NCBI RefSeq assembly: GCF_030384885.1
Contig: NZ_CP128613.1
Direction: 5' to 3' (one strand)
DNA: 64,000 bases
Origin: Escherichia coli
GTDB lineage: Bacteria > Pseudomonadota > Gammaproteobacteria > Enterobacterales > Enterobacteriaceae
Part shown: in pieces, positions 1 through 64,000 of the stretch
Layout of the letters: each line of letters begins with the position of its first letter
Position numbering within the stretch: position 1 is the first letter of the stretch
Notes under the pieces: generated by a model
What the model saw: the letters and a program-made list of their open reading frames with translations, nothing else
Database searches by the model: none
Told to the model about the DNA's origin: nothing
Made by a program: the position numbers and the translations under genes

Positions 1-136
1 ATTTGATACGTGCTTCGGGCAGGTGGAAACATTCGGCTAAACCAGAAAGGTACTCTTCACCATTCACTGCATCGATGATTGCAAATTTCAGTGAAGAACT
101 ACCGCAGTTCAGAACCAGTACTAACTTACTCGACAT
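1..136 (-). CDS. ackA: Acetate kinase AckA, N-terminal ~45 codons only; the gene continues beyond the window start
   Basis: Reverse complement of 1-136 translates [45 protein letters not shown], recognised as the AckA N-terminus; ATG at 134-136. Confidence 0.85.
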
Positions 137-473
137 GGAAGTACCTATAATTGATACGTGGCTAAAAAAACGTCAGGGAGCCATAGAGCGTAGCGCATGA
201 TGACACTGACATTTATGATTAACATCATGCACTGCAAATTTTTTTTGCATGATGGAAGAAATATCTTGAGTCTATGCCATTTTGCGTAATTTTCAGCCAA
301 TGGCATAATGTATATGAATTTGACGACTCAATGAATATGTACTACTTAGGCCTTCAGGCTGCTAAAGGATACCTGATAGTGGGTATGGAAGACAAAATGT
401 TTTGAACGTTGTCCCGCTGAGTTGTGAATTTGCACAAATTTTTGAATCTTTATATGTGAAGTTGAGGTGAAGC

Positions 474-929
474 ATGTCAACGCCGGATAATCGTTCTGTT
501 AATTTTTTTAGCTTGTTTCGCCGGGGACAGCATTACTCAAAGACGTGGCCGCTGGAAAAACGCCTTGCCCCGGTCTTTGTCGAAAATCGCGTTATCAAGA
601 TGACGCGCTATGCGATCCGTTTTATGCCGCCAATCGCCGTATTTACTCTCTGCTGGCAGATTGCCCTGGGCGGTCAGCTGGGCCCGGCAGTTGCCACTGC
701 GCTGTTCGCCTTAAGTTTACCCATGCAAGGACTATGGTGGCTGGGCAAGCGTTCTGTAACGCCATTACCTCCTGCAATCCTTAACTGGTTTTATGAAGTT
801 CGCGGTAAATTGCAAGAGTCTGGACAGGTGTTGGCACCCGTTGAAGGCAAGCCTGATTACCAGGCATTAGCTGACACGCTTAAGCGCGCCTTCAAACAAC
901 TGGATAAAACTTTCCTTGATGATTTGTAA
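474..929 (+). CDS. yfbV: UPF0208 inner-membrane protein YfbV (151 aa)
   Basis: 151-aa ORF with hydrophobic segments; position divergent from ackA as in the E. coli map; followed by a terminator hairpin. Confidence 0.85.
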
Positions 930-933
930 TTGA

Positions 934-1506
<573 letters not shown>

Positions 1507-1516
1507 GGAGGCCCAT

Positions 1517-2167
1517 GTGCGGTGCAAAGGTTTTCTGTTTGATCTTGATGGAACGCTGGTGGACTCCCTGCCTGCGGTAGAACGGGCGTGGAGCAACTGG
1601 GCCAGACGTCATGGGTTAGCGCCGGAAGAGGTGCTGGCTTTCATTCACGGTAAACAGGCCATCACCTCTTTGCGCCATTTTATGGTGGGCAAATCCGAGG
1701 CAGACATTGCTGCCGAATTTACGCGTCTGGAGCAAATCGAGGCCACGGAAACCGAAGGTATTACCGCACTTCCGGGGGCAGTCGCTTTACTCAATCATCT
1801 GAATAAAGTGGGGATTCCATGGGCCATTGTGACGTCTGGCTCCATGCCCGTAGCGCGAGCGCGCCACAAAATAGCCGGACTTCCCGCGCCAGAGGTGTTT
1901 GTGACCGCTGAGCGGGTGAAGCGCGGAAAACCAGAGCCTGATGCGTATCTCTTAGGCGCGCAATTGTTGGGGCTTGCGCCGCAAGAGTGTGTGGTGGTGG
2001 AAGATGCTCCCGCTGGCGTGCTTTCCGGCCTGGCCGCGGGTTGCCATGTGATTGCAGTTAACGCTCCGACAGATACCCCGCGCCTGAATGAGGTCGATTT
2101 GGTCCTCCACAGTCTGGAGCAAATTACTGTGACCAAACAGCCAAATGGCGATGTTATTATTCAGTGA
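1517..2167 (+). CDS. yfbT: HAD-superfamily sugar phosphatase YfbT (216 aa, GTG start)
   Basis: HAD motif I FLFDLDGTLVDS near the N-terminus; GTG at 1517 gives 216 aa; ORF track extends to 1472. Confidence 0.85.
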   Translation: MRCKGFLFDLDGTLVDSLPAVERAWSNWARRHGLAPEEVLAFIHGKQAITSLRHFMVGKSEADIAAEFTRLEQIEATETEGITALPGAVALLNHLNKVGIPWAIVTSGSMPVARARHKIAGLPAPEVFVTAERVKRGKPEPDAYLLGAQLLGLAPQECVVVEDAPAGVLSGLAAGCHVIAVNAPTDTPRLNEVDLVLHSLEQITVTKQPNGDVIIQ

Positions 2168-2185
2168 AACACCTGATCATGATTT

Positions 2186-2211
2186 AGCCCCGTCTCGTCG
2201 GGGCTTTTTTA
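2186..2211 (+). terminator. Rho-independent terminator after yfbT
   Basis: AGCCCCG-loop-CGGGGCT stem followed by TTTTTT. Confidence 0.7.
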
Positions 2212-2253
2212 TGGCAGAATCAAGTCATCCCCCTCAATTAACAAGGATAAGTT

Positions 2254-4086
2254 GTGAACGGTGAATTGATTTGGGTTCTTTCATTACTGGCCGTTGCCAT
2301 CGTCTTGTTTGCGACGGGCAGAGTGCGTATGGATGCGGTCGCTTTGTTTGTTATTGTCGCGTTTGCATTAAGCGGAACGCTGACGGTCCCCGAAGTATTT
2401 TCCGGCTTTTCCGATCCTAACGTTGTCCTGATTGCCGCCTTGTTCATTATTGGCGATGGTTTGGTCCGTACCGGTGTTGCCACCGTAATGGGGACATGGC
2501 TGGTCAAAGTGGCAGGCAACAGTGAAATCAAAATGTTGGTTTTGTTGATGCTGACCGTCGCGGGGCTTGGCGCGTTTATGAGTTCAACCGGCGTTGTCGC
2601 TATCTTTATTCCCGTGGTGTTAAGCGTTGCCATGCGTATGCAAACGTCGCCGTCGCGCCTGATGATGCCGTTAAGTTTTGCCGGGCTGATAAGCGGCATG
2701 ATGACGCTGGTGGCGACGCCGCCGAACCTGGTAGTCAACAGTGAATTGCTGCGTGAAGGCTATCATGGTTTTAGTTTCTTTAGCGTAACACCTATTGGCC
2801 TGGTCGTGCTGGTGCTGGGTATTTTGTATATGTTAGTGATGCGTTTCATGCTGAAAGGGGATACCCAGACCCCACAGCGCGAAGGCTGGACGCGTCGAAC
2901 CTTTCGCGATCTTATCCGTGAATATCGACTGACCGGGCGTGCGCGTCGTCTGGCTATTCGCCCCGGTTCGCCAATGATTGGTCAACGGCTGGACGATCTC
3001 AAATTACGTGAGCGTTATGGCGCTAACGTCATCGGTGTTGAACGCTGGCGTCGTTTTCGTCGCGTTATCGTGAATGTTAACGGGGTTTCTGAATTTCGCG
3101 CGCGTGACGTTTTACTTATTGATATGTCTGCGGCTGATGTCGATCTCCGGCAATTCTGTAGTGAGCAATTGCTGGAGCCGATGGTACTGCGCGGCGAGTA
3201 TTTTTCTGATCAAGCCCTTGATGTGGGCATGGCAGAGATTTCATTAATTCCTGAGTCAGAACTTATTGGCAAATCGGTGCGCGAAATTGGTTTTCGTACC
3301 CGTTACGGACTGAATGTGGTGGGGCTAAAGCGCAATGGCGTGGCGCTGGAAGGTTCGCTGGCGGATGAGCCTCTGCTGCTGGGCGATATCATTCTGGTTG
3401 TGGGTAACTGGAAACTGATTGGTATGCTGGCAAAACAGGGGCGTGACTTTGTGGCGCTGAACTTACCAGAAGAAGTGAGTGAAGCATCGCCAGCACACAG
3501 TCAGGCACCTCATGCCATTTTTTGCCTGGTGTTGATGGTAGCGTTAATGCTTACCGATGAAATCCCTAATCCTGTTGCCGCTATCATCGCCTGCCTGCTG
3601 ATGGGGAAATTCCGTTGTATCGATGCTGAAAGCGCCTATAAATCCATTCACTGGCCGAGCATTATTTTGATCGTTGGGATGATGCCGTTTGCTGTGGCAT
3701 TACAGAAAACGGGAGGTGTCGCGCTGGCGGTGAAAGGGTTGATGGACATTGGCGGCGGTTACGGGCCACATATGATGCTGGGTTGTTTGTTTGTCTTGTC
3801 GGCGGTTATTGGGCTATTTATCTCAAATACCGCGACGGCGGTGTTGATGGCTCCGATTGCGCTGGCTGCTGCCAAAACGATGGGTGTGTCGCCTTATCCA
3901 TTTGCGATGGTCGTGGCGATGGCAGCATCCGCCGCCTTTATGACACCGGTTTCTTCACCTGTTAACACACTGGTTTTAGGCCCGGGAAATTACAGCTTCA
4001 GTGACTTTGTGAAGTTGGGGGTACCGTTCACCATTATCGTGATGGCGGTTTGTGTGGTGATGATCCCGATGCTGTTTCCGTTTTGA
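2254..4086 (+). CDS. yfbS: Putative anion/divalent transporter YfbS (610 aa) with central cytoplasmic TrkA-C-like domains
   Basis: 610-aa ORF; hydrophobic N- and C-terminal halves flank a charged central region; GTG start in the ORF track. Confidence 0.85.
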
Positions 4087-4092
4087 CAAGAG

Positions 4093-4132
4093 CCTGATGT
4101 CGCATCCGGCGCTTATTGCCTGATGCGACGCA
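4093..4132. repeat. REP-like palindromic element between the convergent genes yfbS and yfbR
   Basis: GCCTGATG-containing imperfect palindrome (gcctgatgtcgcatccggcg ... gcctgatgcgacgc) typical of E. coli REP units. Confidence 0.5.
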
Positions 4133-4144
4133 GACTCCGGCTGC

Positions 4145-4744
4145 TTACAGCGGTGAATCCTGGCTAATCTCATCGAGCGAAAGATGGAAGCTGGGAACAA
4201 AGACTTCCATGAAGTAGTCCATCTCCTGGCTGCGGCGCGCTTCAAGCGTCGCTTCCAGTCGCGTTTTTGCCAGCAAGAATTCATTATTTCCCGCCGCGAG
4301 TTCTTCCAGACATTTCAGATATGCACACAGTGCATCTGCCTGTTTCACCAGAGATTTCTCTTCATCGCTGTATGCATGCTCGTCAATTAACGGCGCAAAG
4401 ATATCCCTCAGCTCTTCCGGAACCATATCGACCAGTTTTTGCTGAGCGATTTTTTCAATAGCCTTGTATTCCTGAGCGATTTGCGAATTGAAGTATTTCA
4501 CCGGAGTAGGGAGATCGCCGGTGAGAACTTCTGAGACATCGTGGTACATCGCCAGTAAAGCGATACGTTCGGCGTTGACATTACCGCCAAATTTACGATT
4601 TTTGATAGCTGCCAGCGCATGGGCGACCATCGCTACCTGCAAACTGTGTTCGGACACATTTTCCGTCCGCACGTTGCGCATTAGTGGCCAGCGGTTAATG
4701 AGTTTCAGGCGGGAGAGATGGGCAAAAAAATGGCTCTGTTTCAT
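4145..4744 (-). CDS. yfbR: 5'-deoxynucleotidase YfbR (HD-domain, 199 aa)
   Basis: 199-aa ORF with HD-domain signature ([13 protein letters not shown] ... [13 protein letters not shown]). Confidence 0.9.
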
Positions 4745-4827
4745 AGTGACCTTACGTATGATGACATCATCAGGTCATTGTGGCGGGATAACACTGCCGG
4801 ATGCAATCTCCGGCAGTGAAATTAAGA

Positions 4828-6045
4828 TTACAGCTGATGATAACCAGAAAGGAAACGCGCGAACTTACTCAAAGACAGCTCGATATCATCAACACGTGGT
4901 AGCGTGACAATGCGGAAGTGATCCGGCCACGGCCAGTTGAATGCTGTCCCTTGAACCAGCAGGACTTTTTCCTGCAACAGGAAATCCAGCACCATTTTCT
5001 GGTCGTCGTGAATGTTAAAGCGTTTAGCGTCGATTTTCGGGAACATGTACAGCGCACCGCGCGGTTTCACGCAGGAAACGCCCGGAATATCGTTGATCAA
5101 TTCCCACGCACGGTTACGCTGTTCATAAAGACGCCCGCCGGGTGTAATAAATTCACTGATGCTCTGATAACCGCCCAGCGCGGTTTGAATGGCGTGTTGC
5201 GCAGGAACGTTAGCACACAGGCGCATCGAAGCCAGCATTTCCAGACCTTCGATGTAACCTTTAGCGTGTTTTTTCGGCCCGTTCAGCACCATCCAACCCT
5301 GACGGAAGCCCGCAACGCGGTACGTTTTCGACAGTCCGTTAAAGGTTATGGTTAGCAGGTCTGGTGCCATCGCGGCAATTGAGTGATGCTCGGCGTCGTC
5401 ATAGAGAATTTTGTCGTAAATTTCATCGGCGAAGATAATGAGATTATGCTGACGCGCAATCTCCACTATCTCCATTAAAAGCTCTTTGGAATATACCGCG
5501 CCGGTTGGGTTATTTGGGTTGATAATAACGATCCCACGCGTACGAGGCGTAATTTTAGCGCGAATATCATCAAGGTCCGGGAACCAGTCAGAGGATTCAT
5601 CGCAAAGATAATGCACCGCTTTACCGCTGGAGAGCGAAACCGCTGCGGTCCATAGTGGGTAATCAGGTGCAGGAACCAACATTTCGTCCCCGCTGTTCAG
5701 CAATGCCTGCATTGCCTGAACGATAAGCTCCGATACACCATTGCCGATGTAAATATCTTCCACGGTAACATCACGCATGCCACGAGCCTGGTAGTGCTGC
5801 ATGATGGCTTTACGCGCGGAGTAAAGCCCTTTGGAATCGCAATACCCTTGAGCGGTAGGCAGGTTGCGAATCACGTCAACGAGGATTTCATCTGGCGCGT
5901 CAAAACCGAACGGGGCAGGGTTGCCGATGTTCAGTTTCAGTACCTTGTTACCTTCTTCTTCCAGGCGTTTTGCTTCTTTCAGCACCGGACCACGGATGTC
6001 GTAACAGACATTCTCTAATTTGCTGGATTTTTCAATGGGGGACAT
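4828..6045 (-). CDS. alaA: Glutamate-pyruvate aminotransferase AlaA (405 aa)
   Basis: 405-aa ORF; class I/II aminotransferase fold with the PLP lysine region (TFNGLSKTYRVAGFRQGW). Confidence 0.9.
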   Translation of the reverse strand: MSPIEKSSKLENVCYDIRGPVLKEAKRLEEEGNKVLKLNIGNPAPFGFDAPDEILVDVIRNLPTAQGYCDSKGLYSARKAIMQHYQARGMRDVTVEDIYIGNGVSELIVQAMQALLNSGDEMLVPAPDYPLWTAAVSLSSGKAVHYLCDESSDWFPDLDDIRAKITPRTRGIVIINPNNPTGAVYSKELLMEIVEIARQHNLIIFADEIYDKILYDDAEHHSIAAMAPDLLTITFNGLSKTYRVAGFRQGWMVLNGPKKHAKGYIEGLEMLASMRLCANVPAQHAIQTALGGYQSISEFITPGGRLYEQRNRAWELINDIPGVSCVKPRGALYMFPKIDAKRFNIHDDQKMVLDFLLQEKVLLVQGTAFNWPWPDHFRIVTLPRVDDIELSLSKFARFLSGYHQL

Positions 6046-6961
6046 GAATCTTGACCTTTTTTGCTGTTATCGCCACTCCCTGCCGTGGAAGTCAGCTTAG
6101 AACAATGTACTCCCCCAGGACGGCGTTTTGAAGGTCTGCAGAATAAGATTTTGCAAGAGGGGAAGACTCGATTGTGCTGTTAATAACTTAATAATGGCAA
6201 AATAATGAGGTGTATATGCTTAGTAATTAATGTTATGTAGTGAATTGTTCTGATTCTTAATTGTGAGTGTGGTTTTTTTATCTGTAAGATAATTGTTTGA
6301 AAATGCCTCGTTTAAGAATTCACTAATGAATCGTGATGATGATATTTCCGCATTACGGAGAGTTTAACAGCGTGATGATTTCCGAGGTGTCGTAATGGGT
6401 GCAAGGTGTGAAACTATTGTTAAGCGGGATTAATGAATGAGGATGATGCTAATTAATTATTATTTAATATTCAAAAAGGTTTTGTTGTGCTTATTAATAA
6501 TAGAAGATTACTTTGCCTAACATAACATAACTTTGCATCAGATAATTCGCAATGACCCTTATAAATAAAAGGTTTTTGGGGTAAAATGCTCGCATAAATG
6601 ACGGATCCCTGCTCTTGATGCCGCCTCACCATTGCTGTTTGTACGTGTTCGCGTATGACCAGCGATGCTGCACGAGAGTGGAACAAGGACTCACATTTAC
6701 ATTTATACAAACACGCGCATGTCATAAATACAAAAGAGTGAGTAACTTAATAGATATGCGATTCCTGAAGATATATTCTGTGATCTACTTCAGGCATTAT
6801 AACGGAACAATGTGAGTCGCTTTTTTAGTGCAACTCATATGCATTTTTACTTTCGTCCGGGTTCCGGATGAAACTGCCAGGGAGGCACATTACAAATGGA
6901 ATTGCTTGTTTGTGTGTGCACAGCATTAACCAGCTCAGTACGAGCCGCCAGTAAGTGATAA

Positions 6962-7903
<942 letters not shown>

Positions 7904-7946
7904 TCGACGGACCATAGATAATTTCTAAGACAATAGTGTAAAAACG

Positions 7947-7986
7947 AGCCGCTGGGGGTGTTTTAAACCCCAGCGGCTTTTTTTTA
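7947..7986 (+). terminator. Rho-independent terminator after lrhA
   Basis: AGCCGCTGGGG-loop-CCCCAGCGGCT stem followed by TTTTTTTT. Confidence 0.75.
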
Positions 7987-8532
7987 GTAAAAAGCCTTCC
8001 TCGTATCGTGCAGAACGCACAAAACTGTTCATTTTTCAATCACCAGAGATTCACGTCCCGAACGCACAAATAATCGCCTGAAAAAAATCACCTGCTACAA
8101 TGATGTTAAAAAATACGTAAATTTGTTGCTGCGTTTTTGTTATGGAATGACAAAAGCGTGTCACAGATCAAGAAAATACTCTCTTTTGGGGGGAGGAATC
8201 GACACAAATTCCTGTCAAAATAGACCCGTATTTTTTCCATTGCTTCACAACGGACACGATTCAACAACATCTAATTATCCTGGAGTCGTCAAGGATCTGG
8301 GGTGAAAGGGCATTAAATGCTAATGGTGTTGATATTATGTAAACTAATGTGAAGAAACTTTTGTTAAAGTTGACAAAAGGTTATAGAAAGGAGTAAAAGA
8401 CCACATCAATTAGCTGTATAAAAGAGTTTCTACAGTGATTGTAAGGTTTTTTTTATTCCTCCCCATGAATCGATGTGGCGTCCATCTGCCGTGAAGAGCA
8501 GTGAATCTGGCGCTACTTTTGATGAGTAAGCA
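7987..8532 (+). promoter_or_regulatory. nuo operon promoter/leader region
   Basis: About 550 bp non-coding, AT-rich, immediately upstream of nuoA; individual sites not resolved by eye. Confidence 0.5.
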
Positions 8533-8976
8533 ATGAGTATGTCAACATCCACTGAAGTCATCGCTCATCACTGGGCATTCGCTATCTTTCTTATCGTTGC
8601 CATTGGCCTGTGTTGCCTGATGCTGGTAGGCGGTTGGTTTTTAGGCGGTCGCGCACGCGCGAGGTCGAAAAACGTTCCGTTTGAATCCGGTATCGACTCG
8701 GTCGGCTCCGCCCGCTTACGCCTGTCCGCCAAGTTTTATCTGGTGGCCATGTTCTTCGTTATCTTCGACGTTGAAGCGCTGTATCTGTTCGCATGGTCAA
8801 CTTCTATCCGCGAAAGCGGCTGGGTAGGCTTTGTGGAAGCTGCAATTTTTATTTTTGTGTTACTGGCAGGTCTGGTTTATCTGGTGCGTATTGGCGCGCT
8901 GGACTGGACGCCCGCGCGTTCACGCCGCGAGCGTATGAACCCGGAAACGAACAGTATCGCTAATCGTCAACGCTAA
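8533..8976 (+). CDS. nuoA: NADH-quinone oxidoreductase subunit A
   Basis: 147-aa membrane protein, first gene of the nuo cluster. Confidence 0.95.
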
Positions 8977-8991
8977 CCGCGAGGCATTAAG

Positions 8992-9654
8992 ATGGATTAT
9001 ACGCTCACCCGCATAGATCCCAACGGTGAGAACGACCGTTACCCCCTGCAAAAGCAGGAGATCGTAACCGACCCTCTGGAGCAAGAAGTTAACAAAAACG
9101 TGTTTATGGGCAAGCTCAATGACATGGTTAACTGGGGTCGTAAAAACTCAATTTGGCCGTATAACTTCGGTCTTTCCTGCTGTTACGTTGAGATGGTGAC
9201 TTCGTTTACCGCGGTGCATGACGTGGCACGTTTTGGCGCAGAAGTATTGCGTGCTTCGCCGCGTCAGGCTGACCTGATGGTGGTTGCAGGAACCTGCTTT
9301 ACCAAAATGGCACCGGTTATTCAGCGTCTGTATGACCAGATGCTGGAACCAAAATGGGTTATCTCAATGGGGGCCTGTGCCAACTCTGGCGGTATGTACG
9401 ATATTTATTCCGTTGTGCAGGGCGTCGATAAATTCATTCCGGTTGATGTGTATATCCCGGGCTGCCCGCCACGTCCTGAAGCGTACATGCAGGCATTGAT
9501 GCTGTTGCAGGAATCTATCGGCAAAGAACGTCGTCCGCTCTCATGGGTGGTTGGCGATCAGGGCGTTTATCGCGCCAACATGCAATCAGAGCGCGAACGC
9601 AAGCGCGGTGAACGCATTGCCGTTACCAACCTGCGTACACCTGACGAGATTTAA
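8992..9654 (+). CDS. nuoB: NADH-quinone oxidoreductase subunit B (N2 Fe-S cluster)
   Basis: 220 aa; conserved CCY...GxCxxxGG...CPP cysteine motifs. Confidence 0.95.
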
Positions 9655-9747
9655 TTTGCGCCTGTCGGCAAAGGGATTTTTCTTCGCTTATTCCTAAATC
9701 TATTTCGCGAAGCTTACTGCGCCGACAGTCACCACGGACCATTTGCA

Positions 9748-11550
9748 ATGGTGAACAATATGACCGACTTAACCGCGCAAGAACCCGCCTGGCAGACCCG
9801 CGATCATCTTGATGATCCGGTGATTGGCGAACTGCGCAACCGTTTTGGGCCGGATGCCTTTACTGTTCAGGCGACTCGCACCGGGGTTCCCGTTGTGTGG
9901 ATCAAGCGTGAACAATTACTGGAAGTGGGTGATTTCTTAAAGAAACTGCCGAAACCTTACGTCATGCTGTTTGACTTACACGGCATGGACGAACGTCTGC
10001 GCACACACCGCGAAGGGTTACCTGCCGCGGATTTTTCCGTTTTCTACCATCTGATTTCTATTGATCGTAACCGCGACATCATGCTGAAGGTGGCGCTGGC
10101 AGAAAACGACCTGCACGTACCGACCTTCACCAAGCTGTTCCCGAACGCTAACTGGTATGAGCGTGAAACCTGGGATCTGTTTGGCATTACTTTCGACGGT
10201 CACCCCAATTTGCGCCGCATCATGATGCCGCAAACCTGGAAAGGTCACCCGCTGCGTAAAGATTACCCGGCGCGCGCTACCGAATTCTCGCCGTTTGAGC
10301 TGACCAAAGCCAAACAGGATCTGGAGATGGAAGCCCTGACCTTCAAACCGGAAGAGTGGGGGATGAAGCGTGGCACCGAAAATGAAGACTTCATGTTCCT
10401 CAACCTCGGTCCGAACCACCCGTCGGCGCACGGTGCTTTCCGTATCGTTTTGCAACTCGATGGCGAAGAGATTGTCGACTGCGTACCAGACATCGGTTAC
10501 CACCATCGTGGTGCGGAGAAAATGGGCGAGCGCCAGTCATGGCACAGCTACATTCCGTATACCGACCGTATTGAATATCTCGGCGGCTGTGTTAACGAGA
10601 TGCCGTATGTACTGGCGGTAGAGAAACTGGCCGGGATCACCGTACCGGATCGCGTTAACGTCATTCGCGTAATGCTTTCTGAGCTGTTCCGCATCAACAG
10701 CCACCTGCTGTATATCTCGACCTTTATTCAGGACGTCGGCGCGATGACGCCAGTGTTCTTCGCCTTTACCGATCGTCAGAAAATTTACGATCTGGTGGAA
10801 GCAATCACTGGTTTCCGTATGCACCCGGCGTGGTTCCGTATTGGCGGCGTAGCGCACGACCTGCCGCGCGGCTGGGATCGCCTGCTGCGTGAGTTCCTCG
10901 ACTGGATGCCGAAACGTCTGGCGTCTTATGAGAAAGCGGCGCTGCAAAACACGATTCTGAAAGGCCGTTCCCAGGGCGTAGCCGCCTACGGCGCGAAAGA
11001 GGCGCTGGAGTGGGGCACCACTGGCGCGGGCCTGCGTGCTACCGGGATCGACTTCGATGTGCGTAAGGCGCGCCCTTATTCTGGCTATGAAAACTTCGAT
11101 TTTGAAATCCCGGTTGGTGGTGGTGTTTCTGACTGCTACACCCGCGTAATGCTGAAAGTGGAAGAATTGCGTCAGAGTCTGCGCATTCTTGAGCAGTGCC
11201 TCAACAACATGCCGGAAGGCCCGTTCAAAGCGGATCACCCGCTGACCACGCCGCCGCCGAAAGAGCGCACGTTGCAACATATCGAAACCCTGATCACCCA
11301 CTTCCTGCAAGTGTCGTGGGGGCCGGTGATGCCTGCCAATGAATCTTTCCAGATGATTGAGGCGACCAAAGGGATCAACAGTTACTACCTGACCAGCGAC
11401 GGCAGCACCATGAGTTATCGCACCCGTATCCGTACGCCGAGTTATGCGCATTTGCAGCAAATTCCGGCGGCGATCCGCGGCAGCCTGGTGTCTGACCTGA
11501 TTGTTTATCTGGGCAGTATCGATTTTGTTATGTCAGATGTGGACCGCTAA
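9748..11550 (+). CDS. nuoC: NADH-quinone oxidoreductase fused subunit C/D
   Basis: 600-aa ORF (or ~596 aa from ATG at 9760, MTDLTAQEP); N-terminal NuoC-like and C-terminal NuoD-like halves in one frame. Confidence 0.95.
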
Positions 11551-11552
11551 TT

Positions 11553-12053
11553 ATGCACGAGAATCAACAACCACAAACCGAGGCTTTTGAGCTGAGTGCG
11601 GCTGAGCGTGAAGCGATTGAGCACGAGATGCACCACTACGAAGACCCGCGTGCGGCGTCCATTGAAGCGCTGAAAATCGTTCAGAAACAGCGTGGATGGG
11701 TGCCAGACGGCGCGATCCACGCGATCGCTGACGTTCTGGGTATTCCCGCAAGTGATGTCGAAGGCGTGGCTACTTTCTACAGCCAGATCTTCCGCCAGCC
11801 GGTTGGTCGCCATGTGATCCGTTATTGCGACAGCGTGGTCTGTCACATTAACGGTTACCAGGGCATTCAGGCGGCGCTGGAGAAAAAACTGAACATCAAA
11901 CCAGGGCAAACGACGTTTGACGGTCGCTTTACGCTGCTGCCAACTTGCTGCCTGGGGAACTGCGACAAAGGGCCAAACATGATGATCGATGAGGACACTC
12001 ACGCGCATCTGACCCCGGAAGCGATTCCTGAACTGCTGGAGCGGTATAAATGA
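11553..12053 (+). CDS. nuoE: NADH-quinone oxidoreductase subunit E (2Fe-2S)
   Basis: 166 aa; cysteine ligands CDSVVC ... [10 protein letters not shown]. Confidence 0.95.
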
Positions 12054-13387
12054 AAAACATTATCCGTACTCCCGAAACGCATCCGCTGACCTGGCGTCTG
12101 CGTGATGACAAACAGCCAGTGTGGCTGGACGAATATCGCAGCAAAAACGGTTATGAAGGAGCGCGTAAGGCGCTGACCGGGCTGTCTCCGGACGAGATCG
12201 TCAATCAGGTTAAAGACGCTGGCCTGAAAGGGCGCGGCGGTGCGGGCTTCTCGACTGGCCTGAAATGGAGCCTGATGCCGAAAGACGAATCCATGAACAT
12301 CCGTTACCTGCTGTGTAACGCCGATGAAATGGAGCCGGGCACTTATAAAGACCGCCTGCTGATGGAGCAACTACCGCACCTGCTGGTGGAAGGTATGCTC
12401 ATCTCCGCATTTGCGCTGAAAGCTTACCGTGGCTACATCTTCTTGCGTGGCGAATATATCGAGGCGGCAGTGAATCTGCGCCGTGCCATTGCCGAAGCTA
12501 CCGAAGCAGGGCTGCTCGGCAAAAACATTATGGGAACAGGTTTCGATTTCGAACTGTTCGTCCATACCGGGGCAGGGCGCTACATCTGCGGGGAAGAAAC
12601 AGCGTTAATCAACTCCCTGGAAGGGCGTCGCGCTAACCCACGCTCGAAGCCCCCCTTCCCGGCAACCTCTGGCGTTTGGGGCAAACCGACCTGTGTCAAC
12701 AACGTCGAAACCCTGTGTAACGTTCCGGCGATCCTCGCTAACGGCGTGGAGTGGTATCAGAACATCTCGAAAAGCAAAGATGCTGGCACCAAGCTGATGG
12801 GCTTCTCCGGTCGGGTGAAAAATCCGGGTCTGTGGGAACTGCCGTTTGGCACCACCGCACGCGAGATCCTCGAAGATTACGCCGGTGGTATGCGTGACGG
12901 CCTGAAATTCAAAGCCTGGCAGCCAGGCGGCGCGGGCACCGACTTCCTGACCGAAGCGCACCTTGATCTGCCGATGGAATTCGAAAGTATCGGTAAAGCG
13001 GGCAGCCGTCTGGGTACGGCGCTGGCGATGGCGGTTGATCACGAGATCAACATGGTGTCGCTGGTACGAAACCTGGAAGAGTTTTTCGCCCGTGAGTCCT
13101 GCGGCTGGTGTACGCCGTGCCGTGATGGTCTGCCGTGGAGCGTGAAAATTCTGCGCGCGCTGGAGCGTGGCGAAGGTCAGCCGGGCGATATCGAAACACT
13201 TGAGCAACTGTGTCGATTCTTGGGTCCGGGTAAAACTTTCTGTGCCCACGCACCTGGTGCAGTGGAGCCGTTACAGAGCGCCATCAAATATTTCCGCGAA
13301 GAATTTGAGGCGGGAATCAAACAGCCGTTCAGCAATACCCATTTGATTAATGGGATTCAGCCGAACCTGCTGAAAGAGCGCTGGTAA
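12050..13387 (+). CDS. nuoF: NADH-quinone oxidoreductase subunit F (NADH/FMN binding, 4Fe-4S)
   Basis: 445 aa; glycine-rich [10 protein letters not shown] motif and C-terminal [10 protein letters not shown] cluster motif; 4-nt start/stop overlap with nuoE. Confidence 0.95.
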
Positions 13388-13439
13388 CCGAATTTCGATT
13401 AACGCTCAGTCTCTGACTGAGAAAACTGGAAGCATGCTA

Positions 13440-16166
13440 ATGGCTACAATTCATGTAGACGGCAAAGAATACGAGGTTAACGGAGCGGACAACCTGCTGG
13501 AAGCTTGTCTGTCTTTGGGCCTTGATATTCCTTACTTTTGCTGGCATCCGGCGCTGGGAAGCGTCGGTGCTTGCCGCCAGTGTGCGGTGAAGCAATACCA
13601 AAACGCGGAAGACACGCGTGGTCGCCTGGTTATGTCCTGTATGACACCGGCTTCCGATGGCACCTTTATTTCCATTGACGACGAAGAAGCGAAACAGTTC
13701 CGTGAAAGCGTGGTCGAGTGGTTGATGACCAACCACCCGCACGATTGTCCGGTATGTGAAGAGGGCGGTAACTGCCATCTTCAGGATATGACCGTGATGA
13801 CCGGACACAGCTTCCGTCGCTACCGTTTCACCAAACGTACCCACCGCAATCAGGATCTGGGGCCGTTCATCTCTCACGAAATGAACCGCTGCATCGCCTG
13901 CTACCGCTGCGTGCGTTACTACAAAGATTACGCTGACGGTACAGATCTGGGCGTTTACGGTGCACATGACAACGTCTACTTCGGTCGCCCGGAAGACGGC
14001 ACCCTTGAAAGCGAATTCTCCGGTAACCTGGTCGAAATTTGCCCGACCGGCGTATTCACCGACAAAACGCACTCCGAGCGTTATAACCGTAAATGGGATA
14101 TGCAGTTTGCGCCGAGCATCTGCCAGCAATGTTCCATCGGCTGTAACATCAGCCCTGGCGAGCGTTATGGCGAACTGCGTCGTATCGAAAACCGTTACAA
14201 CGGTACGGTAAACCACTACTTCCTCTGCGACCGTGGTCGTTTCGGTTATGGCTACGTCAACCTGAAAGACCGTCCGCGTCAGCCAGTACAGCGTCGTGGC
14301 GATGATTTCATTACCCTCAACGCCGAACAGGCAATGCAGGGCGCAGCAGATATTCTGCGTCAGTCGAAGAAAGTCATCGGCATCGGTTCTCCGCGTGCCA
14401 GCGTGGAAAGCAACTTTGCGCTACGTGAGCTGGTGGGTGAAGAAAACTTCTACACCGGTATCGCTCACGGTGAGCAGGAACGTCTGCAACTGGCGCTGAA
14501 AGTACTGCGTGAAGGCGGCATTTATACTCCGGCTCTGCGCGAAATCGAATCTTACGATGCGGTACTGGTGCTGGGCGAAGACGTTACCCAGACCGGCGCG
14601 CGCGTCGCGCTGGCAGTGCGTCAGGCGGTGAAAGGTAAAGCGCGCGAAATGGCAGCAGCACAGAAAGTGGCTGACTGGCAGATTGCGGCAATCCTCAACA
14701 TCGGTCAACGTGCGAAGCATCCGCTGTTTGTTACCAACGTTGATGATACCCGTCTGGATGATATCGCGGCGTGGACTTACCGCGCACCGGTTGAAGATCA
14801 GGCGCGTTTAGGTTTTGCCATCGCCCATGCGCTGGATAACTCTGCACCAGCGGTTGACGGTATCGAGCCTGAACTGCAAAGCAAAATCGACGTCATCGTG
14901 CAGGCACTGGCTGGTGCGAAGAAACCGTTAATTATCTCCGGGACGAACGCTGGTAGCGCTGAAGTGATTCAGGCTGCGGCTAACGTCGCGAAAGCCCTGA
15001 AAGGTCGCGGCGCTGACGTCGGTATCACCATGATTGCCCGCTCTGTCAACAGCATGGGGTTGGGCATTATGGGCGGCGGTTCGCTTGAAGAAGCGTTGAC
15101 CGAACTGGAAACAGGACGCGCCGACGCGGTGGTGGTGCTGGAGAACGATCTGCATCGTCACGCTTCCGCTACCCGCGTGAATGCTGCGCTGGCGAAAGCG
15201 CCGCTGGTGATGGTGGTTGACCATCAACGTACGGCGATCATGGAAAACGCCCATCTGGTGCTTTCCGCCGCCAGCTTTGCTGAAAGCGACGGTACGGTGA
15301 TCAACAACGAAGGCCGCGCCCAACGTTTCTTCCAGGTTTACGATCCGGCTTATTACGACAGCAAAACTGTGATGCTGGAAAGCTGGCGCTGGCTGCACTC
15401 GCTGCACAGCACCCTGCTGAGCCGTGAAGTGGACTGGACGCAGCTCGACCATGTGATTGACGCTGTTGTGGCGAAAATCCCGGAACTGGCAGGTATCAAA
15501 GATGCTGCGCCGGATGCGACATTCCGTATTCGTGGGCAGAAACTGGCCCGTGAGCCGCACCGTTACAGTGGTCGTACCGCCATGCGCGCCAACATCAGCG
15601 TTCATGAGCCGCGTCAGCCTCAGGATATTGACACCATGTTCACCTTCTCGATGGAGGGTAACAACCAGCCGACCGCGCACCGTTCGCAAGTGCCGTTTGC
15701 CTGGGCGCCGGGCTGGAACTCCCCGCAGGCGTGGAACAAATTCCAGGACGAAGTGGGCGGTAAACTGCGCTTTGGCGATCCGGGCGTGCGTCTGTTTGAA
15801 ACCAGCGAAAACGGTCTGGATTACTTCACCAGCGTACCGGCACGCTTCCAGCCGCAGGAAGGGAAATGGCGTATCGCGCCGTACTACCACCTGTTTGGCA
15901 GCGATGAATTGTCACAGCGTGCTCCGGTCTTCCAGAGCCGTATGCCGCAACCGTACATCAAACTCAACCCAGCGGATGCCGCGAAGTTGGGAGTGAACGC
16001 GGGTACACGCGTCTCCTTTAGTTACGATGGCAACACGGTCACGCTGCCGGTTGAAATCGCCGAAGGACTGACGGCAGGGCAGGTGGGCTTGCCGATGGGC
16101 ATGTCCGGTATTGCTCCGGTGCTGGCTGGCGCGCATCTTGAGGATCTCAAGGAGGCACAACAATGA
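13440..16166 (+). CDS. nuoG: NADH-quinone oxidoreductase subunit G
   Basis: About 908 aa from [11 protein letters not shown] (ORF track starts at 13434); N-terminal Fe-S cysteine clusters. Confidence 0.95.
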
Positions 16167-17140
16167 GTTGGATATCACCGGAACTGATTGAGATCCTGCT
16201 GACCATCCTCAAAGCGGTGGTGATCCTGCTGGTGGTTGTCACCTGCGGGGCATTCATGAGCTTTGGCGAACGTCGCCTGCTGGGTCTGTTCCAGAACCGT
16301 TACGGACCTAACCGTGTTGGCTGGGGCGGTTCGCTCCAGCTGGTCGCGGACATGATCAAAATGTTCTTTAAAGAAGACTGGATCCCGAAATTCTCGGATC
16401 GCGTCATCTTTACCCTGGCACCGATGATTGCCTTTACCTCGCTGCTGCTGGCCTTTGCGATTGTGCCAGTCAGTCCGGGTTGGGTAGTTGCCGACCTGAA
16501 CATCGGGATTTTGTTCTTCCTGATGATGGCAGGTCTGGCGGTTTACGCGGTGCTGTTTGCGGGCTGGTCAAGTAACAACAAATACTCGCTGCTGGGTGCG
16601 ATGCGTGCTTCTGCGCAGACCCTGAGCTACGAAGTGTTCCTCGGGCTTTCCCTGATGGGCGTGGTGGCGCAGGCCGGTTCATTCAACATGACCGACATCG
16701 TTAACAGCCAGGCGCACGTGTGGAACGTCATCCCGCAATTCTTTGGTTTTATTACCTTTGCCATCGCGGGCGTGGCGGTGTGTCACCGTCACCCGTTTGA
16801 CCAGCCGGAAGCCGAGCAGGAACTGGCGGATGGTTACCACATTGAATATTCCGGCATGAAGTTCGGTCTGTTCTTCGTGGGCGAATACATCGGGATTGTG
16901 ACCATCTCCGCATTGATGGTGACGCTGTTCTTCGGTGGCTGGCAAGGCCCGTTCTTACCGCCATTCATCTGGTTCGCGCTGAAAACCGCGTTCTTTATGA
17001 TGATGTTCATTTTGATTCGTGCGTCGTTACCGCGTCCGCGTTATGACCAGGTAATGTCCTTCGGCTGGAAAATCTGCCTGCCGCTGACGCTGATCAACTT
17101 GCTGGTAACGGCGGCTGTCATTCTCTGGCAGGCGCAATAA
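16163..17140 (+). CDS. nuoH: NADH-quinone oxidoreductase subunit H (membrane)
   Basis: 325-aa polytopic membrane protein; 4-nt overlap with nuoG. Confidence 0.95.
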
Positions 17141-17154
17141 GGGGCACTAAGACC

Positions 17155-17697
17155 ATGACCTTAAAAGAATTGTTAGTAGGTTTCGGCACCCAGGTTCGTA
17201 GTATCTGGATGATCGGCCTGCACGCGTTCGCCAAACGCGAAACGCGAATGTACCCGGAAGAGCCGGTCTATCTGCCGCCCCGTTATCGTGGTCGCATCGT
17301 TCTGACCCGCGACCCGGACGGCGAAGAGCGTTGCGTAGCCTGTAACCTCTGCGCGGTCGCCTGCCCGGTCGGCTGTATCTCGCTGCAAAAAGCAGAAACC
17401 AAAGACGGTCGCTGGTATCCGGAATTTTTCCGCATCAACTTCTCACGCTGCATTTTCTGTGGTCTGTGCGAAGAAGCCTGTCCGACGACGGCGATTCAGT
17501 TAACCCCGGATTTCGAAATGGGGGAATACAAGCGCCAGGATCTGGTTTATGAGAAAGAGGATCTGCTGATCTCCGGTCCGGGCAAATACCCGGAATATAA
17601 CTTCTACCGGATGGCAGGTATGGCAATCGACGGCAAAGATAAGGGCGAAGCAGAGAACGAAGCCAAGCCTATCGACGTCAAGAGCCTGTTACCGTAA
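17155..17697 (+). CDS. nuoI: NADH-quinone oxidoreductase subunit I (2x 4Fe-4S ferredoxin)
   Basis: 180 aa; two CxxCxxCxxxCP motifs ([12 protein letters not shown] and [12 protein letters not shown]). Confidence 0.95.
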
Positions 17698-17708
17698 GGA
17701 GAGGGGCA

Positions 17709-18263
17709 ATGGAGTTCGCTTTTTATATCTGTGGCCTGATAGCCATACTTGCGACCTTGCGAGTGATCACCCATACCAATCCGGTACATGCATTGCTGTA
17801 CCTGATTATTTCGCTGCTGGCGATTTCCGGGGTGTTCTTCTCACTGGGCGCTTACTTCGCCGGTGCGCTGGAAATTATCGTCTACGCGGGTGCCATTATG
17901 GTGCTGTTCGTGTTCGTGGTGATGATGCTCAACCTGGGCGGTTCGGAAATCGAACAGGAACGCCAGTGGCTGAAACCGCAGGTGTGGATTGGTCCGGCAA
18001 TTTTGTCAGCCATCATGCTGGTGGTGATTGTTTACGCCATTCTCGGTGTTAACGATCAGGGTATCGACGGTACGCCAATCAGTGCTAAAGCAGTGGGTAT
18101 TACGCTGTTCGGGCCTTACGTACTGGCGGTGGAACTGGCTTCTATGCTGCTGCTGGCTGGTCTGGTTGTGGCCTTCCACGTCGGTCGTGAAGAGCGTGCG
18201 GGTGAAGTGCTGAGCAATCGTAAAGACGACAGCGCGAAAAGAAAAACGGAGGAGCACGCATGA
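17709..18263 (+). CDS. nuoJ: NADH-quinone oxidoreductase subunit J
   Basis: 184-aa membrane protein in conserved position. Confidence 0.95.
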
Positions 18264-18562
18264 TCCCCTTACAACATGGACTGATCCTCGCGGCAATCTT
18301 ATTCGTTCTTGGCTTAACCGGTCTGGTTATCCGTCGCAATCTGCTTTTTATGCTGATTGGTCTGGAAATCATGATTAACGCCTCTGCGCTGGCCTTTGTG
18401 GTCGCCGGAAGCTACTGGGGCCAGACCGACGGTCAGGTGATGTACATTCTCGCCATCAGCCTCGCGGCGGCGGAAGCGAGTATCGGCCTTGCGCTGCTGC
18501 TGCAACTTCACCGTCGTCGCCAGAACCTGAACATCGATTCAGTAAGTGAGATGCGCGGATGA
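18260..18562 (+). CDS. nuoK: NADH-quinone oxidoreductase subunit K
   Basis: 100-aa membrane protein; overlaps nuoJ and nuoL by 4 nt. Confidence 0.95.
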
Positions 18563-20400
18563 ACATGCTTGCCTTAACCATTATTTTGCCATTGATTGGC
18601 TTCGTCTTGCTGGCGTTCTCCCGTGGGCGCTGGTCTGAAAACGTCTCAGCGATCGTGGGCGTAGGCTCTGTGGGCCTGGCGGCGCTGGTAACCGCCTTTA
18701 TTGGCGTCGATTTTTTCGCTAACGGCGAGCAGGCATACAGCCAGCCGCTGTGGACGTGGATGTCGGTAGGCGACTTTAATATCGGTTTCAATCTGGTGCT
18801 GGACGGCCTGTCGCTGACCATGCTCTCGGTGGTCACCGGTGTCGGTTTCCTTATTCACATGTACGCCTCCTGGTACATGCGTGGTGAAGAGGGCTACTCT
18901 CGCTTCTTCGCCTACACCAACCTGTTCATCGCCAGCATGGTGGTTCTGGTTCTTGCCGACAACCTGCTGCTGATGTACCTCGGCTGGGAAGGCGTTGGCC
19001 TGTGCTCCTATCTGTTGATCGGTTTCTATTACACCGATCCGAAGAATGGCGCAGCGGCAATGAAAGCGTTTGTCGTGACCCGTGTGGGTGACGTGTTCCT
19101 CGCTTTCGCGCTGTTCATTCTCTACAACGAACTGGGCACCCTGAACTTCCGTGAAATGGTGGAACTGGCACCCGCGCACTTTGCTGACGGCAATAACATG
19201 CTGATGTGGGCGACGCTGATGCTGCTGGGCGGTGCGGTTGGTAAATCTGCGCAGCTACCGTTGCAGACATGGCTTGCCGACGCGATGGCGGGCCCGACGC
19301 CTGTCTCCGCGCTGATCCACGCCGCAACGATGGTAACCGCGGGTGTCTACCTGATCGCCCGTACCCACGGCCTGTTCCTGATGACGCCAGAAGTTCTGCA
19401 TCTGGTGGGTATTGTCGGGGCAGTGACGTTGCTGCTGGCCGGTTTTGCCGCGCTGGTACAGACCGACATCAAACGTGTTCTCGCTTACTCCACCATGAGC
19501 CAGATTGGCTACATGTTCCTTGCGCTTGGCGTACAGGCATGGGATGCGGCGATTTTCCACTTGATGACCCACGCGTTCTTTAAAGCGCTGCTGTTCCTGG
19601 CATCCGGTTCCGTCATTCTGGCCTGCCATCACGAACAGAACATCTTCAAGATGGGCGGTCTGCGTAAATCTATTCCGCTGGTTTATCTCTGCTTCCTGGT
19701 GGGTGGTGCAGCACTGTCGGCACTTCCGCTGGTTACTGCGGGCTTCTTCAGTAAGGATGAGATCCTCGCCGGTGCGATGGCGAATGGTCATATCAATCTG
19801 ATGGTGGCAGGTCTGGTCGGTGCGTTTATGACCTCGCTCTACACCTTCCGTATGATTTTCATCGTCTTCCATGGGAAAGAACAAATTCACGCTCACGCCG
19901 TGAAAGGGATTACTCACAGCCTGCCGCTGATTGTGTTGCTGATCCTTTCCACCTTCGTTGGCGCACTGATTGTACCGCCGCTGCAGGGCGTGCTTCCGCA
20001 AACTACGGAACTGGCGCACGGCAGCATGTTGACCCTGGAAATTACCTCAGGCGTGGTCGCGGTGGTCGGCATTCTGCTGGCAGCCTGGCTGTGGCTGGGT
20101 AAACGTACTCTGGTGACCTCCATCGCCAACAGTGCGCCGGGCCGTCTGCTGGGTACCTGGTGGTACAACGCCTGGGGCTTTGACTGGCTGTACGACAAAG
20201 TGTTCGTTAAGCCATTCCTGGGTATTGCCTGGTTACTGAAACGCGATCCGCTGAACTCAATGATGAACATCCCGGCTGTCCTTTCCCGCTTTGCAGGTAA
20301 AGGTCTGCTGTTAAGCGAGAACGGTTATCTGCGCTGGTATGTGGCATCCATGAGCATCGGTGCGGTCGTGGTGCTGGCACTGTTGATGGTACTGCGTTGA
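18559..20400 (+). CDS. nuoL: NADH-quinone oxidoreductase subunit L (antiporter-like)
   Basis: 613-aa polytopic membrane protein. Confidence 0.95.
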
Positions 20401-20630
20401 GTTGTTGGCTGAGTGAATATACCCGGCGTTGCGCCGGGTCTGTGAACTAAGAATAAATTTTAGGTAACTGTTCCTGAAGTACAGGCGTCATCGGCGAAGT
20501 CAGACCGGATACCGCCAGCGCACAGCAACCGGAGCGTACTTAAGTACGTGAGGATTGCGAGCACTGCCGGGATTCGGGCTGGCAAGTGAGATAGCCTGAG
20601 CAGGAGTAAATATAAGGGACATACTTAGCT

Positions 20631-22160
20631 ATGTTATTACCCTGGTTAATACTAATCCCCTTTATCGGCGGCTTCTTGTGCTGGCAGACCGAACGCTTTG
20701 GCGTCAAGGTGCCACGCTGGATCGCGCTGATCACCATGGGATTGACGCTGGCGCTGTCGCTGCAACTGTGGTTGCAGGGCGGTTATTCACTGACGCAATC
20801 TGCCGGAATTCCGCAGTGGCAGTCTGAATTCGACATGCCGTGGATCCCGCGTTTTGGTATCTCTATTCATCTCGCCATTGATGGTCTGTCGCTGCTGATG
20901 GTCGTTCTGACCGGTCTGCTCGGCGTGCTGGCGGTACTTTGTTCGTGGAAAGAGATCGAAAAATATCAGGGCTTCTTCCACCTCAACCTGATGTGGATCC
21001 TGGGCGGCGTTATCGGCGTGTTCCTTGCCATCGACATGTTCCTGTTCTTCTTCTTCTGGGAAATGATGCTGGTGCCGATGTACTTCCTGATCGCACTGTG
21101 GGGGCATAAAGCTTCTGACGGTAAAACGCGTATCACGGCGGCAACCAAGTTCTTCATTTACACCCAGGCGAGTGGTCTGGTGATGTTGATTGCTATCCTG
21201 GCGCTGGTTTTTGTTCACTACAATGCGACCGGCGTCTGGACCTTCAATTATGAAGAGCTGCTGAATACGCCGATGTCTAACGGCGTGGAATACCTGCTGA
21301 TGCTGGGCTTCTTCATCGCCTTCGCAGTGAAAATGCCGGTGGTTCCGCTGCATGGCTGGCTGCCGGATGCGCACTCTCAGGCACCGACTGCCGGTTCCGT
21401 TGACCTCGCGGGGATCTTGCTGAAAACCGCCGCTTACGGTTTGCTGCGTTTCTCTCTGCCACTGTTTCCGAACGCGTCGGCAGAGTTCGCGCCAATCGCC
21501 ATGTGGTTGGGTGTTATCGGCATCTTCTACGGTGCGTGGATGGCCTTCGCCCAGACCGATATCAAACGTCTGATCGCCTACACCTCGGTTTCCCACATGG
21601 GCTTCGTGCTGATTGCTATCTACACCGGCAGCCAGTTGGCCTACCAGGGCGCGGTCATTCAGATGATTGCTCACGGCTTGTCGGCGGCGGGTCTGTTTAT
21701 TCTCTGCGGTCAGCTCTATGAGCGTATCCACACCCGCGATATGCGCATGATGGGCGGTCTGTGGAGCAAGATGAAATGGCTGCCAGCACTGTCACTGTTC
21801 TTTGCGGTGGCAACGCTTGGGATGCCGGGCACCGGTAACTTCGTCGGCGAATTTATGATTCTGTTCGGCAGCTTCCAGGTTGTCCCGGTGATTACCGTTA
21901 TCTCTACCTTTGGGCTGGTCTTTGCATCTGTTTATTCGCTGGCGATGCTTCATCGCGCTTACTTCGGTAAAGCGAAAAGCCAGATTGCCAGCCAGGAACT
22001 GCCAGGGATGTCGCTGCGTGAGCTGTTTATGATCCTGTTGCTGGTGGTGCTGCTGGTACTGCTGGGCTTCTATCCGCAGCCGATTCTGGATACCTCGCAC
22101 TCCGCGATTGGCAATATCCAGCAGTGGTTTGTTAATTCCGTTACTACTACAAGGCCGTAA
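20631..22160 (+). CDS. nuoM: NADH-quinone oxidoreductase subunit M (antiporter-like)
   Basis: 509-aa polytopic membrane protein. Confidence 0.95.
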   Translation: MLLPWLILIPFIGGFLCWQTERFGVKVPRWIALITMGLTLALSLQLWLQGGYSLTQSAGIPQWQSEFDMPWIPRFGISIHLAIDGLSLLMVVLTGLLGVLAVLCSWKEIEKYQGFFHLNLMWILGGVIGVFLAIDMFLFFFFWEMMLVPMYFLIALWGHKASDGKTRITAATKFFIYTQASGLVMLIAILALVFVHYNATGVWTFNYEELLNTPMSNGVEYLLMLGFFIAFAVKMPVVPLHGWLPDAHSQAPTAGSVDLAGILLKTAAYGLLRFSLPLFPNASAEFAPIAMWLGVIGIFYGAWMAFAQTDIKRLIAYTSVSHMGFVLIAIYTGSQLAYQGAVIQMIAHGLSAAGLFILCGQLYERIHTRDMRMMGGLWSKMKWLPALSLFFAVATLGMPGTGNFVGEFMILFGSFQVVPVITVISTFGLVFASVYSLAMLHRAYFGKAKSQIASQELPGMSLRELFMILLLVVLLVLLGFYPQPILDTSHSAIGNIQQWFVNSVTTTRP

Positions 22161-22166
22161 ATCGCC

Positions 22167-23624
22167 ATGACAATAACTCCACAAAACCTGATCGCACTGC
22201 TACCGTTGCTGATCGTCGGCTTGACGGTGGTGGTTGTGATGCTCTCCATTGCGTGGCGACGCAATCATTTCCTCAACGCTACGCTCTCGGTTATTGGGCT
22301 TAACGCGGCGCTGGTTTCGCTCTGGTTTGTCGGCCAGGCGGGCGCTATGGACGTTACGCCGCTGATGCGCGTTGATGGTTTCGCCATGCTTTACACTGGG
22401 CTTGTATTGTTGGCGAGCCTCGCCACCTGTACTTTCGCCTACCCGTGGCTTGAAGGCTATAACGACAACAAGGATGAGTTCTACCTGTTGGTGTTAATTG
22501 CCGCGCTGGGCGGGATCCTGCTGGCGAATGCCAATCACCTGGCGTCTCTGTTCCTCGGTATTGAACTGATCTCTCTGCCGCTGTTTGGCCTGGTCGGTTA
22601 CGCTTTCCGCCAGAAACGTTCGCTGGAAGCCAGTATCAAATACACCATCCTTTCTGCTGCAGCATCTTCTTTCCTGCTGTTTGGTATGGCACTGGTGTAC
22701 GCGCAGTCTGGCGACCTGTCATTTGTTGCACTGGGTAAAAACCTCGGCGACGGCATGCTCAACGAGCCGCTGTTACTGGCAGGTTTTGGCCTGATGATTG
22801 TCGGCCTCGGCTTCAAGCTCTCTCTGGTGCCGTTCCACCTGTGGACGCCAGACGTATACCAGGGCGCGCCTGCGCCAGTTTCTACCTTCCTGGCGACGGC
22901 GAGCAAAATCGCTATCTTCGGCGTGGTGATGCGTCTGTTCCTTTACGCACCAGTGGGTGACAGCGAAGCGATTCGCGTGGTGCTGGCGATTATCGCCTTT
23001 GCCTCTATCATCTTCGGTAACCTGATGGCACTGAGCCAGACCAACATTAAACGTCTGCTCGGCTACTCGTCTATCTCTCACCTCGGCTATCTGCTGGTGG
23101 CGCTGATTGCGCTGCAAACCGGCGAGATGTCGATGGAAGCGGTAGGGGTTTACCTGGCCGGTTATCTGTTCAGCAGCCTCGGCGCATTTGGCGTAGTCAG
23201 CCTGATGTCCAGCCCGTACCGTGGCCCGGATGCTGATTCCCTGTTCTCTTACCGCGGTCTGTTCTGGCATCGTCCGATCCTCGCGGCAGTGATGACGGTG
23301 ATGATGCTGTCTCTGGCGGGTATCCCAATGACGCTGGGCTTTATCGGTAAGTTCTACGTGCTGGCGGTCGGTGTCCAGGCACACTTGTGGTGGCTGGTGG
23401 GTGCCGTGGTTGTCGGTTCGGCAATTGGCCTCTACTACTACCTGCGCGTAGCGGTGAGCTTATACCTGCACGCCCCAGAGCAACCGGGTCGCGACGCACC
23501 GTCAAACTGGCAGTACAGCGCGGGTGGTATCGTGGTGCTGATCTCTGCACTGTTGGTACTGGTGCTGGGTGTATGGCCGCAACCGCTGATTAGCATTGTT
23601 CGGTTAGCAATGCCGCTGATGTAA
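22167..23624 (+). CDS. nuoN: NADH-quinone oxidoreductase subunit N (antiporter-like)
   Basis: 485-aa polytopic membrane protein, last gene of the operon. Confidence 0.95.
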
Positions 23625-23640
23625 GGTTGAGTGTTGATGT

Positions 23641-23671
23641 AAAAAAACCGCCGATTTCGGCGGTTTTTTTA
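23641..23671. terminator. Bidirectional rho-independent terminator after nuoN
   Basis: AAAAAAA-ACCGCCG-ATTT-CGGCGGT-TTTTTTT: stem-loop flanked by an A-run and a T-run. Confidence 0.8.
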
Positions 23672-23766
23672 TGGTGTTAATTGTTGCTAATAAAAAGAAC
23701 ATATAAATCTATATCTGCGTCGAAGTATAATGATTCACTTCCTAATACAATACACAAGGAAAACCA

Positions 23767-24483
23767 ATGGAATGGTTAAGTGAGATTCGCACACTTCGGG
23801 AGAACGTACCTGTCGGTATCCAGGCTGCCAGGCGTTTGTTAGAGAAGACGGGTGGTGATGTTGATGAAGCCATTAAGTTGTTTCATATTGATCAAATCAA
23901 TATATTGACGGCAAAAGCAGACGTCAGTCATCAGGAAGCAGAGACTGTTCTGCTGGAGACAAACTATGATATTGCAGAAGCTCTACGGCGTATTGATGAA
24001 CAGCGCTATACACTGACGGAATTGATTTTGCGTAAAAATAAGGATACCGGAGATGCTTTAAGTAACATAGAATTAGCAATAGCATATGAATGGAATCTGA
24101 CATGCCAATTCTGGTTTGGTTTTAAGGCATTCCAGTCGCTACCTCCACAATTACAAGCCTTTATGCTGGTATGTGAATGGCGTAACTATTGGGGATGGGA
24201 AGGGCTGGATAGTGCGTTATATTATGAGATAGAAAATGTCCCCCAACAATTACAGGTAGTAGGCTTAGATGAAATGGCTGAAGTTATTGTTGTGGCGAGA
24301 AATCGTTATGATGAGTTAAGAGTACAAGGCAAAGACCATAATAACATCATTAAAGATGATAAATTTAAAAAATTTATGAAGCACTGTGAACAACTGGATA
24401 GTGAAGCCGACGCTATATTACTGCAATTTGTAAAGGATAATATTGAGATTTTCCCACGTCGCCACAACGGACACGATTTATAA
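23767..24483 (+). CDS. Hypothetical 238-aa protein (possibly YfbN) with two N-terminal UBA/EF-Ts-N-like helical motifs; low GC
   Basis: 238-aa ORF; length matches my recollection of YfbN but the local gene order does not clearly match what I remember, so no symbol is assigned. Confidence 0.6.
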   Translation: MEWLSEIRTLRENVPVGIQAARRLLEKTGGDVDEAIKLFHIDQINILTAKADVSHQEAETVLLETNYDIAEALRRIDEQRYTLTELILRKNKDTGDALSNIELAIAYEWNLTCQFWFGFKAFQSLPPQLQAFMLVCEWRNYWGWEGLDSALYYEIENVPQQLQVVGLDEMAEVIVVARNRYDELRVQGKDHNNIIKDDKFKKFMKHCEQLDSEADAILLQFVKDNIEIFPRRHNGHDL

Positions 24484-25053
24484 AAAATTATCCCAAAATT
24501 GAACAGGCTTTTTATCTGCCTGATAATTTCCAGGTAATGACAGGTTGAATTCCGTTTTTATCCAGGATGACAGATCGTTGCCAGCACAGATGATATCGCT
24601 GTTATATATTGAATACACGGGATTACCACCAGTATACGAAGATGTAGACATATATCGATGCTTATATAAAAGAATCAAAACTGGGCATTGGTTTGAGATT
24701 TTATCAAAATGATCTTTACGTGAATCTAAATTAAGTAGTTTTTCTCCCCATATATCAAGCCAAAAATTGTTTTTCATAACATCGTATAATATACCATCTA
24801 AAGGAATTTTTAATGTCTGTTTCACCTCGCGTTCCATTTTTCCAGAGTGTAGAGTTTGCCGCCAGTGAATAAAACCTTCAGTCGTTGGCAAAGCATTATG
24901 CAAAAATGCTTTACAATCGAGTGGAAAGCGGAAACTAAAAGTTTGCTCAATGGCAGTAATCTCGGTCTCACTCAAACCTGCATAGAATATAATTCCTTGA
25001 GCTTTTAATTTGTTAACCAGAAATGTGTAGTCCAATGCTTTTTTCAATTTCAT
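24478..25053 (-). CDS. Hypothetical 191-aa protein, SMI1/KNR4 (SUKH-1)-like; low GC
   Basis: 191-aa ORF; N-terminal motif LSETEITAIEQTFSFRFPLDCKAFLHNALP resembles the SUKH/SMI1-KNR4 signature; convergent with the 238-aa gene, 3' ends overlapping by 6 bp. Confidence 0.55.
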   Translation of the reverse strand: MKLKKALDYTFLVNKLKAQGIIFYAGLSETEITAIEQTFSFRFPLDCKAFLHNALPTTEGFIHWRQTLHSGKMEREVKQTLKIPLDGILYDVMKNNFWLDIWGEKLLNLDSRKDHFDKISNQCPVLILLYKHRYMSTSSYTGGNPVYSIYNSDIICAGNDLSSWIKTEFNLSLPGNYQADKKPVQFWDNFL

Positions 25054-25204
25054 TACAATAACCTTAAAGCCTTATACTACAGGTTGAAACGAAGCTAAAT
25101 CATTCGTAAGCTGGATAAAATATTTTTGCATTATATCCAGCTTTTAATACGAATGCTTCATTTAAACTTCCAGACATCCACTTTCCATTGTGCTACCAGC
25201 TGAA

Positions 25205-64000: not shown

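Follow-up and report, generated by a model that had tools for sequence, protein, structure and literature searches.

The Fused nuoCD Gene and the Stop/Start Overlaps of the nuo, men and arn Operons in an Escherichia coli Genome

Introduction

Are NuoC and NuoD made as one chain from the gene that lies between nuoB and nuoE in this E. coli genome, and do the overlapping junctions of the nuo, men and arn operons link the output of neighbouring genes? Knowledge of the fusion dates back to the characterisation of the E. coli nuo locus, and stop/start overlaps belong to the textbook architecture of operons. Both questions were addressed here on a stretch of 64,000 nucleotides, referred to as the window. 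It is very likely that the locus is a standard Enterobacteriaceae nuo operon with a fused nuoCD gene and with stop/start overlaps of the common kind, which would link the output of neighbours. There is nothing new in the fusion or in the overlaps, and the earlier note on this DNA was right to call them known biology, since the fused NuoCD is found in solved structures, in the K-12 annotation and in the literature. In practical terms the analysis serves as a quality check: nuo, men and arn are all intact operons, collinear with those of K-12. Three non-overlapping nuo spacers (nuoB-nuoCD, nuoF-nuoG and nuoL-nuoM) each hold a structured or repeated element, and the covarying hairpin between nuoB and nuoCD is the only element with some discovery potential.

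The nuo Operon

The window corresponds to positions 134845-198844 of E. coli strain 2013C-4282 (NZ_CP027579.1) with a single difference, a SNP at window position 45692 (A in the window, G in the record), and the RefSeq annotation of that record is therefore transferable to it. All annotated CDSs were re-translated in window coordinates and proved to be open, with ordinary start and stop codons. The nuo operon is complete and consists of 13 genes (A, B, CD, E, F, G, H, I, J, K, L, M, N), as had been claimed before for complex I, and nuoCD is placed between nuoB and nuoE in the same order as in K-12. All of them lie on the plus strand. The 147-aa nuoA (8533-8976) is followed after 15 nt by nuoB (8992-9654; 220 aa) and, after a further 93 nt, by nuoCD, from which nuoE (11553-12053) is separated by 2 nt (TAATTATG). 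An ATGA at 12050-12053 is shared by nuoE and nuoF (12050-13387); 52 nt downstream comes nuoG (13440-16166), 908 aa long as annotated and with another in-frame ATG at 13434, which overlaps nuoH (16163-17140) by the ATGA at 16163-16166. Gaps of 14 and 11 nt precede nuoI (17155-17697) and nuoJ (17709-18263), respectively, after which nuoK (18260-18562) and nuoL (18559-20400) each begin within an ATGA of the preceding gene (18260-18263 and 18559-18562). The last two genes are nuoM (20631-22160), 230 nt from nuoL, and nuoN (22167-23624), 6 nt from nuoM. Half of the nuo junctions, with gaps of 11-230 nt, are thus not closely coupled.

Alignment of the nuoA-nuoL DNA with K-12 covered 12,003 nt without gaps, at 97.4% identity, and the junction distances throughout nuo, men, arn and glp are identical in K-12 (for the nuoL-nuoM allele see below). 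The gene order and junction geometry of nuo, men and arn are those of K-12, which upholds the former description of these operons as intact and unrearranged. For comparison beyond E. coli, 80 Enterobacterales loci were taken from one scan of species-representative genomes; the set includes Escherichia, Salmonella, Citrobacter, Klebsiella, Enterobacter, Kosakonia, Cedecea, Buttiauxella, Serratia, Hafnia, Pectobacterium, Brenneria, Mixta and other genera. In the tblastn junction counts drawn from it three artefactual nuoA/B values of -675 were disregarded, and nuoM/N lay outside the retrieved flanks.

The Fused nuoCD Gene

Translation of the plus strand at 9748-11550, counted from the first ATG, runs through 600 sense codons to a terminal TAA without meeting an internal stop; by hand calculation, the chance of such a stop-free run is about (61/64)^600 = 3e-13. 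Two domains follow each other in this one reading frame: a NuoC-like (30 kDa) domain at 9895-10281 (residues 50-178), matched by Pfam PF00329 (Complex1_30kDa, E = 9e-43) and by TIGR01961, and then a NuoD-like (49 kDa) domain at 10390-11547 (residues 215-600), matched by NCBIfam TIGR01962 with 590 bits and, over residues 329-600, by Pfam PF00346 (Complex1_49kDa). The gap between the domain models is an in-frame, stop-free linker at 10282-10389 (residues ~179-214), which in the cryo-EM paper is described as 35 aa long with a helix touching NuoB. NuoC chains of species with split subunits cover NuoCD residues ~49-184, and the split NuoD homologues (Nqo4, those of Paracoccus and Mycobacterium, NDUFS2) cover only residues ~213-600; since they align to separate parts of NuoCD, the join can be equated with a linker of ~35 residues. 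Nqo4 and NDUFS2 can be aligned with the whole of the NuoD half (E about 1e-96 to 1e-103), T. thermophilus Nqo4 through its residues 23-409.

As a whole, the product scores 1218.2 bits against the NCBIfam equivalog for the fused C/D subunit (NF008728, cut-off 840), with residues 3-600 aligned to profile positions 2-598 of 598. A NuoB/C/D triple fusion (NF009808) was considered and rejected, with 710.5 bits against a cut-off of 1156 and only profile positions 220-791 matched; nuoB is, moreover, a separate gene upstream. Over residues 1-600 NuoCD is 100% identical to chain C of the E. coli complex I structure 7p61 (7p61_C), and in this and related entries that sequence is a single chain of the assembled complex. 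In a second E. coli set in the PDB (7awt, 7nyr and others) NuoCD is deposited as 596 aa, from residue 5. Open frame, Pfam and NCBIfam domains and identity to the solved chain all bear out the former claim that NuoC and NuoD are one polypeptide, and no evidence opposes the fusion. Fused NuoCD is almost confined to complex I of clade E (Spero et al., 2015, PMC4453560), with which both the fusion and the identity to the E. coli protein are consistent. In all likelihood, then, the ancestral nuoC and nuoD were joined in frame to give one polypeptide with a 30-kDa-type domain, a linker of ~35 residues and a 49-kDa-type quinone-site domain, and this joining leaves 13 genes for the 14 core subunits.

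One may ask if the single open reading frame could instead be an artefact of assembly or annotation, or a strain-specific loss of the stop between nuoC and nuoD. In many bacteria nuoC and nuoD are indeed two genes, with separate solved chains in, e.g., T. thermophilus (2fug_4) and the 8qby and 8e9g complexes, and no other support for this explanation was found. It is refuted by the E. coli genome matches, the PDB chains and the Enterobacterales loci, and its probability is negligible: a near-identical segment was found in 5423 of 5426 complete E. coli genomes with a 2.1-kb query around nuoCD (annotated as 'subunit C/D' among the matches listed), more than 25 PDB entries contain the fused chain, NCBIfam has a curated equivalog for it, and each of the 80 other species has a single full-length nuoCD match, a tblastn segment of at least 595 residues in 80/80 loci. 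The comparison with other Enterobacteriaceae, which the earlier note had suggested, thus finds the gene fused throughout. It could also be supposed that initiation inside the gene, e.g., at Met193 or Met206 in the linker, yields a NuoD-sized product as well, so that the fusion would not be obligatory. The linker does hold in-frame Met codons, and the rest of the idea is speculation; against it stand the cryo-EM models, which show one continuous chain, and the genetic separation of the two halves of NuoCD, by which complex I activity was abolished (PMC7050243). Internal initiation is therefore regarded as very improbable, though less so than the artefact.

The Start of nuoCD

Two in-frame ATGs are available to nuoCD, at 9748 and 9760. 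The figure of 600 aa, given previously for the protein, stands as the longest-ORF and PGAP call, whereas the K-12 RefSeq protein begins at the second ATG and has 596 aa, and it is the latter length that comparative data favour. The ATG of MTDLT (9760) is conserved in 80/80 Enterobacterales loci, and no other start is possible in Serratia, Hafnia, Brenneria, Pectobacterium, Mixta and relatives, where a stop 1-4 codons before this ATG closes the reading frame. Across 60 distinct Enterobacteriaceae sequences TTGCAATGGTGA is invariant, while the five bases after it, the would-be codons 3-4, vary non-synonymously (NN, RT, RI, KN, IT, NI). Such a combination fits a Shine-Dalgarno (SD) sequence (GGTGA, part of the extended anti-SD complement) with its spacer and not a coding sequence, and TTGCAATGGTGA indeed looks like the SD for the conserved ATG at 9760. 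The duplex energies of the SD failed to separate M1 from M5 (-3.2 vs. -2.8 kcal/mol), so the argument for 9760 rests on conservation. The real start of nuoCD is probably the ATG at 9760, with a product of 596 aa, and automated annotation probably extends NuoCD four codons too far. The existence of two residue numberings of NuoCD in the PDB follows from the two start calls.

Overlapping Junctions and Translational Coupling

Besides nuo, three sets of genes in the window contribute tight junctions. The genes menD-menH-menB-menC-menE occupy 31885-37496 on the plus strand (annotation re-translated), with overlaps at menD/H (ATGA, 33552-33555), menB/C (TAATG, sharing 35182) and menC/E (ATGA, 36141-36144) and a 14-nt gap at menH/B; menF (30501-31799) lies upstream of menD, at a distance of 85 nt. 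The genes arnB-C-A-D-T-E-F occupy 37866-45216 on the minus strand (likewise re-translated) and are joined by distances of +3 (arnB/C), -1 (arnC/A, 43105), -4 (arnA/D, 41123-41126), -1 (arnD/T, 40236), -4 (arnT/E, 38584-38587) and -1 (arnE/F, 38252). In total, 4-nt ATGA overlaps occur at nuoE/F, nuoG/H, nuoJ/K, nuoK/L, menD/H, menC/E, arnT/E, arnA/D and glpB/C, and 1-nt overlaps (TAATG or TGATG) at menB/C, arnD/T, arnC/A and arnE/F, while the glpA/B junction is -11 and the nearly abutting pairs are nuoCD/E (+2), arnB/C (+3), glpT/Q (+4) and nuoM/N (+6). Every junction that had previously been named as an overlap is correct by the re-translated coordinates, but the former list missed arnE/F, glpB/C and glpA/B. 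Overlaps make up 5/6 of the arn junctions, 3/5 of those from menF to menE and 4/12 of those in nuo, so the word 'pervasive', used in that connection, suits arn better than men or nuo.

How unusual is this density? Distances of -4 and -1 are the commonest between gene pairs (PMC10666635), and the window has 25 same-strand junctions between -20 and +20 nt, of which 13 are exactly -4 or -1 (uniform null, p = 3e-11). Junctions within -8 to +6 number 17 of 45, compared with 24% genome-wide in E. coli (707/2987; PMC10666635; p = 0.024). Tight junctions are thus moderately more frequent in the window than on average in the genome, as is expected for three long operons. Subunits of heteromeric complexes were also reported to be 4.5-fold enriched among short-distance pairs (PMC10666635).

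Stop/start overlaps (ATGA, TAATG, TGATG) are the commonest type of junction in bacterial operons. Such an overlap puts the downstream start codon, and often its SD too, inside the upstream gene, where a terminating ribosome could re-initiate or open the downstream site, and re-initiation of this kind would tend to link the output of adjacent genes. Geometry suited to coupling (a -4 or -1 overlap, or a distance of up to about +10 nt) is found in 13 pairs at -4 or -1 and in further pairs at +2, +3, +4 and +6. From these coordinates we infer that junctions of the window are coupled in this strain, which for nuo and arn is a reasonable, standard expectation. Among the junctions listed, coupling has been measured experimentally only for menD/H, in K-12, where ~60% of menH initiation is coupled and ~40% occurs de novo (Huber et al., 2019, PMC6728339). 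Over the corresponding fragment of the window (-99 to +30; 129 nt) there are 5 differences from K-12, all of them outside the ATGA.

The alternative is that genome compaction and the turnover of stop and start codons left the overlaps behind as neutral by-products, and that the downstream genes initiate independently from their own SD. Most overlapped starts in the window have such an SD: 9 of 14 form an anti-SD duplex of -5 kcal/mol or stronger, compared with 16% of random 20-mers from the window, and the duplexes of nuoH (-11.4 kcal/mol, inside nuoG), glpC and nuoK are all very strong. A simulation study is reported to have derived overlaps from start- and stop-codon turnover, which would also speak for a neutral origin. 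At the other five starts (arnE, arnD, arnT, menC and menH) the duplex energies revealed no recognisable SD, so that independent initiation is unlikely there. Experiments point in both directions, since bioBF, with a 4-nt overlap, showed no coupling and initiated de novo, and ~40% of menH initiation is likewise de novo, whereas four of the five native E. coli pairs tested were coupled (PMC6728339); the requirement for an SD in coupled pairs differs from pair to pair according to the literature. The cross-species comparison weighs further against neutrality. The distance is -4 in 71/71 loci at nuoG/H, in 62/62 at nuoJ/K and in 54/54 at nuoK/L, nuoE/F is -4 in 65 loci and -1 in 12 (77/77 for either), nuoCD/E is +2 in 73/78, and the 15-nt gap of nuoA/B recurs in 67/78, while the lengths of the F/G and L/M spacers vary widely across the same loci. 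Because three overlaps are invariant where these spacers vary freely, the exact overlap geometry must be constrained, and this speaks against an origin by neutral processes alone. The neutral explanation is therefore held to be rather unlikely, and the reading of the overlaps as sites of coupling is preferred.

A Hairpin in the nuoB-nuoCD Spacer

The junction of nuoB and nuoCD belongs to the peripheral arm and lacks close coupling. Its 93-nt spacer contains a three-part hairpin (9662-9728, plus strand; inner stem 9682-9687 paired with 9707-9712), which sits directly upstream of nuoCD and is ~67 nt long, and the length of the spacer itself (~90 nt) is conserved. The same fold, composed of an outer stem, a middle stem, a 5' bulge, an inner stem (CTTCGC/GCGAAG) and an AT-rich loop, is shared by 60/60 distinct Enterobacteriaceae spacers. 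In a MAFFT alignment made on sequence alone, the 17 pairs of the hairpin were paired in 88% of cases, compared with 31-51% for slid partners, and compensatory changes were present at 12/17 pairs; none of 500 shuffles reached the observed values. In the model-fitted alignment 91.7% were paired and 14/17 pairs had compensatory changes. From the MAFFT alignment RNAalifold derived nothing beyond the inner stem and a small SD-proximal helix; the outer and middle stems were taken from single-sequence folds and then checked by pair counting. A covariance model of the element (R1) matched only the nuoB-nuoCD spacer, once per locus, in 69 of 81 sources (1.6 Mb, both strands), and missed the spacer in Serratia, Hafnia, Pectobacterium, Brenneria and Erwiniaceae, except for two marginal matches. 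Hairpins are also visible by eye in the spacers of these groups, without homology being implied.

What could the hairpin be? Rfam contains no family for it, as judged from the window at gathering thresholds and from a permissive scan of 9600-9820, which returned only chance-level eukaryotic matches (E > 7). A canonical terminator was rejected, since a scan of 9400-10000 for the intrinsic-terminator consensus was empty. Genomic SELEX lists an 'internal promoter' of the RpoD holoenzyme between nuoB and nuoC (PMC3946193), for which the sigma-70 consensus found no match within 9400-10000. After the hairpin comes the invariant TTGCAATGGTGA, with a GGTG that could form local pairs (ACCATT/AATGGT or CACCA/TGGTG). 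A search of the full-text literature, to which the original operon papers were external, found no description of a nuoB-nuoC hairpin or stability element. The covariation suggests, tentatively, that the hairpin might be an undescribed cis-acting RNA element, which perhaps sets the translation of NuoCD or the processing or stability of the mRNA; this is a possibility to which we give less than even weight.

The nuoF-nuoG and nuoL-nuoM Spacers

The 52-nt spacer between nuoF and nuoG holds the nuoG RNA motif (Rfam RF01748; 13390-13432, plus strand), with 50.3 bits against a gathering score of 33. It ends 7 nt before the nuoG start, occupies the same position in the loci of Serratia, Pectobacterium, Hafnia and Citrobacter, and is the sole Rfam match across the whole window at gathering thresholds. 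A search for literature on the 'nuoG RNA' or 'nuoG motif' found none.

The nuoL-nuoM spacer (20401-20630, plus strand) contains a repeated intergenic element with its core at 20482-20599. This spacer is polymorphic, with 230 nt in the window vs. 163 nt in K-12, and the 230-nt allele is present in 723 of 5426 E. coli genomes. The core of ~118 nt recurs at 1-7 intergenic sites per E. coli genome with 76-80% identity, e.g., upstream of pheS, and folds as a long imperfect palindrome or hairpin (z = -4.85). The ERIC (IRU) repeat is an imperfect palindrome of ~127 bp with a central core, dispersed in intergenic sites. With the ERIC core the nuoL-nuoM element agrees at 18/21 positions, only slightly above shuffles. 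Elsewhere in the window, neither the hypothetical proteins after nuoN nor the 368-aa ORF at 61475-62581 had a significant Pfam match.

Comparison with Known Systems

The overlaps of the window are of the same co-directional ATGA and TAATG/TGATG types as the pairs studied by Huber et al. (2019, PMC6728339) and in the 2023 follow-up (PMC10666635), which are often subunits of one complex and include menD/H itself as a test pair. In the former study coupling was measured for menD/H and found to be partial, while coupling of the nuo and arn pairs is predicted from their coordinates. The K-12 NuoCD (b2286, NP_416789.2) occupies the same place between nuoB and nuoE, with the same nuo junction distances; the differences are that K-12 RefSeq and 7awt_D begin at the second ATG (596 aa) and the PGAP call and 7p61_C at the first (600 aa), and that K-12 carries another allele of the nuoL-nuoM spacer.

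The same two domains in the same order are known as Nqo5 (30 kDa) and Nqo4 (49 kDa) of Thermus, Paracoccus, Mycobacterium and mitochondria, where they are encoded by separate genes and form separate chains, whereas in the window a linker of ~35 aa joins C and D. A parallel fusion is found in HycE, subunit 5 of formate hydrogenlyase (7z0s_E), in which a NuoC-like N-terminal domain precedes a NuoD-like large-subunit domain; HycE contains a [NiFe] site and tolerates separation of its domains, whereas NuoCD holds no cofactor and does not tolerate it. C and D also form one polypeptide in the Aquifex-type 'NuoC/D 2' (7q5y_B) and in the NuoB/C/D fusion (NF009808).

Translation start of nuoCD

The fused nuoCD gene possesses two in-frame ATGs, at positions 9748 and 9760, and the second of them, which opens the reading MTDLT..., is kept in 80 of the 80 Enterobacterales species obtained in one scan of species-representative genomes. 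In more distant members of the order an in-frame stop is found 1–4 codons upstream of the MTDLT ATG. To judge from the sequence, the ATGGTGA located upstream of 9760 looks like the SD of this second ATG. The NuoCD product is probably of 596 aa, as in K-12, vs. the 600 aa given by the PGAP annotation and by the structure of E. coli complex I (PDB 7p61).

The nuo operon (8400–23700) shares with K-12 a DNA identity of 97.4% over nuoA-L and of 96.0% over nuoM-N. Among 5423 E. coli genomes, just 7 reach at least 99% identity over nuoCD, therefore the nuo allele of this strain is relatively uncommon; despite that, the NuoCD protein is identical to that of the solved structure. Across the entire 64 kb a sole difference separates the window from the RefSeq record NZ_CP027579.1 (strain 2013C-4282), namely A instead of G at position 45692, which lies inside ais and, in the annotated frame, changes GTT to ATT (Val to Ile).

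Structured elements in the nuo spacers

The nuoB-nuoCD spacer (9655–9747) contains a three-part hairpin at 9662–9728, on the 3′ side of which lies the invariant TTGCAATGGTGA (9743–9754). When about 60 Enterobacteriaceae species were compared, the hairpin showed strong covariation, with compensatory changes at 12 to 14 of the 17 base pairs, and its positions were paired in 88–92% of cases vs. 31–51% in slid controls, where the same positions were re-scored with shifted partners on the alignment. Rfam returned zero family matches for the hairpin, and the scan of the spacer found neither terminator nor promoter consensus. In a genomic-SELEX study an RNA-polymerase-binding "internal promoter" was placed in this spacer (PMC3946193).

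The 52-nt nuoF-nuoG spacer is mostly taken up by the nuoG RNA motif (Rfam RF01748; 13390–13432), scored at 50.3 bits vs. the gathering score of 33 and present at the equivalent position in Serratia, Pectobacterium, Hafnia, and Citrobacter loci. In nuoG itself a pair of in-frame ATGs lies close together, at 13434 and 13440.

The nuoL-nuoM spacer (20401–20630) is 230 nt long; its K-12 counterpart, REP-like in appearance, measures 163 nt. Of 5426 E. coli genomes, just 723 share the allele carried in the window. It comprises a GC hairpin (20422–20438) and a core of about 118 nt (20482–20599) that folds into a long imperfect palindrome. This core is a dispersed intergenic repeat, possibly ERIC/IRU-like, that occurs in 1–7 copies per genome at 76–80% identity, a copy upstream of pheS being one example.

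Other genes and comparison with K-12

A low-GC stretch between glpQ and inaA harbors a 368-aa ORF (61475–62581, minus strand), which is intact and labelled "frameshifted" by PGAP, and for which no Pfam family was matched; a LysR-type fragment lies nearby (63011–63253). The 3′ ends of pmrD (plus strand) and arnF (minus strand) overlap by 7 nt (37866–37872), and K-12 shows the same arrangement.

The region following nuoN (23625–25204) is variable and low in GC (~0.39). Whereas in K-12 yfbP and yfbO separate nuoN from yfbN, the window instead carries a gene for a YfbN-like protein of 238 aa (23767–24483) and, on the minus strand, a hypothetical gene of 191 aa (24478–25053), the product of which gave only a weak SUKH/SMI1 match; the two genes are convergent and their 3′ ends overlap by 6 nt (24478–24483). 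The yfbN-yfbM interval of K-12 is without a gene. Further, yfbK, which in K-12 is located between yfbL and elaD, is missing at 26783–27261, where the annotation shows only a 93-nt pseudogene fragment (27063–27155).

Follow-up and report, generated by a model that had tools for sequence, protein, structure and literature searches.

The 230 bp that separate nuoL from nuoM in the Escherichia coli nuo operon analyzed here hold two RNA-hairpin modules: a GC-rich stem-loop shortly after the nuoL stop codon and a 122-nt dispersed palindromic repeat that lies inside a small host hairpin ahead of the nuoM ribosome-binding site. The second module is a known kind of feature, an intergenic palindromic repeat, of which the nuoL-nuoM copy is a new instance. 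It recurs elsewhere in the genome, it is present in some strains and absent from others, and it forms a conserved hairpin whose two sides covary; the plus strand of the spacer carries neither promoter nor terminator signals. We consider it probable on balance that the two modules, co-transcribed in the nuoA-N mRNA, have a structural or stability role with a modest effect. The first-pass annotation of this DNA correctly read the spacer as a site of structured, RNA-type elements and not of coding sequence, but it missed the main content, the repeat at 20478-20599, as well as the fact that in E. coli the spacer as a whole exists as two alleles.

The nuoL-nuoM Spacer Is the Longest in the nuo Operon and Contains Two Hairpin Modules

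Within the window (the whole 64,000-nt stretch of DNA that was analyzed), the nuoL ORF (18559-20400) and the nuoM ORF (20631-22160) leave a spacer of 230 bp at 20401-20630. These coordinates agree with the earlier description of a long, non-coding spacer, the longest in the operon. The accompanying statement that every other nuo junction is 3-60 bp or an overlap was slightly off, since nuoB ends at 9654 and nuoC starts at 9748, leaving a gap of 93 bp that is second only to nuoL-nuoM. The features of the junction are as follows.

20398-20400, plus strand: nuoL stop codon TGA (ORF 18559-20400; nuoL annotation in matching E. coli records)
20421-20439, plus strand: stop-proximal GC stem-loop, 8-bp stem and UUG loop (fold, inverted repeat, single copy per genome)
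20446-20469, plus strand: A/U-rich single-stranded linker AACTAAGAATAAATTTTAGGTAAC, a candidate endonuclease site (read from the sequence; centroid fold)
20471-20477, plus strand: left foot of the host hairpin, TTCCTGA (empty versus filled sites across genera; folds)
20478-20599, plus strand: palindromic repeat core, 122 nt (dispersed repeat; covariance-model match, including feet, at 20470-20606)
20513-20569, plus strand: apical core, model positions 44-100 (alignments A4 and A5; most conserved part of the family)
20600-20606, plus strand: right foot of the host hairpin, GCAGGAG (pairs with the left foot; comparison of genera, folds)
20614-20619, plus strand: nuoM Shine-Dalgarno sequence AAGGGA (unpaired in predicted folds; ATG at 20631)
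20540-20737, minus strand: spurious 65-aa ORF (overlaps the repeat and the conserved nuoM start in antisense)

The GC stem-loop is placed 21 nt after the nuoL stop codon. Its arms lie at 20422-20428 and 20432-20438 (CCCGGCG-TTG-CGCCGGG), and A20421-T20439 extends the stem to 8 bp; the GC hairpin that had been placed at about 20419-20437 is thus real, with its true position about 2 nt further to the right. The RNA fold has a predicted energy of -20.5 kcal/mol (z = -3.6), matched by none of 200 shuffles, and an imperfect extension of the stem-loop spans 20409-20451. The left part of the spacer matches only one place per genome. For O157:H7 strain TR01 (H105; NZ_CP033605.1, 3159418-3159458), this unique part matches in its right half only, which may reflect a disruption or rearrangement of the junction.

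A hairpin at this position recurs outside E. coli. Citrobacter freundii retains the same post-nuoL hairpin with one G-C pair changed to G-U, and 69 spacers of 60 nt or more in other Enterobacterales include 64 with a strong GC hairpin or a REP within 60 nt of the nuoL stop codon. The sequences of these 64 hairpins differ, and none is followed by a T-run. The hairpin in the window is thus one case of a structure that keeps its position while its sequence varies. A recurring post-nuoL hairpin that lacks a T-run fits a stability or processing role, and a structural or stability element of the kind suggested for the spacer is plausible.

A strong GC hairpin directly after nuoL could also be read as a device for attenuation or intrinsic termination that keeps nuoM-N expression below that of nuoA-L. 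However, a terminator scan of 20401-20630 found no intrinsic terminator: 20421-20439 was not called, and no T-run follows the GC stem-loop, the long hairpin, or the positional equivalents of the former in other genera. Furthermore, the cell requires the subunits of Complex I in equal amounts, which also argues against such a device. We give this reading almost no weight and return to a stability or processing role for the post-nuoL hairpin.

The two hairpin modules are separated by the linker at 20446-20469, which is mostly unpaired in the centroid fold; cleavage might take place within this A/U-rich segment. At the other end of the spacer, the Shine-Dalgarno sequence AAGGGA stands 11 nt before the nuoM ATG, in keeping with the strong AGGGAC-type ribosome-binding region that had been noted ahead of nuoM. 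The stretch at 20587-20630 (GAGATAGCCTGA..CTTAGCT) is near-invariant across E. coli, Salmonella arizonae, Citrobacter, Phytobacter, and Raoultella, and the type of Shine-Dalgarno region found in the 230-bp haplotype is common to Citrobacter, Raoultella, and Phytobacter. A long-range helix that joins 20408-20415 to 20622-20628 in the predicted folds was discarded, as it is not kept in C. freundii when the alignment is inspected by eye. We also observed that the initial ~60 nt of nuoM (20631-20690; alignment A2) are almost invariant between genera, synonymous positions included, which suggests a constraint on the translation-initiation region.

The Repeat Lies inside a Pre-existing Hairpin Ahead of nuoM

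Scanning one genome per species with NuoM yielded 80 Enterobacterales loci, whose nuoL-nuoM spacers range from 14 to 289 bp. The element is present at the junction in 25 of the 80 species, always in the same orientation and just upstream of the nuoM ribosome-binding site; its carriers extend from Escherichia, Salmonella, and Citrobacter to Kosakonia, Shimwellia, Pantoea, Erwinia, and Mixta. Where the element is missing, a small hairpin follows a conserved GAATTCGTTGAAAATC motif and precedes the Shine-Dalgarno sequence, and the stem of this empty-site hairpin covaries between genera (AGGTCC..GGGACT, AGGCCTC..GAGGCC, and AGGCCCC..GGGGCC). In element-bearing species, about 121 nt lie inside the loop of this same small hairpin, and empty and filled sites share their flanks. 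The repeat segment is likewise missing from K-12, Klebsiella, and other spacers that are homologous in the rest of their sequence. In the window, CCTGA occurs at 20473-20477 and again at 20595-20599, where the element ends; as a candidate target-site duplication, it has no exact counterpart in other genera.

The junction also houses other repeats. REP/BIME sequences are found there in K-12 and several Citrobacter. In Serratia (L056:5785-6000, L057, L074, and L082), a canonical ERIC with a 95% match to the ERIC core stands directly upstream of the nuoM Shine-Dalgarno sequence, a few bases further downstream than the element does. With REP/BIME, the element family, and canonical ERIC present in different lineages, this junction has gathered three kinds of palindromic repeat.

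At the junctions that carry it, the element is well conserved. Its identity to the window copy exceeds that of nuoM third-codon positions in nearly all species, the three most divergent copies excepted: the values for element and third positions are 0.95 and 0.75 in C. youngae, 0.90 and 0.71 in Raoultella, and about 0.78 and 0.62 in Pantoea.

Covariation Strongly Supports a Long Hairpin

The full hairpin (20470-20606; 137 nt) has a predicted folding energy of about -55 to -60 kcal/mol (z = -4.4 for the fold at -55 kcal/mol) and ends 7 nt before the Shine-Dalgarno sequence. We assembled an alignment (A4) of 27 copies, made up of 23 from the nuoL-nuoM junctions of different genera, 2 from pheS, 1 from frr, and 1 from a plasmid. 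Its consensus hairpin has 36 pairs, and 95.7% of the cells form standard pairs. Nineteen of the 36 pairs have changed on both sides; none of 500 shuffles reached the observed values, and slid controls paired at only 23-34%.

We then built a covariance model (R1), against which the window element scores 156.5 bits, scanned metagenomes with a 16-base core pattern, and kept new members at E < 1e-7. The scan and the model together added 64 family members with G+C contents of 0.48 to 0.70. Across this wider family, 26 of 36 pairs show double changes, with a covariation score of 0.455 versus 0.146 for shuffles; the wider-family alignment (A5) was fitted to the model and thereby favors the modeled structure, and the invariance of the right-arm core words in this set is imposed by the search pattern. 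Taken together, the long hairpin is strongly supported by covariation.

The apical core consists of a stem (CGTAC/GTACG), a purine-rich 5 x 5 internal loop (CCGGA/GAGGA), and further stems below, and it occurs alone in some organisms (core-only matches L111, L113, L101, L092, and L139). Its core words CCGGAG and AGTACGTGAGGA (20531-20556) recall the sarcin-ricin loop of 23S rRNA (AGUACGAGAGGACCGGAG). The resemblance is probably coincidental, because the covariation-backed fold pairs CGTAC with GTACG.

We also asked on which strand selection acts, as G-U pairs are possible on the mRNA-sense strand only. The nuoL-nuoM copies have 68 G-U pairs versus 14 A-C, which favors the sense strand; however, family copies in antisense orientation show an excess of G-U over A-C as well (35 versus 25), so this strand test on its own is no proof of selection at the RNA level. 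The compensatory changes themselves could stem from DNA-level processes, such as template switching between the arms, or from a requirement of mobility.

The Element Belongs to a Widespread Family That Behaves as a Mobile Palindrome

The segment 20482-20599 has 4-7 matches of 75-80% identity in almost every E. coli genome, each in unannotated intergenic DNA. The best further E. coli copies lie in the spacer between the pheM leader and pheS and in the pyrH-frr spacer, oriented as the genes are. No further copy was found inside the 64-kb window. Plasmids carry the element too: E. coli pKTa005_1 has a copy flanked by genes for an RND permease and an acyltransferase (L090:1454-1592), and a Yersinia frederiksenii plasmid has one in the xylA-xylB spacer (L213:1458-1595). 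Beyond the enterobacteria, R1 members are present in Comamonas odontotermitis and Aeromonas caviae. When orientation was scored against both neighboring genes, 23 copies were opposite to both, 11 matched both, and 13 lay between convergent genes. The occurrence of copies in both orientations, together with the G-U excess in antisense copies, indicates that the family behaves as a mobile palindrome.

One alternative is that the element works on DNA: its apical core would be bound, or used for recombination, by a protein such as a transposase-like enzyme or a nucleoid protein, and its hairpin would matter as a cruciform or single-stranded DNA fold and not as RNA. Distant taxa share a highly conserved apical internal loop and stem, both orientations are found, and the same haplotype seems to have passed between species, all as a DNA-level element would have it. 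On the other hand, no associated enzyme gene lies near the copies examined, G-U pairs are tolerated at several positions, and RNA over half of such an element is recorded in Rfam as a Xanthomonas sRNA family, sX9. We therefore regard this alternative as quite improbable compared with a role of the hairpin on the nuo mRNA.

Two Spacer Alleles Segregate in E. coli, and One Is Shared with Salmonella

The window is 100% identical to E. coli strain 2013C-4282 and about 99% identical to O157:H7 strains. Among 5426 complete E. coli genomes, 724 (13%) carry the 230-bp allele, all at 99% identity or more. The remaining 87%, K-12 included, have a 163-bp spacer that can be aligned to the 230-bp allele at its very ends only. 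The K-12 spacer (L001:401-563) has a REP-type hairpin, GTAGGTCGGATAAGCCGCC..GGTGCATCCGACACTAC, that is without repeat annotation in the RefSeq K-12 records examined.

The 230-bp spacer is not confined to E. coli. It is identical at 229 of 230 positions to that of Salmonella enterica subsp. arizonae CCUG 6322T, while the flanking 200-bp windows are 82-93% identical. Salmonella is itself dimorphic at the junction, as seen in ten NCBI genomes that share the CCUG 6322T-type NuoM protein (L214-L223). Five of the ten have the 230-bp haplotype, identical to the window at 228-229 of 230 positions, with nuoL at 85-86% and nuoM at 88-89%; the other five have a 250-bp spacer in which the element is present and the remainder differs. 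The simplest reading of these comparisons is a recent short-patch transfer of the 230-bp haplotype between species. The high conservation of the element could partly reflect horizontal exchange and not purifying selection.

These distributions bear on the main rival to a stability role, namely that the element is a tolerated passenger: a decaying, non-autonomous, MITE-like palindrome in a tolerant junction, with no effect on nuo expression, whose hairpin would be kept since unfolded insertions are harmful or by DNA-level palindrome dynamics. As expected of a passenger, 87% of E. coli genomes and 55 of the 80 species lack the element, three unrelated kinds of palindromic repeat occupy the same junction in different lineages, and copies of the family are found in either orientation and in unrelated surroundings. 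Against this, the same site and orientation are retained from Escherichia to Pantoea and Erwinia, its conservation exceeds that of synonymous sites in nearly all compared species, and many compensatory changes have accumulated in copies fixed in place. We thus hold a passive insertion to be possible but rather unlikely and continue to favor a structural or stability role.

The Spacer Shows No Sign of a Promoter, a Small RNA Gene, or a Small ORF

The spacer is long enough for an internal promoter or an independent small RNA gene, both of which the first-pass annotation had entertained, and the case of sX9 shows that a discrete RNA can arise from relatives of the element. No sigma-70-like site is present on the plus strand of 20401-20630, and the minus strand has one versus 0.8 expected, which is at chance level; the proposed promoter is not borne out. 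At a permissive threshold, an Rfam search of the spacer returned chance-level microRNA matches and a weak sX9 match (16 bits, E 2.3; gathering score 44). With no significant Rfam family at the site and no terminator, the proposed small RNA gene likewise found no support, and no conserved small ORF is present in the spacer. Either kind of gene element is, in our judgment, highly improbable. Over the entire window, one Rfam family reaches its gathering score, the nuoG motif (RF01748) at 13390-13432 on the plus strand (50.3 bits). A literature search for transcript ends or processing at the E. coli nuoL-nuoM junction returned nothing relevant; its one match concerned Streptomyces antisense RNAs.

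The 65-aa minus-strand ORF had been judged spurious, and our comparisons concur. It lies antisense to both the repeat and the conserved start of nuoM. Neither S. arizonae nor C. freundii keeps its ATG, and the C. freundii sequence has an internal stop.

Discussion

We suggest the following model, which is built on predicted folds and comparative sequence data. The element extends a pre-existing small hairpin ahead of the nuoM Shine-Dalgarno sequence into a 137-nt hairpin, and compensatory changes have preserved both hairpin structures of the spacer. On the mRNA, the order of hairpin, A/U linker, and hairpin would keep the 230 untranslated nucleotides folded, and a folded spacer may limit Rho loading and RNase access. 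The linker would offer an endonuclease site; after cleavage, the upstream product would end with a 3' hairpin and the downstream product would start with a 5' hairpin, such that both could be protected. The nuoM ribosome-binding site is predicted to stay unpaired downstream of the long hairpin. If the element alters Nuo expression, it probably does so only modestly, given that an unrelated REP-type spacer of 163 bp takes its place in 87% of E. coli genomes; the element is dispensable, as most E. coli strains and many genera are without it.

The model can be taken further. The 57-nt apical core could be a recognition site, the family shared by Enterobacterales, Aeromonas, Comamonas, and Xanthomonas-like organisms an mRNA processing or stability module, and the exchange of the haplotype a selection-driven transfer of a working cis-element. 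We find this extension doubtful and put it forward as speculation.

For the nuo operon, the consequences are small: its long spacer amounts to a hairpin plus an inserted palindromic repeat that most strains lack. The value of the junction lies more in what it offers as a system. It provides a natural allele pair, 230 bp versus 163 bp in otherwise near-identical operons, which is suited to testing how an intercistronic palindromic repeat affects the stability of mRNA segments and the translation of a downstream gene. It also provides a non-coding 230-bp haplotype that some E. coli and some Salmonella share at 99% identity or more, with a difference of 11-15% in the flanking genes. Lastly, the repeat family shows strong covariation and ranges well beyond the enterobacteria, yet Rfam holds only the half-element sX9.

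Several known systems resemble the junction or its parts. The nuoG motif (RF01748) is also a conserved hairpin RNA in an intergenic junction of the nuo operon; it differs in its position (the nuoF-nuoG spacer), in its length of 43 nt, and in its sequence, which is unrelated to that of the element, and it is not dispersed as a repeat. The Xanthomonas sRNA sX9 (RF02228) aligns antisense to the 5' half of high-GC family members, where one match passes the gathering score (L092:6260-6334, minus strand, 47.5 bits) and another reaches 39 bits (L108:2273-2354, plus strand). However, sX9 models 76 nt of one arm and not the entire palindrome, and the window copy scores only 16 bits. sX9 is among the "sRNAs" most frequently annotated in bacterial genomes (PMC9029176), as expected if it belongs to a repeat. 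By sequence, it appears to be a half-element and not a free-standing sRNA gene family.

The element shares with MITE-like mobile palindromes a presence/absence polymorphism at orthologous sites, and its family shares with them the many copies in unrelated contexts and both orientations. We first suspected a canonical ERIC/IRU, since rejected: the arms and the TATACCC...GGGTATA termini of the 127-nt E. coli ERIC consensus (PMC2759123, Table 1a) found no match. The alignment to this consensus covers the central 21 nt only (18 of 21 identical; score 27 versus a shuffle mean of 15.5), so the element is not a canonical ERIC. Like ERIC/IRU, it is an imperfect palindrome of ~120-140 nt, present in multiple copies in transcribed intergenic regions of enterobacterial operons. 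Unlike it, the element was found in 4-7 copies per genome, versus 19 IRU annotated in K-12 (PMC5172473), and Serratia ERIC scores 21 bits against R1, at the apex only. Two further candidates were set aside: RU-3 (Delihas) is a double REP of the BIME type and so not the element, and RU-2/YPAL is unrelated in sequence.

The original K-12 annotation lists a class "RSA" of six copies of 150/151 bp (PMC5172473, Table 1), the sole K-12 repeat class listed there whose length and copy number are about right. Queried with the window copy, K-12-derived genomes have 5 matching places at E <= 0.001, a number that would allow for six copies but is not a full census. The pheM-pheS copy and many metagenome copies reach ~150-160 nt with outer inverted arms, in line with the RSA length, whereas the nuoL-nuoM copy is 122-137 nt and without the outer arms of the 150-nt form. 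By elimination, and going by the 1999 survey by Bachellier et al., the family is presumably the RSA of K-12. We conclude that it is probably RSA, the name being given by copy number, length, and elimination and not by comparison with a reference sequence. The RefSeq K-12 record has no repeat feature annotated at either pheM-pheS or nuoL-nuoM.

REP/BIME sequences and intercistronic stabilizer hairpins likewise place a GC-rich hairpin shortly past a stop codon within an operon, and REPs protect upstream mRNA against 3' exonucleases. The GC stem-loop at 20421-20439 is present once per genome and has no match to the REP consensus, and so is not of the REP family; REP-type palindromes fill the equivalent position in K-12, C. 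youngae, and Raoultella. In Yersinia operons, co-transcribed ERIC sequences alter the stability of neighboring mRNA segments via RNase E (PMC2229807). The stability role that we propose for the nuoL-nuoM spacer would parallel both this effect of co-transcribed ERIC and the known role of REP.

What the first reader, a model, noticed from the sequence alone, without database searches (positions are those of the whole stretch)
23767..24483. 238-aa protein with two tandem UBA/EF-Ts-N-like helical motifs, convergently overlapping the SUKH-like gene
Residues about 5-40 (SEIRTLRENVPVGIQAARRLLEKTGGDVDEAIKLF) and about 44-78 (INILTAKADVSHQEAETVLLETNYDIAEALRRIDE) look like tandem UBA-type three-helix bundles. 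The C-terminal 150 aa is unrecognised. Its 3' end overlaps the convergent 191-aa gene by 6 bp. A UBA-like bacterial protein two genes away from ElaD, a deubiquitinase-like protease, hints at a small eukaryote-interaction or ubiquitin-related islet, though it could instead be a nucleic-acid or protein-binding module.
Basis: inference. Interest (0 to 1): 0.45.

Follow-up and report, generated by a model that had tools for sequence, protein, structure and literature searches.

The report
YfbN: tandem UBA-like plus DMP19-like protein
This gene is a diverged copy of the uncharacterised E. coli accessory gene yfbN; its protein joins two small UBA-like helical bundles to a DMP19-like helical domain and most likely acts by binding and blocking another protein, not as part of a ubiquitin system with the nearby ElaD.

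Summary

About 177 clusters (50% identity) keep this architecture, in Enterobacterales and mainly Bacteroidota. None is in Pfam and all are unnamed. I found no conserved neighbour gene.

In E. coli yfbN is an accessory gene (978 of 5426 complete genomes) in a low-GC, H-NS-bound variable islet. elaD is in 4473 genomes, is absent beside yfbN in Superficieibacter-type loci, and is a pseudogene beside an intact yfbN in ETEC6335. The ubiquitin/ElaD islet idea is therefore not supported.

The gene is mosaic: the UBA module is 92% identical to K-12 and the C-domain core about 52%.

K-12 yfbN was among the genes re-tested in the blocker-validation assay against the retron-Sen2 toxin RcaT. My best reading, at about 0.4, is a non-enzymatic stoichiometric binder or blocker with a swappable target-binding C-domain. 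Interest is modest.

The parts
23638..23673 (+). Intrinsic terminator of nuoN; left boundary of the low-GC islet
   Evidence: Terminator scan: 16-pair stem followed by a T run. GC drops from about 0.58 to 0.34-0.42 here.
23756..23760 (+). Shine-Dalgarno AAGGA, 6 nt before the ATG
   Evidence: Read directly from the sequence.
23767..24483 (+). yfbN allele, 238-aa CDS including the stop codon
   Evidence: ORF list. 100% match to NZ_CP027579.1 WP_000455116.1. 78.6% nt identity to K-12 yfbN. dN/dS 0.23.
23773..23892 (+). UBA-like bundle 1 (residues 3-42), closest in sequence pattern to the EF-Ts N-terminal domain; loop P15-V-G17-I
23893..24006 (+). UBA-like bundle 2 (residues 43-80), NAC/Dcn1/HYPK-type
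   Evidence: AF2 helices 43-51, 55-64 and 69-80. NCBIfam NAC C-terminal UBA at residues 42-76, E 4e-4, below cut-off. Pfam UBA_HYPK at 45-75. hhalign against bundle 1, E 4e-5.
24004..24036 (+). Conserved linker helix RYTLTELILRK (residues 80-90), the most conserved stretch of the family
   Evidence: Alignments A1, A3 and A4. It was the only stretch conserved enough to seed the genome scan.
24013..24456 (+). C-terminal DMP19/DUF4375-like all-helical domain (residues 83-230), with the core motif EW.NY..WEG and ending in ...I..FP
24049..24396 (+). Diverged allelic cassette (codons about 95-210): 51-70% nt identity to K-12, against 90-98% for codons 1-90
   Evidence: Sliding-window identity and dS. 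The window-type C-domain is shared with ETEC6335 (93%) and E. fergusonii.
24478..24483 (.). TTATAA: back-to-back stop codons, the 6-bp convergent overlap
   Evidence: Sequence and ORF coordinates. The same junction is kept in K-12.
24478..25053 (-). Convergent 191-aa gene, a probable SMI1/KNR4 (SUKH) family protein; intact in only 13 of 5426 E. coli genomes
   Evidence: Pfam SMI1_KNR4 E 0.0065. PGAP names the 89-90% identical alleles 'SMI1/KNR4 family protein'. K-12 keeps only a 3' remnant of about 283 nt. The AF2 model failed (pLDDT 37).

Best explanation
The gene encodes a soluble, all-helical, non-enzymatic protein with two modules. At the N-terminus is a five-helix tandem UBA-like unit. 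A conserved linker helix follows. The C-terminus is a domain of about 145 residues with the fold of the Neisseria protein DMP19 (DUF4375). The most likely mode of action is stoichiometric binding: the C-domain grips and blocks a target protein, as DMP19 does by occupying the DNA-binding face of its partners. The UBA-like unit serves as a constant protein-protein adaptor, or possibly a self-association module. The C-domain is the part that sets specificity and is exchanged between alleles as a cassette. In E. coli it is a silenced, horizontally acquired accessory gene in a variable islet that also holds a SUKH-type (immunity-type) gene. This fits an orphan antitoxin- or immunity-like blocker used in conflicts with toxins or defence effectors. 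Shown here: the ORF, its identity as yfbN, the two-module fold, the family and its distribution, the mosaic allele structure, and the independence from elaD. Inferred: binding as the mechanism, the division of labour between the two modules, and the conflict role. The target is unknown.
Against: The DMP19 link is fold-level only. No Pfam or PDB sequence match is significant, and a profile search did not reach any DUF4375 protein. The C-domain is only mildly acidic (pI 4.97 here, family median 5.3, two members basic), whereas DMP19 has pI below 4.5, so DNA mimicry is not a conserved property. There is no conserved partner, toxin or secretion gene next to family members, so the immunity-like context is suggestive only. 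Zhang et al. 2012 do not list DMP19, YfbM or UBA among immunity families. Retron blockers in that screen also included general factors such as clpA, clpX, dnaJ and infB, so blocking may be indirect; the tested allele was K-12's, whose C-domain is only about 52-55% identical to this one. The SUKH gene is convergent, not co-directional as in classical polyimmunity loci.
Confidence: 0.4

Rival explanations
1. YfbN is a ubiquitin-binding protein that works with the deubiquitinase-like ElaD in a small host-interaction islet.
For: UBA-like fold. The hydrophobic-Gly-hydrophobic loop (V16-G17-I18) resembles the MGF loop of ubiquitin-binding UBAs (inspection; the comparison is from my own knowledge). 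elaD lies 2.8 kb away. The best PDB sequence hit of the C-domain profile is Wolbachia CidA, the partner of a CE-clan deubiquitinase, but only at E 0.29.
Confidence: 0.05
2. YfbN is an EF-Ts mimic. Bundle 1 binds EF-Tu or another translational GTPase as the EF-Ts N-domain does, so YfbN modulates translation or decoys toxins and phages that use EF-Tu.
Against: Eukaryotic UBA domains score as well or better. The EF-Ts core domain is absent. The knockout effect did not carry over to asparaginase. There is no direct evidence of EF-Tu binding.
Confidence: 0.1
3. YfbN is a DMP19-type DNA-mimic regulator. It titrates a DNA-binding protein (a transcription factor or HU) as an ordinary regulatory switch, not as part of a conflict system.
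For: The DMP19 fold match. DMP19 blocks NHTF and HU (PMC3384305, PMC5722371). This allele is acidic, with the C-domain at net charge -8 and pI 4.97.
Against: Acidity is not conserved: family median pI is 5.3 and two members have pI about 9.3. No transcription factor is a conserved neighbour. The patchy accessory distribution and the allelic cassette swapping fit a variable target better.
Confidence: 0.15
4. In E. coli the gene is a silenced passenger with no current function.
For: It is H-NS-bound and very weakly expressed (PMC5797941 and PMC9068703). It is absent from 82% of genomes. Its neighbours decay: the SUKH gene and yfbK survive only as remnants, and elaD and yfbL are frameshifted in some strains.
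Against: Both deep alleles keep intact reading frames with dN/dS 0.13-0.23. 968 of the 978 E. coli genomes with a match cover at least 80% of the gene. Full-length homologues persist across phyla. Overexpression gives a phenotype.
Confidence: 0.1

Closest known systems
E. coli K-12 YfbN (b2273, WP_000455114.1), an uncharacterised protein
   Same: Same gene family and length (238 aa), with the same yfbM, yfbL, elaD and rbn genes downstream. 70% aa identity overall and 92% in residues 1-95.
   Different: The C-domain core is only about 52-55% identical, a deep allelic type shared with E. fergusonii and 12 other E. coli genomes. Here the gene directly follows nuoN, with no yfbO or yfbP. The convergent SMI1/KNR4 gene is intact here, whereas K-12 has only a remnant.
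Neisseria meningitidis DMP19 (PDB 3VJZ/3WUR; Pfam PF14300, DMP19-like/DUF4375)
   Different: 12% identity. There is no significant sequence match (best Pfam E 5.3e-3 in a relative, nothing for this protein). YfbN is less acidic. It carries an extra tandem UBA-like module and a linker that DMP19 lacks. Its partner is unknown.
UBA-like domains: the TNK1 five-helix UBA, Dcn1, NXF/TAP-C, NAC and the EF-Ts N-terminal domain
   Different: All sequence matches are below family thresholds. The host proteins have unrelated functions. Ubiquitin or EF-Tu binding was not tested.
Heterogeneous polyimmunity loci and orphan immunity genes (Zhang et al. 2012, PMC3482391)
   Same: Content varies from strain to strain. 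A SUKH-type gene is present. There is no adjacent toxin. Some Bacteroidota homologues lie in arrays of small unrelated genes, one with an ankyrin protein.
   Different: YfbN is not one of the listed immunity families. The genes here are convergent rather than a co-directional array. No cognate toxin is known.

Membership tests
YfbN family (unnamed; not in Pfam or NCBIfam) | Full-length homology to E. coli K-12 YfbN | tested here: met
   70% aa identity over all 238 residues. The annotated K-12 yfbN matches at 78.6% nt over 100% of the gene.
YfbN family (unnamed; not in Pfam or NCBIfam) | Conserved signature: LR..(P)VG...A..LL...GD in bundle 1, the linker [RL][YF]T[LM]TE[RL]IL[RK], the core motif EW..Y..(W)EG, and a C-terminus ...I..FP | tested here: met
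   All are present in the window protein. The nearly invariant columns are listed.
UBA / UBA-like superfamily | Compact three-helix bundle fold | tested here: met
   [not shown]
UBA / UBA-like superfamily | Significant match to a Pfam UBA-type model | tested here: inconclusive
   Window protein: UBA_4 E 0.034, UBA_HYPK 0.24. Among relatives: UBA_4 in 13 of 40 and UBA_8 in 6 of 40 at E<=0.1, and one at 8.2e-5.
UBA / UBA-like superfamily | Binding of ubiquitin through the loop-1 hydrophobic patch | not testable with these tools
   Only the V16-G17-I18 loop can be read from the sequence. This needs ITC, NMR or a pull-down.
Elongation factor Ts | EF-Ts core/dimerisation domain after the N-terminal UBA-like domain | tested here: not met
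   No EF_TS match in Pfam or NCBIfam. The C-terminus is DMP19-like instead.
DMP19-like / DUF4375 (Pfam PF14300) | Match to PF14300 at a significant level | tested here: not met
   No hit for the window protein. Relatives reach only E 5.3e-3 to 0.049. The PDB sequence profile search does not find DMP19.
DMP19-like / DUF4375 (Pfam PF14300) | The DMP19 all-alpha fold | tested here: met
   [not shown]
DMP19-like / DUF4375 (Pfam PF14300) | Strongly acidic, DNA-like charge surface (pI below 4.5) and competition with DNA for a partner | tested here: inconclusive
   C-domain pI 4.97 and net charge -8 here; family median pI 5.3; two members have pI about 9.3. The surface pattern and binding could not be tested.
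Polyimmunity / orphan immunity locus | A known immunity-family gene in the locus, and strain-to-strain variability | tested here: inconclusive
   The SMI1/KNR4 neighbour is weak in Pfam (E 0.0065) but is named so by PGAP. At least four locus configurations exist. YfbN itself is not a listed Imm family.
Polyimmunity / orphan immunity locus | Neutralisation of a cognate toxin | not testable with these tools
   The only indirect evidence is that K-12 yfbN was in the RcaT blocker-validation set.
   978 versus 4473 of 5426 genomes. yfbN occurs without elaD. elaD is a pseudogene beside intact yfbN.

The most novel reading that the evidence does not exclude
YfbN-type proteins are a previously unrecognised class of modular, stand-alone toxin or defence-effector blockers. 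A constant tandem UBA-like adaptor docks onto a conserved cellular or effector component. It is fused to an exchangeable DMP19-like (or other) target-binding domain that is swapped between strains as a cassette. This would give bacteria pre-emptive protection against incoming or endogenous toxins such as the retron toxin RcaT.
Probability: 0.2. Interest if true: 0.6.

Novelty: new variant of a known kind. Interest (0 to 1): 0.35.

Why it matters
yfbN is one of the still-uncharacterised E. coli K-12 y-genes. The work gives it a concrete domain map: tandem UBA-like bundles, a linker, and a DMP19-like domain. It places the gene in a wider family that no library names. It describes the allele structure, with a constant N module and a swapped C-domain, and it ties the gene to an existing overexpression phenotype, the blocking of a retron toxin. 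Together these turn "function unknown" into experiments that can be done now: find the partner, swap the domains, and test toxin rescue. The work also removes a tempting but unsupported story, that a bacterial UBA protein works with the ElaD deubiquitinase. If the blocker reading holds, it would extend the short list of DMP19-like binding proteins and of orphan antitoxin-like genes.

Tried and rejected
1. ElaD/ubiquitin islet. Rejected on distribution.

2. Search for a conserved operon partner. I inspected about 14 independent loci and ran an all-against-all comparison of neighbour ORFs. Nothing is shared outside Enterobacteriaceae. The one exception is a DUF1877 (YfbM-family) gene near one distant homologue.

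3. Anti-phage defence or phage origin. There are no PADLOC hits, no PHROG hits below E 0.08, and no viral structural match to the architecture.

4. Sequence-level bridge to DMP19. The PDB profile searches and a C-domain profile search of 5.8 billion proteins found none. Only sub-threshold Pfam hits exist.

5. The CidA hit of the C-domain profile (E 0.29). I treat it as chance.

6. Fold test of the 191-aa neighbour. The AF2 model failed (pLDDT 37), so its SUKH assignment rests on Pfam E 0.0065 and the PGAP name.

7. Positive selection as the cause of C-domain divergence. Rejected, because dS is saturated and dN/dS is 0.13-0.19, which points to old allelic replacement.

8. Structured RNA in the region. 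There are no Rfam hits between 22000 and 30000.

The repeat with 11 sequences returned only 6 loci, one of which is E. coli contamination in a Bacillota MAG.

10. Zhang et al. 2012 do not mention UBA, YfbM, DUF1877 or DMP19.

Full report
OBSERVATION. An AAGGA ribosome-binding site lies 6 nt upstream, and the nuoN terminator at 23638-23673 lies about 95 nt upstream. Its 3' end overlaps the convergent 191-aa gene (24478..25053, minus strand) by the six bases TTATAA. Each gene's stop codon is the complement of the other's last Leu codon. One detail in the finding is wrong. ElaD (27262..28431) is separated from this gene by three genes (the 191-aa gene, yfbM, yfbL), not one.

IDENTITY. The window is the chromosome of E. 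coli 2013C-4282 (100% match). The gene is a diverged allele of K-12 yfbN (b2273, annotated only as "protein YfbN"): 78.6% nt and 70% aa identity over the full length. A 98% identical protein occurs in E. fergusonii.

STRUCTURE. AlphaFold2 on eight close homologues gave a confident all-helical model (pLDDT 88.2, pTM 0.74).
- Residues 3-80 form helices 3-13, 18-27, 32-51, 55-64 and 69-80.
- Foldseek against AFDB50 found full-length relatives, and a stand-alone "DUF4375 domain-containing protein" at E 1.2e-4 and TM 0.81.

Sequence evidence agrees with the fold evidence but is weak.
- Pfam gives only sub-threshold hits for this protein: UBA_4 (E 0.034), UBA_HYPK and UBA_HOIP.
- NCBIfam matches the UBA end of the NAC protein at E 4e-4, below its cut-off.
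- A family profile hits the TNK1 UBA (E 0.021), the Dcn1 UBA (0.059) and, in register, the EF-Ts N-terminus (7-52 to 7-52, E 0.25).
- Scanning relatives one by one gives UBA_4 in 13 of 40 and UBA_8 in 6 of 40 at E<=0.1. One relative hits UBA_8 at 8.2e-5. DMP19 (PF14300) appears in four relatives, with a best E of 5.3e-3.
- The two bundles match each other profile-to-profile (hhalign E 4e-5, 32 columns in register).

By the Pfam criterion it is not a DMP19 family member.

FAMILY. The word-indexed search saw almost only Escherichia. Exhaustive HMMER over 1.84 billion cluster representatives found 177 clusters (117 at E<=1e-10). Nearly all are 230-260 aa and match end to end. Where a source gives a name, it is "hypothetical" or "uncharacterized". 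Named hosts are:
- Escherichia, Superficieibacter and Leminorella (Enterobacterales);
- Chitinophaga, Hymenobacter, Chryseobacterium, Taibaiella, Aquimarina, Aureibacter and Thermoflexibacter (Bacteroidota);
- an Ignavibacteria MAG.

Conserved positions are L10, R11, P15, G17, L25, G30 and A35 in bundle 1; the linker RYTLTE[RL]ILRK (residues 80-90); the core motif EW..Y..WEG (W138, E145); and a C-terminal ...I..FP. Some proteins carry the same tandem-UBA module on a shortened C-domain or on an unrelated C-terminus with no Pfam match. The N module is therefore a portable unit.

CONTEXT. GC falls from about 0.57 in nuo to 0.34-0.42 across yfbN and the 191-aa gene. The nuoN-yfbM junction has at least four states in E. 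coli:
- empty, as in GF43, the one yfbN-negative genome I inspected; 4448 of 5426 genomes lack yfbN;
- yfbP-yfbO-yfbN plus a remnant of about 283 nt of the 191-aa gene, as in K-12 (about 955-960 genomes);
- yfbO-like, yfbN and the intact 191-aa gene, as in ETEC6335;
- yfbN and the intact 191-aa gene directly after nuoN, as in this window.

yfbN is in 978 of 5426 complete genomes, and the intact 191-aa gene is in only 13. PGAP names that gene "SMI1/KNR4 family protein". Pfam gives SMI1_KNR4 only at E 0.0065, and my structure prediction for it failed (pLDDT 37).

In Superficieibacter-type genomes yfbN again follows nuoN. It is followed there by different small convergent genes, and elaD is absent. 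In Leminorella it sits elsewhere, convergent with an M16 peptidase. In several of the Bacteroidota-type loci it lies in co-directional runs of small unrelated cytoplasmic genes (NUDIX, GNAT, DinB, DUF1801, RibD_C, UPF0167, ankyrin). In one case a DUF1877 (YfbM-family) gene lies two genes upstream. An all-against-all comparison of neighbours in 14 loci found no partner shared outside Enterobacteriaceae. No PADLOC, PHROG or viral-structure relative was found.

ALLELE STRUCTURE. Compared with K-12:
- Codons 1-90 are 87-98% identical at the nucleotide level (aa 92%, dS 0.21). This is like the flanking genes nuoN (dS 0.17) and yfbM (dS 0.31).
- Codons of about 96-205 are 51-76% identical (aa about 52%, dS saturated, dN/dS 0.13-0.19).
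- The last 28 codons and the downstream gene remnant recover to about 76-87%.

Across Escherichia the N module is 83-97% identical, but there are two deep C-domain types only 50-55% identical. The window type goes with the intact SMI1/KNR4 gene: ETEC6335 has a C-domain 93% identical to the window's. This is old allelic replacement of the C-domain core under purifying selection, not rapid positive selection.

LITERATURE.
- K-12 yfbN is listed as H-NS-bound, lies in a predicted genomic island, and rose 2.8-fold on SlyA overexpression (PMC5797941).
- It is very weakly expressed (PMC9068703).
- Its knockout raised GFP yield but not asparaginase yield (PMC7376861).
[quoted passage not shown] 4A/4B). 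The text says all re-tested blockers relieved RcaT toxicity (bioRxiv 10.1101/2020.06.22.160242). Other blockers there were general factors (clpA, clpX, dnaJ, infB), so the effect may be indirect.
- DMP19 itself is an acidic all-alpha protein that blocks the DNA-binding sites of NHTF and HU (PMC3384305, PMC5722371).

MECHANISM. What is shown is a non-enzymatic, two-module helical protein with a constant N module and a swappable C-domain. It is accessory, silenced, and without a fixed partner gene. From this I infer a stoichiometric binder or blocker. The DMP19-like domain grips a target and sets specificity, and the UBA-like unit is an adaptor. The likely setting is conflict with toxins or defence effectors, as an orphan antitoxin- or immunity-like gene. 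My confidence is about 0.4 for the mechanism and about 0.9 for the architecture. DNA mimicry in the strict sense is doubtful. The C-domain is only mildly acidic (pI 4.97 here, family median 5.3, two members basic).

The rivals are an EF-Ts-like EF-Tu binder (0.1), a DMP19-type regulator of a DNA-binding protein (0.15), a silent passenger gene (0.1) and the ubiquitin/ElaD reading (0.05).

NOVELTY. The gene is a known but uncharacterised y-gene. The family is unnamed and absent from Pfam and NCBIfam. The combination of tandem UBA-like bundles with a DMP19-like domain is, as far as these libraries show, undescribed. I rate it a new variant of a known kind, of modest interest (0.35).

Noticed in passing
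L002 6718-6990 (K-12, between yfbN and yfbM); corresponds to window 24484-24770: K-12 and about 955-960 other E. coli genomes keep only the 3' 283 nt or so of the 191-aa SMI1/KNR4-like gene. The remnant has an 11-bp deletion and has lost the 5' 440 nt. It is an unannotated pseudogene remnant.
   Followed up: yes
window 27078-27152: A remnant encoding the last 25 aa of YfbK (88% identity) lies between yfbL and elaD, so the vWA gene yfbK has been deleted in this strain. RefSeq annotates a partial hypothetical CDS here.
   Followed up: yes
window 20401-20630 (nuoL-nuoM intergenic): The 230-nt spacer has no similarity to the 163-nt spacer of K-12. It contains GC-rich palindromes such as CCCGGCGTTGCGCCGGG and GTACTTAAGTAC, so a different repeat element seems to sit inside the nuo operon.
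   Followed up: partly
L014 5057-5590: A DUF1877 (YfbM-family) gene lies two genes upstream of a distant YfbN homologue on a metagenomic contig, echoing the yfbN-yfbM neighbourhood of E. coli. This was seen in only this one distant lineage.
   Followed up: partly
proteins P0154, P0160, P0139, P0130, P0161 (no window coordinates): The tandem UBA-like module also occurs on proteins of about 200 aa with an unrelated C-terminus that has no Pfam match, or with a shortened C-domain. AFDB shows similar proteins in Flavobacterium, Capnocytophaga and Myroides.
   Followed up: partly
L027 (E. coli ETEC6335) 5331-6301 and 8237 onward: yfbL and elaD are frameshifted pseudogenes in this strain, while yfbN and the SMI1/KNR4 gene are intact. 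This is a fourth configuration of the islet, with a yfbO-like gene but no yfbP.
   Followed up: yes
[not shown]
   Followed up: partly
L006 (JAEWTL010000023.1, 'MAG: Bacillota bacterium'): In my searches this 2.8-kb MAG contig scores identically to E. coli K-12 for yfbP, yfbO, yfbN and the SUKH remnant, so it is very likely E. coli contamination. A 'YfbN fragment' assigned to Streptomyces antimycoticus in AFDB looks similar.
   Followed up: partly
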